Notes: generated by a model not told the origin, from the letters alone. Shown: positions 1 through 64,000, counted from the stretch's first letter. The stretch: DNA of 64,000 bases from Candidatus Yonathbacteria bacterium (GCA_013334825.1 JAAXWR010000003.1:37167-101166); one strand, 5' to 3'. Numbers and translations: made by a program.

Positions 1-422
1 CACCCGAATCACTTGAAGCAGCATATAGTGCATACCCACAGGCACGCAAAATCTGTGTGCTCGGTTCGACCGGAGGTGGACGCGATACATGGAAACGTCC
101 TCGTATGGGTGAGATTGCTGACAAACACTGTGCACATATTATCCTCACCGATGAAGACCCGTATGACGAAAATCCTGATACGATTGTCGCTGACGTACGC
201 ACTGGTATAACACACGTCCCGTGCGAAATCATCATGAATCGTCGTGCTGCCATCGCCCATGCATGTAAACTCGCGCAACAAGGAGACGTGGTGTATATTA
301 CAGGGAAAGGTACGGACCCGTACATCATGGGGAAAAACGGTACAAAAACTCCATGGGACGATGCGTCTATCGCTCGTGAAGAACTTTCTCATATCCTAAC
401 CAATTCCCAACATACCCTATGA
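1..422 (+). CDS. murE: UDP-N-acetylmuramoyl-L-alanyl-D-glutamate--2,6-diaminopimelate ligase, C-terminal part (5' end outside window)
   Basis: Translation GSTGGGRDTWKRPRMGEIA...ILTDEDPYDENP...VVYITGKGTDPY matches the Mur ligase C-terminal domain, MurE pattern (GGDRD..KR..MG, DNPR-like, AGKGHE-like); the ORF runs off the window start. Confidence 0.75.
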   Translation, partial: PESLEAAYSAYPQARKICVLGSTGGGRDTWKRPRMGEIADKHCAHIILTDEDPYDENPDTIVADVRTGITHVPCEIIMNRRAAIAHACKLAQQGDVVYITGKGTDPYIMGKNGTKTPWDDASIAREELSHILTNSQHTL

Positions 423-466
423 GTATTCCCCATACGCATACATTTCTACGAACAACTGGCGGTGGC

Positions 467-1318
467 ATGCTTTTAGATGTGCTCATTGTTATCGCTGTTG
501 TTATCGCACTCTGGTTCGCATGGGTCGCAGTAGGAGGTCCTGCTCAATTCGCAGCTTCTCCCGAAGGACTGTTTCTCGATGCACCAACATCTGAAACATC
601 GACCAACAACACTGGAGAAGACGCCTTCCAAAATAATTTTTGGCATACAGAAAAACAAACATCGACTCAATCTCCCCTTGCTGCATATGTCACCATGCGT
701 GTAAATGCCCCTGGTGGAATTGCAGATGCTGAATATGTTGAAATTGCTCTTTCCTCTTCGTCTCCCACATCAATGACATTGACTGGGTGGACAATCACTT
801 CGTCATCACTTCACAAAACATTTACTATTGGAAATGGAATTTCTGTCCTTCACCAAGGTATCTCAGGAGCTCCAGAAAACATTGTCCTTGAGCCCGGCAT
901 GCATGCATATATTATCTCAGGACGTTCTCCTGTCGGTGCTTCATTTCGGACAAATATCTGCTCAGGATTTCTTTCTGCATATCAAACATTCACCCCGCCA
1001 CTTGACATGTCATGTCCCCCAGCACAAGCACTCATTGGGAGAAATGCCAGTCCTGATACTGCGTGCATTTCCACAATCGAGTCCCTTCCACGGTGCTCTG
1101 CTACTCCTCGAAACACAACCGTATCCGCATCATGTCTTGCGACAATCAAAGAGCGTGTCTCGTACAACACCTGTGTCTCAATGTTTGAAAAACGCCCAGA
1201 TTTCTCTGGACCACTATGGTATATCTATGCCGGTTCTCTTTCTTCGTTCTGGTGGTCATCTGATATACTCACACTCTCTGACGACACTGGACAAACCGTT
1301 GCATCACTCTCTTTCTAA
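467..1318 (+). CDS. membrane-anchored lamin-tail-domain (LTD) protein, hypothetical
   Basis: N-terminal TM helix (LLDVLIVIAVVIALWFAWVAV); LTD-like motifs AEYVEIALSS...LTGWTITS and C-terminal ILTLSDDTGQTVASLSF; alternative start at 419. Confidence 0.5.
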   Translation: MLLDVLIVIAVVIALWFAWVAVGGPAQFAASPEGLFLDAPTSETSTNNTGEDAFQNNFWHTEKQTSTQSPLAAYVTMRVNAPGGIADAEYVEIALSSSSPTSMTLTGWTITSSSLHKTFTIGNGISVLHQGISGAPENIVLEPGMHAYIISGRSPVGASFRTNICSGFLSAYQTFTPPLDMSCPPAQALIGRNASPDTACISTIESLPRCSATPRNTTVSASCLATIKERVSYNTCVSMFEKRPDFSGPLWYIYAGSLSSFWWSSDILTLSDDTGQTVASLSF

Positions 1319-1830
1319 GAGTGTTCGAATATTTGGTCTGCGACAGCATACAGTGCAATCCCCGCAGCAACAGACACATTGAGTGATTCTTTACTTCCTC
1401 GCATAGGAATTTCAATCAATATATCGCACAGTGACTTTGCCGAAGACGACAATCCTCGTACCTCATTCCCCATAATAAGACATGCTTTGGACGCTTGAGG
1501 TATCGCTCGATACGATACTGCACAAGAATCTTGCTCCACGCCAACAATCGTCCATCCATCTTTTTTGAGACGAGAAACAAGAGTGGTCAAACCAGAAACA
1601 CGTTCCCACTGTACATGATTTTCCGCACCAAGTGCGGTCTTTTGAAAATCCTTACGCAATCGGTCAAAACGATCGTGCGGTCCGGGAGTATATCCAGAAA
1701 GATACACTGTCGAAGCCCCTGCACCATCTGCGGTGCGAAATACCGACCCAACATTGTGTATACTTCGTATATTGTGTAATACAATAGCTAGGTCTTTTCC
1801 TTCTTCTCTCAACATAGTACACTTAATCAT
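1315..1830 (-). CDS. SpoU/TrmH-family RNA 2'-O-methyltransferase
   Basis: SPOUT motifs NVGSVFRTADGAG, GNEVRGLS, SLNVSVAAGIALY. Confidence 0.8.
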   Translation of the reverse strand: MIKCTMLREEGKDLAIVLHNIRSIHNVGSVFRTADGAGASTVYLSGYTPGPHDRFDRLRKDFQKTALGAENHVQWERVSGLTTLVSRLKKDGWTIVGVEQDSCAVSYRAIPQASKACLIMGNEVRGLSSSAKSLCDILIEIPMRGSKESLNVSVAAGIALYAVADQIFEHS

Positions 1831-1865
1831 ACGTTCCTTTATCTAAAAAGCAAGGAATATCTCTT

Positions 1866-2276
1866 ATGACAATACTTTCTTTTTTTCCTTTCCTATTTTC
1901 TTTTTCATTATTTGCACCACTTCTATTACGTGTTGCAACTGGTATTGTGTTTTTTCGTCTTGGGTGCACCGCGGTACGTGCCAAACGTACAGAACTACAC
2001 ACTCTTCTTATCCCTTACACAAAAACATATACGCGAACAAGTATCTTGATTATCGGAACACTTGAATGTATTGGCGGAACACTTCTCTTTTTTGGTCTCT
2101 TTACTCAGTTAGCAGCGCTCATCCTTCTTATTATTACTCTCGGGGGGTTATTCATGAAATACCGTTTTCCTGACTTACTTCCTCACCAATTATCGTTTCT
2201 TTCACTTCTTGTTGTTGTCCTTCTGTCTCTTCTCCTTTCGGGACCTGGGGCATTCGCGATTGACCTACCTCTTTAA
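1866..2276 (+). CDS. DoxX-like small membrane protein
   Basis: About 4 predicted TM helices; LLRVATGIVFFRLG resembles the DoxX N-terminal motif. Confidence 0.4.
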   Translation: MTILSFFPFLFSFSLFAPLLLRVATGIVFFRLGCTAVRAKRTELHTLLIPYTKTYTRTSILIIGTLECIGGTLLFFGLFTQLAALILLIITLGGLFMKYRFPDLLPHQLSFLSLLVVVLLSLLLSGPGAFAIDLPL

Positions 2277-2324
2277 TTTTGGTATCGTATTCGTTGCGGC
2301 GCATGAAGCGTCGCATTTCCCCAT

Positions 2325-2397
2325 CCGCCCGTAGCTCAGTTGGTAGAGCAGTGGCCTTTTAAGCCAACGGTCGAAGGTTCGAGCCCTTCCGGGCGGA
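2325..2397 (+). tRNA. tRNA-Lys (anticodon UUU)
   Basis: Cloverleaf by eye: acceptor CCGCCCG/CGGGCGG (C1-G72); D-arm GCTCAGTTGGTAGAGC; anticodon stem GTGGC/GCCAA with loop CTTTTAA (anticodon TTT); T-arm GAAGG-TTCGAGC-CCTTC; discriminator A; no CCA encoded. Near-colinear with E. coli tRNA-Lys. Confidence 0.8.
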
Positions 2398-2402
2398 CAA
2401 GA

Positions 2403-2425
2403 AAACACCCCCTTGTGGGGTGTTT
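2403..2425 (+). terminator. intrinsic terminator hairpin after tRNA-Lys
   Basis: AAAACACCCCC-ttgt-GGGGTGTTTT hairpin followed by T-run. Confidence 0.6.
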
Positions 2426-2429
2426 TCGC

Positions 2430-2800
2430 GTCCGCCCGGAGCAAGCCAACTGCTTGGCTTGCGTAAGGGCTCGAACGGCGGAGCATGTCTGAGCGACTTG
2501 TCGCGAAGACAGCGAGCCACGTCCCGCGGTACTTATCAGAATGCGAGCATTGGCGAAGCATTATGATTAGTAACCGCGGAACGAGCCCTTCCGGGCGAAC
2601 CCAGCTCCACTTTCATAACAGACGCATGTATATCACATGCGTCTGTTATGTTATTGAGGTATATTTCATACATTCACATTGTATATGAAAGTGGGGCTGG
2701 GTTGCCTGGCGCGAAGCAAGCAGTTGCTTCGCGCCTGTCTGCCGTTAGGCAGATAAGGACTTGAACAACAACAAACAGACGCCACCTCTACAATACTGGA
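2430..2800. repeat. highly structured non-coding region with duplicated tRNA-Lys 3'-end segments and nested palindromes
   Basis: Direct copy of tRNA 3' end GAGCCCTTCCGGGCG (2381-2396) at 2583-2597. Inverted copy CGCCCGGA[26-nt hairpin]AGGGCTC at about 2437-2478. Perfect palindromes GCAAGCCAACTGCTTGGCTTGC, CATAACAGACGCATGT-atatc-ACATGCGTCTGTTATG (about 2620-2657), CCACTTTCATA...TATGAAAGTGG, GCGCGAAGCAAGCAGTTGCTTCGCGC (about 2710-2735). Confidence 0.6.
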
Positions 2801-2818
2801 ATAATGTCCTCTTGTTGT

Positions 2819-5800
2819 TTATATAGACTCTAAAACTGGAACCTCTCCTTGGACAGGTTGCTCAGCGGGTACAGAGATTTCCGGATTCGCCGGTACCTCC
2901 ACCACCACATCAGGGACAATAGAAACTTCCTGCGTTGCATCAAGAATAGGAAGAACATCTTGTGTTGGAGCAACTGTCTCGGTTACAGGAGGAAGTTGCT
3001 CCACCGCCGGAGCATCTGTTGTTCCCCCATTTCCCGTATTCATCCCCCGTTGTTCCAACAAAGTGCGTAGTTGTTCTTTTGTGACACAGACATCCTCAAG
3101 ACACAATTCTTTTGTCTCAACACGTTCAGATTTAAACACCTTCGCTGTTATTGAGGCAATACCATTTCCTGCGTCAGATAGCCACGTGTTTATACGTTCC
3201 AAAAGACGTCCAATAAGTGTTTTTCCTTCCTCTTTTACAACTGGTTCGTCAACAAAATTATTAAAACGCTCATTTATTGCCTGAAAGCCAAGCACCATAT
3301 AGCCAAGTGTATTCGTTGGATTTGTCATCGACCCGTTATATTGTGTCGCCCAAGGAGACTCATCTCCCATCACACCCATATATTCTGTGATAGTATCACC
3401 TGTGCCCATCCCCTCTTTATAATGAAAACGATAAATGTTTGTGGACAAGAGTGTTTCTAACGCTTCTTGCGGATCCTCTATGAGTTCTTCAATATGTTTA
3501 ATATCACGTCCTGCATCGGCTGTATTTCCTCCCCACCAAACAGATTGGACCATAACCATAATTTTTCCTACTTCTCCAGATTCTCCATCATAGGCATCAA
3601 GTGCACGTCCAATAACCTGTCCAGGTCCAATTGCTTTCATCGCAACGCCCGCTTGAGAGGATGACGTTATATAATCACCTCTTCGAATTGGACCGTTTTC
3701 CAAGGAAACTTTTGTGGGAACATGCCCAAGAAGCCCAACATTAACATATTGTTCTGGTGAGTCATATTTTGTTCCTTCTTCATTATCGTTCCAACGAGAC
3801 CCTGTTTCTGAAACAACACCTATAACAAAAGCATCACTTGAGGCATCACAACGCTTTACCGCATCATCACGCTCAGAACTTAAACAAACAACCTCACCAA
3901 AATCAAAGGGTTCACCTTCTTCATTATCAAAAAACTCTGAAAGATCACCTGCCCCATCATTCCATATAAAATATCGATTTCCATTCGATTGATAGTAAAT
4001 ACGATTTGAAGCTGAAACACGCGCAATCCCAAACTCTCCATCATTGGAAAAAGCCGGTGCAGAAGTCCCATAGGACGTTCGCATAACATAATTTCCCCCC
4101 GTGGAAATTGTTCCATTAACAGTAACCGCATCAGAAAAAGTGAACCCGGACGACGTGCCAGTCGCATCCAGCGTCACCATTCCTCCTGAAGAAACAACCA
4201 TTGAAAGATAATTTGAGGCATCATAGCCAAGACGAAACTGCTCAGTCGTTCCAAGCACATGAAGAAATGCTGAGGGACTCGTCGTCCCGATCCCCACATT
4301 CCCCGACGAATCAATCACAAGGCGGTCGTTCGTGCCGAGAGCAGAGCCACCGGAAATCTTGAACTTGTCGGAATCAGAATCATCGACACCCATCGTGAAG
4401 ATATTGGTCGTTCCGTCGACGAGCTGGAATCCGATCTGAGGATCATAATTTCCGGCATTGGTGTTCCCGATGGAGAGTTGGGTGTTGGAAGCGGTGGCAG
4501 AGAGGATATCGAGAACGGAATCGGGTGTCATATCGCCAAGGCCGAGATAATTATTGGTCGCATCCCAGAAGAACCCGTCGGCATCGTAGGTGAGAGCCGA
4601 GGAGGAAGACCAGTACGGGATATGTCCTGCAGCGCCAGTGCCGGTCGGATAGGAAGCGGTATCCCACGAAAGGGTGCCCCCACTATTGCGAAGGACACCA
4701 TTTGCACTTGTGGTCGGGAGGGTGTAGGTGATATTTGCAGACTGGGCACCGGCCTGGAAGATGGTGGCATAGGAGCCGCTTTGGATGCCGAAGGTGCCGG
4801 CGATGCGGGCATCGCCTCCCGATGGAGTGATGACCAAGTCACCTCCCGAGTTCGTCTGGAAGTCGGTATAGACCGAGCCGCCGGTGTAGGTGAGACGGAG
4901 TTGAGGGTTCGTGGCATCGAGGACGTCGAGACGACGGTCGGGGGCGATGGTGCCGATACCGACATTGCCTTTGAGTACCGTCGTAACGATAGAGTCATTC
5001 CCCAAGACCACCGTATTGCTCCCCAAGCCGATAGCCGAAGCCCCAATAACAATCTCATTGCTTCCCCCTGCCACCGAAGCACGAGTGTCATAGCCGAGGA
5101 AGAGGGAGTTGTTGGAGGTTTGGTTAGCAGTGGAGCCATTGGCGAGGTAGCGACCTGCGTTCGCCCCTATCGCGGAGTTCTGATACCCTGTCGTGTTGGA
5201 GCGGAGGGCTTCCCTCCCTATCGCGGAGTTGTTATACCCTGTGGTATTGTTTTGGAGAGCGTACGACCCTATCGCGGAGTTCTGAAACCCCGTCGTGTTG
5301 GAAGTCAAAGCACTCTGTCCGATACCTGTATTGTACGAAGCGTGAGCCGTCAGTGTCGCCGTAGACCCCATACTGAAGTTCCCTGCATTGATACCGATGA
5401 AGGTATTTCCCCCTTCCGTCGTAATCCCACCGCCATTCAAGCCATAATTGAAGTTATGGATGAAGCGGTCAGAGCCTTTGTAGATAATGCCGTATTCAGA
5501 TGCATGAGTGGTGTTGTCAATCCGAACATTGCCCGAAGCGATGTCTAGTTTCTGTGCAGGCGAAGTGGTGCCGATACCGACATTGCCACCACCTTTCATC
5601 AACAATAGATTGCTATATCCACTAGCAACATTTGCAACTTCAAAGGAACTTAACCAACCAGTGCCGGTGCTAAAATAATATCCACCTAATTTATTAGTTC
5701 CGGGAGAGGCTGCTCCGGAAATAAGAGAATATCCACCATTACTTGAACCTCCATAAACTCCAGCTGGAATATCTCCACTTCCAGCATAATCACCTGTGAA

Positions 5801-8800
5801 TTGAAGTTTGTTTGAGCTTCCAACTGTCACTTGCGCACCGCTTGCTGAAGCAAGAATACTTCCGCTTACCTCCAATTTTGCATTTGGACCTGTCGTCCCG
5901 ATCCCCACCTTTCCATCGGCAAGCACCGTAACTCTATCCGCTCCCGCCGTCTGCAAGCGCAACACATCATCTGAAGCCTCATAGAAGCCCGTGTCCCCGT
6001 CGCCGAAAGCAAGCCCCGTGGAAAGAGCCCCCGTCCCGCCGTTTAGGTGGAGTTTCGCAAGGGGAGAGTCTACCCCCACCCCCACATTCCCCCGCAAAGC
6101 CGTCGTCGTGATACTGCTATTCCCCAAGACCACGCTATTGCTCCCCAAGCCGATAGCCGAAGCCCCGATAACAATCTCATTACTCCCCCCTGCCGCCAAA
6201 GCACGGGTTTCGTTTCCGAAGAAGAGAGAGTTGTTGGAGGTTTCGTTGCTAGAGACATCGGCGAGATAGCGACCTGCATATCGTCCAACCGCCACGTTAT
6301 TACTACCAGTCGTATTATTATAGAGTGAGCCATGACCGATAGCGACGTTTGCAGAACCAGTAGTGTTGCTATTTAAAGACCTAGACCCAAATGCTAAGTT
6401 TAAGTTTCCAGTCGTATTACTTGGAAGCGCAGAGTTCCCAACTGCAGTATTGTATGAAGCTTGAGAAGCCGATGTCGCCGTACTTCCCATTGTAAAGTTC
6501 CCCGCATTGATACCGATAAAGGTGTTATACCCTTCCGTCGTCACCCCACCACCATTCAACCCATAATTGAAGTTATGGATGAAGCGGTCAGAGCCTTTGT
6601 AGATAATGCCGTATTCAGATGCATGAGTGGTGTTGTCAATCCGAACATTGCCCGAAGCGATGTCGAGTTTTTGTGCAGGCGAAGTGGTGCCGATGCCGAC
6701 ATTGCCTTTGAGTACCGTCGTAACGATAGAGTCATTCCCCAAGACCACGCTATTGCTCCCCAAGCCGATAGCATTTGCCCCAATCACAATCTCATTACTC
6801 CCCCCTGCCACCAAAGCGCGGGTGTCATTGCCGAGGAAGACGGAGTTATTGGAGGCTTGGTTAGCAGTGGAGCCATCGGCGAGGTAGCGACCCGCTTGAT
6901 ACCCTAATCCAAAGTTATTCGACCCTGACGTGTTAGCGAAGAGTGCGTACGCACCTATCGCGGAGTTTCGATACCCAGTCCCATTGGAATAGAGGGCGTA
7001 CGCACCTATCGCGGAGTTGTAAAATCCTGTCGCGTTAGCAGCCAAAGCACTCTGTCCGATACCTGTATTGTATGAGGCGTGAGACGTCAGTGTCGCCGTA
7101 GACCCCATACTGAAGTTCCCCGCATTGATACCGATAAAGGTGTTATACCCTTCCGTCGTCACCCCACCACCATTCAACCCATAATTGAAGTTATGGATGA
7201 AGCGGTCAGAGCCTTTGTAGATGATGCCGTATTCAGATGCATGAGTGGTGTTGTCAATCCGAACATTGCCCGAAGCGATGTCGAGTTTTTGCAGTGGGTT
7301 GGTGGTGCCGATGCCGACGTTGCCTGAAGTATCCAACGCTAACAAAGTCGAAGCGCTATTCCAGTCATTGCCCACACGAAAATGTATCGGCGTAGGAGTT
7401 CCTGTTCCAGTCCTATCAGATGCAATAACATGAGATCCATCTGCCGTCCCAACCGCAATGAGTCTGTTCGCATTAGATGCTTTCGCAAGAAACTCAAATG
7501 AATATCCTATACCAGTCGTTCTATTGGAAGTTAGCTTAAATGTCGGATATGTTGCAGCTTGTGGCTGAATACTAAAATTATTACCATTAGGTCTCACGGT
7601 CAAATCTCCACCAGAACCAACGGTAAATTTAACATTATTTGTGGCATCATATCCCAATCTTAATTGCTCACTAGAAGATATTGCCTCCAACATTGCTCCA
7701 GGACTCGTCGTCCCAATCCCCACCTTGCCGTCAGTAAGCACCGTCACCCTATCTGCCCCCGCGGTTTGAAGTCGTAACACGTCATCGCTAGACTCATAAA
7801 ACCCAGTGTCCCCGTCGCCGAAAGCAAGTCCTCCTCCTGTAAGTGCGTACGAATTACCCGCGATAGTAAGAGCTCCCCGCAACCATGCGTCACCCGTTTC
7901 TTTTATTGAAAAACGTGGAGTGCCCGCGACACCAATACCTAAAAGATACGAATTCGCCAGAGGGGCTGTTGGGTTGACCAATAACGAAGCTTTCCCGTAT
8001 GTCGTATCTATTGGTTCAAAATTAAATATCGCTTGTCCCGCGGTAGAAATAGTATCCACAACCATATTTGTCGCATAAACATTGTTGAAACGTTTTGACA
8101 GGGAACCAATATCTGAAGCCACATCAGTTTCTGGATACAAATTTCTTCCCACGACAATATTACCAAGAGCTTCGATGCCATTCTCTACAAAAAGAGAGTG
8201 CTCTTGTGCTAATGGAGTAAGGAGTGTAAGAGGTGTAGCGGATGATGATCCTACCGTCGTAAGCCCTATCGTATCAAACCCAATACGCGCAAATCCACTT
8301 ACTGTCGCCGTATCGACACCTGTCTCACCAGCAGTAACGGAGAAGTTTCCAGTGGATGTAATATCAGAAAATTCGGCGTTGGGAATAATAATTAAAGACG
8401 GCGTTACTGTCATGGACGTCGTATCATCATATACTGTCATTGAATTCCTCACATGTATACCTGATACCACATCAAGTGCCCCCGAGATATAAACATCGCC
8501 TGTTCCATCAATGCCTCGCGTCGAAACACCAGGGCCAACAGAAAGCAACCCTGTCGTAGTATCAATCGTAAGCACATCCGCAAGAGATACGTCTCCCGTA
8601 ACAGATAAGTCTCCTGTAAAAGAAGCTGCCCCTTCCACGGAAACATCTCCCGAAAATGAACCCACCGTACCAGTGATTGACCCTTCAAACGTAGACGCTA
8701 TGATATTCGCACGCGAAATATCTACTCCAGAAAGTTTATCCACGCGCTGAGTAAGTGCAATGGTGCGGAAATTGTCTCCTGTCACCGTGGAAACCTTCGC

Positions 8801-10285
8801 AATCTCCTTACGAAGTTCATTCTCACTTTGCGAAACAAATGTTTCCATTTCCTCGTGCGTTATACCCGTGTGAGAAACAACAATAGGTGACGGCGTCGAA
8901 ACAACTCGTTCAATAACTCTCTCAAGAATGACCGGCGATTCTTTTTGTGGTGTATCTTTCTTGTCTGAAAGATGTGGAGTGGATGAAGTAGATGCATCCG
9001 CAGCAGACAACTCATCTGGAAGATGTTCAGATGCGTAAGAAGAAGTGTCCGTAGCAGATGTTGCCAACCCCTGAGACTTTGGAGATGTTTTTATCCCCGC
9101 GATAAAGCGATACAAACGAAGAGCAACAGTATCTATGTATGTTGTTACTTTTTCTCCTATACCAAAAACATTCGCGACCGTGCCTACTCGCAAGGATGCG
9201 AACATGTCATGGTGATAAAAATTTCTCTCCTGTATAGCGGTCGTTACACTCTCTCCCGCCTGATACATAACAGACGCAAGTGTATCGCCAACAAATGTTT
9301 CGCCTGCGACAAGTGTGTCACGCACTGATGTGAAGAAGGTGAAATATCCAGACGAAAAGGAAGATACTGTATCTGCGATAGTTCTTGTGTATGCAACTGC
9401 TTCTTTGCCTACGTGTTCTGTGAGGAAGGTATGAGAAAATGTGCGGGCAAGTGATGCGCGCATGTTTGCAAACGTCGTCATAAGCAATTCACCCGCGAAC
9501 GTACTGAGAGACGCGAGTGTTGCTGTCATCGCGTGTGTTGTTGTGGTGATGTTCGTCGCGACTGCATTCGTCGTGGTTGTCGTGGTACGCGCGATAGCAT
9601 CTGTGATGGTGTGCGTACCACGTGCGAGAGATGAGGTAAAAGTTTCCACCACATCAATAAACATGTCGTGTGTACCATGGGCAAATGTAGACACAAACGT
9701 AACTGTGGAGAGAGAGGTATCTTCTGTTGTTGTATCATAGTCACTGACTTCATAGTCACTGACTTCTTGTGATGATGTGGGTGAAAGAGACGCGACAACA
9801 TGTTGCAGAGGTGCTGAGACTTCAGAGACGACACGAGAAAGACCGCCCTCATGCGCGGAGAGTATTGCATCCCCCGCAAAAATAGTTGCGAGTACCAGGA
9901 CAGCCGTAAGTAAAAACTTTGCAGTCGCTCCCGTTGAGACAGTCGCTTCCGCAACCTCTTTTATGTGAGAAAATAACACCTTGTTATAGAGGGGTACACC
10001 CATCCCCCCATGCTTCAAGAATACCCCATATGCCTTCTTGGAACGAAGAGAGGATTCGGCAATACGTTTGAAAAATCGTTCGCGCTTTTTCCCTCCATAC
10101 GCGTCCATATACACACAGAGTGAATCAAGGTCAATGAAGCGTGTTCTGTTTTTTATTTCCCCTTTGAGACGACCGTTTCGTGCGAGCATGCTCAAATAAT
10201 CGGATGTGAATCCTGTCAATTCGGCGGCTTTTTTTGATGAAACATACTGCGTTCCTTTTGCAGTAGTAAACGAATCTCGTGACAT
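2819..10285 (-). CDS. giant (2488 aa) membrane-anchored surface protein with tail-fibre-like GIGTTSP repeats
   Basis: Single uninterrupted ORF. N-terminal excisionase-like HTH-like segment (KKAAELTGFTSDYLSMLARNGRLKGEI), one TM helix (FLLTAVLVLATIFAG), then about 2300 aa of Thr/Ser/Gly/Asn-rich beta-repeat sequence. Threefold repeats of about 350 aa (GNVGIGTTSPAQKLDIASGNVRIDNTTHASEYGIIYKGSDRFIHNFNYGLNGGG...) and twofold LAFGDGDTGFYE.SDDVLRLQTAGADRVTVL modules. Confidence 0.8.
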   Translation of the reverse strand: MSRDSFTTAKGTQYVSSKKAAELTGFTSDYLSMLARNGRLKGEIKNRTRFIDLDSLCVYMDAYGGKKRERFFKRIAESSLRSKKAYGVFLKHGGMGVPLYNKVLFSHIKEVAEATVSTGATAKFLLTAVLVLATIFAGDAILSAHEGGLSRVVSEVSAPLQHVVASLSPTSSQEVSDYEVSDYDTTTEDTSLSTVTFVSTFAHGTHDMFIDVVETFTSSLARGTHTITDAIARTTTTTTNAVATNITTTTHAMTATLASLSTFAGELLMTTFANMRASLARTFSHTFLTEHVGKEAVAYTRTIADTVSSFSSGYFTFFTSVRDTLVAGETFVGDTLASVMYQAGESVTTAIQERNFYHHDMFASLRVGTVANVFGIGEKVTTYIDTVALRLYRFIAGIKTSPKSQGLATSATDTSSYASEHLPDELSAADASTSSTPHLSDKKDTPQKESPVILERVIERVVSTPSPIVVSHTGITHEEMETFVSQSENELRKEIAKVSTVTGDNFRTIALTQRVDKLSGVDISRANIIASTFEGSITGTVGSFSGDVSVEGAASFTGDLSVTGDVSLADVLTIDTTTGLLSVGPGVSTRGIDGTGDVYISGALDVVSGIHVRNSMTVYDDTTSMTVTPSLIIIPNAEFSDITSTGNFSVTAGETGVDTATVSGFARIGFDTIGLTTVGSSSATPLTLLTPLAQEHSLFVENGIEALGNIVVGRNLYPETDVASDIGSLSKRFNNVYATNMVVDTISTAGQAIFNFEPIDTTYGKASLLVNPTAPLANSYLLGIGVAGTPRFSIKETGDAWLRGALTIAGNSYALTGGGLAFGDGDTGFYESSDDVLRLQTAGADRVTVLTDGKVGIGTTSPGAMLEAISSSEQLRLGYDATNNVKFTVGSGGDLTVRPNGNNFSIQPQAATYPTFKLTSNRTTGIGYSFEFLAKASNANRLIAVGTADGSHVIASDRTGTGTPTPIHFRVGNDWNSASTLLALDTSGNVGIGTTNPLQKLDIASGNVRIDNTTHASEYGIIYKGSDRFIHNFNYGLNGGGVTTEGYNTFIGINAGNFSMGSTATLTSHASYNTGIGQSALAANATGFYNSAIGAYALYSNGTGYRNSAIGAYALFANTSGSNNFGLGYQAGRYLADGSTANQASNNSVFLGNDTRALVAGGSNEIVIGANAIGLGSNSVVLGNDSIVTTVLKGNVGIGTTSPAQKLDIASGNVRIDNTTHASEYGIIYKGSDRFIHNFNYGLNGGGVTTEGYNTFIGINAGNFTMGSTATSASQASYNTAVGNSALPSNTTGNLNLAFGSRSLNSNTTGSANVAIGHGSLYNNTTGSNNVAVGRYAGRYLADVSSNETSNNSLFFGNETRALAAGGSNEIVIGASAIGLGSNSVVLGNSSITTTALRGNVGVGVDSPLAKLHLNGGTGALSTGLAFGDGDTGFYEASDDVLRLQTAGADRVTVLADGKVGIGTTGPNAKLEVSGSILASASGAQVTVGSSNKLQFTGDYAGSGDIPAGVYGGSSNGGYSLISGAASPGTNKLGGYYFSTGTGWLSSFEVANVASGYSNLLLMKGGGNVGIGTTSPAQKLDIASGNVRIDNTTHASEYGIIYKGSDRFIHNFNYGLNGGGITTEGGNTFIGINAGNFSMGSTATLTAHASYNTGIGQSALTSNTTGFQNSAIGSYALQNNTTGYNNSAIGREALRSNTTGYQNSAIGANAGRYLANGSTANQTSNNSLFLGYDTRASVAGGSNEIVIGASAIGLGSNTVVLGNDSIVTTVLKGNVGIGTIAPDRRLDVLDATNPQLRLTYTGGSVYTDFQTNSGGDLVITPSGGDARIAGTFGIQSGSYATIFQAGAQSANITYTLPTTSANGVLRNSGGTLSWDTASYPTGTGAAGHIPYWSSSSALTYDADGFFWDATNNYLGLGDMTPDSVLDILSATASNTQLSIGNTNAGNYDPQIGFQLVDGTTNIFTMGVDDSDSDKFKISGGSALGTNDRLVIDSSGNVGIGTTSPSAFLHVLGTTEQFRLGYDASNYLSMVVSSGGMVTLDATGTSSGFTFSDAVTVNGTISTGGNYVMRTSYGTSAPAFSNDGEFGIARVSASNRIYYQSNGNRYFIWNDGAGDLSEFFDNEEGEPFDFGEVVCLSSERDDAVKRCDASSDAFVIGVVSETGSRWNDNEEGTKYDSPEQYVNVGLLGHVPTKVSLENGPIRRGDYITSSSQAGVAMKAIGPGQVIGRALDAYDGESGEVGKIMVMVQSVWWGGNTADAGRDIKHIEELIEDPQEALETLLSTNIYRFHYKEGMGTGDTITEYMGVMGDESPWATQYNGSMTNPTNTLGYMVLGFQAINERFNNFVDEPVVKEEGKTLIGRLLERINTWLSDAGNGIASITAKVFKSERVETKELCLEDVCVTKEQLRTLLEQRGMNTGNGGTTDAPAVEQLPPVTETVAPTQDVLPILDATQEVSIVPDVVVEVPANPEISVPAEQPVQGEVPVLESI
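4950..7330. repeat. near-identical intragenic DNA repeats (200-400 bp units) inside the giant gene
   Basis: Segments about 5370-5592, 6481-6712 and 7100-7320 are near-identical (...gaagcggtcagagcctttgtagataatgccgtattcagatgcatgagtggtgttgtcaatccgaacattgcccgaagcgatgtc...). A second family at about 4960-5160, 6090-6290 and 6700-6900. A third at about 5880-6060 and 7700-7860. Confidence 0.8.
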
Positions 10286-10403
10286 TTAGTATTATTTTAC
10301 AATATTATTTCGTCACCCGCTCTCTTTTTTTCTCAAAACTGTGGATAAATAAAACAAGATAAAATCATGACGAAATATCTTTATAGAACAACACCATTTC
10401 ACC

Positions 10404-11174
10404 TTATAACGCAAACATTATACTTTCTATTGCATCATACAATGGTGTCCCTCCTCTATGCGCATCGTGATATGCGTGCACTAAACATTTTGAGAAGTCC
10501 TGCAGTTCTTGGCTAGAAAAATGTTCTGCCGCGCGTTTGCTTTTATTAAAGACAAATTGTTTGATACCCGCTTCATCAGCCGTCTTACATATCTTGGATA
10601 CATACAGGGATTTCACTTGCCAAAAGAGCATGCCATGGATTTCTTCTGCTTGGATATCGCACATGCGCGCGCGGCAAAGAAGCGCCCACGCGCGCTTTTT
10701 ATCCCGTGCGGCAAACGCATCAGAAATATCAAATGTCGAAAAACCAGCGCACATTGTGCCAAGTGGAGACATCTGCGCGGTATGTTGCGCGGGCGCGGCA
10801 TGTCGATATATGGACTTTTCCGTATCATAGATATAGACGCGTTCGGCGTACTTTTCAAAAATCTTTTTTGTTTTGGCATCGACTTTTGTTTCGTACAAAA
10901 GAAATATGTTCTCAGACGTTGCCATGTCGGGAAGTATTGGGACAAGTGCTTCACGTGCATGCTCATCAATGAAAATACCATCAAGTATCACAAGTGACCT
11001 ACCACCAAAAAGACCCACACTTCGCGCAAGCGTCGCAAGTGTCGCTATGTCAAACGTATCCGCATCAAAGACCGACACAGAGGCATCAGGACGCTTCTGT
11101 ATAAGCGTATCGCGGAGTGCTATAAATTTCGCGCGACTTATTACAGTATTGGTACCAAGAGTGATGTAAAGCAT
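10404..11174 (-). CDS. holA: DNA polymerase III delta subunit
   Basis: Delta-subunit-like clamp-loader fold features (conserved Arg/Leu-rich N-domain; LFWQVKSLY...LYDAIESIM tail). The ORF track extends to 11276, but MLYITLG at 11174 is the likely start because the upstream part translates an intergenic repeat. Confidence 0.55.
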   Translation of the reverse strand: MLYITLGTNTVISRAKFIALRDTLIQKRPDASVSVFDADTFDIATLATLARSVGLFGGRSLVILDGIFIDEHAREALVPILPDMATSENIFLLYETKVDAKTKKIFEKYAERVYIYDTEKSIYRHAAPAQHTAQMSPLGTMCAGFSTFDISDAFAARDKKRAWALLCRARMCDIQAEEIHGMLFWQVKSLYVSKICKTADEAGIKQFVFNKSKRAAEHFSSQELQDFSKCLVHAYHDAHRGGTPLYDAIESIMFAL

Positions 11175-11325
11175 ATGCGAGTTGCGAGCACACTTACGAA
11201 TAACGAATGTGTACGAATATACGAATGATATATAACATGTGTGAAAGAAACTTTTTATTCGTATATTCGTACACATTCGTTATTCGTATGTTCATATTTC
11301 TTCATTCACATCTCGTTTCGTAGGC
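11160..11325. repeat. intergenic repeat cluster: GCGAGTT heptads plus a 66-nt dispersed repeat
   Basis: gcgagttgcgag at 11177-11188 abutting the holA start; cacttacgaataacgaat (11191-11210); 66-nt element 11257-11322 near-identical to 15358-15423. Confidence 0.7.
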
Positions 11326-11365
11326 TCCCTGCACCACGCAAGATACAGAGCAGGCTCGACATGTA

Positions 11366-12283
11366 TTATTCAATGCGTTCATTTGTTATCGCAACAAGTC
11401 GTGTTCGGTATTCTTCTTCATCAATGGCTCCATTGGCATAGAGTTTTTCTACACCGGCGAGGTATTGTTCTTTCACTTCTTGAGCGGTAAGAGAACGGGC
11501 GTAGATACGGACGTCGTCGATAATGCCATCCCAAAATCTATTACTATAATGCCAGCCAATGACTGTCTTGGTTGGTGTAAAAACCCCAGGAACTATATTC
11601 GTCAAATGTGTTTTTTTTATCACACCATTCAAATATATCTTCACTGAAGACCCATCATACGTACCCATGACATGATACCATTCACCTGTATTTAAGATAT
11701 TCTCAGTCGTTACGATATTTTCTGTGGAGGATGTCCCGTTTGCAACTGAAAATACTAAACTATTATTACTGCCCGAAAAAAGCACCAGCCTTAACTGAGC
11801 CCACGCAGGACCTACTTCACTTGAAAAGATCGTCATCTTAGTAGGATTCCAATGGCTAGCTTTTACCCATGCTGAAACAGCGCCTTGGTTGGGGTTTATA
11901 ACTGTGGCATTATTTAGATTAACATAATCATTCACCCCATCAAACGACAACGCATATTTACTCACCCCCGCATTGTAGGTATCGGTGGTAAAGGTTGCAC
12001 CAGATATGGTACCGTGATTACCCCAACCAGACACATCTCTGACAGTAACGCCTGACCCTTCTTCGAAGTTCCACATACCGACTGCGTCGGCACCCATAAT
12101 ACGGTCGTTTTGGGCAGCAAATTGGAGTGCTGTTTTTTGTTTTGCATCATCACGTGCTTTGTTGACGCTGGCAAGGACGATGGAAGAAAGAAGTCCGATG
12201 ATGGAAACGACAACAAGGAGTTCGATGAGCGTGAAGGCGCGGTATGTTGATGCTCTCTGTGATGAGAACGATATGTGCATCAT
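11366..12283 (-). CDS. type IV pilin-like protein with C-terminal LamG/concanavalin-like domain
   Basis: Prepilin N-terminus RAFTLIELLVVVSIIGLLSSIVLASV (class III signal with conserved Glu). C-terminal Laminin_G_3-like segment (DGVNDYVNL...GEWYHVMGTYDG...IYLNGV...DDVRIYARSL). Start chosen at ATGATG 12283, downstream of the TGCTATACT motif; the ORF track extends to 12415. Confidence 0.7.
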   Translation of the reverse strand: MMHISFSSQRASTYRAFTLIELLVVVSIIGLLSSIVLASVNKARDDAKQKTALQFAAQNDRIMGADAVGMWNFEEGSGVTVRDVSGWGNHGTISGATFTTDTYNAGVSKYALSFDGVNDYVNLNNATVINPNQGAVSAWVKASHWNPTKMTIFSSEVGPAWAQLRLVLFSGSNNSLVFSVANGTSSTENIVTTENILNTGEWYHVMGTYDGSSVKIYLNGVIKKTHLTNIVPGVFTPTKTVIGWHYSNRFWDGIIDDVRIYARSLTAQEVKEQYLAGVEKLYANGAIDEEEYRTRLVAITNERIE

Positions 12284-12472
12284 GATAGATATAGTATAGC
12301 ATGTGCGAGTTGCGAGTTGCGAGTTAATAATTATGTGGTGGATATAGCATTTGTCAGTTTTTCTCTGTATTTCATTTTCCAAAGCATCAAACAACACATG
12401 CCAAATCACAAACAAATATCAATCATCAAATGCTAAAACGTTGTTTGAATATTAGGTATTAGAATTTGAATA

Positions 12473-14908
12473 TTATTTGGATTTTGAGGATTGAGATTTA
12501 GAATTTCCATTATTTGCTACCACTTCCATCTTCCCCCATCGTACCCCTTTTGACGCATTGACGACAAGTGGCACGGGAAGTTCTACGGCATATTCCATCG
12601 CCTGTTTGATAAGAGGAATGGCTTCACCCACGTTATCCGTATCTACTTCAAAAAGTAGTTCGTCATGCACCTGGAGAAGGAGCCGTACATGCGTCTCATA
12701 TCCTGCCTCATGTATGGCATCATCGACTTTTTTCATTGCAATTTTAATAATATCCGCAGCGGTCCCTTGAATCGGTGCATTCATCGCTTGTCGCTCCGCC
12801 CCCGCACGAATATAGGGAATGTGCGAGCGTATCTCGGCAAGACGTCGCTTTCGTCCAAACATTGTCGTGGTAAAACCGTCTCGTGCCACGCCCTGCTTCA
12901 CTGTATCAAAATACTCGCCCACACGCGGAAATCGTTCGAAATAATGATCATAAAACATCCGTGCTTCGGCAAGCGTCCCCCCCATTGTGGCGCGGAGCGC
13001 TTGCACTCCCATGCCATACACAATACCAAAGTTTATCACTTTTGCTTTGCGTCGCATGTCCTTTGTCACTTCATGGGGAGCTACGCCAAAAACCTGCTCG
13101 GCAACTGCCGTATGAATGTCATACCCTTCATTGAACGCGGACACGAGTGTTTCGTCTCCCGAAAGCGCGGCAAGTACACGCATCTCAATTTGTGAATAAT
13201 CAAACGCACACAGTAGTGTCCCTTCCGGCGCGACAAACGCATCACGAATAATAATTCCTTCTCCTTGTGTTGGAATATTTTGTAAATTTGGTCCCGACGA
13301 GGAAAAGCGCCCTGTTGTGGTGCCTGTTTGGTCAAGGTGCGTATGCACACGACCATCAGCATCTGCAAGCGCGGGAAGTGTATCAACGTATGTAGAAACA
13401 AGCTTCTGGAGCTCGCGATACGCAAGTATGTTTTCAATAATCGGATGCGCGTCTTTTAATTTTTCAAGTTCTGATTCACGCGTGCTTCGCGCACCACCCG
13501 CTGTCTTTTTCAGTCCTTTTACAGTAAGCCCCAAAACATCAAACAATATCTCGCCAAGTTGTTTTGGTGAATTGATATTAAACTCTTGTCCCGCGAGCGC
13601 ATAGATATCCTTTGCCATATCATCGAGACGCGCGTGATAGGTAACAGATAGTTCCTCAAGAAACGGTTTATCAATGCGAATACCACGAAGTTCCGCTGCG
13701 GTGATAATAGGGGCAATGGGCATTTCAATATCACGCCACACGGACAGCAACCCATCCGCTTCAAGGTCATCCATAATGCGCGCACGTGCACGCGAAAAAT
13801 CGCGCGTCCCCGCATACGCATAGATGTCATCAAGTGACGGATTGGTCGTATCTGACGCGAGAAGCCAAAGTGCGATGGCGGTCTCACGGATTTCCGTAGG
13901 GTCGGGCGGGGCGCCTTCATCGGAAGGCGCCCCGCCCGACATATCATCATCATTCGTCACATCCCCTTCCGTGCCAAGAAGCGCGCGAAAACGCGGGATA
14001 AGAGAGCGAAATTCAAGCGTATGAAAAAGCCCTTCTACACGAGAAGTATCGAGCGCCTCGCGCCACGTATTATCAGGCAACACAAAAGACACAGGGGCAT
14101 CGCGCCGAATCGTCGCGAGTGTTTTTGAAAATAATGCTTCGTCTTCACCGTCAGTAAGCAATTTTACAACACGTGGAGAGAGCCCTGCTTTTCTCAATGT
14201 TTCCTCTCCTTCTTTTTTGAGACATGTATAGATATCTTCAATAGAACCAAACGTAGCTACCAGTGTCGTTGCTGTTTTTTCACCAATACCCGCAATGCCG
14301 ATAATATTATCAGAAGGGTCACCACGAAGTCCTTTATAGTCAGGGAGAAGACGTGGCCCAAAACCAAAACGTTCTCGTACAGCATCTTCGTTATACATGA
14401 TCGTATCATTCAACCCTTTTTTTAATGTATATACGCGGACACTATTATTCTCCACAAGTTGTAGTGTATCCATATCACCAGACGCAATCACCACATCAAT
14501 ATCGGGATATGCCTTTCTTACTTGCGCGGCAATAGTTCCCAACACGTCATCCGCCTCAAAACCAACCGCTTCATACACAGGGATACCAAACACCGCAAAG
14601 ATATCACGCGAACGTATGATTTGCGACACAAGTGCGTCGTCCGTCTTCGCCCGACCAGCTTTATATCCATCATAGGCATCGTGCCGAAACGTAGGCTCAG
14701 GAAGGTCATAACACGCCACAATATAATCAGGGCGAAGTTCCTTAACAATATTCATAAGCATTGCCGACACTCCGTAGAGCCCTCCCGACGGCTCGCCTGC
14801 TGATGTAGAGAAATCGGGCAACGCATGATACGCACGATGAATAATAGCGTGCGCATCGAGAAGGACGAGGGTTTTTCGTTTGTGTATTACATCATGCATA
14901 TCTGTCAT
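12473..14908 (-). CDS. polA: DNA polymerase I (5'-3' exonuclease plus polymerase domains; no obvious 3'-5' exonuclease domain)
   Basis: N-terminal 5' nuclease motifs (LLDAHAIIHRAYHAL, GIAGIGEKTA). Pol A motifs RRKAKVINFGIVYGMG and QVHDELLFE. Confidence 0.9.
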   Translation of the reverse strand: MTDMHDVIHKRKTLVLLDAHAIIHRAYHALPDFSTSAGEPSGGLYGVSAMLMNIVKELRPDYIVACYDLPEPTFRHDAYDGYKAGRAKTDDALVSQIIRSRDIFAVFGIPVYEAVGFEADDVLGTIAAQVRKAYPDIDVVIASGDMDTLQLVENNSVRVYTLKKGLNDTIMYNEDAVRERFGFGPRLLPDYKGLRGDPSDNIIGIAGIGEKTATTLVATFGSIEDIYTCLKKEGEETLRKAGLSPRVVKLLTDGEDEALFSKTLATIRRDAPVSFVLPDNTWREALDTSRVEGLFHTLEFRSLIPRFRALLGTEGDVTNDDDMSGGAPSDEGAPPDPTEIRETAIALWLLASDTTNPSLDDIYAYAGTRDFSRARARIMDDLEADGLLSVWRDIEMPIAPIITAAELRGIRIDKPFLEELSVTYHARLDDMAKDIYALAGQEFNINSPKQLGEILFDVLGLTVKGLKKTAGGARSTRESELEKLKDAHPIIENILAYRELQKLVSTYVDTLPALADADGRVHTHLDQTGTTTGRFSSSGPNLQNIPTQGEGIIIRDAFVAPEGTLLCAFDYSQIEMRVLAALSGDETLVSAFNEGYDIHTAVAEQVFGVAPHEVTKDMRRKAKVINFGIVYGMGVQALRATMGGTLAEARMFYDHYFERFPRVGEYFDTVKQGVARDGFTTTMFGRKRRLAEIRSHIPYIRAGAERQAMNAPIQGTAADIIKIAMKKVDDAIHEAGYETHVRLLLQVHDELLFEVDTDNVGEAIPLIKQAMEYAVELPVPLVVNASKGVRWGKMEVVANNGNSKSQSSKSK

Positions 14909-15521
14909 GAAACATAGAGACAGTATATCAGATAGGCGTCGAGTTGCGAGTACGATTACAGATGAAGAACCCTGATGCAGAGCATCGAAATATTGAGAAT
15001 AGCGAATGTCACGAATCGTAAAACAAGAACTGGCGACTCTTCATCTAGCATCAAGTTCAGGATGACACTCTTTTCCATCTGTCATTCTGTGCTTGCCCCA
15101 GAATCCACGTCGGAGGCGTTATGTATTATTCCATTGACGTGGATCCTGAATCAAGTTCAGGATGACGAACGAGAGGGTTTAGGATGGCGGACAGTGGCGT
15201 TCAGGACGACGGATCTTGTTGAGTTACGAATTATAAGTTTCAAGAACACTTACGAATAACGAATACGATTTCTTTTTCATTTTATAGTTTTCTTCTTCAT
15301 ATTTCTATTTTCTTATTTCATCGTTTATCGTTTTTTATAGTTTATCGTTTCTTAGTCATTCGTATATTCGTACACATTCGTTATTCGTATGTTCATATTT
15401 CTTCATTCACGTCCCGTTTCGTATGTTCGTACAAGTTCGTAATTCGTAACCCTTAATTCTTGATTCGTGCTTCGTGATTCTTGATTCGAGTGTTCGTCCC
15501 TATCACCTCTCACCTATTTCC
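14909..15521. repeat. 613-bp intergenic region with direct and inverted repeats plus dispersed repeat copies
   Basis: TCAAGTTCAGGATGAC at 15051-15066 and 15151-15166 (exactly 100 nt apart; partial third copy about 15197-15212). IR CCACGTC/GACGTGG (15105-15142). cgtttatcg-type AT-rich repeats at 15266-15357. 66-nt element at 15358-15423. Confidence 0.7.
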
Positions 15522-15986
15522 TCATGCCCCACCCCGTTTCATATTCCTCATAGATATCTTTCGCGTTTCCTCATCCACATGCGTAAACACCATTGGTATC
15601 ATGTCTTTCGGTAGTATATGCTCCACCCGCTCTGGCCATTCAATACACACAAGGTTGTGCGGTTCAGCAACAATACCATGCCATCCAAGCGATGACATGG
15701 TATCGCCTTCGTCAAGACGATAGGCATCAATATGCACAAGACGACGAAACAAAGTTCCTGGATGTTCAGGAATTATATATGTTCGCAGGAGTGCAAATGT
15801 AGGACTCGTCACTGTTTCCTTGATACCAAGCTCATGGGCAAGTGCTTTGACAAACGCTGTCTTTCCCGCACCAAGGTCGCCCGAGAGAGCAAGGACAGTC
15901 GCGGCGTTTTCGCTTCGCGAAAACGCCGCGACTACTTCCCGCGCAACAACATTCATCTCTTGTATACCACGCACAATATATTCCAT
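15522..15986 (-). CDS. tsaE: tRNA threonylcarbamoyladenosine biosynthesis protein TsaE
   Basis: LSGDLGAGKTAFVKALAHELGI...VTSPTFALL (P-loop plus SPTF motif). Confidence 0.85.
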   Translation of the reverse strand: MEYIVRGIQEMNVVAREVVAAFSRSENAATVLALSGDLGAGKTAFVKALAHELGIKETVTSPTFALLRTYIIPEHPGTLFRRLVHIDAYRLDEGDTMSSLGWHGIVAEPHNLVCIEWPERVEHILPKDMIPMVFTHVDEETRKISMRNMKRGGA

Positions 15987-16081
15987 ACACCCAGAATATA
16001 CGTCTCTCTACACACACGCAAGCCTAAATCTATGCGGAACCTATGCGGAAAGAACGCAGAACTTCGCGGACGAAACAACCC

Positions 16082-16116
16082 CACACTGAACGTGCGGGGT
16101 TGTTTCGTTTATAGTT
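16082..16116 (-). terminator. stable hairpin downstream of the surface-protein gene (candidate terminator/stabilizer)
   Basis: GAAACAACCCCGCAC-gttcag-GTGTGGGGTTGTTTC on the minus strand (15-bp stem with one G-U); no clear U-tract on the minus strand. Confidence 0.35.
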
Positions 16117-16156
16117 TACGGTTTTTTCTTTTTATAATTTACCGTTTACCGTTCCT

Positions 16157-18676
16157 TTACTGTTGTCCCGCTGGACCCATGGGAAATACCGTTTGGGTTC
16201 CTTGCGGAGTATTCGGCGCAGTTGGGTATGCCACTGGTGCAACAGGAAGTGTTGCTGGAGCAGAAGCATACGGTCCCGGCGCACTCTGATACGCAACTGG
16301 GGCAACAGGGGCTTGTGGAACATAGCGCATCGCCCGTTTTGCTTTATGCTCGTTATAAAAGAGCACGAGCTGACGAATAAGCACAATGATAATCAAGAGT
16401 AAGATCGTAAAGATAAGCCATCCGAGAAGCGTGTCAGGGAAGATTCCATCCCACCCAAAGAATGCTGCGGCGGCACCGGCATTGCGGTTTGCCTTAGCAT
16501 CAGCTTCAACATTGTCCGTCACACGAATGAAAATACTATTGGAAACTTCATTGTGTTTTGTGCTTTCAAGACGAGCAACGTTTTCAATCGTCATACCGGC
16601 ACGTGCATCATCAGTAACAACCATATCGAGCGTTACTTCACGTGATTCTCCCGAACGGAGTTCTCCGATATACCAGACAACCTCACGACGTGTGCCATCA
16701 TATCGGAGACTTTCATCGGCATTTGCAAATTCAAGGTAAAAGGGAATAAGATCATGAATAGTCGTCTCTTCAAGTGTATAGTCACCCGTGTTTTCTACTT
16801 GAATTGTAAAGCGCAATGTCTGTGCCTTTTCCGCAAAGACATCTGTCGGCGAACCATTTTGATAATCAATGTTCTCAACAGTCTTTGTTATACGTGCACC
16901 ATATTCTTTTACAGAAACAGGTTGTACTGGCCGTGTTGGCGTGTCATTCGGTGCACCAAGCGTCGTAAAGGACACGATGGCGCCGCGAGAAATACCGTAG
17001 GTATTTTGGACAACAAGACGATAATAATACGTTGTCGCGTAATCAAGTCCAAACATTGACTGATTCACCGCAACTGAAGAACTCCCCACGGACTGTGTCG
17101 CCGTTGTACGTCCAAGCGATTGAGTTGTTCCCCACTCAAACCACGCTGTCGTATATGCCGATGTTGGAACAGAAGCATTCCCCGTAAACCGTGCACTTGT
17201 GCGCGCCACGTTTACTGCAGACCCAGTTGTAGCAACAGGACCTTTATTGTCAATCCATCCACCATCACCGGTGCGGAAAGAGACAATGCTTCCGTAAACC
17301 GTACCAGCATCGTTACGCGCCGCGGCACGATAGTAATACGTTGTATTATTTTGAAGACCAGATACATATTCATTGAAGTTTCCTGCGGATGAACCTTGTC
17401 GATCACGACTTGTGTTGTACCCAAGAGAAAGTGTCGATCCATATTCAAACCAACGTTCTGTATCGCTATCACCTTGTGGATTTACATATCCATTCAATGT
17501 TGCTGACGAAGCTGTTACATTTGAAGGTTGATTGGTAGAAACAAATGGACGTTCGCTATCATCACCATCTTCATCTGTTGTGAAATACAAGCGATCACCA
17601 TATACCTTTCCTTCATCATTTTCACCAACGCAACGGAAATAATATTTTGTGTCTCCTTCAAGATCATCAATAAGCTGTTCAACCGTTTCTGTGTCGTCAT
17701 AGGAACGTTTATTTGTATCTTCATTCATAGATGTCGTCTCGCCGTATTCAAACCATACATCCGTATCTAAATCATTCGGATTGACATAACAACGTAAACG
17801 CGCGGAATCCTGTTCAATATCTGTTGCTGACTTTGTCTCAACAGCTGGCTCTTCTCCGTTATTCTCTTCTTCTGTGTGAAAGCTCAGGACAGATCCATAG
17901 TCAGAGCCAGCGTCATTACGTCCCACACAACGATAATAGTACGTTGTATCGTCAGAAAGCCCTGAGAGTGCCTGTTCGGCGGTTGTTGAAGAGCTATATG
18001 AACGTTGAGATGTACTCTTTGAAAGAGAAGAACTTGATGTCCCCCACTCAAACCACACATCGGTTGTGTCACCATTCGGGTCCACATCACAACGAAGTGT
18101 CGCGGAGTCTTCATCGATATTTGTTGCTGACTTTGTCGTTACCTCAGGGGCATCATAATCGGGGTCGTTATTGTTGCATCCGCCACAACCACATGTTGAA
18201 TTTCCACAGGAATCATATTGATAATTGTCAGTATAATCGTACGAAGAGCTCGAATAGTAGTATGGCTCGTAATCATACGAACTGTACGATGATTGATATG
18301 AACTATAATAATCTTGATACGGGTCATATGACGTTCCGTAGTCGGAGTTATCATAAACATAAGACGATGAGTAGTCGTTATTATAGTAACTATCATCATA
18401 ATAAGAGCTATAGTTATCATCGTATCCGTACGAATAATCGTCATAATAATACGAACCATATCCGTCGTCCGCGTAATAATCGTATGAATCATACGACGCA
18501 TAGCCATCATCGTAATATCCGTAGTCAGTATAGTACGACCCATAGTCATCCCAATAGTCGGCATGCGCTGTTTGGGGAAATACGGGCGCGACAAGTCCGA
18601 TCATAAGCGAAAACATCGCCATGACTGCACCGCCCATGCGGGCGAAATTGTGTTGTGAAGTGAAGATGGTATTCAT
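16157..18676 (-). CDS. cell-surface protein: signal peptide, Tyr/Asp/Ser-rich low-complexity region, four Fn3-like repeats, DUF11-like domain, C-terminal TM anchor and Pro-rich tail
   Basis: N-terminal signal/TM. Residues about 40-170 are almost only Y, D, S, G (DYWDDYGSYYTDYGYYDDGYASYDSYDYY...). Repeated ...NP.GD.T.VWFEYG......T.......V.GL...T.YYYR..A.ND.G...G....F modules. LTLDMVVTDDARAGMTIENVARL (DUF11-like). TM LLGWLIFTILLLIIIVLI followed by a PAP-rich tail. Confidence 0.75.
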   Translation of the reverse strand: MNTIFTSQHNFARMGGAVMAMFSLMIGLVAPVFPQTAHADYWDDYGSYYTDYGYYDDGYASYDSYDYYADDGYGSYYYDDYSYGYDDNYSSYYDDSYYNNDYSSSYVYDNSDYGTSYDPYQDYYSSYQSSYSSYDYEPYYYSSSSYDYTDNYQYDSCGNSTCGCGGCNNNDPDYDAPEVTTKSATNIDEDSATLRCDVDPNGDTTDVWFEWGTSSSSLSKSTSQRSYSSSTTAEQALSGLSDDTTYYYRCVGRNDAGSDYGSVLSFHTEEENNGEEPAVETKSATDIEQDSARLRCYVNPNDLDTDVWFEYGETTSMNEDTNKRSYDDTETVEQLIDDLEGDTKYYFRCVGENDEGKVYGDRLYFTTDEDGDDSERPFVSTNQPSNVTASSATLNGYVNPQGDSDTERWFEYGSTLSLGYNTSRDRQGSSAGNFNEYVSGLQNNTTYYYRAAARNDAGTVYGSIVSFRTGDGGWIDNKGPVATTGSAVNVARTSARFTGNASVPTSAYTTAWFEWGTTQSLGRTTATQSVGSSSVAVNQSMFGLDYATTYYYRLVVQNTYGISRGAIVSFTTLGAPNDTPTRPVQPVSVKEYGARITKTVENIDYQNGSPTDVFAEKAQTLRFTIQVENTGDYTLEETTIHDLIPFYLEFANADESLRYDGTRREVVWYIGELRSGESREVTLDMVVTDDARAGMTIENVARLESTKHNEVSNSIFIRVTDNVEADAKANRNAGAAAAFFGWDGIFPDTLLGWLIFTILLLIIIVLIRQLVLFYNEHKAKRAMRYVPQAPVAPVAYQSAPGPYASAPATLPVAPVAYPTAPNTPQGTQTVFPMGPAGQQ

Positions 18677-18924
18677 AAATATATGTTCAAATGAATAAAA
18701 GGCGAATAAAAAACGATAATGGCGCCCGCGTCATTACCGCGTGCACTTGACCTTTTCTGCTATTATACACGATAGCATACAGATTGTCAAGACTATCTCA
18801 ATACATCATTCATTATCTATACAGCTACACTATCTAGGTGCATAAGTCAAGAGAGTCTCTCTCATGTCCTTATTTTTCATACATAATCAAACATAAACAC
18901 TTTTCCACAATGCGACTAAAAGTA

Positions 18925-18955
18925 AACAACAAAAAACGCCCCCGAAGGGGCGTCT
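18925..18955 (-). terminator. intrinsic terminator of the 18969..19913 gene
   Basis: Minus strand: ACGCCCCTTCGGGGGCGT followed by TTTTTTGTTGTTT. Confidence 0.7.
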
Positions 18956-18968
18956 AAACAGGCACACA

Positions 18969-19913
18969 TCATCTCCCGCGATACTGATACGGGGTGAAAC
19001 GCATTGTCCTGCGCTGTGAGGACATCTGCCTCTCTCTCCTTTCATTGTTATTTACAGGAACGAGGCGTGTCGCCCCGTTCGAGTAATGAACGGCATCAAA
19101 CCATCTGCCATTACGACAGATACGTTTAACGCCCACCACCCGAACCCCCCTGGGGCCATCAGCGTACCGCAGAGATGCCGACGAGGAAGCGTGTACCTCA
19201 CGGAGAATCATCCCCGCGAGAGGTACTATCACTTCTGCAAGTGATCCACCTCTCTCCTCACGATATTCACGACGAGGTGAACGGCGTTCTTCCTCTCGTC
19301 GTCCCCGCACAACTGCCACGTCCTGACGAGACTGCTCAGGACGTGGGGGGAGAGTTGCAGCATTCCCGCACTCGTCGGCAACGAGGATAATGACAGGGTG
19401 AGCACCCCCGTTATCATCCTCGGCCCCCTCCATGAGGACGAGGAGAACACCCGAAATGTCCTCCCCCGTCTCATTTTTGAGAAGTCCACGACTCCCGTTG
19501 GGGAGTCTTGGCCCCTTCACGAAACCGCCTCCCTTTTGGTTAATGGCGAAAAAAGGATCGCCATTACGGAGAGTTGCCCGCCGGGCCTTTCCGTCGGCAA
19601 TCCGCACAAACTCCTTATGGAGTTCTGCGGTGTTGATGCCGTAAGCGTCCAGAGACGCTTTAAGCATCAACTCGTACTTGCCGAGCTCCCCCTTACGGAG
19701 AGCTTCGGGAATGCCTCCTTTGTAAAAGGGATTCCGTCCAATGTGGGCGTACTCCTTTTTCGCAAAGCGAAGTATGTCCTCACGGACACTCTCCATCCCG
19801 GATTGCTCTTCCTTCATAGGACGGTCAAGCCACTCATCGCCAACTGCGGCGAGAGCGGTGTTCACCACAAAGGAGCCCATAAGTGCGCCAAAAATTACGA
19901 TTTTTTTCATCAT
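18969..19913 (-). CDS. hypothetical secreted protein (signal peptide); C-terminal half of unusual Arg/Glu-rich composition
   Basis: N-terminus MMKKIVIFGALMGSFVVNTALAA is a signal peptide, and a terminator lies immediately 3'. The C-terminal third (RGRREEERRSPRREYREERG...) sits in a higher-GC stretch; the 3' end may be mis-framed. Confidence 0.4.
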   Translation of the reverse strand: MMKKIVIFGALMGSFVVNTALAAVGDEWLDRPMKEEQSGMESVREDILRFAKKEYAHIGRNPFYKGGIPEALRKGELGKYELMLKASLDAYGINTAELHKEFVRIADGKARRATLRNGDPFFAINQKGGGFVKGPRLPNGSRGLLKNETGEDISGVLLVLMEGAEDDNGGAHPVIILVADECGNAATLPPRPEQSRQDVAVVRGRREEERRSPRREYREERGGSLAEVIVPLAGMILREVHASSSASLRYADGPRGVRVVGVKRICRNGRWFDAVHYSNGATRLVPVNNNERRERQMSSQRRTMRFTPYQYRGR

Positions 19914-20063
19914 TTTTCGGGGTATTGAGCCCCGCCTTTAAATTGAAAATAACAAGAATTGCTTATATAATAGCGCAAAACACACAAAATGTCAAGCCAC
20001 TGTGTTTTTCTCTCTATGCCATGTTCTTAACAAAAAAAGCCGCTTTCGCGGCTTTTAAAAACT

Positions 20064-20390
20064 CTAATGGTACCGCCGAGAGAAACAAGAAACTCTCCTC
20101 ATGTGACGGCAGTGTCGGCGTACAAAAACTCTCCGCACACAGGGTTCCTCCCCTCTCTCCCTTTGCATGGCGACATGTGTCCCCGGAACACTTGAGTTCC
20201 AGTACCCTTGGGGATTGTGCCAATATCCCGAACGGCGCGTATTCCGGTAAAAATCACCAGAGAATCCCCGTTGAAAATCAGCATTTCCCTGCACGTAGCC
20301 ACGTGCAAACTCGTTACGCACTGTCCACGCATGCGCAGACGAACTCTGTGCATAAACGAGCATACCAATAATCAGACATATCATTTTCAT
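20064..20390 (-). CDS. small secreted protein, hypothetical
   Basis: Signal peptide MKMICLIIGMLVYAQSSSAHA; mature part rich in R/Y/W/G; overlapped by alternative ORFs, so uncertain. Confidence 0.3.
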   Translation of the reverse strand: MKMICLIIGMLVYAQSSSAHAWTVRNEFARGYVQGNADFQRGFSGDFYRNTRRSGYWHNPQGYWNSSVPGTHVAMQRERGEEPCVRRVFVRRHCRHMRRVSCFSRRYH

Positions 20391-20571
20391 ATCTTTTTTC
20401 TAATTTTCTAGGTTTAAAAAACTCTTCTTCTTTCATATCAAAAACAAGTCCCCTTTGTCAACTTGTTCGCTATAAACTTTTTTCAGTTTTCATATGCATA
20501 CACTACAAAAAACTTTTATATTTTCTTTTCTACATATTATTCATCATTCACGTCTATGCTATACTATACAC

Positions 20572-22278
20572 ATGACAACTTTTCAGGATCCGAAACAAGA
20601 CGAACGTTTTAGAGAACTCCAAAAAAAAGAGCAGGAAGACTTAGTCGTCATGCTCGCGGAACGCCACGGGTTCCCTCATACACGCCTTTCAACAGCCACT
20701 ATCAATACCGATGCACTTCGTCTCATTCCTGAAGCAGAGGCACGTAAGGCAAACGTTGCCCCATTCGCACTCATTGGAAAGCGCGTCAAAGTCGGTGCAA
20801 CTTCCCCCACAAGTCCTGAAACTCTCGCCATCGTCGACGACCTCTCACGTCGTGGATATGAACCAGAGGTCGTCATGATTTCTCAAACAAGTATTGAACA
20901 CGCATGGGTGCTCTATCCGGAAATATCGAAAGCAGAAGAAACAGAAGCGGGTGTTTTTGATGTTTCAGGACGAGAGCTAGTCTCTCTCGCACAAGACATC
21001 AAGGGATTATCTGGTATCACCGATGCTGTCACAGCGATTACCGACACATCCTCTTCGCGCAATAAAATTTCTCGCGTTCTTGAAGCACTTCTGGGTGGAG
21101 CAGTCGCAGTAGGTGCATCAGATATTCACTTTGAACCAGAAGCATCTGGTGCACGTGTACGCATGCGTATCGACGGTGTTCTTATTGATGTATCTCGTTT
21201 AAATGGAGATATGTATCGTTTTCTTTTGTCTCGTATCAAACTTCTTTCAGGACTCAAGTTAAACATTACGGAGAATTCTCAAGATGGACGTTTTAGTATT
21301 CGGTTGCCAGAAAACGCTATTGAAATTCGTACTTCTGTTATCCCAGAAGAACACGGTGAGTCTGTTGTTATGCGTCTTTTAAATCCTGAGTCACTCACCA
21401 TTCCTTTTGAAGAACTTGGTATTGATCCATATCTATTCGCCATTCTCAAAAAAGAAATCAATCGTCCCGATGGATTGGTACTCACCACTGGCCCCACTGG
21501 TTCAGGAAAAACAACAACTCTCTACTCATTTCTCAAATATATTCACACTCCCGAAGTAAAAATCATCACCATAGAAAACCCAATTGAATATCATCTTGAC
21601 GGCATCACTCAAACCCAAACGAATACCAAGGAAGGATATACATTCGTCCAAGGTCTCAAAACAGCACTTCGTCAAGATCCCGATATTATCATGGTTGGTG
21701 AAATCCGTGACTCCGATACGGCGCAAACGGCTTTGAACGCAGCTTTTACCGGACACCTTGTTTTTTCAACACTACATACCAATAACGCAGCGGGGGTCAT
21801 TCCCAGACTGGTAAACCTTGGCGTTAACCCAAAACTTATTACTTCGGGCCTCAATGTTTCACTCGCACAACGTCTCACACGTCGTCTTTGCCCTACATGT
21901 AAGCGTCCGCACGTCTTTGACGCAGAGGAGCAAAATATCGTTGAACGAGCAATTGACCGGTACAACAAAAAACGCGGAACGGACAAATCGTTCGCGCAAG
22001 GAACTTTTTTTGATGCGAATACAGATACAGAAAACACCTGTCCTGTATGCGGCGGGCTTGGCTATAAAGGACGTATCGGCGTATATGAAGGCATCCTCAC
22101 TGATGAACATATCGAAGCGGTCATTTTAAGTGACAACCTCACTGAACGAGAAATAAAAAAAGCGGCCGAAGCCCAAAATATTCCGAGCATGGCCGAAGAT
22201 GGTATCGCAGGAAAAATGTATGCGGGTTTGACCTCATTTCATGAGCTTCGTCGAGTTGTGGATGTCGATGAAACGTGA
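20572..22278 (+). CDS. pilB: type IV pilus assembly ATPase PilB (GspE-family secretion ATPase)
   Basis: T2SSE N-terminal domain; Walker A LTTGPTGSGKTTTL; Asp/His boxes; C-terminal tetracysteine zinc motif CPTC...CPVCG. Start at ATG 20572, immediately after the TGCTATACT motif; the ORF track extends to 20494. Confidence 0.9.
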   Translation: MTTFQDPKQDERFRELQKKEQEDLVVMLAERHGFPHTRLSTATINTDALRLIPEAEARKANVAPFALIGKRVKVGATSPTSPETLAIVDDLSRRGYEPEVVMISQTSIEHAWVLYPEISKAEETEAGVFDVSGRELVSLAQDIKGLSGITDAVTAITDTSSSRNKISRVLEALLGGAVAVGASDIHFEPEASGARVRMRIDGVLIDVSRLNGDMYRFLLSRIKLLSGLKLNITENSQDGRFSIRLPENAIEIRTSVIPEEHGESVVMRLLNPESLTIPFEELGIDPYLFAILKKEINRPDGLVLTTGPTGSGKTTTLYSFLKYIHTPEVKIITIENPIEYHLDGITQTQTNTKEGYTFVQGLKTALRQDPDIIMVGEIRDSDTAQTALNAAFTGHLVFSTLHTNNAAGVIPRLVNLGVNPKLITSGLNVSLAQRLTRRLCPTCKRPHVFDAEEQNIVERAIDRYNKKRGTDKSFAQGTFFDANTDTENTCPVCGGLGYKGRIGVYEGILTDEHIEAVILSDNLTEREIKKAAEAQNIPSMAEDGIAGKMYAGLTSFHELRRVVDVDET

Positions 22279-22517
22279 GAGAATAAGCATGAGGTAAATA
22301 AAAAGCGCATGATCCTCCAAGCAAACTTTTAAGTTAGGCACTGAAAAGAAGGAAGAGTCCTCGGGATAGGTCGAGCCGTTTCGTATAAAAAACGAAACAC
22401 CGGACCGTCCCTGGACAAATCCCGCATTGCTTAGAGGATCATACGCTCGTTTCACGTCTTGATCCGACGATATTACTGTTGTCGTTTCGTTACGTATCCT
22501 ATCATACTTGTAAAAAT

Positions 22518-23552
22518 ATGTCAAGTACTCCCCCGAAGACACAGGAGTCCGGTATTCCAGATGCCCGAGAAGATCGCAATCTCGATCAAACATTGCGTCC
22601 TGCCTCATGGGACGAATATATTGGTCAAGAGGGAATAAAAACAAATCTCCACATCCTTCTCACTGCCGCGAAAAACCGCAATCAAACTCCTGAACATATT
22701 CTCTTTTACGGGCCTCCTGGTCTCGGTAAGACAACGCTCGCTCATTTAATTGCACGCGAAACACGTGCGCAGATGCGCATGACGTCTGGTCCTGCTATTG
22801 AGAAGGTTGGCGATCTTGCGTCTATTCTCACCAATCTTTCTCCTGGAGATATTTTGTTTATCGACGAAATTCATCGTCTCAATAAACTTATTGAAGAAAT
22901 TCTCTACCCCGCGATGGAGTCTGGTGTTCTTGATATCATCATCGGCAAAGGTCCTTCTGCACGTACCATCCAACTTGAACTCCCTCCTTTTACACTGATT
23001 GCCGCAACGACACGCATTTCACTCCTTTCATCACCCCTCAGATCACGATTCTCTGGAGGAACATTCCGCCTCGAATTTTATACAGACGAAGAAATTGCCC
23101 GTATCGTCAGTCGTTCCGCCACCATCCTTGGTGTTCCACTCGCGGATGATGCAGCAATGGAAATCGCATCACGAAGTCGCTTCACCCCACGCACCGCAAA
23201 TTATCTCTTGAAGCGTTGTCGTGATTTCGCAGATGTACGAGAAACAACGCTCGACAAACGTGCTGTTGGGGATGCACTCACACTCCTCTCAGTAGATACA
23301 CTCGGGCTTACCTCTGCTGATCGCGCCATTCTTCGTGCTATTATTGAGAAGTTCCATGGTGGCCCTGTGGGACTCAAAACTGTCGCAGCTGCCATAGCTG
23401 AAGAAGAGAGCGCGATTGAAGAAGTCCACGAACCCTATCTTATGCGTCTTGGACTTCTTGAAAGAACCCCGCGTGGTCGTCAAGTAACTCCCAAAGCATA
23501 TGAACATTTGGGAATCCCCGTTCCAGAACATTTACAAACAACACTTCTGTAA
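22518..23552 (+). CDS. ruvB: Holliday junction branch migration helicase RuvB
   Basis: LRPASWDEYIGQE...FYGPPGLGKTTLAHLIA (AAA+ Walker A), FIDEIHRL, RuvB C-terminal winged helix. Confidence 0.9.
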   Translation: MSSTPPKTQESGIPDAREDRNLDQTLRPASWDEYIGQEGIKTNLHILLTAAKNRNQTPEHILFYGPPGLGKTTLAHLIARETRAQMRMTSGPAIEKVGDLASILTNLSPGDILFIDEIHRLNKLIEEILYPAMESGVLDIIIGKGPSARTIQLELPPFTLIAATTRISLLSSPLRSRFSGGTFRLEFYTDEEIARIVSRSATILGVPLADDAAMEIASRSRFTPRTANYLLKRCRDFADVRETTLDKRAVGDALTLLSVDTLGLTSADRAILRAIIEKFHGGPVGLKTVAAAIAEEESAIEEVHEPYLMRLGLLERTPRGRQVTPKAYEHLGIPVPEHLQTTLL

Positions 23553-23564
23553 TTTCTTTTTACT

Positions 23565-23625
23565 ATCTTCCTAATCTCCCAATTTACTAATCTCCTATCT
23601 CCCTATTCTCCTAACCTCCTATCCT
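23565..23625 (+). repeat. pyrimidine-rich tandem octamers (TAWYCTCC x5) immediately upstream of yebC
   Basis: taatctcc, taatctcc, tatctccc, tattctcc, taacctcc, tatcct-ATG. Confidence 0.6.
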
Positions 23626-24156
23626 ATGTCTGGTCACAATAAATGGTCAAAAATTAAACATAAAAAAGCAGCGAGTGATGCACAAAAGAGCAAACTCTTT
23701 GGGAAACTCGCGAAGCTTATCGCAACTGAGTCAAAGCGTGTAGGTGGTGACATATCAGCACCTGCACTTCGTGCTGTTATCGACAAAGCAAAAGCCGAAA
23801 ATATGCCGTCTGATAATATTGACCGTGCAGTAAAAAAAGGTATGAGTGCGGACGCTGCCACCATGGAATTTGTCCAATATGAAGCATACGGCCCGGGAGG
23901 ATGCGGCATCATCATTGATGGACTCACTGATAACAAAAACCGTACCGCTCAGGAATTAAAACATCTTTTGTCAAAAAACGGTATCGCTCTCGCCGCCCCA
24001 GGGTCGGCACTATGGATGTTTACCAAGGGAAATGAAGGGCTTGAAGCCACAATGACAGTTGATCTTTCGGAGGACGAAGGAGCAAAACTTGAAACACTTC
24101 TTGAGGCACTTGAAGAACATGATGACGTGCAAGAAGTGTATACGAATGCGAACTAA
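23626..24156 (+). CDS. yebC: YebC/PmpR-family transcriptional regulator, compact (176 aa) form
   Basis: MSGHNKWSKIKHKKAASDAQKSKLFGKLAKLI..., YEAYGPGG, C-terminal DDVQEVYTN. The middle subdomain present in about 245-aa YebC proteins appears to be missing. Confidence 0.75.
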   Translation: MSGHNKWSKIKHKKAASDAQKSKLFGKLAKLIATESKRVGGDISAPALRAVIDKAKAENMPSDNIDRAVKKGMSADAATMEFVQYEAYGPGGCGIIIDGLTDNKNRTAQELKHLLSKNGIALAAPGSALWMFTKGNEGLEATMTVDLSEDEGAKLETLLEALEEHDDVQEVYTNAN

Positions 24157-24269
24157 AAGAACGTAGGTAAGAGGAAACAGGTTATAGGGACAAACACTCG
24201 AATCAAGCATGCCCTGCACCCTACGTGGCGTGCTGTGCATCCTACGTGGTGCACAGTGCACAGTGCTGG

Positions 24270-24440
24270 GGAATATACGAATGACTAAAAAACGATAAAC
24301 GATGAAATACGAAAATAGAAATAAGAAATATGAAGACGAAAACTATAAACGGCACACGATGAAATACGGAAATTGAAATATGAAATATGAAGAAGAAAAC
24401 TATAAACGGTAAATGATAAAAAATTTGTTATCTCGTTTTA
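24270..24440. repeat. dispersed AT-rich intergenic repeat (inverted relative to the 15266-15365 copy)
   Basis: gaatatacgaatgactaaaaaacgataaacgatgaaatacg...aactataaacgg is the approximate reverse complement of cgtttatcgttttttatag...gtcattcgtatattc at 15300-15365. Confidence 0.6.
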
Positions 24441-24552
24441 TTTCTACTCATACAGAAAGAGAAGTTGTGTATGTCATTGAAACATTAAGGTGTTGTTTAC
24501 ATATTGAGATTTATTTGAAATTTAGATTTTGTAATTTTGATTTTTTACTCTT

Positions 24553-25044
24553 ATGCGTATTCTTGCTATTGATCCAGGGTTTGACCGTGTAGGTATTGCT
24601 GTCCTTGAGAAACAAAACGGAAAAGAAGTCGTTCTTCATTCATCATGTGTGATTACTGACCGGGCGTTTTCTTTTGCGGAACGTCTTCTTTCCATTGAGC
24701 AAGCTCTTACCTGTGTTATTGAAACACACACACCAAATCTCTGTGCTGTCGAAGATCTCTTCTTTGCCGCAAATAAAACAACGGCCATAAAAGTCGCACA
24801 AGCTCGTGGGGTCATTGTGGTCACCGCTGCACGAGCAGGGATTCCTGTAAAAGACATTTCACCCCTTCAAGTAAAAATGGCGGTGACGGGATATGGACGA
24901 GCAGATAAAGCACAAATAGATATGATGGTACGAAAAACAGTGACACTCCCGAAAGAAACAATGCTCGACGATGAAATGGACGCTATCGCCATCGGTGTGA
25001 CAGCGCTCGCGATGTTTGGAAAAACAACCTATCCACAAACATAA
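24553..25044 (+). CDS. ruvC: crossover junction endodeoxyribonuclease RuvC
   Basis: MRILAIDPGFDRVGIAVLE (RNase H-like fold, catalytic D7) and conserved downstream acidic residues. Confidence 0.85.
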   Translation: MRILAIDPGFDRVGIAVLEKQNGKEVVLHSSCVITDRAFSFAERLLSIEQALTCVIETHTPNLCAVEDLFFAANKTTAIKVAQARGVIVVTAARAGIPVKDISPLQVKMAVTGYGRADKAQIDMMVRKTVTLPKETMLDDEMDAIAIGVTALAMFGKTTYPQT

Positions 25045-25116
25045 GGGCTTGCATTCTTTCTCATTCTTTTGTACAAATACAGGTAGTTATAAGATTAAGC
25101 ATTTGAAATTCTTTTT

Positions 25117-25248
25117 ATGGAGGATTTTATAGATTCTGAACTAGATATCCTTGCCGGTTTTGGTGAGGACGAAAAACGAAATAATACCAGCGAGGAAGAC
25201 GTTGACGCGGTCGCATATGATCGTTACGACGACGAAGATACATTCTAA
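25117..25248 (+). CDS. small acidic peptide (43 aa), hypothetical
   Basis: ATG...TAA ORF MEDFIDSELDILAGFGEDEKRNNTSEEDVDAVAYDRYDDEDTF, below the ORF-track size cutoff; no homology recognised. Confidence 0.2.
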   Translation: MEDFIDSELDILAGFGEDEKRNNTSEEDVDAVAYDRYDDEDTF

Positions 25249-25324
25249 GTAAGAGTAGTATCTTTACTCTATTGTTTCATACAAAAAACACATGAGATAC
25301 ATCCCATGTGTTTTTTGTATGAAA

Positions 25325-26719
25325 TTATTCCCAAACGACCACACGCACGAACGAGTGTTTCCCTACACGAAACGCTATTGTTTGAGAGATGGTGTAGTGA
25401 TAATCAGATACCACACCATGAGTATCAGAAAGAATATGGAGACCCGCTCCGTCGACAAGACGACGATAAGCGCTCTTTGATTCAAGAATATGTTCACGAA
25501 CAAGAATATCAGCAAGCATCTCTCCGCGCTTCGCGCGGACTTCGGGCATTGTCTCGGGAATTTCTTTTTTGCTAAATGTATTTACAAATGATTCTTCGGC
25601 GTGTCGCGCGGCTTCTTCTCCGTGGTAGATAGAGACAATCTGTCGCGCGAGGGCGAGTTTGGCGTCGCGTGGGTTTTCTTTCCCAGATGAGAGACGAGAC
25701 GCGAGCGCGCGGATATCGTCTTCTGGGGTAAATGTCGTTAATTCGTAATATGTAACAATCACCGTGTCGGGGATAGACATCACTTTACCAAACATATCTT
25801 CAGGTGCATCGGTTATGGCAATATAGTTTCCCAAACTCTTACTCATTTTTTCTTTTCCATCTGTACCAGGAAGAATGGGAACAGACATGACCGCTTGTTG
25901 TTCCATACTATTTGCCTTCATCACATCTCGCCCAATATGCATATTGAACATTTGGTCAGTGCCACCAACTTCCAAATCACACGATCCATATACTTTCCCA
26001 ATGACAACAGAATCAATCCCTTGGAGTACAGGATACATCATCTCATGCATATAAAGTTCTGCGCCATTTTTCAGACGTTCTTGAAACATGTCGCGCTCAA
26101 TAAGACGTGCATGCGTCAAGCCACGAAGTGTGGCGAGAAAACCTCGAAGTGTGATATCCACCAATTCCTTACGCTTGAGAAACTTTTTCTGCATACGTGT
26201 GTTTTCATACAACAGTGCTTTCCCCACAAATGATGACGGATTCACAGGCGTCACACCAAAACGCATCATAAGTCCTTTTTTGGGCGCCATATCAGAAACC
26301 GATAAAAACCAATCAGCATTTCGAATCCAAGAGAATGATATCGCATCTGTACGAAGAATGGTGCCAATCTGATCGAGATACGTCTTCATGTTTTGTTCAA
26401 CCTCCATTTGGTCAATCTCTGGACGGACCTTACTTTTCCCCGTGGGGTCACCAATCATAGCGGTGAAATCTCCCACCAAAAATACAATCTTACATCCCAC
26501 ATCCTGGAGGGCACGTAATTTTCGAAGTGCAACCGCATGTCCGAGGTGGATATCGGGACGTGTTGGATCAACACCAAACTTGACAATAATATCATGTGGA
26601 TATTCACCCCGTATCTTTGCTTCAAGTTTTTTGCGGAACAATCCTTCTGGATCAGTTAACTGCGCAATCCCTTGTGTGTATATACGATCACTCTCTATGT
26701 CTTGCTTTCCTTGTTTCAT
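25325..26719 (-). CDS. tyrS: tyrosine--tRNA ligase
   Basis: HIGH-type motif DPTRPDIHLGH, KMSKS motif KMSKSLGN, C-terminal S4-like domain. Start at MKQGKQ (26719); the ORF track extends to 26740. Confidence 0.85.
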   Translation of the reverse strand: MKQGKQDIESDRIYTQGIAQLTDPEGLFRKKLEAKIRGEYPHDIIVKFGVDPTRPDIHLGHAVALRKLRALQDVGCKIVFLVGDFTAMIGDPTGKSKVRPEIDQMEVEQNMKTYLDQIGTILRTDAISFSWIRNADWFLSVSDMAPKKGLMMRFGVTPVNPSSFVGKALLYENTRMQKKFLKRKELVDITLRGFLATLRGLTHARLIERDMFQERLKNGAELYMHEMMYPVLQGIDSVVIGKVYGSCDLEVGGTDQMFNMHIGRDVMKANSMEQQAVMSVPILPGTDGKEKMSKSLGNYIAITDAPEDMFGKVMSIPDTVIVTYYELTTFTPEDDIRALASRLSSGKENPRDAKLALARQIVSIYHGEEAARHAEESFVNTFSKKEIPETMPEVRAKRGEMLADILVREHILESKSAYRRLVDGAGLHILSDTHGVVSDYHYTISQTIAFRVGKHSFVRVVVWE

Positions 26720-26749
26720 ACATACTACTATACATGACAAAGAGGTATT

Positions 26750-29365
26750 TTGAAAGAATGTATTTATACACCCTCCATGCGAAAAAATAGTCTTTTTATG
26801 GTATTATCAAACAGTATGCGTACACACCCATTCAACACACATCTCAAAAAAAGTGATATTAAAAAGCGTTGGAAAAATCTCCTCCCTGTTCTCAGTATAT
26901 TAGGAGGTCTTGCTTTTTTTTCAATAAGCGCACTTATCATTTGGGCAAGTCTTATGCCTATGCCTGATTTTGATTCATTTATTGAACGAAAAATCGCCCA
27001 ATCAACAAAAATATATGACCGCACAGGTGAAATTCTTCTTTATGATATTCATGAGGACATTCGTCGTACTGTGGTGCCCGGAGATTCAATTTCCCCTTTT
27101 ATTAAACAAGCAACTATCTCCATAGAAGATAGTGAATTTTATAATCATCACGGCGTTCGTCCGCTCGCATTTTTACGTGCGCTTATTGTAAATATCCTTT
27201 CTATGGATTTTTCTCAAGGTGGATCAACAATAACCCAACAAGCAGTAAAAAACACAATGCTTACACAAGAAAAGACAATCTCTCGTAAAGTCAAAGAATG
27301 GGTTCTGGCAGTTCGTCTTGAACAAATCATGACAAAAGAAGAAATATTGACACTCTACCTCAATGAATCACCGTACGGAGGAAATATTTACGGTGTACAA
27401 GAAGCAACACGAGAGTTTTTTGGAAAAGATGCATCTAACGTAACACTTGCGGAGGCTGCATATATTGCCGCTATTCCTCAAGCACCTACGCGCTATTCTC
27501 CCTATGGAAATAATGTGGATAAACTTAAAACTCGCCAACGACTTGTTCTTTCACGCATGAAAGAACTTGGTGTTATCGATGATTCTACCTACACACAAGC
27601 ACTTGCTGAAGAAGTTGTTTTTCAACCACAAAGCCAGTTCGGTATGCGCGCACCACATTTCGTTTTTTATATCAGATCGTACATAGAAGAAACATATGGT
27701 TCAGCAGCCCTCGAAGAAGATGGACTGAAGATAATTACAACTCTCGATTGGAAACTTCAAGAGAAAGCACAAGAAATTGTTAAACGACACGCACTCGCGA
27801 ATGAGACAAATTTCAACGCGGAAAATGCAGGACTGGTCGCAATTGATCCAAATACAGGACAAATCATTACAATGGTTGGCTCACGTGATTACTTCGATAA
27901 AACAATTGATGGAAACTTCAACGTAACTCTTGATACAAACCGCCAACCAGGATCAGCATTCAAACCTTTTGTGTATGCGGCTGCATTTATGAAAGGATAC
28001 ACTCCTGATACTGTTGTGTTTGACCTTCCTACAATATTTGACACACGTTGTTCTCCTAATGGGACACCTATTTCTGAAGGTGCGACAACTGATGATTGTT
28101 ATAGTCCTGTTAATTATGATGGAACATATCGTGGACCTGTCACACTCCGCGAAGCGCTTGCACAGTCACTCAATATTCCTGCTGTAAAAGTACTCTACCT
28201 CACTGGTATTAATAATGCCCTTGATGTAGCAAAAAAAATGGGTATTAACGGTCTAAAAGACAAAAATAGATATGGACTCACACTCGTTCTTGGTGGTGGA
28301 GAAGTATCTCTCCTTGATATGACGAGTGCATACGGTGTATTTGCACATGAAGGTGTTCGCCTTCCTCCTACTGGCATACTTCGTGTTGAAGAACAAGATG
28401 GAACAATACTCGAAGAATATAAACCAATAGAATCCTCAGTTCTTGATAGCGGTGTTGCACGTATGATTTCTGATGTGTTATCAGATAATATTGCTCGTGC
28501 TCCAGCGTTTGGTGACAATTCATATCTCAATTTTCCTGATCGAGATGTTGCGGTTAAAACAGGTACTACAAACGATTATCGCGATGCGTGGATTATGGGG
28601 TATATTCCACAACTTGCAGTTGGTGCATGGGCCGGAAATAATGACAACTCACCAATGGAAAAGAAAGTTGCTGGATATATCATCGCACCACTTTGGAATG
28701 AGTTTATGCAAACGGTCCTTGCGACATATCCAGCAGAAAACTTTAATCCGGCACCAGAAACATCTCCCGATCTACCACCAATTATTCGTGGTATTTGGAA
28801 AGGTGGTGTGACATATGTTGTTGATACAATAAGCGGTGGGCTTGCAACAGAATTTACTCCTAAAGAAACAGTCGAAGAACGTGCAATTACAAATGTTCAT
28901 TCATTATTATATTGGGTTGATAAAGATAATCCAACACATATGCGAACAGATAATCCAGCAAACGACCCACAGTTTACATTATGGGAATATCCTGTCCGTA
29001 TTTGGGCAGCGCAACAAGGATATCGTGATGGTGATAATTCAGGAAAACCATCTTACTATGACACTATTCATACAACAGCAAGTAAACCCTCAATCACCAT
29101 AACAGAACCGAGACGAAATGAAATATTTGGAAAAAGTGAACGAATAACAATCTCTCTTTCAAGTGCTACCTCACTTTCACGTGCTGATTTCTTCCTTGAT
29201 GATACACTTATTGGTTCGGTACATACACAACCCTTCCTATTCTCTTTTATTCCTGAACTTGTGGAACAGGGAAAACAAACAGGAGATCACACACTATCTG
29301 TTGTCGCATATGATATGTTATACAATAAAAATGAGGCAACACTACCAATCCATATTACTGAATAA
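26750..29365 (+). CDS. class A penicillin-binding protein (bifunctional transglycosylase/transpeptidase, PBP1A-like) with C-terminal extension
   Basis: N-terminal TM; GT51 motifs EDSEFYNHHGV and RQP-GSAFKP (SxxK transpeptidase); SD AAGAGG 12 nt upstream. Confidence 0.9.
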   Translation: MKECIYTPSMRKNSLFMVLSNSMRTHPFNTHLKKSDIKKRWKNLLPVLSILGGLAFFSISALIIWASLMPMPDFDSFIERKIAQSTKIYDRTGEILLYDIHEDIRRTVVPGDSISPFIKQATISIEDSEFYNHHGVRPLAFLRALIVNILSMDFSQGGSTITQQAVKNTMLTQEKTISRKVKEWVLAVRLEQIMTKEEILTLYLNESPYGGNIYGVQEATREFFGKDASNVTLAEAAYIAAIPQAPTRYSPYGNNVDKLKTRQRLVLSRMKELGVIDDSTYTQALAEEVVFQPQSQFGMRAPHFVFYIRSYIEETYGSAALEEDGLKIITTLDWKLQEKAQEIVKRHALANETNFNAENAGLVAIDPNTGQIITMVGSRDYFDKTIDGNFNVTLDTNRQPGSAFKPFVYAAAFMKGYTPDTVVFDLPTIFDTRCSPNGTPISEGATTDDCYSPVNYDGTYRGPVTLREALAQSLNIPAVKVLYLTGINNALDVAKKMGINGLKDKNRYGLTLVLGGGEVSLLDMTSAYGVFAHEGVRLPPTGILRVEEQDGTILEEYKPIESSVLDSGVARMISDVLSDNIARAPAFGDNSYLNFPDRDVAVKTGTTNDYRDAWIMGYIPQLAVGAWAGNNDNSPMEKKVAGYIIAPLWNEFMQTVLATYPAENFNPAPETSPDLPPIIRGIWKGGVTYVVDTISGGLATEFTPKETVEERAITNVHSLLYWVDKDNPTHMRTDNPANDPQFTLWEYPVRIWAAQQGYRDGDNSGKPSYYDTIHTTASKPSITITEPRRNEIFGKSERITISLSSATSLSRADFFLDDTLIGSVHTQPFLFSFIPELVEQGKQTGDHTLSVVAYDMLYNKNEATLPIHITE

Positions 29366-29372
29366 TATATAT

Positions 29373-29411
29373 AAAAAACACACATCTTTATAATTATGAT
29401 GTGTGTTTTTT
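29373..29411. terminator. bidirectional terminator hairpin between PBP1A and the dnaN operon
   Basis: AAAAAACACACATC-tttataattat-GATGTGTGTTTTTT. Confidence 0.65.
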
Positions 29412-29667
29412 ATATAATACGTTCAATATGTATATGGGGTATATTTTTTTGTATATCTTCTAATACTTCCTTTTTATGAAGAAGTATCTCATTTTTTATT
29501 GTCGAACGACAAGAGAGAAAAATAGTTCCTTGTTTATATGAAATAACATCTTCTGAAATTGATATATGGCATATTGATGATATAGATACACTACATGTTT
29601 TTTTGACACTGTGTGTGTCAGGAACAAACTGAGTAAATCGTTCAAGAAAAGAATTAATGGAAAACAT
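29410..29667 (-). CDS. small hypothetical protein downstream of dnaN
   Basis: 85-aa ORF starting 14 nt after the dnaN stop and ending at the terminator; AT-rich; no recognised motif. Confidence 0.3.
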   Translation of the reverse strand: MFSINSFLERFTQFVPDTHSVKKTCSVSISSICHISISEDVISYKQGTIFLSCRSTIKNEILLHKKEVLEDIQKNIPHIHIERII

Positions 29668-29680
29668 AATTGATATGTTT

Positions 29681-30814
29681 TTAACGATTCATTGGCATCA
29701 CTAAATACATAAATGAAACATCTCCAATTGGTGTGATAATGATAGGTCGTCCTTTTCCAAAAAACGACATTTGTAAACTATCTGTTGAAATTGCTTGAAA
29801 TGCATCTGTAATATATTTATAATTAACACTAATATCAATTTCTTCTCCAGACAATGATGCTTGTATTGGAACAATACTAGTACCAATGTCTGAATTTTTT
29901 GTTTCAATAATAAATCTTTTTTCTTTTGGATTTATTGAAAAGATTGTTTGACGAAATGTGTTCGCAACAATAGTACTCACTTTAAGGGCATTTATAAGAT
30001 CTTCTTTTAGCACAATAACTTGTGTGGTGTGTTCTTTAGGAATAATTTGTTTATAATCAGGAAATGTCCCATTAATAATGCGTGATGTTACATATACACC
30101 TTCTTTTTCAATAACAATTTGATGATCATTAAAACGAATATCAAGTGTGTCATCTATTCCATCAAACACTTTTATCAGCTCTTGAGCATTTTTAAAAGGA
30201 ATAAGGATTCCTCCCCAATCACGAATATTTTTTTCTTTTACTTTTTTCTCAGCAAGGCGAAATGAATCTGTGGCTACAAATACAATGGTGTCATTTTCTG
30301 GATATATATATACACTTGCGAGTTCTGGTTTTATATCTGATACAGAAGAAGCATATACGACAGATTTTAAACCAATTACTAATTTTTTTGACTCAAGAGA
30401 GAATGTATACCCATCAGACACTACAGGAAGGGTCGGAAACTCCTCTGTAGGAGCTCCTTTGATAGTTGTAGTGACTTCCCCACCAGAAATAATTATATGC
30501 CCATTCTGTGAGGTAATTTCGACTGTTTTAACAGTATTTCCAAATGTACTTAAAAGACCATTGATGATATGTGCAGGAATAGCAACAATACCTTCACCTT
30601 CTGTTTTTGCAGGAATAGCTACTTCTATACCAATATCAAGATTTGTGGCTCGTAATACGAGCATTTTATTCTTTACCTCAACTAACATATTTGAAAGGAT
30701 GGGAAGGGAGAGACTTTTTCCTGTCATTTTTTCTGCTTTTGTTACCATTGATGCAAACATTTCACGAGAACATGATGCTGAAAATTCACTTACTGTTTTT
30801 TGTACAGTTGTCAT
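29681..30814 (-). CDS. dnaN: DNA polymerase III beta subunit (sliding clamp)
   Basis: Three-domain beta-clamp pattern (N-terminus ...LSLPILSNMLVEVKNKMLVLRATNLDIGIEV); position immediately downstream of dnaA. Confidence 0.85.
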   Translation of the reverse strand: MTTVQKTVSEFSASCSREMFASMVTKAEKMTGKSLSLPILSNMLVEVKNKMLVLRATNLDIGIEVAIPAKTEGEGIVAIPAHIINGLLSTFGNTVKTVEITSQNGHIIISGGEVTTTIKGAPTEEFPTLPVVSDGYTFSLESKKLVIGLKSVVYASSVSDIKPELASVYIYPENDTIVFVATDSFRLAEKKVKEKNIRDWGGILIPFKNAQELIKVFDGIDDTLDIRFNDHQIVIEKEGVYVTSRIINGTFPDYKQIIPKEHTTQVIVLKEDLINALKVSTIVANTFRQTIFSINPKEKRFIIETKNSDIGTSIVPIQASLSGEEIDISVNYKYITDAFQAISTDSLQMSFFGKGRPIIITPIGDVSFMYLVMPMNR

Positions 30815-31059
30815 AATGTGGAAAAGTTATGTTTATAATATATAGATATATATTATTACTATTATATACGTGTATAAGTGGATAACACAAATATGTTACG
30901 TAATACCAATACTATTTCATCAACAGGAGTGTAAATGAGTCTACACAAATTATACATACATTACTACGTGTATAAAGAAAATAATTGGTATACACATATT
31001 CTTAACATCTTTTATATACCATTATCCTTTATTATTTCACATAATATCCACAGAGTTTT
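30815..31059. promoter_or_regulatory. AT-rich dnaA-dnaN intergenic region with DnaA-box-like sites (candidate oriC part / DUE)
   Basis: agtggataa 30867-30875 (reverse-complement TTATCCACT, 8/9); atatccaca 31044-31052 (8/9); long AT tracts (tatagatatatattattactattatatacg). Confidence 0.55.
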
Positions 31060-32403
31060 CTACAGAAGAGCGCGTATTTGATCAACTTCATTTCGTAATA
31101 TATCATCATTTGATAAATCATTTCTCATTTTTTCATACGAATGCATAACTGTTGTGTGGTCACGTCCCCCTAATTTTTTTCCAATAAGTGGATATGATGC
31201 ATTATAATCTTCACGTAATAAATACATGACGACTTGTCTTGGTTTTACCACCTCTTTTCTTCGTGTTTTTTCATAAATATCTTTTTCTTCAATACTATAG
31301 AAACCAGCAACTATTTTTGTGACATCCTTAAAGGAAATAATACTTTTTGGTTTATTTGTTCCGCGAACAATAGCTTTAATATCGTCAAGTGTGATGATAT
31401 TGTTTTTTATTTGTGCGTGACAAGATACAGTATTTAATACTCCTTCTAATTCTCTAATATTTCCTTCAACTGTCATGGCAAGATATTCAATTGCTTGAGG
31501 ATCAAGAAGAAGTCCTTTTTCTTGTGCTTTCATAGAAAAAATAGACGTACGTGCTTCAAATTCAGGTTGACTGATATCCACAATCATTCCTGCATTAAAA
31601 CGTGATTTGAGACGTGCCTCAAGTCCAGGAATGAAATTTGGATGCATATCAGATGAAAAAACAATTTGTTTATTCGCATCATATAAGGTGTTAAATACAT
31701 GGAATAATTCTTCTTGGGTTTTTTCTTTATTAGAAAGAAATTGAATATCATCCATAATCAGAACATCATATGTGCGATATTTTTCTTTAAACACATTCAC
31801 TGTGTCATTTTGAAGGGAAGAAATATACTCAACAAGGAATTTTTCTGATGTGAGATACATAACATTTTTCCCCATATCTTTTTTGAGATAATTACCAATT
31901 GCTTGTATGAGGTGTGTCTTCCCTACTCCTGTTCCTCCATACACAAAGAATGGGTTATATACAATACCAGGTTTTTTGATAATTGCTTGAGATGCTGCAT
32001 ATGCGAGTGTGTTGAACGATCCAACAATAAATGAATCAAATGTATATTTTGGATTGAGATTACTTTGTTTATCAATGTATAAATCTGACAAAGGAAGTTC
32101 CTCAGAAGAACACATTGTTTTTGTATGAGGAATATCAGGGGATGATTTTTTCTCACCTTTATGAATGATGTATTCTACGCCACGTACTCCATCAGATAAT
32201 TCACGTAATGATTTGAGTATCATTTTATGGAATTTTGTGGAAAGCCATTCCTTCACAAATTCATTAGGAACAGCGACTGTGATCACACCTTCTTCTTGTC
32301 TCGCAATATAAGTGTTTCGAAACCACGTACTAAAATTTGCACGCGAGAGGTTTGCTTCCATATCGGAGAGTACACTATTCCAAAGTTGAGTTTGATCCGA
32401 CAT
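31060..32403 (-). CDS. dnaA: chromosomal replication initiator protein DnaA
   Basis: AAA+ Walker A NPFFVYGGTGVGKTHL, Walker B LIMDDIQFL, C-terminal DnaA box-binding HTH (TTVMHS...). Confidence 0.95.
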   Translation of the reverse strand: MSDQTQLWNSVLSDMEANLSRANFSTWFRNTYIARQEEGVITVAVPNEFVKEWLSTKFHKMILKSLRELSDGVRGVEYIIHKGEKKSSPDIPHTKTMCSSEELPLSDLYIDKQSNLNPKYTFDSFIVGSFNTLAYAASQAIIKKPGIVYNPFFVYGGTGVGKTHLIQAIGNYLKKDMGKNVMYLTSEKFLVEYISSLQNDTVNVFKEKYRTYDVLIMDDIQFLSNKEKTQEELFHVFNTLYDANKQIVFSSDMHPNFIPGLEARLKSRFNAGMIVDISQPEFEARTSIFSMKAQEKGLLLDPQAIEYLAMTVEGNIRELEGVLNTVSCHAQIKNNIITLDDIKAIVRGTNKPKSIISFKDVTKIVAGFYSIEEKDIYEKTRRKEVVKPRQVVMYLLREDYNASYPLIGKKLGGRDHTTVMHSYEKMRNDLSNDDILRNEVDQIRALL

Positions 32404-32648
32404 AATGAAGATGAGGATTGATTTGATTGATAATCGTTACGAACGTGCATGTAATTATATACGGGTGGATAGGAAGTGGAAACTTGCGAACATGGGAAAA
32501 GTCTGTTGATAAGGTGTGGATAAATAATTATATGAATAAAAACTCGAGAAACATATACATATAAACATATAAATGATAAATAACACATAAATCCTTTCGT
32601 ATTGGAATATGTTGCTTTTTTCATACTATGGTGTATAGTAATGCAACT
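32404..32648. promoter_or_regulatory. dnaA upstream region with DnaA boxes (candidate oriC part)
   Basis: Perfect TGTGGATAA (reverse-complement TTATCCACA) at 32515-32523; ggtggatag at 32464-32472 (reverse-complement CTATCCACC, 7/9); tgttgataa at 32504-32512 (reverse-complement TTATCAACA, 8/9). Confidence 0.6.
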
Positions 32649-32783
32649 ATGTCGCAAACATATAAACCAAGCAAAAGAAAGCGTGCGACCACACATGGTT
32701 TTCTTGTTCGTTCTGAAACACCTTCAGGACGCGCAATCCTTAAAAACCGCCGCCGTAAAGGGCGCGCAAAGCTTTCCGTGTAA
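32649..32783 (+). CDS. rpmH: 50S ribosomal protein L34
   Basis: 44-aa [47 protein letters not shown] found by manual translation (below ORF-track cutoff); canonical position divergent from dnaA. Confidence 0.9.
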
Positions 32784-32848
32784 TATATAAATAAAAAAAC
32801 AAATAACACAACCTTTTCAAGGTTGTGTTATTTGTTTATGATGGAGGA

Positions 32849-33196
32849 ATGCTTTCCAAACATCTCAGACTTACCAGTCATGATATTCCCCTACCACAAA
32901 AAGGATTACAGGTATTTCATACTGAACGACTTACACTTGCAATATCTCCTTGTCATGATAAAAAACCATCGAAATTTGCTGTTCTTGTCTCAAAAAAAGG
33001 GAAAAATGCTCCTACACGCAATAAGATGCGACGTCGTATATATGAAGCAATTGGAATGTTTAGGGGTCGTATAAAACAAGGATATAGATGTATATTCTCT
33101 CTCAAAAAAGGTATTTCTTCTGATATTCCCTATCACATTATCTTCGCGGACGTTACTATTCTTCTCAAACAAGCGGGATTACTATGTCTTTCTTAA
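32849..33196 (+). CDS. rnpA: ribonuclease P protein component
   Basis: FAVLVSKKGKNAPTRNKMRRRIYEA (RNR motif); synteny rpmH-rnpA-yidD-yidC; start uncertain (32825 or 32849). Confidence 0.8.
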   Translation: MLSKHLRLTSHDIPLPQKGLQVFHTERLTLAISPCHDKKPSKFAVLVSKKGKNAPTRNKMRRRIYEAIGMFRGRIKQGYRCIFSLKKGISSDIPYHIIFADVTILLKQAGLLCLS

Positions 33197-33444
33197 AAAA
33201 CATACATAAAAATATAATCGTGTGGCTTGTCAGGGTATATCAATTCTTTCTTTCACCGGACAAAAATATTCTTGTAAAAATAGGTGCTATTCAACCACGG
33301 ATAACCTGCGTGTTTTACCCAACGTGTTCGGAATATATGATCCTTGCTATTGAGAAATATGGTGTACGAAAAGGGATTGTCAAAGGAATACAGCGTATTG
33401 GCAAGTGTCGTAAAGGTACTCCCCTGTCGGTCGATATGCCGTAA
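33184..33444 (+). CDS. yidD: membrane protein insertion efficiency factor YidD
   Basis: YQFFLSP....CVFYPTCSEYMILAIEKYG..KG...RI.KC; conserved synteny. Confidence 0.85.
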   Translation: MSFLKNIHKNIIVWLVRVYQFFLSPDKNILVKIGAIQPRITCVFYPTCSEYMILAIEKYGVRKGIVKGIQRIGKCRKGTPLSVDMP

Positions 33445-33492
33445 CGCCTTTTTCCTTGCTCAAACAAGGAAAAAGGCGTACAATACGGAAAT

Positions 33493-34263
33493 ATGGTAGG
33501 TTTTTTCGAGTCCGTTATCTATATTCCTCTTTTCAACGCTCTCGTTTTCCTCACTTCTCTTTCCCCGTGGGCGGATATTGGTATTGCTATCATTCTCCTT
33601 ACGATTATTGTTCGTCTGGTCCTTTTTCCTCTGACACATGCGTCGTCAAAAACACAAGCTAAAATGCGAGAACTTGAGCCGGTACTCAATAAAATAAAAG
33701 AAGATCATAAAGATGATCAGGAAGCGCAAGCGCGAAAAATGATGGCGTTATATAAAGAACATGGTCTCAACCCCGCGACAGGATGTCTGACCCTTTTTAT
33801 TCAGTTGCCAGTTATCCTCGGTCTTTTTTGGGTGTTTAAGGACATTCATGCTGACACGTCTGTGTTGCATGGGGCATATGTGGCACTTTCTTCTATTGCC
33901 GATACTGGACTGTTATATCCATTTACTCCCTTCCCCGCACTCGTGCAAACACATTTCCTTGGTGTACTTGATATGACAGGGAAAAGTATCATACTCGCAC
34001 TTCTTGCGGGAGTCACTCAATATATTCAGTCCGCGATTGCCATGCCTGGAGTAAAAATGACACTAAAAAGCACGGGGTCATTTAAGGATGATTTGGCGCA
34101 AAATATGAAGTTCCAAATGCGGTATTTCTTCCCTATTATGATTACTGTATTTGCATACTCCGTTTCAGCGGCAGTAGCACTGTATTGGGTTACGGGGAAC
34201 GTGTTTACTATTATTCATGAGCTTTTTGTGAATCGAAAAATTTCAAAAAGTGTCACCGTATAA
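33493..34263 (+). CDS. yidC: membrane protein insertase YidC (short form)
   Basis: LFPLTHASSKTQAKMRELEPVLNKIKEDHKDDQEAQARKMMALYKEHGLNPATGCLTLFIQLPVILGLFWVF (60-kDa inner membrane insertase core). Confidence 0.9.
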   Translation: MVGFFESVIYIPLFNALVFLTSLSPWADIGIAIILLTIIVRLVLFPLTHASSKTQAKMRELEPVLNKIKEDHKDDQEAQARKMMALYKEHGLNPATGCLTLFIQLPVILGLFWVFKDIHADTSVLHGAYVALSSIADTGLLYPFTPFPALVQTHFLGVLDMTGKSIILALLAGVTQYIQSAIAMPGVKMTLKSTGSFKDDLAQNMKFQMRYFFPIMITVFAYSVSAAVALYWVTGNVFTIIHELFVNRKISKSVTV

Positions 34264-34267
34264 CTCT

Positions 34268-34738
34268 ATGGAACGTCCTGTCACCACAATCATTGAAGAA
34301 CTTCTTTCAGTTATGGGATATACCGAAGCGTCTGTTTCTATGATGTCTGACGAAACGGGGGTTGTGTATGCAATACATACAAACGATGGGAGACAACTTA
34401 TTGGTCGTGACGGTGCAAATCTTGCGGCACTCAATCATATTGTGAAGCGTATTGTTGAACAAGAGACGGGCACGTATGGCAGGTTTGGTATCGATGTGAA
34501 TGGGTATCAAGAGGAGAGAAATGAGTCGTTGCGTCGTCAGGCACGTATGATAGTAGATCGTGTTCGTTCACTTGCGGCGGATTCTGAACTTGAACCGATG
34601 GATGGATATGCGCGTATGATTATTCACGCGGCAATTGCAGATATGGCAGATGTAACAACCGAATCAGTGGGAAGAGGTCATGAGCGACACATTGTGGTAA
34701 AGTACTCTCCTGAGAAACGAAGCGATATGAGTTTTTGA
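34268..34738 (+). CDS. jag: Jag/SpoIIIJ-associated KH plus R3H RNA-binding protein
   Basis: KH-like IGRDGANLAALNHIVKRIV; R3H-like RMIIHAAIA...GRGHERHIVV; conserved position after yidC. Confidence 0.8.
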   Translation: MERPVTTIIEELLSVMGYTEASVSMMSDETGVVYAIHTNDGRQLIGRDGANLAALNHIVKRIVEQETGTYGRFGIDVNGYQEERNESLRRQARMIVDRVRSLAADSELEPMDGYARMIIHAAIADMADVTTESVGRGHERHIVVKYSPEKRSDMSF

Positions 34739-34763
34739 TATATATCTGGAATATGTTGGATTA

Positions 34764-34787
34764 AAAAACACCCAGAAGGGTGTTTTT
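34764..34787. terminator. bidirectional terminator between jag and the minus-strand cluster
   Basis: AAAAACACCC-agaa-GGGTGTTTTT flanked by A- and T-runs. Confidence 0.7.
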
Positions 34788-34807
34788 TAATGTGTTTTGT
34801 CTCAGTA

Positions 34808-36091
34808 TCAAAAATCAAGTTCAAGAATCCAAGGGGTCATATCGTTTTTATTCATGAAAATCAAACGATGTTCCTCGGTGTCGATTTCTGGGTTTATAAT
34901 ATCTAATGAAGGAAGTCCATAGTCGGACGGAGAAGCCAGAAAAAGTAATTCTCCTGTATTCTCATTCATATACCAAATATTATCTTCAAACGACACTGTC
35001 CCCTTGTACCATGCGTCAGGATATGAAGCAGAAGGGATATAGGAAGGAACTCCGCAATATATTCCAGTATCTGTATCATTCCACGAACATTTTTCGGGGA
35101 GTGTACTGAGAGGAAGTGATGTAATGCCGTCGTCTTTTAGGAGACTGAGTGTCAGTGATGACCTTGACCCTGATCCGATAAGTCCAAGGTTCTTTTTCGA
35201 TGACATATGAAGCGTCATACCAGGAATACCGCCAGCTAGTTTTGTAAGTGAGCTACCTGTGTTTGCATCAAGCGTATAGGCGTATCCAGGAACTCCCGCC
35301 GAAGGTTTTGTGGTGAGATAGACTGTGTCGCTTTTTGTCCATTCTGAAATCCATTCAGATAACGGTGACGAGAGAAGTTGTTTTGCTGATTCATCTGTAA
35401 ATGAGAAACGATCGTGGGAACTACCAGCGCTCTTGTCTGAAACAGTAAATATACGTGTTCCTTCGGGTGAAACAGAAAGAGAAGTTACATTTGTCTTGCT
35501 GAAGCGTTCTTTTAAGGAGCCGATACTTTCATCAATGTCTGTCCCTGTGACATCTTCCCCGCCGAGGATGATATCGAATGCTGTAGTAGTTACTGTTGAT
35601 CCGTTTTCAGCAATTGATCGAGAAATGACATGGGTGCCATCTTGTGAGAAGAATGATTCTTGGGTTTCCGCATATGTTGTGTTGGTGATTCGTGTTGCTT
35701 TATTGGATGCGACGGAAATATCGTATATGTTACCTGTGGAACGTTCCATGATGCGAACAAATAACTCACGTGTCTTATTTCCACTTTCATCCGTTGTTTC
35801 TTTTGAAAGAAGTTTCATACCAGAAATCGGGTATGGATACAATTGTCGAAGTGCAGGAAGAGTTCCAGGAGGGATAGTAGAGTTTTCTTCATTCGAAGTT
35901 GTTTCTTGTGTATCATCTAATCCAAAGAGATCACCCAGTATCCCCCCATCATCGCCAAAAAGAGATGAAAATGAAGATGGAAAGACACTTCCTGTAGTTG
36001 TACTTTTTGATACAACAAAAAATACAATGCCCAATATGAGTATAATAACGAGTACAAGAGCGGTGATGATAATGAGTGTTTGTTTTTTCAT
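34808..36091 (-). CDS. membrane-anchored hypothetical protein (last gene of the T4SS-like cluster), possible beta-propeller
   Basis: N-terminal TM LIIITALVLVIILILGIVFFVV; beta-rich Ser/Thr/Gly composition; no catalytic motif seen. Confidence 0.5.
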   Translation of the reverse strand: MKKQTLIIITALVLVIILILGIVFFVVSKSTTTGSVFPSSFSSLFGDDGGILGDLFGLDDTQETTSNEENSTIPPGTLPALRQLYPYPISGMKLLSKETTDESGNKTRELFVRIMERSTGNIYDISVASNKATRITNTTYAETQESFFSQDGTHVISRSIAENGSTVTTTAFDIILGGEDVTGTDIDESIGSLKERFSKTNVTSLSVSPEGTRIFTVSDKSAGSSHDRFSFTDESAKQLLSSPLSEWISEWTKSDTVYLTTKPSAGVPGYAYTLDANTGSSLTKLAGGIPGMTLHMSSKKNLGLIGSGSRSSLTLSLLKDDGITSLPLSTLPEKCSWNDTDTGIYCGVPSYIPSASYPDAWYKGTVSFEDNIWYMNENTGELLFLASPSDYGLPSLDIINPEIDTEEHRLIFMNKNDMTPWILELDF

Positions 36092-36129
36092 GAAAGAAAA
36101 AAGTATACCAATAATTTAATGTGTGTACA

Positions 36130-37182
36130 TTATTTGAACCATGAAGAAGACTCTGTATTTCCAAATATCACGGAAAGTGATGTTTTGGCGTCTTGAAGAA
36201 GTTTTGATGGGTTTGTGGTCGCAAGTGACACTGTTGCTTTTCCTGATGTCCCTTCGGGAACACCAAATATAATCATATGGGGATTATTCCAATCAGAAGA
36301 TATGGATGACCCATTCATAGACCATGCAAACCCAAGATTGTGCGGGGTACCTGTTTTTGTCGAGAAATAATATGGTTCAGCAATCAAAGAGAGCTCGTTT
36401 GATAGTAGCGTGACTGTGTCGATAAGTGCTCTCCCATACCATGGACCTTGGAGGGGTCGTTGTTCATAGAAAAGTATCTCAGGGTCTGTTTGGGGGATAG
36501 AAACTGTTGCGCCGGCTCCGAGAGACCCGTCGCGTGAGGATATTTCTACACCAACACTTTCCGTAGATAGGAGAACATTTTTCATAAGAGAAAGAGTTTG
36601 CTTTCCGTATCCTGATTGTGAAGTAACGTCACGCTTAAACCCATTAAGTGTCCATGTATAGACAAGATTTTCTGGAGCAACAGTTTTTCCTGATGAACCA
36701 ACAATGTTGGGGATTGCAACAACATGCACCAAAGCGCTCGATGCAGGGAGTGCTTTACCTTTGTAGAGTGGTGGTGTATAAGAATCAGTTGCTTCCCAAA
36801 TCAAATCGACACCTCCGGGGACGAAACTTATCGTCTTTTGAATCGTCTCTCCGTTTGCAGAAATAACCGCACGGATAGAGGTCGTCTTCCCTGCTTGTCC
36901 CGCAGGTAGGGAGAGGCTGGTCATGCCAATACCCGACGCTCGTTGCGATCCGTTAACATACCAAAGAATAGATGCCCCAGGAAGGTCGACACTATAACTA
37001 CTTAAAGTGATGGACACTTGTTCACCAACTGATGGGTATGCGGGAGATACACGAATTGACACAAATGATTCGAGTGCATGTGTTGTGTGAGGAAAAAATG
37101 ATACACACAAAAAGACAATGGTCAAAAGTGTGTGTATGACGGTGTCACGCACCAATATAGTATGTGTGCGGAATGATAGCAT
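36130..37182 (-). CDS. membrane-anchored hypothetical protein (T4SS-like cluster)
   Basis: N-terminal TM (HTLLTIVFLCVSFF), beta-rich extracytoplasmic part; a role as a VirB8-like scaffold is only a guess. Confidence 0.45.
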   Translation of the reverse strand: MLSFRTHTILVRDTVIHTLLTIVFLCVSFFPHTTHALESFVSIRVSPAYPSVGEQVSITLSSYSVDLPGASILWYVNGSQRASGIGMTSLSLPAGQAGKTTSIRAVISANGETIQKTISFVPGGVDLIWEATDSYTPPLYKGKALPASSALVHVVAIPNIVGSSGKTVAPENLVYTWTLNGFKRDVTSQSGYGKQTLSLMKNVLLSTESVGVEISSRDGSLGAGATVSIPQTDPEILFYEQRPLQGPWYGRALIDTVTLLSNELSLIAEPYYFSTKTGTPHNLGFAWSMNGSSISSDWNNPHMIIFGVPEGTSGKATVSLATTNPSKLLQDAKTSLSVIFGNTESSSWFK

Positions 37183-37202
37183 GTAATCTAGTATATCACG
37201 TA

Positions 37203-39065
37203 TTATGTGATATTTGCGATACCTGCGATGTTTATACCTCCATGATTCTTCTCTTCTTCTGCCAATTCTTTCTTCGCCTCACGTATTTGAAGCACTTGAG
37301 AGGGGTCTGAAGTGATAATTTGTTCTTCGGTGTATGAGGCAAGGATTTTGATTGCGACGTGTTTTAAACCTGCAAAAAAGATGCCCTCCCCTACGTCTGA
37401 TTCAAGAAGGAGATACTTCTCCTCATCGGTGAGATTAAATGTCTTTTGAACCATATCGATAGACGTGGGAGACTGCTTCAAAAGCATTTGAATGGCAGAG
37501 TTGGTGATAATAGGAAGCCCGTACGGGGAACGAAGGAAATCTGAGACGTCTTGTGTGATGGTGGATACACCAAGAAAATACTTACGACCACGTTTTGTCA
37601 TGCCAAAAAGGAATGATGCGGTGTCTTCCGACTTCATCATCCACCAGGCCTCATCAATAACAAGGAGACGTTTTTTTAAATCTTTACGCACTGCATTCCA
37701 AATATAATGGGTAACGATATGCATTGCTACCGTTTTTAGTTCGTCTTCCATGTCACGAACAGAAAAAACGATAAACTTTTTGTTGATGTTTACATTCGTA
37801 GGACGGTTGATGAATTCAGACCATGTGCCACGTGTGAATTTTGAAAGACGGTTTACCAGTGATTCACTCCCCTCCATTCCCGAAAGGACCATTTCAAAGT
37901 CAGATAAAAGTGGTGGAACTGCTCGAGATAAGTCCGACTCAGCCGTAATATCCTTGAGAGCGTATGTTTCAGTGATAGCGCGATCAATAAGCGAGTCTTC
38001 TTCGGGAGAGAGTCCGCTTAACATAATGCGAAAAAGTCCAACCAATGCAATGGTGTTTGTACGAAGAACATCCGCAGTTGTCTCCCCTTCCGCGGGAAGA
38101 GGAAGGTCAAAAGGGTTGATATGATGAGGAGATGTGAGAGAAATGTTGAAATAACGTCCTCCTGCTGCCTCGGCCATAAATTCGTATTCGCGTTCTGGGT
38201 CGATGACGATAACGTCTGTATCAAACATGAGTGTGCGAAGAATTTCAAGTTTTGTTGCAAATGATTTTCCTGCTCCTGACGTCGCAAACGTGACCGAATT
38301 ATAATTTTCCATTGAGAAACGGTCGAACAATACTAAACTGTAATTATGTCGATTGATACCATATAAAATACCGCGATCAGAAGTGAGATTGAACGAAATA
38401 AAGGGAAATACACTCGACAGAGGTGATGAGTTGAGTTTTGAATGAACACCAAGAAGGTCTGTGGAAGCAGGGATGACACTTTTGAAGCCTTCTTCTTGGC
38501 GGAAGAGGGCAGGTTTGAGATAGATGAGTTTTGACTCGAGCATTGATTTTATCTCCGACTCAACTCGATCAAGTTCTTCCATTGTATTCCCGTAAATAGT
38601 GATATAAAGCCCCACATCAAAAAGGCGCTCCTGTGCTTGTTGAAGCTGGTCACGGAGCACTTCTAGGTTTGAATATGCCGCAGCAAGTTTAGGGTCTCGA
38701 ACCATTCCTTTCTCTTCACGCATAGAAATTTGACTTTCTACTTCGGCGACCTTTTTTTGGAACTTCCTTAAAATATCGGCAGTATCAACGGGGTGAATGT
38801 AAATCGATACATCAAATACAGCATCAAGGTTGATGATGGGAGAAAACCAACTATCTGCTAAGTAGCGTGGATAAGAAATAACAAAAAACGTGCGCGCAAT
38901 GCGATCACCCAAGTTGAGTTCGCGAGGAGTGATTTTGAGTGCAGAGGGCGCAATAACATCTTTAAGTTCAAGGACGGCGGATGCATAAATTTCCTCCGGG
39001 AGAATAGGAGTAATTTCTGGAAGGGGGTCTTGTTTTTTGAGGCCAAGTGTTTCAAGAATCGACAT
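37203..39065 (-). CDS. VirB4/TrbE-family type IV secretion ATPase, C-terminal 620-aa part (ATPase domain)
   Basis: Walker A ATSGAGKSF; Walker B LLVIDEAWWMM; RKYFLGVSTITQDVSDFL motif. Middle-region pattern ...APSALKITPREL...RTFFVISYPRY... typical of Gram-positive VirB4. Confidence 0.8.
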   Translation of the reverse strand: MSILETLGLKKQDPLPEITPILPEEIYASAVLELKDVIAPSALKITPRELNLGDRIARTFFVISYPRYLADSWFSPIINLDAVFDVSIYIHPVDTADILRKFQKKVAEVESQISMREEKGMVRDPKLAAAYSNLEVLRDQLQQAQERLFDVGLYITIYGNTMEELDRVESEIKSMLESKLIYLKPALFRQEEGFKSVIPASTDLLGVHSKLNSSPLSSVFPFISFNLTSDRGILYGINRHNYSLVLFDRFSMENYNSVTFATSGAGKSFATKLEILRTLMFDTDVIVIDPEREYEFMAEAAGGRYFNISLTSPHHINPFDLPLPAEGETTADVLRTNTIALVGLFRIMLSGLSPEEDSLIDRAITETYALKDITAESDLSRAVPPLLSDFEMVLSGMEGSESLVNRLSKFTRGTWSEFINRPTNVNINKKFIVFSVRDMEDELKTVAMHIVTHYIWNAVRKDLKKRLLVIDEAWWMMKSEDTASFLFGMTKRGRKYFLGVSTITQDVSDFLRSPYGLPIITNSAIQMLLKQSPTSIDMVQKTFNLTDEEKYLLLESDVGEGIFFAGLKHVAIKILASYTEEQIITSDPSQVLQIREAKKELAEEEKNHGGINIAGIANIT

Positions 39066-39092
39066 AGTATGTATAGTGTATCACAAAGAGGA

Positions 39093-39722
39093 TTAAACCT
39101 TGATAGGTTTATCTTGTTCACCGGGGTTAAACATGCGGTAAAAGAGTTCCACAAGCTCTTCGGTGCCGAGAGGTGTTGTGCGAACGCCTGCACGCACAAG
39201 CCCTTGTTGTACGATGTACATACGCTGCTCGAGCTGAGAACGATTTACAGAAAAAGCATCCCCATCCTTTGTTGTTGTCGCTGAAGATGTTTTCCCAAAT
39301 AAAGAAGAAAAAGGGCCTGTTTTTGTCTCAATAATAGAAGGTGTATAAGGGACAACAATAAAGAAATTTTTTGTCATGATATTTGTTTGTTCAGTAAATG
39401 TTTTGATGAATTGTATATATTCGCGAATTTGTATTTTTGCGAGATCGTTTGTCTGCTCACGCTCTCGACTTTCAAGAAGCGCAATGTAGGGGCGAACATC
39501 ATAGCGACGGGATTGAGTGTATATTTGAAGAGAAAAATCTAATGAATTGAGAAAGTTTTGGAATTGGACCAAGACAGACTGTTGTTCATCGGGTGATTTG
39601 AGCGACATATTGATAGATGACGCCATAAGAACCATTTTGAGAGAACCGTCTTCCATCACGGCAATGCCGTCACGGATTTCTTTGATAGGAACGAATTGTT
39701 GTGAGGGTTGGGGTTTAGGCAT
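39093..39722 (-). CDS. VirB4 N-terminal domain encoded as a separate 209-aa ORF
   Basis: FVPIKEIRDGIAVMEDGSLKMVLMASSINMSLKSPDEQQSVLVQFQNFLNSLDFSLQIYTQSRR matches the CagE/TrbE/VirB4 N-terminal domain pattern. It lies 27 nt upstream of the ATPase ORF, in a different frame; 209 + 620 aa is close to a full-length VirB4. Confidence 0.65.
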   Translation of the reverse strand: MPKPQPSQQFVPIKEIRDGIAVMEDGSLKMVLMASSINMSLKSPDEQQSVLVQFQNFLNSLDFSLQIYTQSRRYDVRPYIALLESREREQTNDLAKIQIREYIQFIKTFTEQTNIMTKNFFIVVPYTPSIIETKTGPFSSLFGKTSSATTTKDGDAFSVNRSQLEQRMYIVQQGLVRAGVRTTPLGTEELVELFYRMFNPGEQDKPIKV

Positions 39723-39740
39723 AAGGGTTGTTAGGTAGGA

Positions 39741-40157
39741 TCAACGAATGTTTTTTTGTATATCGAGACTCCATGCCATGTCTTTGAGTTTACTTTGAGA
39801 CAGTGTGGGAACATGAACAGTGGGGAGTGAAGCACTGGATGTGGGGACGATTTCCTTTTTTGGTGTTGTTGGTTTCTTCCACTCTTGCTTCCAAATGTAG
39901 AGCTTGCTACCGAGCGCGTAGTTGAATGCGGCTTCTAACACTTCAATAAAAGGACGGTCATTGATACGGAGAAAGGCAAGAGCAACAGAGAGTCCTCCAA
40001 GAGGAAGAATGAGAAGTGCGGCAAAGAAAAACGGTAATGAACGATAGAGAACAAAAGAAATTCCTGCTCCCCCAGCGAGATAGAGGAATTGTTTAAACGT
40101 GAGAGGTCCAAAGATTTTGTCTTCGACCTCAATAAATTGGGGAGTTTGAAATTGCAT
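39741..40157 (-). CDS. PrgI-family (VirB3-like) small membrane protein
   Basis: MQFQTPQFIEVEDKIFGPLTFKQFLYLAGGAGISFVLY plus two TM helices, as in PrgI/TcpE-like VirB3 analogues of Gram-positive T4SS. Confidence 0.6.
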   Translation of the reverse strand: MQFQTPQFIEVEDKIFGPLTFKQFLYLAGGAGISFVLYRSLPFFFAALLILPLGGLSVALAFLRINDRPFIEVLEAAFNYALGSKLYIWKQEWKKPTTPKKEIVPTSSASLPTVHVPTLSQSKLKDMAWSLDIQKNIR

Positions 40158-40175
40158 GAGAGTCTTATGCGTTTA

Positions 40176-40937
40176 CTACGAGGTGAACGATTCACGATAC
40201 GGGTCATTTGTTGGCTTAGGAGGAAAGACAGGGCGCTCTTTTTCTGTTTGTTGTGTGGGAGGAATACTTACCGTGTGAGAAAGTTTTTGTTCCAAGATAG
40301 ACGGAAGTGTGGTGGGAGTAATGGCGACGTCTGTTTCTGGAGGGATCATAGGGAGATCAGAAGTGGTATCTTCCCCGGGTTTCAAAACAGAAGGAGGAAG
40401 GGAAACCCCTTCTTCTGATGTGGCAGAAGGTGTCTCGTGTATAACATGAACGGGTACGGGATCTTCATTTTTTATGGGAGACGCCGACGTGGACATGATT
40501 TGTTGTGTTTTACTCGGTTGTTCAATCTCTTTCAAAAGTTCTTCTCGTGAAGGCATGTTTATTTCTTCATCATCTGCTTGTTCTTTAGTGTAACGAGACT
40601 CAGACTCAGTATGGTGTATTTGTTCGAGTGACGTACGAACAGGGTTAAATATCTCACGATTGATATCCTCAATAATAAGACGTGCGTGTTCCTCTGTAAT
40701 ACCAAGTGTATCCATGAGTGTTTGCGCGTAGCCCGCACGTGGTTCAAGCCCGAGCATCACAAGTGTTGTGCGGATGCTGAGTTCCCCTATTTGATCGAGA
40801 TGAAGACTATTACGCTGTCCGATACGTTCAAGAGCATGCCCAATATCGGCAGATGCAAGGACTGCCTTAATGTCGTTGGGCATCGCTTCGAAGCGTGCCG
40901 AGAGTTCTTCTTCAGTGTATGTACGTTTTGGTATCAT
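40176..40937 (-). CDS. hypothetical protein (T4SS-like cluster), disordered Pro/Thr/Ser-rich C-terminal half
   Basis: ORF continuity and operon context only. Confidence 0.45.
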   Translation of the reverse strand: MIPKRTYTEEELSARFEAMPNDIKAVLASADIGHALERIGQRNSLHLDQIGELSIRTTLVMLGLEPRAGYAQTLMDTLGITEEHARLIIEDINREIFNPVRTSLEQIHHTESESRYTKEQADDEEINMPSREELLKEIEQPSKTQQIMSTSASPIKNEDPVPVHVIHETPSATSEEGVSLPPSVLKPGEDTTSDLPMIPPETDVAITPTTLPSILEQKLSHTVSIPPTQQTEKERPVFPPKPTNDPYRESFTS

Positions 40938-40975
40938 GATAGTGTTAAAGTGTGAATGTGAGGGTGTCTATGTAA

Positions 40976-43315
40976 TTATTTTTTTGTTCCTCCATCTCCA
41001 CTAGAGGGTTGAGGTGTGTTATCTGAACGATTTTTTTGCCCGTGAAGCCTATCTCCTAAAGAGCGTAGTTCTTTAGAAATTTGTTTTTGGGAAAGATATT
41101 CTTGAAGTTCTTTGTTTGTTGTGTTGAATTGAATTTGACGAAGATTATTGTTCGGCTCTTTTTTCAATTGTTCTCCTACTATCTTAATTTGGGCATTCAA
41201 TTCGTTAATATGTTCGTCGAGATGTTTTTCATACCCTGCCAAAGCCTCAATACGCTTTTCTGTTTCTTTTTGTGTTTCCAGTTTTCCAGTTACGAGAGGG
41301 TCTTCAACAGAGATGCCCGTATGTTCTTTCATTTTTGTGTAGAATTCTCCACTCTTGTTTTTGTAGGTAACTTCATTTTCTCTTTGACGAATATCTTTTT
41401 TAGTGTCTTCGATTATTTTCTTTTCGGATTTTTCAATTTGTTCCATTGCTTTTTGAGCGGCTCTTGCTCTTCCAGTATTAGTGGCAGATCCTCCGAATCC
41501 TTTTGCTATAGTATCACGAGTTTCGGATGCAATTTGTTTTTCATAAGAAGCAAGATTCTTCGCAGCATCTTCTTTTGAGAGGGTTACTCCTGCTGGTGCA
41601 GGATTGCCAGAAGCGATGCGTTTCAATGTATCATGATACATTGAGCCGGCTTGAATTGCGTTATTGACATACCAAGAGCCAGTTTTTTTGTCTTGTTGTT
41701 CAACAAAACGTTCGAGTGCAGCTTTTGCCGCAGCAGCTTTTGCGGGGTCCTTGTCATCGACCTTACCTAGTTTAGTAGTAAGAGAATTGAAATATTTTTC
41801 TTTTCGGTCTACCTTTCCTCCAAATCCACCTTCACCTTGTTTGACGCCCCATGCTGCCAAGCCTTTATTCATGCCTGCTTTTCCACCTGCTTTTGTGCGA
41901 CGGATATCGAAACTTGATCCCTGTGCTCCTTCCAGTCCACGGAGAGCCATACGCTGTACTACGTTACCAGATGCAAGCCGTTGGCTTCTTGTCATACCAT
42001 CAGTCCCTACAGTATTGAGTGAGCGCATGGCGCCTCCGCCAACAATGTTTCTCAATGCTGCGCCACCAATTCCTCCCAGAGCGAGTCCACCTGCTATACC
42101 AGCCGCACCTGCGAGTTTCTTGCCAATATCAAGTGAGATACCACCAATGGAGTCGCATTGTTTCTTGGTGAGGTTTTTACCATATTGAAGAATGGTGAGA
42201 ATGACGCCAAATTTGAGCGCGAGGACGACGATGAATTCCATGAAGTTGAGTCCTTCTCCCCCAGCGCTAAGGAAAAGATCTCCAGAGTTCGCAGGATTGG
42301 CAAACAGTATAGCAAGCCAGACAAAGAACATAAAAATCGTAATACAAAATGATTTTCCGATCAATTCCTTCCAAAGAGTTTTTGCATGTGTCTGGAGTGG
42401 GCCAGGGAGAAATGATCCCGCGACCATAATAGGAGACATTGCCATGATAATCCAAAGAATTGCAATACGAGAGAGAAAGAGAAATGCAGTTGTGAAAAAT
42501 ATCCATGCGGCAAAAAGAAGCATAGCAGTGGAGGCGACATAAAGAAAGATGAGTTTCCATGCATTGGTATCTGTATCTGCGTCCAGTCTAGTATCTTTAA
42601 GTATTTTTTGTGGCTCCATGACGCTGACTATCGCAGATGAGACTCCTTTTATCTCCGTGCTTGTATTTGCAAGCTTTGTTGCTGTGCGAACATCTTCAGA
42701 AAGGTTCTCTTGATCGTTGACCTTTATTGCGTCATAGAAAAAGAGTGCGGTGATATTCCCCGCATCAATAATGGCGCGTGAAATAAATAAACTGAAGTTG
42801 ATAAGAAGCGCCGCGATGATGATTTTGTGAAGGGTGCTTTTTGCAGTATGTTTGCCAATGTCAAGAATGGTCGCAATTGCCACATATATCAAAATAAAGA
42901 TAAAAAGGATATTCGTAAGGTCGCGTATACCAACCCATGCAAGACGTACAAAATCGGCGTCCATAATGTTCTTATCAAGTCCAAACGCCATTAAAATATC
43001 AAAAATCATTCCCGTAGCGGTGAGCACATATCCAGAGACTGTCATAATTGCAAATGCTCCTGCTCCTATACAACCAGGAACGAGGTGCCACATATCGCAT
43101 GTAAATGGGGTGGCATTATTTTGTTGTGCTTGTATTGATTCTTCAGCAGCACTCTCTTCTGTACCACTTGGCGTAACTGCGTGTGGATTTACTGTTCCTG
43201 CTGCATATACATCAGTAGGATATAGGTTGAATAAAGATATTACAGTAAACAAAAAAGCCACAACGAAAACAGGTAACCTCTTGGAGAAAGAAGATGCTGT
43301 AAAACAATAAGACAC
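40976..43315 (-). CDS. VirB6/TrbL-like polytopic membrane protein with C-terminal Gly-rich/coiled-coil hydrophilic domain (779 aa)
   Basis: Signal/TM, then at least 6 TM helices (aa about 80-420); GGISLDIGKKLAGAAGIAGGLALGGIGGAAL; long charged coiled-coil tail. Size and topology resemble Tn916 Orf15/TcpH-type VirB6 analogues. Apparent GTG start preceded by TGTTATACT. Confidence 0.55.
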   Translation of the reverse strand: MSYCFTASSFSKRLPVFVVAFLFTVISLFNLYPTDVYAAGTVNPHAVTPSGTEESAAEESIQAQQNNATPFTCDMWHLVPGCIGAGAFAIMTVSGYVLTATGMIFDILMAFGLDKNIMDADFVRLAWVGIRDLTNILFIFILIYVAIATILDIGKHTAKSTLHKIIIAALLINFSLFISRAIIDAGNITALFFYDAIKVNDQENLSEDVRTATKLANTSTEIKGVSSAIVSVMEPQKILKDTRLDADTDTNAWKLIFLYVASTAMLLFAAWIFFTTAFLFLSRIAILWIIMAMSPIMVAGSFLPGPLQTHAKTLWKELIGKSFCITIFMFFVWLAILFANPANSGDLFLSAGGEGLNFMEFIVVLALKFGVILTILQYGKNLTKKQCDSIGGISLDIGKKLAGAAGIAGGLALGGIGGAALRNIVGGGAMRSLNTVGTDGMTRSQRLASGNVVQRMALRGLEGAQGSSFDIRRTKAGGKAGMNKGLAAWGVKQGEGGFGGKVDRKEKYFNSLTTKLGKVDDKDPAKAAAAKAALERFVEQQDKKTGSWYVNNAIQAGSMYHDTLKRIASGNPAPAGVTLSKEDAAKNLASYEKQIASETRDTIAKGFGGSATNTGRARAAQKAMEQIEKSEKKIIEDTKKDIRQRENEVTYKNKSGEFYTKMKEHTGISVEDPLVTGKLETQKETEKRIEALAGYEKHLDEHINELNAQIKIVGEQLKKEPNNNLRQIQFNTTNKELQEYLSQKQISKELRSLGDRLHGQKNRSDNTPQPSSGDGGTKK

Positions 43316-43399
43316 GAATATAGTATAACAAATTATATACCAAAAAAAAACAAGAATAATGTGTAGAGCTTGGTAGAAAAATCGCGAGTATTTTTAGAG

Positions 43400-43440
43400 C
43401 GCATATCAAAAAGCAAAAACCGCGGGTTTCCCCGCGGTTG
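43400..43440 (-). terminator. intrinsic terminator of the lipoprotein gene
   Basis: Minus strand: AACCGCGGGGAAACCCGCGGTT followed by TTTTGCTTTTT. Confidence 0.7.
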
Positions 43441-43890
43441 TTAGTAATATTTTTCCCGCAACTCCCCTCTCATAAAGTATCCGTGGACTACCACGGCATA
43501 CCTTACGTTTGCATAGGAAAAATGTTCGTCCGCCGCCACTGCGCGGACAATCTTTTCTGCAGACTCTTCTTCCTCAGGGGTACTTACGTACCCAATTTTT
43601 TTGAGGTGATCCATCGCGTAGGCGACATCTTCCTCGTAGAGGAAGATGTCCCTACTTGCGTAGGAGAAAATAGAACGTATGCGCTCTATTTCTTTTGAAA
43701 GTATCTCCTGCTCCTCAAAAGGGAGCTGGAGAAGCCTCTTTTTTGCAGCGGAAAATTCTTCCGGGGTTGTTTCCCCCGAAATCTTTACTGCTCTCTCAAT
43801 ATAGTCCGGGGCACTCGCCTCCGGAACTAATACACTTTTCCCGCATCCTACAAGAAGAGCGAGGAAGAAAAAATAAATGAGTTTTTTCAT
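43441..43890 (-). CDS. lipoprotein, hypothetical
   Basis: Signal peptide with lipobox LLVGC (MKKLIYFFFLALLVGCGKS). Confidence 0.6.
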   Translation of the reverse strand: MKKLIYFFFLALLVGCGKSVLVPEASAPDYIERAVKISGETTPEEFSAAKKRLLQLPFEEQEILSKEIERIRSIFSYASRDIFLYEEDVAYAMDHLKKIGYVSTPEEEESAEKIVRAVAADEHFSYANVRYAVVVHGYFMRGELREKYY

Positions 43891-44147
43891 CTTTATTCCT
43901 TTCCGTCTTAGAGACGGACATTTATTAAAAAGTTTATTTAATTGTAGGGGTAACTGCTACCCTATATGATAACCGATATATATTTTTTTGTCAATACCCT
44001 CTCCTGTGTAGAACTGTATATCTGATAAAAGAACCTAATCCTTGCACTCTATGCACGGACTAGGTTCTTTTTGACGTTTTTAGGAATTATCGGGAGACAC
44101 CTCCCCAAAATGAAGAGGAGGGATAAGTTTGAAGAATCCCCTTGTGA

Positions 44148-45692
44148 TTAAAGTGTGCCTCCTTGCAAACGTGCCATAAGGGCATCTACTGCAGCAGCAA
44201 TCTCTGTAACACGGTTGGAGTCCTTTGTTATTGCTGTTTCGGTGTCAAACACTTTTGTGCGTGTGTATACGTCAATTGGTTCAACTGTGGTGTTATAGCT
44301 CTTATAAATGGCAATAACCTCTTTGAGTGTATTTGCTTGTTCCGCACGTTCAAGCATTGTTTCCAAAGAAGAGACATAATTGTTGGGTGCATTTACTGCC
44401 TGTATGAGTGTAGTATATCCCGACATCCTATTCCCTAGGGTGACGAGCTCAGAACGATACGAGAGAAGGAGTTCACGATTGGCAAGTATTTCGTCTTGGA
44501 GTATACCAAAGTTTCCTTGGGACAAAAGCGTATCGATATCTGTAATCGTTTCTGTTATGCGTGAAGATGATACGGTAACATTGTTTTCAATTGTATCGAG
44601 ATGTGTCGCGTCCGTGATTTCCTCTTCGAGAATATCAATAAGTCGATCGTCGGTTGAAATCGTTTCCGAAACACTTCCTGATGACGAATCAGTGGTACCA
44701 TCGGAGCTTCCTGTAATTGCAGTAATTCCCTGTGTGAGAAGGCTACTCACGAGATTATTGATGAGAGTAGCAAGCATTTCTTCGATTTCATCAGCATTTT
44801 CAAGACTACGAAGCGGGCTCCCCAATGCTTCTGAGAGAGTGTTCGCAATAAATTGTCCGGGTGTAACACGTTCCCACTTAATACAAGTTGCTCCTGTTCC
44901 CGCTGCTGCATTGCCACTATAGTCAAATGAATCGATACTGACAGAGTCTTGTGTCTTGGTGGCAATATCGTAGGTGCCTGCGTATTCAAGACATTTTCCC
45001 GGAAGTGAGAGAAGCCCACCACTTTGATCAAGTTCATCTTTGACGTTCGATACTGCAGTATTTACACGAGTGGAATGCTCTTCGGCAGCCATGTATGATT
45101 GTCCGTAGATATTGTTCTGAGGTTCAAGGAGCGCCATAAATCCAGTCCATCCTCCCTGTTTAAAATCTTCCATGAATGCTTCTGGATTGACAAGAACGTC
45201 TCCAATCGTGCTTCGCGCACGTTCAGAGTAGGGGGTGTATGACTGTGCAAGTTGCTTAAGAAGTTGGCGTTTGATAGGTTCATAAATGTCGGCCTCAGAG
45301 ACTTCACCCATAAAAGCGGTCGTTGCATCACGAGAAAGTTTTGCAAAAAATGCATCAGGGTCGGTCACAATGAGAGGGTCTCCAAAGAATCCTTGATTAA
45401 CAAAGTTTTGCAGATCCATGATAATGTCACCAACGAGCATCTTGGCAATTGTCCAAGCGATAGAGTCGAGTCCCATTTCTTTGGGAAGAATAGTGAGATC
45501 GCGAGTGATATCTCGTGTGACAATGACAGGGTCTCCTACACCGCCTCCGAGAAGCCCTGCGATATTTCCTAATCCAAAGAGAGCGTGTGCTTTTCGTGGT
45601 GCACCGAGTATACCAATAGAAATGGTGGCGAGAAGAAGAAATGCAAGGATTGTTTTTTGTCCTGTTGATGTGTGCGAATGGTGTGAAGTCAT
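44148..45692 (-). CDS. secreted/membrane-anchored hypothetical protein with coiled-coil C-terminal region
   Basis: N-terminal TM/signal ILAFLLLATISIGILGA; no recognised catalytic motif. Confidence 0.5.
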   Translation of the reverse strand: MTSHHSHTSTGQKTILAFLLLATISIGILGAPRKAHALFGLGNIAGLLGGGVGDPVIVTRDITRDLTILPKEMGLDSIAWTIAKMLVGDIIMDLQNFVNQGFFGDPLIVTDPDAFFAKLSRDATTAFMGEVSEADIYEPIKRQLLKQLAQSYTPYSERARSTIGDVLVNPEAFMEDFKQGGWTGFMALLEPQNNIYGQSYMAAEEHSTRVNTAVSNVKDELDQSGGLLSLPGKCLEYAGTYDIATKTQDSVSIDSFDYSGNAAAGTGATCIKWERVTPGQFIANTLSEALGSPLRSLENADEIEEMLATLINNLVSSLLTQGITAITGSSDGTTDSSSGSVSETISTDDRLIDILEEEITDATHLDTIENNVTVSSSRITETITDIDTLLSQGNFGILQDEILANRELLLSYRSELVTLGNRMSGYTTLIQAVNAPNNYVSSLETMLERAEQANTLKEVIAIYKSYNTTVEPIDVYTRTKVFDTETAITKDSNRVTEIAAAVDALMARLQGGTL

Positions 45693-45711
45693 AGAAATAT
45701 GTATACGCGGG

Positions 45712-46710
45712 TTAACGGCTCATAAAGATATACCCTCCTTCTCCAGGAGAAAATGATACATCAGATGTCGCGCAAGCATCAGCGAATGTTGCTGTTGATC
45801 GAGTAATACGTTCGAGCGCAGTACGATATTCAGAGATGCCAATGACGCCAGTTAATGTGTCGTGTTCAGTATCGCGAATCATAACAAGTGCACGCTTCAT
45901 ATTGTTTACACCATTGACGAGTTCGAGATGGGCATCTTTCAGGTTTTCAGGGACACGCGTTGACAAGAGTGTGTTACGCATACCTTCAAAAAATACAATA
46001 AATCTATCGAGACGTGCTAATCCAGCAATGTTTGTACCATTGCCATCAATGATTGATTCTTTAATGATGGTCATTTCGTAAGGTTCTCCCAATGCTTCAT
46101 ATGCCGACAGTTGTGTGCCAAAGATATTGCCATATGCACGAAGAGTTTCAACATCTGCTGGTCCGACAGCAATATCGACACGTGTATAGGCATCTACGAG
46201 TTTATTGTTTCCTGCTTCGTTGGCAATAATGTCATTGAGGACATCTGCTTTTCCAGAAATATCGTCTCCAGACATACCGTACGCGTACAAGTGACTCATG
46301 AATGCCTGAGCAACTGACTCGGTACGATTTCCATATCCAGTCTCTGTGCTTTCAAGTGATGGGATTGCTGGATATATAGAAAGCGAATCATCTACTGCAT
46401 TAATGAGAGGGTTGCGCTGCGTGAGGAGCTCAATAGAATCGGGAGTACCGTCTCCGTCACTGTCGACTTGTTCAGGGTTTGTACCCCACAGGGCCTCTTC
46501 CCAGTTTGAGAGTCCGTCATCATCATAGTCGGCATTTGGATCGTAATCTGTTGGGACATATGCCGAAGCAAGAGGGAGTGTTTTTTCAGGCACATTCCCA
46601 AGGCGAGTGATGCCGTACGCAATTCCTATAAAGATAATAATAACACCGACAATCGCGATAAAGCGTTTACTCGGGAGGTATGAAGAGATGGGCTGATGCA
46701 TATGCATCAA
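45712..46710 (-). CDS. membrane-anchored hypothetical protein with thrombospondin-type-3-like Ca-binding motif
   Basis: TM FIAIVGVIIIFIGIAYGI; DYDDDGLSNWEEALWGTNPEQVDSDGDGTPDSIE. Confidence 0.5.
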   Translation of the reverse strand: MMHMHQPISSYLPSKRFIAIVGVIIIFIGIAYGITRLGNVPEKTLPLASAYVPTDYDPNADYDDDGLSNWEEALWGTNPEQVDSDGDGTPDSIELLTQRNPLINAVDDSLSIYPAIPSLESTETGYGNRTESVAQAFMSHLYAYGMSGDDISGKADVLNDIIANEAGNNKLVDAYTRVDIAVGPADVETLRAYGNIFGTQLSAYEALGEPYEMTIIKESIIDGNGTNIAGLARLDRFIVFFEGMRNTLLSTRVPENLKDAHLELVNGVNNMKRALVMIRDTEHDTLTGVIGISEYRTALERITRSTATFADACATSDVSFSPGEGGYIFMSR

Positions 46711-46761
46711 TTATACAGAAAGAAGTGTTGTCAAGAAAGTGGCGGTGTGTATTACTCGCCC

Positions 46762-48351
46762 TTATGTGGTGTTTCGATAGATGGTATAGGCATTTCCAAT
46801 CAGGAGAATTGTTGCACATAGTAATATCCAGTTTTGCGCATAGTCGGCGACAGTACGTTCTTTTTTCAAAGAAATATTTCCTGAAATGAAACCTGTTTCA
46901 CCGCGAAGAGAAGATGTAACAATGTGTCCATTTCCATCAATAATAAAAGAAGGTGTCATGTTCCCCGCCTGTATGAACGGACGTGCATGTGTTACCGCAT
47001 GAATGATTGCTTTTCGTAGAACATATTTCCCCAGAAGAGGATGTCCAGTAAATGCCCCATGTGACGCCGCGTTTGCAAAGACGGTGGTGCCGTTATCGGA
47101 TGCTTCTGTATAAAGTGACATAGGTGTCGTTTCGGAGCAGAACAGTACAGTTAATGAAAATAATCCTTTCGATGAGATACTTTCAATCGCTGTTCCATGG
47201 GTATATCCACGCCGTGTTGTAAACGTATCAGCCCAGTGCCCTTGCCCGAAGATTTTTGAAAAAGTTGTAACAATATAAGGAAGATATTCGCCAAACGGTG
47301 CAAGAAAACGTTTTTGACCTTGCCCCACAAGTGTTCCTGTTGCGTCTATGTATTGCGCGGTGAGTATGAGAGAGCCATCTTCTGTACGATTTGTCTCTGA
47401 ATCGGTGGCAAGAAATGATGAAGATTGTGCGAGAGGATCAAGAATTTGACGGCGTGCGTCAAGTGAAAGCGAGCCGAGAAGGCCAGTGTCTTCAGGAAGA
47501 ATAAGTATATTAGTTCGTATACCAGAAGTTATTGCAGTATCGATATATTGTTTCGCGCGTGTTTGTTTGCGAGCATGGTCTATCTTTGTCGCACCAAATA
47601 CGGAAGGTTCGTTCAGAGAGATTGCGGTTGCAGAGATGGATTCCGCTGTGTCATGTGGGTGGAGGATGTGCCCGATGCTTGGGGTGATAAAAAGAAAAAG
47701 AATGAGTATTCCTACAGATTGTGCCATTGTGCCAAGATGTCTCTTGGGATATGCCGAGATAAGATGTGTTATTGCTACAGCACTTCCTGCGATGATAAAT
47801 TCAAAAAGATATGGTCCCCCAAGTGAAGTAATAGAGACGAGAAAGCTACTGTCAGCAAAAGATGTACCTAGATTTCCGAAATCCCAGTAAGGTCCGATTG
47901 ACGCTCCCTTTCCCCACCAAAGGACAGCATATGCAAATGAACGTACAAAAGAAAGTAGTGTCCATGCGGATGCCCCATACAAGACGTCTTTAATGAGTGT
48001 GTGGTGGGGTGAGCGCATGAACAGCGTCCAGATGCCCGTAAAGATACCAATGGTTAGAGAAGAAAATATCCATGCTGTTCCAACGACGATTCCAGCAAGG
48101 AGAGGAGATGTAAACCCTGCCCAACTAAGTGGGTACGCACCCCAAAACCAGAATGTCGAAATACCTCCCGCCATAACACCAGACAAAAACCCTCCTTGGT
48201 ATGCCATGCGACGTGTGCGATGTATGTTTCGTGCATATAAAACAAGTGGTACGAGTACACACGGTGCCATGACATATCCGTAGGGAGCGGCAATCGCGAT
48301 AATAGCAAATATCCCTGAATATAAAGGGAGAAGTGAAAAAGAAAAACGCAT
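46762..48351 (-). CDS. apolipoprotein N-acyltransferase-like protein (polytopic N-domain plus CN-hydrolase-like domain)
   Basis: 6-7 N-terminal TM helices, then a nitrilase-fold-like domain (ILILPEDTG, LFCSETT with candidate catalytic Cys); an Lnt assignment is tentative. Confidence 0.45.
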   Translation of the reverse strand: MRFSFSLLPLYSGIFAIIAIAAPYGYVMAPCVLVPLVLYARNIHRTRRMAYQGGFLSGVMAGGISTFWFWGAYPLSWAGFTSPLLAGIVVGTAWIFSSLTIGIFTGIWTLFMRSPHHTLIKDVLYGASAWTLLSFVRSFAYAVLWWGKGASIGPYWDFGNLGTSFADSSFLVSITSLGGPYLFEFIIAGSAVAITHLISAYPKRHLGTMAQSVGILILFLFITPSIGHILHPHDTAESISATAISLNEPSVFGATKIDHARKQTRAKQYIDTAITSGIRTNILILPEDTGLLGSLSLDARRQILDPLAQSSSFLATDSETNRTEDGSLILTAQYIDATGTLVGQGQKRFLAPFGEYLPYIVTTFSKIFGQGHWADTFTTRRGYTHGTAIESISSKGLFSLTVLFCSETTPMSLYTEASDNGTTVFANAASHGAFTGHPLLGKYVLRKAIIHAVTHARPFIQAGNMTPSFIIDGNGHIVTSSLRGETGFISGNISLKKERTVADYAQNWILLCATILLIGNAYTIYRNTT

Positions 48352-48371
48352 GAGAATAGTGTGAAAGACAA

Positions 48372-48854
48372 TCACCAACTCGCGATGTCTCCTATAGAGA
48401 GATTGTGTGAAGAAGAGAAACCGGCGGGAACTTCAAGAGCATAGCGCGCATTTGTTTGTGGGCTAAAACTCTCAGGGTATGTTTCTGGAGAAACAGTGTA
48501 TGCAATATCTACAATTTGTTTTTTTGCTGAAAACCAAATAATATCAATAGGATATGTCATGTCTTTCATCCAAAATGAATGATGATCATCTTTTGGGAAA
48601 ACGAATAGCATGCCTTCTTGTGGAGAAAGAGTGTTTGTCCCCGATAGTCCCTGACGGCGTTTTTCTTCAGTATCAGCAACATGAGCGGTGACGATAGTTC
48701 CGTTAATGGCAACGAGTGTGCGTTCGTATCCAGAAAGTGATACAGACGCGGAAAATTCGGCCGGGTAGGCATCTGCTTGGGACGATATAACTATGGTTGA
48801 TGCTGCAATTGAGGCAACAATAATCAAAATGAATGTGCCGATGGATGTGCGCAT
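48372..48854 (-). CDS. DUF192-family secreted protein
   Basis: Signal/TM, then GLSGTNTLSPQEGMLFVFPKDDHHSFWMKDMTYPIDIIWFSAKKQIVDI...ARYALEVPAGF, the DUF192 consensus. Confidence 0.6.
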   Translation of the reverse strand: MRTSIGTFILIIVASIAASTIVISSQADAYPAEFSASVSLSGYERTLVAINGTIVTAHVADTEEKRRQGLSGTNTLSPQEGMLFVFPKDDHHSFWMKDMTYPIDIIWFSAKKQIVDIAYTVSPETYPESFSPQTNARYALEVPAGFSSSHNLSIGDIASW

Positions 48855-49609
48855 AGTGCATGCCAGTCGGCGACGGAAAGATTTTCCGCACGCGCCGTCT
48901 TCTCTATGGTACACGCTTGAAGGGTGTCTTGTCCACATCCGAGATTTGATGCAAGAAGTTTACGCTTATGTGCGAATCCTTTTCTCACTGTCTCAAAGTA
49001 CACGCGTTCGTTCTCGTTAGATGTAAACGGATCAGACATATGTTCGACGACAAGGACAGCAGAATCAACAGTGGGTGATGGAGTGAACATGCCACGAGGA
49101 ATGGTACGCGCGATATGTGGTGTTCCATATGTTTGAATGGCAATAGAAAGAATACTTGCATCCCCTTTTCCCGCGACTGCTCGGCGAGCAACTTCTTTTT
49201 GTACAAGGAGTACTACATGTTTAGGAAGATGTGCGCGCGAGAAAAATCGACGAATGATGAGGCCTGTGATGTAATACGGAATATTTGCGGCGAGGATGTA
49301 GGTGCCGGGGTTAAGATTGTAGGTAGCAAGGTCAAGAGTGAGCGCGTCACCATGAACGAGCGTAAGACGTCCTGATGCAATATCGTCCACAAAGAGCGTC
49401 TGGAGCTCTGGAATAAGACGGTCGTCTTTTTCAACAGCGACAACGTGCGCGCCGGTATCAAGGAGGGCGCGCGTGAGCGCGCCCATACCAGGCCCGATTT
49501 CAAGGATGGTGTCCCCTATTCCCGCGCATGTTGCGGCAGCAATATCAGCAATCGCTTTCTCCGAAGTGAGAAAGTTTTGCCCAAGAGATTTTTTTGCTTT
49601 GATAGTCAT
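48824..49609 (-). CDS. rsmA: 16S rRNA (adenine1518/1519-N6)-dimethyltransferase
   Basis: KSLGQNFL motif, SAM-binding ILEIGPGMGALT. Start at MTIKAKK (49609); the ORF track extends to 49825. Confidence 0.85.
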   Translation of the reverse strand: MTIKAKKSLGQNFLTSEKAIADIAAATCAGIGDTILEIGPGMGALTRALLDTGAHVVAVEKDDRLIPELQTLFVDDIASGRLTLVHGDALTLDLATYNLNPGTYILAANIPYYITGLIIRRFFSRAHLPKHVVLLVQKEVARRAVAGKGDASILSIAIQTYGTPHIARTIPRGMFTPSPTVDSAVLVVEHMSDPFTSNENERVYFETVRKGFAHKRKLLASNLGCGQDTLQACTIEKTARAENLSVADWHALCAHPSAHSF

Positions 49610-49685
49610 GATAATGATGAGGAAGAAATAAATATATTGCAACACATTTTTTCTCAAAAAAAGAGGACTGTCCTTTCGGAAAAAG

Positions 49686-50630
49686 TTATCGACGTATCTG
49701 TGTGGCGCGTGCGCGATGAGTGAATACACGAAACGGAATAAAGAGAAGTGCCCAGGGAATGACAGAAAGGACGACAGGAAGAACAATATCAGGACGCGTA
49801 CCAAAGAATTTGTCCGCGAGATCAACGGCGAGTGTAAAGTTTACATACGCCATGCAAACAGTAAGGGCAATGCGATCAGGAAGTGCCTTTTTGAAAAAGA
49901 CGATATACGCAACAATATGAACACTGATAAAGAGCGCGCATATCGCGAGAAGCTCAGGTAAGGACTCCCCGCGTGTTACTAGTGATACGATTTCATCAGG
50001 GCGTTTGGCGACAATAAATGCGATAAGTCCACCAAGAAGTATGGTAGAAAAGGGTGTGAAAAAACGGGATACGCTCGATATACCACGCAAAGCATATATA
50101 CGAATACCTTGTGCTACGAAGAAAGGAAGAATAATCGCTTGGACGAGACGAAGAAACATTGCCATCCCATCCACATGCACAACATGTCCTGCCATAACAG
50201 ACACCATAAAGGGAACAGTGAATGGTGCCAGTAGTGAACTGGTGATGGTGATAACAAGAGCGGTATGCTTTTCTCCTCCGGCGAGCTCTGACAGAAGCGG
50301 CGCGGTCATACCCGCGGGCATTGCAGTAAGAAGAAGAAATGATATTGCAAGCGCGGGGGCAAAGGGCGCGGTTACAACATACGCGAGGAATGGGAGAAGT
50401 ATGAGCGTGAAGACAACGGCAGGAATAACAGTACGTGCATCGCGTAGGGCATGGATAACAGCGCGCATATCAATGGTGAGCGAACTGAGGAAAAATATCC
50501 CAATGAGAAGATAGAGGGATATGTTTGGATAGGCGGTAACAAATGTAGGAAATTGCGTGCCAATCCACACACCGCCAATAAGCGCGGTAAGGATGACAAT
50601 GATGAGTGGTTGTTCTGGATGCGCAGACAT
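49686..50630 (-). CDS. BASS/SBF-like (bile acid:sodium symporter family) putative transporter
   Basis: About 10 TM helices; pattern resembling SBF/ACR3-like CPA-fold transporters; the assignment is by general similarity only. Confidence 0.45.
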   Translation of the reverse strand: MSAHPEQPLIIVILTALIGGVWIGTQFPTFVTAYPNISLYLLIGIFFLSSLTIDMRAVIHALRDARTVIPAVVFTLILLPFLAYVVTAPFAPALAISFLLLTAMPAGMTAPLLSELAGGEKHTALVITITSSLLAPFTVPFMVSVMAGHVVHVDGMAMFLRLVQAIILPFFVAQGIRIYALRGISSVSRFFTPFSTILLGGLIAFIVAKRPDEIVSLVTRGESLPELLAICALFISVHIVAYIVFFKKALPDRIALTVCMAYVNFTLAVDLADKFFGTRPDIVLPVVLSVIPWALLFIPFRVFTHRARATQIRR

Positions 50631-50760
50631 GTGTAGGGACGGATGAGATGTTCTCAATACCAAAACTATACGGCGTTTTGTCGTTTTAGACAATCTTTTT
50701 TGAAATGCGTGTTGTAGTTCGTGCGTTGCATGTGTCTTTTTGTTTCGTTACAATGCACGC

Positions 50761-51021
50761 ATGAGTCAACGTATTGTAGTTGTTGAATGGTTTGATGCTG
50801 GGTATACCGACAAAGAATCTTCCGTTGATGTTTTTCCTCCTGCTCAACATACAGTTGGGGTTCTTGTGGAAGAGACGGACGAGTATGTGCATGTTGCAGT
50901 TAATATGTACTGCGAGAACGGAATTGTTGAACCAATTGATGGTTTTTTTATTCCCAAAGCAACAATTGCACACATGAGAGACGTTGGTCCTTACGTATGC
51001 GGATTAGAGAAAACACTATGA
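50761..51021 (+). CDS. small hypothetical protein, paralog A
   Basis: MSQRIVVVEWFDAGY...TVGVLVEETDEYVHV; paralogous to the next gene; its stop overlaps the next start (ATGA). Confidence 0.5.
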   Translation: MSQRIVVVEWFDAGYTDKESSVDVFPPAQHTVGVLVEETDEYVHVAVNMYCENGIVEPIDGFFIPKATIAHMRDVGPYVCGLEKTL

Positions 51022-51272
51022 AATATATTACTGTCACATGGAAAGATGCTACTTTTTATCATTTGGGACATATTCCATCAGGGTGTAGTTGTATGGAGAC
51101 ATCAGGTGTTTTACTCAAAGAAACAGATAAATACATACTTATCGGTAAGCCGAAATCAATAAGACGTCCAGACGGTAAACCCTATCCAGAAACAAGTGAA
51201 CCAAAGTATTTTCTCATTCCTAAGGGAATGGTAGAACATATAAAAGAAATAGATGAGAAACTCCAGAGATAA
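51018..51272 (+). CDS. small hypothetical protein, paralog B
   Basis: MKYITVTWKDATFYH...TSGVLLKETDKYILI shares the .V.W.DA...T.GVL..ETD.Y motif and IPK...HI.E with paralog A. Confidence 0.5.
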   Translation: MKYITVTWKDATFYHLGHIPSGCSCMETSGVLLKETDKYILIGKPKSIRRPDGKPYPETSEPKYFLIPKGMVEHIKEIDEKLQR

Positions 51273-51282
51273 AAACACGACC

Positions 51283-51807
51283 TCAAGGCCGTGTAGTTTG
51301 TAGAGAGATGATCCTGTATGCATCGGTGTATGCATACGATTTGTCGTTGTACTCTTCGGTATCGTAGACTGTTATCCCCTCTTTATGCCAGAGGACAAAA
51401 TACTTGATGCCGATATCAAGTGCCATTTTACTGCATATCGTGCAGTAAGGCGCGCCTGAATAGTGCAACTTACCGTCTTCGTCCAGTCGTACAAAGTACA
51501 ACGTTGAGCCAGCGAGACTTTCGGGATGTGTTCTGAGCACCTGTATCATCGCGCGCTGTTCCGCATGGACACAACATGTTTTATCCGTCACTTTTATGTG
51601 GTAGCCGTTCTTTTCACATCTACAGCGTCGCTGACTCTTTAGACCGCCGGGAGGACTGTTGAACCCTTCGCCGATGATACAACCTCTTTCGGAAACGATA
51701 ACTGCTCCGCATCGCGACCGCGCACACGTTGCCTGTTTTGCAGTTTCAGCTGCGATGGCCAGGTATTTTTTCGCCAGCTCTGCTTCTTCTTCTTTTATTA
51801 TCCGCAT
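51283..51807 (-). CDS. dCMP deaminase (cytidine/deoxycytidylate deaminase family)
   Basis: Zinc motifs CVHAEQRAM and PCTICSKMA; ComEB-like length with a Cys-rich insertion CRCEKNGYHIKVTDKTCC. Confidence 0.75.
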   Translation of the reverse strand: MRIIKEEEAELAKKYLAIAAETAKQATCARSRCGAVIVSERGCIIGEGFNSPPGGLKSQRRCRCEKNGYHIKVTDKTCCVHAEQRAMIQVLRTHPESLAGSTLYFVRLDEDGKLHYSGAPYCTICSKMALDIGIKYFVLWHKEGITVYDTEEYNDKSYAYTDAYRIISLQTTRP

Positions 51808-52014
51808 GATCGCTACTTTTTTAAGTTATTCAATACACCCTATATTGAAATGTACACATATTTATCTACTATTGCAAGGATAGTATAACTACCGAAGCTT
51901 TTGCTGGATGGGGACGAAAGACATAATATTACACACTTTTTCTCAAAAAAAGAGGACCGTCCTTTTTCTTTCTTTTAGTTTCTTGAAACTTTCAACTTGA
52001 AACTGAAAACTCGT

Positions 52015-53991
52015 TTACAAATACTCAATCATTCTCTCTCCCTCGTGTTGCTCTGTATCTTCTTCGTCTCCTCCTATTTCTTCTGCTGTTTCAATATATG
52101 CTTCATCCAAGTCCATGAGAAACTCTGATGGTGTATTGACGTTTTTTGATCCAAACACTGTACGCATGTGGGCATAACTGAGCCACACTTTTTTCTCTGC
52201 CCGCGTAACCGCGACATAAAAAAGCCGACGCTCCTCCTCTTCGCGCTCAGGGTTCCTGACTGGACCGTCAAATCCTCGATGCGGGAAGAGGTCCTGCTCC
52301 ATACCGGTGATGAATACATACGGGAATTCAAGTCCTTTGGATGCATGAACCGTCATGAGACGTACCGCGTCAACTTGTTTTTTTGTATGCGTGCCGAGCG
52401 AGTCTTGATCGGATGCGAGCGCAGCATCGGAAAGAAGCGTGGCGATACCTTCACCGAGGGGAAGTGTATCGTATTTGCTGCCGAGTGCGACAAGTTCGTA
52501 TGCGTTTTCAAGTCGTTCCTCCCCTTCTTCACGGTCTTTGAGAAACATTTCTTCAAGTCCACTTTGTTTAATGGTGTAGCGAATGAGAAGTGATGGCGTG
52601 TAGGTTTCTGCCGCACGGGCAATATCGGCAAGTATTGTGCGGAAAGAAGCGACTTTCTCTTTTGTCGCGGGTGGCAACGATGCTTCGTCTCCCGCAAGCA
52701 CTTTGGCAAGTGTTGTCTTGCCAAGCCCGCGCGTGGGGACGTTCAAGATGCGCGCGATGTCGGCAGTCGCATCAGGATTCAGTGCTGCACGGATATACGC
52801 AAGCACATGTTTGACTTCCATGCGGTTGAAAAATTTTACGCCGAGCACTTGATACGGAATGTCACGCGCGAGAAGCCCTTCTTCGAGCGCGCGTGATTGA
52901 AAGTTGGCACGATAGAGAATTGCAATGTCTTTTGGTGATACACCCTGTGTGATGAGGTCGCGACATGTCTTTGCGATGAAGCGTGCCTCTTCTCTTTCAT
53001 CGAGAGTTGAGACAATAGAAATTTTCTCTCCCCCCTTTTTATTGGTGAAAAGAGTTTTGTCTTTGCGTACTTTATTCTTTTTGATAATGTCATTGGCAGC
53101 GGCGAGAATATGCTCAGTAGAACGATAGTTTTCTTCAAGAAGCACGACGGTTGCGTCTGGATAATCTTCTTCAAATATCATCATATTGCGAAAATCCGCG
53201 CCACGCCAACCATAAATACTTTGGTCAGTGTCCCCCACAACGCAGATGTTGTGCTGGTCGCCTCCGAGAATTTTGGAAAGTTTGTATTGCGCCACATTCG
53301 TATCCTGATATTCATCGATGTGAATGTGTGTCCACCGCGCTTGATATTTGGCCCGGATATCAGGACGTTCAGACAAAAGGAGTGTTGTATGGAGAATAAG
53401 GTCGTCAAAGTCAAACGCTTTTTCTTGTACGAGAAGTCGCTCGTATTCTTTCCATACACCTGCGACGATGCGAGGAAAATATTCATTACCGACGCGTGCG
53501 GCATACGTTTCCGCGGTGAGGAGTTCGCCTTTTTCACGTGAGATGGCATTTTTGAGTCGACGTGGTTCAAATTGTTTTGGGTCAAGTTGTTGTGCGATGA
53601 TTGCCTGTTTCAAAAGACGGTTTGTATCATCATCATCCAGTATGGAAAAGTGTGTACCTCTGCCTGTGGCTTCATGCTCGGCGCGGAGGATATATGCGCC
53701 AAGAGAGTGAAATGTTGCGACAAACGGCTCTCCTGCTTTCGCGCCATGACGAACAGATGCTTCTGTCGCAAGGAGCGCACGTACACGGTCAGCCATTTCA
53801 CGCGCGGCTTTGTTGGTAAAGGTGATTGCAAGAATATGTTCAGGCGCGATACCTGATTTGATGAGGTTCAAAATGCGATGTGTGAGAGTTTTTGTTTTTC
53901 CCGCGCCAGCACCTGCAATAATAAGTAGTGGTCCAGTTGTGTGCTCTGCTGCGGAACGTTGCGCGGGATTGAGTGAATCAAGATGAGACAT
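52015..53991 (-). CDS. ATP-dependent DNA helicase UvrD/PcrA family
   Basis: LNPAQRSAAEHTTGPLLIIAGAGAGKTKTLTHRI (motif I), DEYQDTN (motif II), later SF1 motifs VTRA..., QDxxx. Confidence 0.9.
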   Translation of the reverse strand: MSHLDSLNPAQRSAAEHTTGPLLIIAGAGAGKTKTLTHRILNLIKSGIAPEHILAITFTNKAAREMADRVRALLATEASVRHGAKAGEPFVATFHSLGAYILRAEHEATGRGTHFSILDDDDTNRLLKQAIIAQQLDPKQFEPRRLKNAISREKGELLTAETYAARVGNEYFPRIVAGVWKEYERLLVQEKAFDFDDLILHTTLLLSERPDIRAKYQARWTHIHIDEYQDTNVAQYKLSKILGGDQHNICVVGDTDQSIYGWRGADFRNMMIFEEDYPDATVVLLEENYRSTEHILAAANDIIKKNKVRKDKTLFTNKKGGEKISIVSTLDEREEARFIAKTCRDLITQGVSPKDIAILYRANFQSRALEEGLLARDIPYQVLGVKFFNRMEVKHVLAYIRAALNPDATADIARILNVPTRGLGKTTLAKVLAGDEASLPPATKEKVASFRTILADIARAAETYTPSLLIRYTIKQSGLEEMFLKDREEGEERLENAYELVALGSKYDTLPLGEGIATLLSDAALASDQDSLGTHTKKQVDAVRLMTVHASKGLEFPYVFITGMEQDLFPHRGFDGPVRNPEREEEERRLFYVAVTRAEKKVWLSYAHMRTVFGSKNVNTPSEFLMDLDEAYIETAEEIGGDEEDTEQHEGERMIEYL

Positions 53992-55462
53992 GAGAGTAGT
54001 ATAGCATGAGAGACGAAAAGCCAGTTCTTAGTTCGTAGTTCTTAGTTCTTAGAACAACTACGAGATGGGATTTTAGGTTTCTCGTGACGTCTCTGCCATA
54101 CAGAGCGCGTGGGTCCACACCGCCCTTTCTTAAGAAAGGGCGGGGAGGACGAGTTTTAAGAGATGAAATGTTCCCCCATGTGTTACGATATGTAATAAGA
54201 AAAGAGGGTATTCAAATGATGATTCATGAGTGAAGTGACGTAGTGCAAAAGAATACATACATACATGTGTAACAATAGATAAAGAGAACCCCGCACGAAG
54301 CGGGGTTTTCAGGCAGAAGGTCAGTCAGGCGTCCAGCATATAGCCGGACGGGACCTTGGCGGCCGAGGCGGACGAGGTGGTGGCAAGATTTTTATATGCG
54401 GTCGGGCGTGAAGCCCCACCGCTGCGGCATCGTGCGTGCATATGCACCTCCTTGTTTTTGACCCTAGCTCTCTATAAATGTAGAGAGATGGGTCGGTTGA
54501 TGTTGTACATACCTTGCGGAAGGCAATCCGAAAGGTCTGGGTAGAGTATAGCATACCCAGATTTTTTGTCAAGCGTTTGTAAGAGGTGTCATGTTGGGCT
54601 GTTTTTTACCGTCATGCCTATGAATAACGGATACGTACGTCTGCTTGTATCCGTGTAACTCGCTATGTGTCCTCTGTGGTACGGGGTACTTCAGCATATG
54701 CGCCTAGTATAAAGTAATGTATATAAAGAAAAGTTTTTATTTGTTTATTGTATGTATCTGTCATGTGTGTCTTGTATGTTTTCATAAAAAAACAAAGGCC
54801 CACGGAGGGGCCTTGTAAAAAAGAGGACGGATAATGAATATCAAATGACTGAATGCTCAACGGAACATACACGATGAAGGTAAAAAAGTTTTTGTAGCTC
54901 GGCCGAGCTGACATCGGTGTGTGGGTTGAGAATCAATTCCTTGATATCTACTATATGTCCTTATATAAAGAACAAAAAGAACACAAAGAACAAAATGAAA
55001 GAACCTTGATACTATTGTCGCATACCTATGTATCATGTCAATGAACCGTGGTGTGGATAAAAAATTACTCCCGCCGAAGCGGGAGTAAATCGTCGGATTA
55101 AACGAGGTGTGATGTTTATCCGACGAAACTTACGCGGGACTCAACGCCGGGGTGGCGTCTTGCCCCAAGGAAAAGTTTCTTCATAAGAAACCTCCTTTTA
55201 AAGGTTGATGAAACTGTACGCCGTCAGTAAGTCTGACAGCGTGAAGGAACAGGAGAATGTTATCATAGCACATACCATGGAGACGTCAACTATTTTTGTT
55301 TTCTTTCCATGTTGATGGATATACGTTTATTGATAAGAAATACGCATACGGTTCAGTATTGACCTTGTGTGTGGGCATGCTATCCTCTCTAAGGTTTTCT
55401 TTGATTATAAAAGACGTGAGAAGACTATTACACATGGATAAAAACTAAACAGGGGTATTGTC
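53992..55462. other. 1.47-kb gene-free region with multiple stable hairpins, a dispersed repeat, and a GC-rich structured segment (54316-54560)
   Basis: No ORF >83 aa, and none convincing. Hairpins AACCCCGC-acgaa-GCGGGGTT (54290-54310), TCTGGGTA...TACCCAGA+TTTTTT (54536-54568), AGGCCC-acgga-GGGGCCT (about 54800), TTACTCCCGC-cgaa-GCGGGAGTAA (about 55065). Repeat agttcttagttcgtagttcttag (54030-54060), inverted at 63947-63975. Confidence 0.7.
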
Positions 55463-56599
55463 ATGCAAACATTAACGTTGCCTTTCTTGGGAGAACAGTT
55501 GAGAGTCGTTGACAGGACAATCGCACGTCTCCTGAGGAGGCGTATGGATATTACTGCACAGGTTGCCGACGTCAAAATGCGGGATGGAATTCCTTTTATA
55601 CGGCGTGAGGTCGAAGAAGATCGTCTCAACGATGTCAGGAAACTTGCGACACAGGAGGGCTTGGACCCGAACTTCCTCAGTACATTGCTGTATATGATTA
55701 TCGGTGAATCGTGCAAGGGACAGCTCGAACGTAGAGATGGTCCACCTACTGCAGTATTGTCTGACGAGGATGACACAGCAAGATACGAAGAACTCAAGAG
55801 ACATTTGCTCGAGCTTACGAATGCATGGGCACCATCGTATGATGGACATTACACGGATGGGTATTTCGCAACACGTGTGTATACCGCTTGGGAGCATGAA
55901 GCAATACAGGCGCATGCCGGAGATATGTTTCTCCCCCAAGGAGCACTCGTGGATCTTGGTTGTGCGACAGGGAGAATGTCTTTTTTACTCGCTGACACGA
56001 TATCCTTCACCTCAGTGGAGGGGTTTGATATCAGCCGAAACATGATTGCAAGCGCGCGGTCTTTGGCGAGAAGTTGTTCTTATGAGGCGAATTTTTGCAC
56101 TCATGATTTTGAGTTAGAAGGTATTCCTTGTCGTGATGAATCGGTTTCTTTTGTTGTCATGAATCTAGGCACAGGAAGTGACGTGAAGGATTTCTCTGGT
56201 GTGCTTATGGAAATTCGTCGCGTACTTATTCCTGGAGGGAGATTTGCTATCTCGTTTTATAATCGAGACGCACTTCTGTATCGGTGTGGATTCATGCCTT
56301 GGCCTACGGGCCTCACAGCTGAATTCAATACCATTACCAATACGCTTGATGTACGGTCGTGTGGTAAAGCATATACGATTTATGCACGACCGTACGGTGT
56401 TGCCGAAGTCCGAGGACTCTTTGATGATGAGTTACGGGTGATGCGTGCCGATACGTTCCCGTCGGTAAGTGCAATATTACCGACCGATGTTATTGAAGGG
56501 AAACCTGAGGCGGAGACAGCAATGACAGAGGTTGATAAGTTACTTACCTCTTCTGGTATGGGTGCGTACATTCTCGTCCTTGGAGAGAAAAAGAAATAA
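55463..56599 (+). CDS. chorismate mutase (AroQ/CM_2) :: class I SAM-dependent methyltransferase fusion protein
   Basis: N-terminal about 95 aa: LRVVDRTIARLLRRRMDITAQVADVKMRDGIPFIRREVEEDRLNDVRKLATQEGLDPNFLSTLLYMIIGES (CM_2 pattern). C-terminal MTase motif I VDLGCATGR, post-I FDISRNM, motif II/III FVVMNLGTG...LIPGGRF. Confidence 0.75.
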   Translation: MQTLTLPFLGEQLRVVDRTIARLLRRRMDITAQVADVKMRDGIPFIRREVEEDRLNDVRKLATQEGLDPNFLSTLLYMIIGESCKGQLERRDGPPTAVLSDEDDTARYEELKRHLLELTNAWAPSYDGHYTDGYFATRVYTAWEHEAIQAHAGDMFLPQGALVDLGCATGRMSFLLADTISFTSVEGFDISRNMIASARSLARSCSYEANFCTHDFELEGIPCRDESVSFVVMNLGTGSDVKDFSGVLMEIRRVLIPGGRFAISFYNRDALLYRCGFMPWPTGLTAEFNTITNTLDVRSCGKAYTIYARPYGVAEVRGLFDDELRVMRADTFPSVSAILPTDVIEGKPEAETAMTEVDKLLTSSGMGAYILVLGEKKK

Positions 56600-56644
56600 A
56601 CAGACATATGCTCGCACATGACGTGCGAGCTTTTGATTTTTGTA

Positions 56645-57457
56645 TTAGATTGCTTGTATAAGACGCTCAACTTTTTCTCTTTGTATGCGTGCATGATAAG
56701 GTTTTACATTTATGGAATGTTTTCCAATATTTTCTTTGAGAGAAGTGCTTATAATGGCGCCATTCGCATATTTGAATAGATTATGGACGTTTTCTTCAGA
56801 AACGCCACTTCCGAGAAGAATTTGGGCATTTGGGAATTTCTCTCTGAGCAGCATAACTTCTTTCATATCAGGAGCGTCACCGGTCCATTTTCCAGTAATA
56901 ATGAGAGCATCTGAACCTTCACAAATAGCATTTTTTGCCGAAGTATATATATCATCGGTGGAAAGAATACGAGCATGTTTTACATGAATATCTGTAAAGA
57001 GTGCAATATCCTCTGCTCCCATTTCTTTTCTCAATGAAATTACTTCCTGAGAAACTCCATTGATGGTACCGTAATCTGTGTGTACCGTATCAACAAATAC
57101 AGGTATACGTATAAAATCAAGTTGAAGATGTTTCGCGATAGTAAGTGCTGTACGATAATCATTCCAAAGGACACTTATTCCAAGAGGAAGGTGTGTCGCA
57201 TTGCGTATAGAGGCCCCAATTGTTGTCATTACATCTGCTGTATGAGAAGAAACATAGGGAACATGGGGGATGTCGTAATTATTTTCAAAAATAATCCCTG
57301 TTACCCCACCTTCTTCTAATGCGGTGAGGTCAAGCAACGCATTTTTTATAGCAATATCGAAACCAGGAAACTCACGATGATCAGGAAGTGGTGGTAAATG
57401 AATTGCGCCTATAATAATATGTTGATTGGTTGAAAAAATCGAAGAAAGTGGAATCAT
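56645..57457 (-). CDS. BtpA/SgcQ-family TIM-barrel protein
   Basis: IGAIHLPPLP, LPLGISVLWND, FTDIHVKHA and LLGSGVSEEN align with the BtpA family (IGVIHLKPLPGSP, LPLGINVLRND, FADVHVKHG, LLIGSGITPEN). Confidence 0.8.
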   Translation of the reverse strand: MIPLSSIFSTNQHIIIGAIHLPPLPDHREFPGFDIAIKNALLDLTALEEGGVTGIIFENNYDIPHVPYVSSHTADVMTTIGASIRNATHLPLGISVLWNDYRTALTIAKHLQLDFIRIPVFVDTVHTDYGTINGVSQEVISLRKEMGAEDIALFTDIHVKHARILSTDDIYTSAKNAICEGSDALIITGKWTGDAPDMKEVMLLREKFPNAQILLGSGVSEENVHNLFKYANGAIISTSLKENIGKHSINVKPYHARIQREKVERLIQAI

Positions 57458-57500
57458 TCATTGAGTGTATCATTATTTTGAACATACAAAAAGGCGGTTA

Positions 57501-58655
57501 TTACCGCCTTTGTAACAATGTTTTCACTCGCGCAACTTTTCCACGCAATTCTCCTGATGCATGAATACGACGTGCGTCATCAAAACATTGAGGGAGTGAA
57601 ACATGGCTATTTTGTGCTAAATGCATAAGAAGCGCAGCGTTTGCGAGAACCATTTCAAGAGCTGGACCCGTAATTTCTCCGTAGAGAATTTTTTTAGAGA
57701 ATTCACCTTTTGACATTCCTTTTGGAGGGGAAATGTCTGCTGATGACACGGATTGAATACCAAAATCGTTCGCAGTGATCTCCTCAACAGTTATGTTGTC
57801 TCTCTCAAGTATCGCAACCTGAGAACCTTGCGGACAAATTGAAAGTTCATCCATACCACCTTGAGAAGAATATCCACGTATGAAAAAAGATTTTTCCACA
57901 ACAGTGATATTTTTTTTGTTGAGAATAGCGTATGCTTCCGCAACAATTTTTGGAGAGATGAGATGATTTACGCCGAGAATTCTTCTCGTGAGAACGACAG
58001 GGTTTGTAATCGGACCAATAATATCATTCATATGGGGCACATTTGCAAAGGAATGTGTTTGTTTATGAATAATCTTGTATCGTGTATCAAGGGCTTCTGT
58101 ATATCCGAAACACTCTTTTTCTAAACAATACAAAAGAGCATCGCGATTTGGAAACGTCTCAATACCAAGCATCTGCATGAAGTCAGAACTCCCGTGTTTT
58201 CCAGTATCGGCATTTGCAGGAGATCCGTGTTTGCACATGTGAATACCTGCGACAGAGGCGATAAGAGCTGCAATCGTGCTCACGTTTGCAGTAGGAGTTA
58301 TATCTCCACCCATACCACAATTATCCATGATCAGAGGAATGTGTGTGTTGATAGTTCCGTATTCTGATGTTGCGATATCAGATTTAAAAATGGCAGCACA
58401 GATACCAGCGATTTGCTCAGCGGCATTCATGGGAAGTCGATGATCATGAAAAAATAACCTTTCAGGATTTTTTTCCCATACATATGTTGCTTTTGTGTGT
58501 AATGCCGAAAGTGCGATGACACTCTGGATTTGAGCTTGTGTGTCTCCATTACATCCTTTTATTGCGTATTCACCAAGCGCGTATGCTTCTTCAAATGTGA
58601 GGGGGATATTTTGATACGCATGTCCTTTAAGGATATGTTTAATATCAATAGCCAT
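57501..58655 (-). CDS. anthranilate phosphoribosyltransferase-family (TrpD/TrpD2-like, glycosyl transferase family 3) protein
   Basis: N-terminal helical domain LKG..L...EA; DNCGMGGDITPTANVSTIAALIASVAGIHMCKHGSP...SSDFMQMLGIE matches the TrpD GTGGDG...KHGNR...SADVLEALG core; IGPITNP matches LGPLTNP. Confidence 0.7.
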   Translation of the reverse strand: MAIDIKHILKGHAYQNIPLTFEEAYALGEYAIKGCNGDTQAQIQSVIALSALHTKATYVWEKNPERLFFHDHRLPMNAAEQIAGICAAIFKSDIATSEYGTINTHIPLIMDNCGMGGDITPTANVSTIAALIASVAGIHMCKHGSPANADTGKHGSSDFMQMLGIETFPNRDALLYCLEKECFGYTEALDTRYKIIHKQTHSFANVPHMNDIIGPITNPVVLTRRILGVNHLISPKIVAEAYAILNKKNITVVEKSFFIRGYSSQGGMDELSICPQGSQVAILERDNITVEEITANDFGIQSVSSADISPPKGMSKGEFSKKILYGEITGPALEMVLANAALLMHLAQNSHVSLPQCFDDARRIHASGELRGKVARVKTLLQRR

Positions 58656-58747
58656 AGTAAGATAATATTTTGTTTTTATGGAAGAACTTTTCTCATAGGA
58701 ACATATCAGAGGATGAGTATTGTGTCAATAAATACATTATGAACAAA

Positions 58748-58775
58748 AAAACGCCCAGCGGGCGTTTTTTTGTTT
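58748..58775. terminator. bidirectional terminator (terminates the ClpB-like operon on the minus strand)
   Basis: AAAAAAACGCCC-agc-GGGCGTTTTTTTGTTT. Confidence 0.7.
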
Positions 58776-58790
58776 GTACGATGCTTGTTC

Positions 58791-61214
58791 TTATGCAATG
58801 TGTGTGGATGAGGTTGTCTTTTGCGCGAGGATTGCGGGTGAAAGTGTCAGTGTTGCACCCGGGGTGATAGTTCCCGCGATGATGCCATCAGCAATGTATT
58901 GTTCAATTGTTTGTTCAATGTAGCGTTTCATAGGACGTGCACCAAAACCAGGGTCATACCCTTCTTTGGCAACATGGACAATCATATCATCGGTATATGA
59001 TACAGTGAGACTCTTTTCCGTACGGAGACGTTCGGAAAGTCCACCAAGCATGATGCGCGCGATAGCGCGAAGTTCATCTTCGGAAAGTGGATGAAAGAGA
59101 ATAAGATCTGTAAAGCGGTTGAGGAATTCGGGGCGAAAGATGCCTGATGCAATGACGCTTTGGATGAACGTATCGCGTTCGCTCTCGAGGTCTTTCCCCT
59201 CTTTTGTCATATTCCAAATCATGTCAGAGCCAGCGTTGGACGTTGCAATGAAAAGAATATTTCTTGCATTGACGCGTTCGCCACGGACATCAGTGAAAAA
59301 TCCTTCATCAAGAATCTGTAAGAATAAATCATGTACGTCTTTGTTTGTCTTTTCAAATTCATCAAGGAGAAGAACGCCATAAGGGGTGTCGCGAAGCATG
59401 TCCGCGAGAATGCCAGATTGTCCGTTGGGAAAACCGATGAGACGAGAGAGTGCATCACCCGTGCGGTACTCGGACATATCAAGACGCATGAGCGCGTGTT
59501 CATCATGAAACATCGTACGTGCGAGTGCTTTTGCTGTTTCTGTTTTTCCAACACCTGTGGGGCCAAAGAAAAGAAATGAGCCGATTGGCTTACTAGCACT
59601 GCCGACACCGGCACGTGAGCGCCTAAGTGCGCGAGCAATTGCGTCGAGTGCTTGAGACTGCCCCACGACATGTTTTTTGAGTTCTGTTTCAAGATTGAGA
59701 AGTGTGTCTTTTTCTGCCTCTCCTATCGCTCCTGTGGGGATATCTGTTTTTTCAGAAACGAGTGTAAGAATAAGTGCGGGAGTGATGACGTGGTCACGTG
59801 ACGATTCCGCGCGTGCAGCAGCTTCGGCGAGGAGGTCGGTTGCAGTGTCTGTGGTGTTGTTGCCTGAAAAATATCGTTCTGCCGCACGTGCAGCTTCGTC
59901 TACCGCCGGGTAAGTAAAGAAAACTCCGTGTACGTGCTCAAGGGCTGATGCGTCACGTGTGAGAAGTGCAGTGAGTGTTGATGAGCCAGTATCTTTTACC
60001 GTAAGTACATCAAATCTGCGCGCGAACGCTTCTTCTCGTGTGATATCTTCACGATACCCTTTGGTGCTCGCGGTAGCAATGATGGGGAGTGATGTGTCAG
60101 CAAGAAATGGGTCAAGGATTGAAGTAATGTCAGTTCCTATGGTACGGGCGGAGGCAATAAAAGATGGCATGTGTTCAATTGCGAGAATAATATTTCCCGC
60201 GGTGCGTGCTTCTTGTAACAGTGAACGAAGTGTTTGTTCGAGAGTAGTTTTGTCTCCAGTCTTAGCAATGAGGAGATTGGCATCGAGTGCCATGAGTGTT
60301 CGTCCGCGGAGCCCTTCAGGCGCGCGTGTAGAAGAAAGAAGTCCTTGGAATTCTTGCAAGATGCTTTGTGTATCGTAGACACCGACAAGGAGTATGTTTG
60401 ATTCTTTTGCTTTTGAGAGAGTTGCTGTCATGCGGGCAAGAAGTGCAACAGACGCATCGTCTGTTGTTTCACGTCCAGCAAGTGGCGAGGCATAGGTATT
60501 GAGGAGGAATGTTTTTCCATAATGCCAATCCGTTCCCAGTCCTTGTATTGTGCTGAGATGTTCTTTTGTCCACCAACGGAGAGACTCAAGGCTACGTACG
60601 CGTTCGTCTGCATACCAACGCGCGGCACCGCGCAACAGTTCTTTTGTGATAGCATGATGCGCGAGGAATGCACTAAAGTCTTTGTCAGAAAGAAAGAGGT
60701 CTTCAGCAAATGCGTCAAGCATGTACCACGTCCCTGTATGACTCGGGTCGTTGAATATGACAGGTTGTGACCCTCGTGTAGCGAGAAAGTCCGCGATGTC
60801 TTGGGCGGGAATACCAAGTCGTGAACATATAACTTCTCCCGCGTGCGATGTTAAAAATGCACGAACCGTATCGTTTTTGTGAGAACGCTCTACAATGGTA
60901 AGTACTTCAAGACTCCAGATAGGGGTTGTGTTTTCGGAAAAAGATATATCACGCGTTCGAAAGTAAAGTGAACGAAAAAATAGCTCAAGACAGTATGCGA
61001 TGACTGATATCGAAAGAAAAAGAAGTGCCAAACCAAAAAACGTTTGTCCAAGGGAGATACTACGTAATCCGAGAGATGCGAGGAAAAGGAGAAGTGCACC
61101 ACCACCCGCTTCTTTATACAAAGCACGTCTTTGTGTGCCTGAAATCGCACGCTCGAGAATAACGAGTGGATACAGGTCACTTGAACGAATGTCTCTGGGA
61201 GAAAGTGTTGACAT
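58791..61214 (-). CDS. membrane-anchored Clp/Hsp100-family AAA+ protein with degenerate first ATPase domain
   Basis: Two N-terminal TM helices replace the usual Clp_N domain. D1 region lacks Walker A Lys (NILLVGVYDTQS vs GEPGVGKT) and Walker B Asp-Glu (ILAIEHMP vs IDELH). D2 is intact (FLFFGPTGVGKTETAKALA, LLLDEFEK, sensor ATSNAGS); ClpB/C-like C-terminal domain. Confidence 0.75.
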   Translation of the reverse strand: MSTLSPRDIRSSDLYPLVILERAISGTQRRALYKEAGGGALLLFLASLGLRSISLGQTFFGLALLFLSISVIAYCLELFFRSLYFRTRDISFSENTTPIWSLEVLTIVERSHKNDTVRAFLTSHAGEVICSRLGIPAQDIADFLATRGSQPVIFNDPSHTGTWYMLDAFAEDLFLSDKDFSAFLAHHAITKELLRGAARWYADERVRSLESLRWWTKEHLSTIQGLGTDWHYGKTFLLNTYASPLAGRETTDDASVALLARMTATLSKAKESNILLVGVYDTQSILQEFQGLLSSTRAPEGLRGRTLMALDANLLIAKTGDKTTLEQTLRSLLQEARTAGNIILAIEHMPSFIASARTIGTDITSILDPFLADTSLPIIATASTKGYREDITREEAFARRFDVLTVKDTGSSTLTALLTRDASALEHVHGVFFTYPAVDEAARAAERYFSGNNTTDTATDLLAEAAARAESSRDHVITPALILTLVSEKTDIPTGAIGEAEKDTLLNLETELKKHVVGQSQALDAIARALRRSRAGVGSASKPIGSFLFFGPTGVGKTETAKALARTMFHDEHALMRLDMSEYRTGDALSRLIGFPNGQSGILADMLRDTPYGVLLLDEFEKTNKDVHDLFLQILDEGFFTDVRGERVNARNILFIATSNAGSDMIWNMTKEGKDLESERDTFIQSVIASGIFRPEFLNRFTDLILFHPLSEDELRAIARIMLGGLSERLRTEKSLTVSYTDDMIVHVAKEGYDPGFGARPMKRYIEQTIEQYIADGIIAGTITPGATLTLSPAILAQKTTSSTHIA

Positions 61215-61217
61215 ACA

Positions 61218-61610
61218 TTAAGAAAAAAGAAGATATACACCTGATCCTATTATCCACGCAAGAAGGAGCGGAGCGAATATCCATACAATAAATGCGCATA
61301 CGTACAGAAGAGAGGAAATGAAAAGAGCAATAAGTCCGATGAAAATAAGTACTGTACGTGTGATCATGCCGATCGCGCGCATGAGCGTGTTGACGATGAA
61401 TGTTTCAATGAAATGGCCGATATCGACAATGGAAGGGTACGATTCTGCCATACGTTTCCAAGGAGAAAAGAATGTACGGATGAGTGTGCCGATTGAGAAG
61501 AAACGTCCAACAAACCAGACGAGTGTTGCGCCTGTTGTAGTAAGTTCAGTGAGTGCACGTGTATAGTGCCAGATAACGTATCTACCAAAGAAAGAGACAT
61601 GAGAAATCAT
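61218..61610 (-). CDS. small 4-TM membrane protein, hypothetical (4-nt gap to the downstream ClpB-like gene)
   Basis: 130-aa ORF with about 4 hydrophobic helices; ATG preceded by TGCTATACTATACAC. Confidence 0.5.
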   Translation of the reverse strand: MISHVSFFGRYVIWHYTRALTELTTTGATLVWFVGRFFSIGTLIRTFFSPWKRMAESYPSIVDIGHFIETFIVNTLMRAIGMITRTVLIFIGLIALFISSLLYVCAFIVWIFAPLLLAWIIGSGVYLLFS

Positions 61611-61624
61611 GTGTATAGTATAGC

Positions 61625-61690
61625 AGATGAGATATGCGAGTTGCGAGTTGCGAGTTGCGAGTTGCGAGTTGCGAGTTGCGAGTTGCGTTA
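61625..61690 (+). repeat. tandem heptad array (GCGAGTT) x about 8
   Basis: gcgagttgcgagttgcgagttgcgagttgcgagttgcgagttgcg followed by ttaataattatgg; the same unit occurs at 12302-12326, 11177-11188 and 14939-14952. Confidence 0.9.
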
Positions 61691-61744
61691 ATAATTATGG
61701 GGGAGTTTTAAAAGTCAAGTTTTGGTATAGAGAAGAAAAGGCGG

Positions 61745-61775
61745 GGGCGGGCTTCGCCCGCCCCCGCCGTCGCCC
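61745..61775. other. GC-rich perfect hairpin in an AT-rich spacer
   Basis: GGCGGGGGCGGGC-ttc-GCCCGCCCCCGCC (13-bp stem). Confidence 0.6.
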
Positions 61776-62031
61776 ATCGTCGTCATACCCGCCTACATCT
61801 TATCCCTCCCCTTTTTCTCTTGACTACCTTTCTCTGTCCCCCATCTCCTTCTTCTCCAACAGCATACCGTGTCATATATATATGTACATGTTACACACAT
61901 CTAGTGCGATTTTTCCCCACCACTAAGAATGTACCTATCAAACATTGAAATACTTGACTTTTTTGCATTTTTGGTGTATAAATAACAACAATCTATAGTT
62001 CTACTAAAACATAATAAAAGGAAAAATAACC

Positions 62032-63345
62032 ATGGACATGAAGATTATCGAATTGTTGATGTGGCCAGCAGTCATTCTTGGGTTGGGCATCATTCTCGTC
62101 TTTTCAAAGGAGATGAGAGACCTCCTTTTTAAAGGATTTTCAGCTTTCTGGAGGTATTACACCACCAGAACAAAAATGCTGGACCGTCTTGAAAGAGGGG
62201 TCTCTGAATTATGGAGGCGTTACCAAGAGAAAAAGAGGATACAAACTGAGGATGATGGTGACTCGGGACTTTCTATTAATGAACCGAGCCAAAGACAGCA
62301 GCAATTTCGTAGAGGTATTGCATGGGGAGCATTCTTTGGTGTCATCATTCTACTTCTTATTCTCGTTGGGGTCTTCTGGAAGGACACAAAAGTATTTGGA
62401 ATGCCGTTTAAGCCGGGGTTTCTCTTTCTGATACCTTTGTATTATTTTGTGAAGGTAACTTTAAAGCGTCCCGCTGTAGACGCGTTTCGCGTGTTGGTAA
62501 GAGTTCTTAACAAACCTTCATATGAGGTGTTTGGTCCGTACCCAGAATTTCCGGGCATCACCTCCGCGACACTTGTCTCCAGAAGACCCAAAGAGGCACA
62601 ACAGCCTGCAGATGAAGACAAGATTTATAGAGGAAATGGACCAAAACCTTCTGATCTGGACATGGTTGACCCTTACCGAATTATATTCCTTGGCAAGGAT
62701 GGATCGGAGGATATCTTAGAACAGCCAGGCACGTATGAGTTTACTGGTTTTTATATTTATCAGATAATAAATGCGTGGCGTTTTATCTATATGGTTGGCT
62801 CTGAAGAGGAATTGCAAACTCGTCTGAAGGATGTTCTCCCGACAGTTTTACAAGGGGCAGCATCTGAGAAAAAGACGATGAAAGAACTTATTAACAGTTG
62901 GAACATTGTTAATGATGACTTTCTCGATACCTTGAATCTTAGGGTAGAAGATTGGGGTATTGGCATTGGATTTGCAAAAATTCTTCCGCCTGATTATGGC
63001 TACCATATTAATCTTGCTTTGAAGCAGTTTTCCGCTGCAATCAAAGCATCTGAACAAAAAATTATGGAGAGAAGCGCAGAAGCAGAGGGTAATCGCCGGA
63101 TTGGCTTTGCTGGTGCAGACATTCAGGCAGCAGAAGTTGGAAGGGTCGCGAAGGCGTTTGAGGAATTCAAAAAGATTGGCATTGATCTAGAGGTGGCGAT
63201 GAAGATGATTACCATTCAGAAAGGTTTGGAGGGTTCAGATTATTCAATCCTTTCAGGTAGTGATCCAATTCTTAATGTTCTTGGTGCGGCGAGTGTGACA
63301 CCAGGTCTCAGAGAACTCATAATGAATAAGGAGAAAAAGTCATGA
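62032..63345 (+). CDS. membrane protein, possibly SPFH/band-7-like (tentative)
   Basis: Two N-terminal TM segments; C-terminal region with an SPFH-like helical/Ala-Glu-rich segment (AAIKASEQKIMERSAEAEGNRRIGFAGADIQAAE); the assignment is weak. Confidence 0.35.
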   Translation: MDMKIIELLMWPAVILGLGIILVFSKEMRDLLFKGFSAFWRYYTTRTKMLDRLERGVSELWRRYQEKKRIQTEDDGDSGLSINEPSQRQQQFRRGIAWGAFFGVIILLLILVGVFWKDTKVFGMPFKPGFLFLIPLYYFVKVTLKRPAVDAFRVLVRVLNKPSYEVFGPYPEFPGITSATLVSRRPKEAQQPADEDKIYRGNGPKPSDLDMVDPYRIIFLGKDGSEDILEQPGTYEFTGFYIYQIINAWRFIYMVGSEEELQTRLKDVLPTVLQGAASEKKTMKELINSWNIVNDDFLDTLNLRVEDWGIGIGFAKILPPDYGYHINLALKQFSAAIKASEQKIMERSAEAEGNRRIGFAGADIQAAEVGRVAKAFEEFKKIGIDLEVAMKMITIQKGLEGSDYSILSGSDPILNVLGAASVTPGLRELIMNKEKKS

Positions 63346-63830
63346 GATTCGAGTACGTTATTACTGGTCTCCTGGGTGTATCTTGGATTTTTATTTTTGT
63401 AAAAAAATATTTTTCCCAAAGGAAACTATCTTCTGCTCCTGCTTCCGCTCCTGCACAACAGCCCCAGAGCACAAATCCTCCCCGCTGGCAGTTTTGGCGG
63501 GGATGGCGTTTGACGAATGGGCACATGAGAGGCGCGTGGGTAAGGAGTAGAGTGCGAATACGCGAAAGCGCACTCAACCTCTTTACCATCAGTATCATAG
63601 TGTGGTGTGTTTGGGAACTTTTTCCTGGCACACGTCATTTATATGCTGGGCGTCAAGGGTTTATCCTGGGGACACTCCTCGTTCTCATCGGACTTCTCGG
63701 AGTCGGATGGTTTCGGGGCGCATACGGGCAAGTGATGTGCCCGAAGAATTATTTGTTCCCAGTACTTTTTGTGCTGGCGATAATTCTTCTTGTTCTTTAT
63801 ATCCTTCCAAGGATTCAAGGTGGGACGTGA
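63342..63830 (+). CDS. small membrane protein, hypothetical
   Basis: 162-aa ORF overlapping the previous stop (ATGA); 3-4 TM helices. Confidence 0.45.
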   Translation: MRFEYVITGLLGVSWIFIFVKKYFSQRKLSSAPASAPAQQPQSTNPPRWQFWRGWRLTNGHMRGAWVRSRVRIRESALNLFTISIIVWCVWELFPGTRHLYAGRQGFILGTLLVLIGLLGVGWFRGAYGQVMCPKNYLFPVLFVLAIILLVLYILPRIQGGT

Positions 63831-64000
63831 GTCCCGCCTTTTTGTTATGTCGAGACGGACAAACTCTATGTATTCACCAACAAAGATACAACAGAGAACC
63901 GCCCTTCTCTTTTCTGAAACTCAAAAGCTGTTTCATTAGTTGTTCTACGAACCAAGAACTACGAACTAAGAACTGCCTTTCGTTTCTCGTTCTTCGAACT

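Follow-up and report, generated by a model that had tools for sequence, protein, structure and literature searches.

Heptanucleotide repeats are the most abundant class of long simple sequence repeats (LSSRs) in many prokaryotes, which has been attributed to slippage (Mrazek et al. 2007, as summarized in PMC4679880). TAACTGA direct repeats have been reported from marine Beggiatoaceae, Cyanobacteria and Bacteroidetes (MacGregor 2015, PMC4679880), and it was proposed that they recruit ribosomes or a single-stranded-RNA-binding protein (PMC4679880). In Haemophilus influenzae, the (ATCTTTC)n repeat in the promoter/5'-UTR of hmw1A and hmw2A has a graded rather than an on/off effect; once transcribed, the repeat base-pairs with a G-rich arm, which yields an RNase III hairpin, and only the control of adhesins is concerned (PMC12721329). 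The heptamers TTTTGAA and GACCAAT/GACTAAT (STRR-type) of Nostoc lie within 30–100 nt of the start codons or –10 boxes of many genes, DNA repair genes among them, and reporter assays showed an altered response to a regulator after heptamer deletion (bioRxiv 10.1101/2022.06.06.494920).

We analyzed a 64,000-nt stretch of DNA (hereafter, the window) from a metagenome-assembled genome of Candidatus Yonathbacteria (CPR/Patescibacteria), in which heptad arrays precede several genes. Among the 12 papers listed by a literature search, none combined Patescibacteria with simple sequence repeats (SSRs) or phase variation. Around 2012, Nijveen, Matus-Garcia and van Passel reportedly described 'mobile' promoter sequences, which are reused in front of non-homologous genes. 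Near-identical segments likewise lie upstream of unrelated genes here (sites A and B, and sites E and F in Table 1); the difference is that the reused segment carries an expandable heptad array.

As far as the LSSRs of Mrazek et al. (2007) are described in PMC4679880, our arrays resemble them in their perfect, non-coding 7-nt units, in their sporadic occurrence across phyla and in period 7 being the most abundant class, and differ from them in belonging to the CPR/Patescibacteria lineage and in lying within reused promoter modules of leaderless genes. As with TAACTGA (PMC4679880), one preferred heptamer occurs in forward orientation at many intergenic sites upstream of unrelated or housekeeping genes. 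However, TAACTGA and AACTCGC share only AACT, and the TAACTGA unit itself does not make up the arrays described here; moreover, although the arrays are forward at all sites, just one of the four sites initially reported abuts a start codon, whereas the others lie upstream of a predicted –10 and are thus probably outside the main mRNA. In addition, related heptamers are rare as repeats in the Beggiatoaceae genome (PMC4679880), whereas several related units coexist here. The hmw repeat and our arrays are both 7-nt SSRs located between promoter elements and the start codon and polymorphic in whole units (PMC12721329); in contrast to hmw, (AACTCGC)n is unstructured and has no complementary partner nearby, and the arrays also precede polA, holA-like, pcrA-like and Clp-like genes. 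The Nostoc heptamers are similar in being contiguous and close to starts (bioRxiv 10.1101/2022.06.06.494920), but the lineage and units are different. Overall, the arrays differ from the TAACTGA, Nostoc and hmw repeats in unit, in lineage and in lying mostly upstream of a leaderless promoter rather than in a leader, and their appearance is that of a common microsatellite subject to slippage, a type known from other bacteria.

(GCGAGTT)n on the + strand, which reads AACTCGC on the gene strand, was found at four sites in the window (sites A–D, Table 1), within 1–3 nt of the positions given in the initial annotation. When one mismatch was allowed, the 12-mer GCGAGTTGCGAG had 10 matches, which fell at these four separate sites and nowhere else in the window; shuffled controls gave 0.22 ± 0.46 matches, and none of 100 shuffles reached 10. 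The isolated GCGAGTT heptamers found elsewhere in the window (12 occurrences) were present at approximately the number expected by chance. TRF reported array A at 61635–61687 with 7.6 copies and a 100% match, and array B contains 3.1 perfect copies; the shorter sites are listed as GCGAGTTGCGAGCA (11177–11190) and TCGAGTTGCGAGTA (14939–14952). Sites A–D, which are all + strand repeats in intergenic DNA just upstream of minus-strand starts, always place AACTCGC on the sense strand of the downstream gene, in agreement with the initial report that the repeats adjoin minus-strand gene starts. Together with sites E and F, all six arrays fall in intergenic DNA, which makes up about 9% of the window, and their orientation relative to the downstream gene is identical in 6/6 cases. 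Array A is overlapped by a single ORF (61627–61926, + strand), which is probably spurious because the change from 12 to 13 units seen between relatives would frameshift it; such frameshifting unit changes between strains rule out a coding repeat.

Table 1. Arrays, predicted promoter elements and associated features in the window
Feature	Position	Strand	Description
Array A	61636..61684	–	7 exact AACTCGC units; –26 to –74 from ATG 61610
Array B	12305..12325	–	3 exact AACTCGC units; –22 to –42 from pilin-like ATG 12283
Site C	11177..11190	–	GCTCGC-AACTCGC, ~2 units; ends 2 nt before holA-like ATG 11174
Site D	14939..14952	–	TACTCGC-AACTCGA, 2 imperfect units; 11 nt upstream of polA extended –10
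Site E	54023..54052	–	(AAGAACT)×4.3, i.e. AACTAAG rotated; 16 nt upstream of extended –10 TGCTATACT
Site F	63945..63974	+	Copy of the site E module: TAGTTGTTCT, 4 AAGAACT-type units, CCTTTCGT
Predicted extended –10 TGCTATACT (P_down, leaderless)	61617..61625	–	6 nt before ATG 61610
Predicted extended –10 TGCTATACT of pilin-like gene	12293..12301	–	9 nt before ATG 12283
Predicted extended –10 TGATATACT of polA	14922-14930	–	ATG 14908, 13 nt after the –10
Predicted extended –10 TGCTATACT of pcrA/uvrD-like gene (site E)	53998-54006	–	ATG 53991
13-mer CATAATTATTAAC, with –10-like hexamers	61687..61699	–	Directly 5' of array A
13-mer CATAATTATTAAC, second copy	12323..12335	–	Directly 5' of array B
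TTGACT, –35-like	61713..61718	–	16 nt upstream of AATTAT in the 13-mer
CTGACA	12352-12357	–	16 nt upstream of CATAAT in the array B 13-mer
Intrinsic-terminator-like site	61740..61768	–	13-bp all-GC hairpin, then TTTTCTTC; –20.8 kcal/mol, z –4.3
Pilin-like cassette (promoter, gene, long hairpin)	11178..12304	–	Bounded by arrays B and C

The genes behind the arrays are of mixed function. The polA label downstream of site D was confirmed, and the product of the pilin-like gene carries a prepilin N-methylation motif (N_methyl) and a Laminin_G_3 domain. The labels initially given to the other two genes stood only in part: the holA match is below threshold (TIGR01128, 67.9 bits against a cut-off of 80), and the ClpB/ClpA-like AAA+ gene sits behind an unannotated 130-aa membrane-like ORF, which lies directly downstream of array A and whose product is 100% identical to an NCBI protein of Candidatus Yonathbacteria. 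Site E precedes a pcrA/uvrD-like helicase gene, and site F precedes, in relatives, a LysM/M23 peptidase gene whose start lies beyond the window end. The array-bearing genes thus include surface-type genes (pilin-like and LysM/M23) as well as polA, holA-like, pcrA-like and ClpB-like genes. We also noted a 2488-aa ORF at 2819–10285 with internal 51-bp repeats (5165–5302, 2.7 copies), which is probably a giant surface protein. In the middle of the window, dnaN (29681–30814) and dnaA (31060–32403) lie at a sign change of the GC skew; the region 29681–33500 has AT-rich spacers (GC ~0.32) and a turn of the cumulative GC skew, and is probably the chromosomal origin region. Genes to its right (34.8–61.6 kb) are mostly on the would-be lagging strand, which is unusual. 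Because the arrays flank the dnaA region on both sides and keep the same gene-relative orientation, their orientation follows transcription and not replication.

Many genes in the window carry TGnTATACT 6–10 nt before the ATG. The distance from TAYAHT (TA[TC]A[ACT]T) to the ATG of the next long ORF peaks at 6 nt, and TGCTATACTATA recurs at five starts compared with 0.15 expected. Close spacing between a –10 element and the ATG is the established signature of leaderless extended –10 promoters, and an extended –10 promoter needs little from a –35. The TGnTATACT pattern near the ATG would accordingly be read as the signature of leaderless mRNAs transcribed from extended –10 promoters. At polA, the sequence predicts a short leader rather than none, since the ATG would lie 7 nt past the predicted start.

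The initial annotation placed the arrays at or over the –35 region. This holds for three of the four (A, B and D), which cover the –35 and upstream region at about –22 to –74, with a predicted extended –10 at 6–13 nt before the ATG; when counted from the start predicted by its –10, site D spans approximately –24 to –37. Site C is unlike the others, as the holA-like array is located at the start codon and no –10 intervenes between them; the arrays at the remaining sites end 22–32 nt before the ATG, upstream of the –10. At 17 nt upstream of the –10, sites A and B have the hexamer CGCAAC, and site D and relatives L142 and L143 have CTCGCA; the register relative to the –10 is thus shifted by 2 nt from one site to another. 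A weak –35-like hexamer, TCGCAA, lies 16–18 nt from the –10 at all four independent types of AACTCGC junction. The chance of this placement is ~(3/7)^4 = 0.03, and TCGCAA matches TTGACA at just 3/6 positions. A divergent + strand promoter using TTGCGA of the array as its –35 was rejected on account of its spacing at A (15 or 22 nt); at site B, TTGCGA is 17 nt from AATAAT, yet nothing lies downstream there.

Sites A and B share more than the repeat unit. In both cases, the array lies within a common module, in the order –35, CATAATTATTAAC, array and TGCTATACTATA, and a second module is common to sites E and F. The 13-mer CATAATTATTAAC, which includes the 8-bp palindrome ATAATTAT, has two exact copies in the window, each 5' of a perfect array; the flanks shared by A and B were identified by exact-match searches, as a MAFFT alignment of A with B was misaligned by the repeats. 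At both sites, the sigma-70-like –35 and –10 elements predict a start at the first repeat unit. TTGACT and the 13-mer could therefore form a candidate upstream promoter, P_up, transcribing array A as a leader; such upstream sigma-70-like promoters are consensus matches occurring at background frequency and serve as a lead only. A terminator-like hairpin lies upstream of the array A module (Table 1).

Several other intergenic elements were observed around these modules. A hairpin, CCCGCCCTTTCTTAAGAAAGGGCGG, occurs near both AAGAACT modules, at 54131–54155 and past the window end (L148, last 30 nt); it precedes the array at one of these sites and follows it at the other, and is a small dispersed intergenic element. 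On the minus strand at 54542–54553, there is a textbook promoter (TTGACA, ~17 nt, TGCTATACT), located within a doubtful 83-aa ORF (54321–54572) or at its start; this ORF has no family match, and the promoter there may control either a short gene or a small RNA. The minus-strand segment 61770–62031 (~260 nt) is purine-rich and ends in a strong terminator-like hairpin; neither a convincing ORF nor an Rfam match was found in it, and it may be an unannotated small transcript. The corresponding position was compared in relatives L142, L146 and L147, of which L146 and L147 also carry a hairpin, of different sequence and preceded by heptad-periodic purine-rich repeats.

We compared these sites with orthologous loci, which were obtained from a metagenome scan with polA and from look-ups of homologues of the 130-aa protein. 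Site A contains 7 units in the window, 12 in L142, 13 in L143, 13 in L144 and ~2 in L145, counts that derive from short-read assemblies and may be slightly wrong for arrays of 90–100 bp. Across 5399 nt, L142 and L143, which come from different studies, had 0 mismatches and one gap, equal to one heptad. Length polymorphism in whole units between close relatives is thus present at site A, and the suggestion that copy number is slippage-prone was borne out by the strain comparison. The flanks of site A are conserved (terminator hairpin, TTGACT, 13-mer and TGCTATACTATAC followed by the ATG), with TTGACT kept in L142–L144. Compared with L143, L145 is 99.7% identical downstream of the array and sharply diverged, or only loosely alignable, upstream of it.

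In other relatives, the unit itself changes or the array is missing. At the site A position, L146 (130-aa protein 64% identical) carries degenerate GACAACT (AACTGAC-type) heptads and L147 (65% identical) carries no array; TGCTATACT before the ATG is retained in both, and the P_down –10 is invariant in L142–L147. At the holA-like site, L121 (polA 94% identical) has (ACTAGTA)9.4, i.e. AACTAGT in 9.4 copies, abutting the same holA-like CATATG, L124 has 8-mer repeats similar to TACTGACA, and L122 has no array; more distant Parcubacteria carry AATTGAA or TTAGAAT arrays at the equivalent junction. No array was found upstream of polA in L121 or upstream of the uvrD-like gene in L146. Copy number, unit and the presence of an array are therefore all labile, whereas the core promoter and the genes are conserved, and the site sequence at orthologous promoters is not conserved although the –10 and the gene are kept. 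The arrays were the fastest-changing sites in the strain comparisons made here.

Other repeats were seen in the neighborhood of polA. The polA–tsaE spacer (14909–15521) is 613 bp, very long for a compact genome, and is packed with repeats: the 22-mer GTTCAGGATGACGGACGAGAGG in 2.7 copies, a 20-mer in 3.1 copies, CTTGATT in 5.1 copies and an octamer hairpin arm. The polA upstream region of L121 could not be aligned with that of the window, whereas the coding sequence is 88% identical. A perfect inverted repeat of TACGAATA-like octamers with a 32-bp stem (11195–11297; –34 kcal/mol, z –7.8) is placed between the pilin-like stop and the holA-like start and attracted spurious miRNA-precursor Rfam hits. 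Its arms recur in the polA–tsaE spacer (15250–15270 and 15358–15410), and it looks like a dispersed intergenic element, possibly a terminator.

A scan of genome contigs recovered (GCGAGTT)3 in at least 120 loci from many phyla. Period 7 accounted for 5/6 tandem arrays in the window, 16/25 in the Yonathbacteria relatives and 248/316 in the at least 120 cross-phylum loci, where about half of the 248 are the AACTCGC arrays that had been searched for. The 129 non-AACTCGC arrays among the cross-phylum matches listed represent ~100 different units. In viral contigs, AACTCGC was found at 8 loci compared with 2 and 9 for two composition-matched heptads, a weak comparison given the small counts and the viral collection. 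In view of the ~100 other heptads and the viral-contig controls, a conserved cross-phylum element specific to AACTCGC was rejected. Among the cross-phylum matches listed, sense AACTCGC preceded long ORF starts in 47 cases and the reverse orientation in 23, at distances of 9–63 nt and 36–94 nt, respectively; this test is crude, as it is ORF-based and the arrays interrupt none of the six reading frames. AACT or AGTT occurs in 5/11 period-7 window arrays, against ~5.5% expected for a random unit; AACT occurs in 4/16 non-AACTCGC arrays of the window and relatives (filtered count) and in 14% of non-AACTCGC arrays across phyla, against ~5.5% expected, among the matches listed. A universal AACT core was rejected, as the 14% share is low and many of these units are AACTCGC variants. 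The enrichment is clearer within this lineage, where the numbers are small, and we regard it as a weak lead.

Some genomes from other phyla showed further features around their arrays. In Thermoguttaceae genomes (L020, L027, L054, L092 and L107), the conserved motif CCGCTCCCGNTGGTCGCT lies ~15–25 nt upstream of AACTCGC arrays; several (AACTCGC)3 arrays, from more than one locus and more than one genome, have it, and TCTCGC usually stands between the motif and the array. Planctomycete genomes may thus carry the AACTCGC array within a reused 5' module. In further phyla (e.g. L001, L034, L066, L091 and L118), an inverted GAGTT-type array is often found 20–40 nt upstream, and the paired arrays could form a long imperfect hairpin just before the start codon. 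This arrangement is reminiscent of the hmw 5'-UTR hairpin, whereas the window arrays are without such a partner.

The three features that define long SSRs, namely head-to-tail copies of a 1–11-nt unit beyond chance, whole-unit polymorphism and, for units that are not a multiple of 3, a non-coding position, were all found. We therefore consider it probable that the arrays are heptanucleotide SSRs ('long SSRs') in promoter-proximal intergenic DNA, contained within reused promoter modules. The arrays would grow and shrink by slipped-strand mispairing, and the same unit would recur at several promoters through the copying of array-bearing promoter modules between loci. In folding calculations, sense (AACTCGC)n reached only –1.3 kcal/mol (z +1.3), compared with –9.4 kcal/mol (z –2.2) for the complement (GCGAGTT)n; the latter strand could thus form slipped hairpins and the sense strand would be unstructured. 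A structured RNA or DNA element was rejected, as the sense strand is unfolded, no Rfam match was found at or near the arrays, and no inverted array copy exists in the window that could serve as a partner for (AACTCGC)n.

We then considered what a change in copy number might do. At A, B and D, and with another heptad at E, the array would occupy the stretch from –22 to –74 in a leaderless extended –10 promoter, and at A and B it would in addition lie directly downstream of the candidate sigma-70-type promoter and could be transcribed as a leader. Because the array is periodic and meets the –10 at a fixed junction, gain of a unit would leave the sequence at the –35 unchanged; indeed, the sequence near the –35 is identical for any n of at least 3 units. 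A copy change would then shift the spacing of the upstream promoter, 13-mer and terminator hairpin in 7-bp steps with a graded effect, or with none, or would alternatively alter leader length. Since a unit change only shifts the distance to elements further upstream, an on/off switch is unlikely, and the phase-variable expression proposed at the outset is disfavored by this predicted layout. No repeat was found between or within core promoter elements that would alter –35/–10 spacing or reading frame, and neither a conserved site sequence nor a fixed register, as would be expected of an operator array, was observed; on these sequence comparisons, the arrays fit neither an operator array nor a classical spacer-type or frame-type switch of phase variation. 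We infer that the arrays act neither as a switch nor as a common operator. Realistically, copy number may influence expression in a graded way or not influence it, and graded behavior of the hmw type seems the most likely.

Among the alternatives, an RNA-level role is unlikely but has several observations on its side. It supposes that the array is transcribed as an unstructured 5' leader, free of start codons and SD sequences, which recruits ribosomes or a single-stranded-RNA-binding protein (S1 or Csp type) or sets mRNA processing. The holA-like array reaches to within 2 nt of its ATG, and the (ACTAGTA)9.4 array of L121 is likewise at the ATG, downstream of a TTGACA; the predicted upstream starts at A and B, the unfolded sense strand, the sense orientation 9–35 nt before ORF starts across phyla (among the matches listed) and the precedents of TAACTGA (PMC4679880) and hmw mRNA processing (PMC12721329) point in the same direction. 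However, array and ATG are separated at A, B, D and E by a strongly conserved extended –10 at a leaderless distance, so that the main transcript would exclude the array; D and E are without a recognizable upstream promoter, those at A and B are consensus matches of a kind found at background frequency, and the unit sequence is not conserved. The initial annotation suggested a shared repressor or activator array or a promoter-up element, that is, operator or activator sites for one DNA-binding protein (or a –35/UP-type element) defining a pilin, polA, holA and Clp regulon. Having one unit, on one strand and at approximately one position at four promoters, together with the constant TCGCAA spacing and the palindrome ATAATTAT in the flanking 13-mer, would suit such a regulator. 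Turnover at orthologous sites and a shifting register nevertheless disfavor any shared sequence-specific regulator: close relatives have another unit or none while retaining the –10 and the gene, the register moves by 2 nt, copy number ranges from 2 to 13, E and F build the same architecture from an unrelated unit, the holA-like array is at the start codon, and TCGCAA agrees with TTGACA at half of its positions. Next to the arrays, there is nothing that would suggest a cognate DNA-binding protein. We consequently hold this explanation to be quite improbable.

Still less probable, in our estimation, is that the arrays are recombination junctions, i.e. short portable homology tracts used for the exchange or deletion of modules and cassettes. 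Between polA and the holA-like gene, the window contains 1.1 kb (11178–12304) with no counterpart in L121, L122 and L124; in relatives without the pilin-like cassette, the holA-like gene directly follows polA. As this cassette has AACTCGC arrays on both sides and the identity of L145 with L143 breaks down at the array, the arrays may mark such junctions, and the modules common to unrelated loci and the breaking of assemblies at arrays, with short Logan contigs ending in them, fit the same idea. On the other hand, just two events are involved, 14–21 bp of homology is very short for RecA-type exchange, and L145 is a short contig that could be chimeric; recombination would also be compatible with slippage of an SSR and is hence no true alternative to it. 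Chance or an assembly artefact can be regarded as effectively refuted already. Repeats do occur at or near contig ends in several assemblies, but the number of matches far exceeds that in shuffled sequences, the 53-bp array is shorter than a typical read, and the array was independently recovered with identical flanks in ENA, JGI, NCBI and Logan assemblies.

The SSR explanation leaves one feature to be accounted for. Pure neutral slippage does not predict uniform orientation, and the uniform sense orientation and the closer ORF starts therefore indicate that some constraint or a transcription-linked mechanism is acting. Some points favor a function, namely this orientation, the placement of TCGCAA and the AACT enrichment in the lineage. 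A more far-reaching proposal, which we offer as a rather doubtful one, is that the arrays are more than passive microsatellites: CPR bacteria would have portable 5' modules whose expandable core is the array, with sense AACT heptads being kept by a single-strand-binding factor or by transcription, and the arrays would also serve as swap junctions for promoters and cassettes such as the pilin gene.

The finding extends the known, still unexplained class of heptamer repeats beside gene starts to a new lineage, and it argues against reading such arrays as the operators of a regulon. The arrays explain why assemblies break at these points and, even if neutral, could serve as strain markers. CPR bacteria cannot be grown alone and need type IV pili for attachment to their hosts; one of the arrays sits on a pilin promoter. 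If the arrays tune expression, they would represent a first example of SSR-based expression variability in the Candidate Phyla Radiation, and if they are indeed the core of portable 5' modules, they would offer small-genome episymbionts a cheap means of rewiring and tuning expression.
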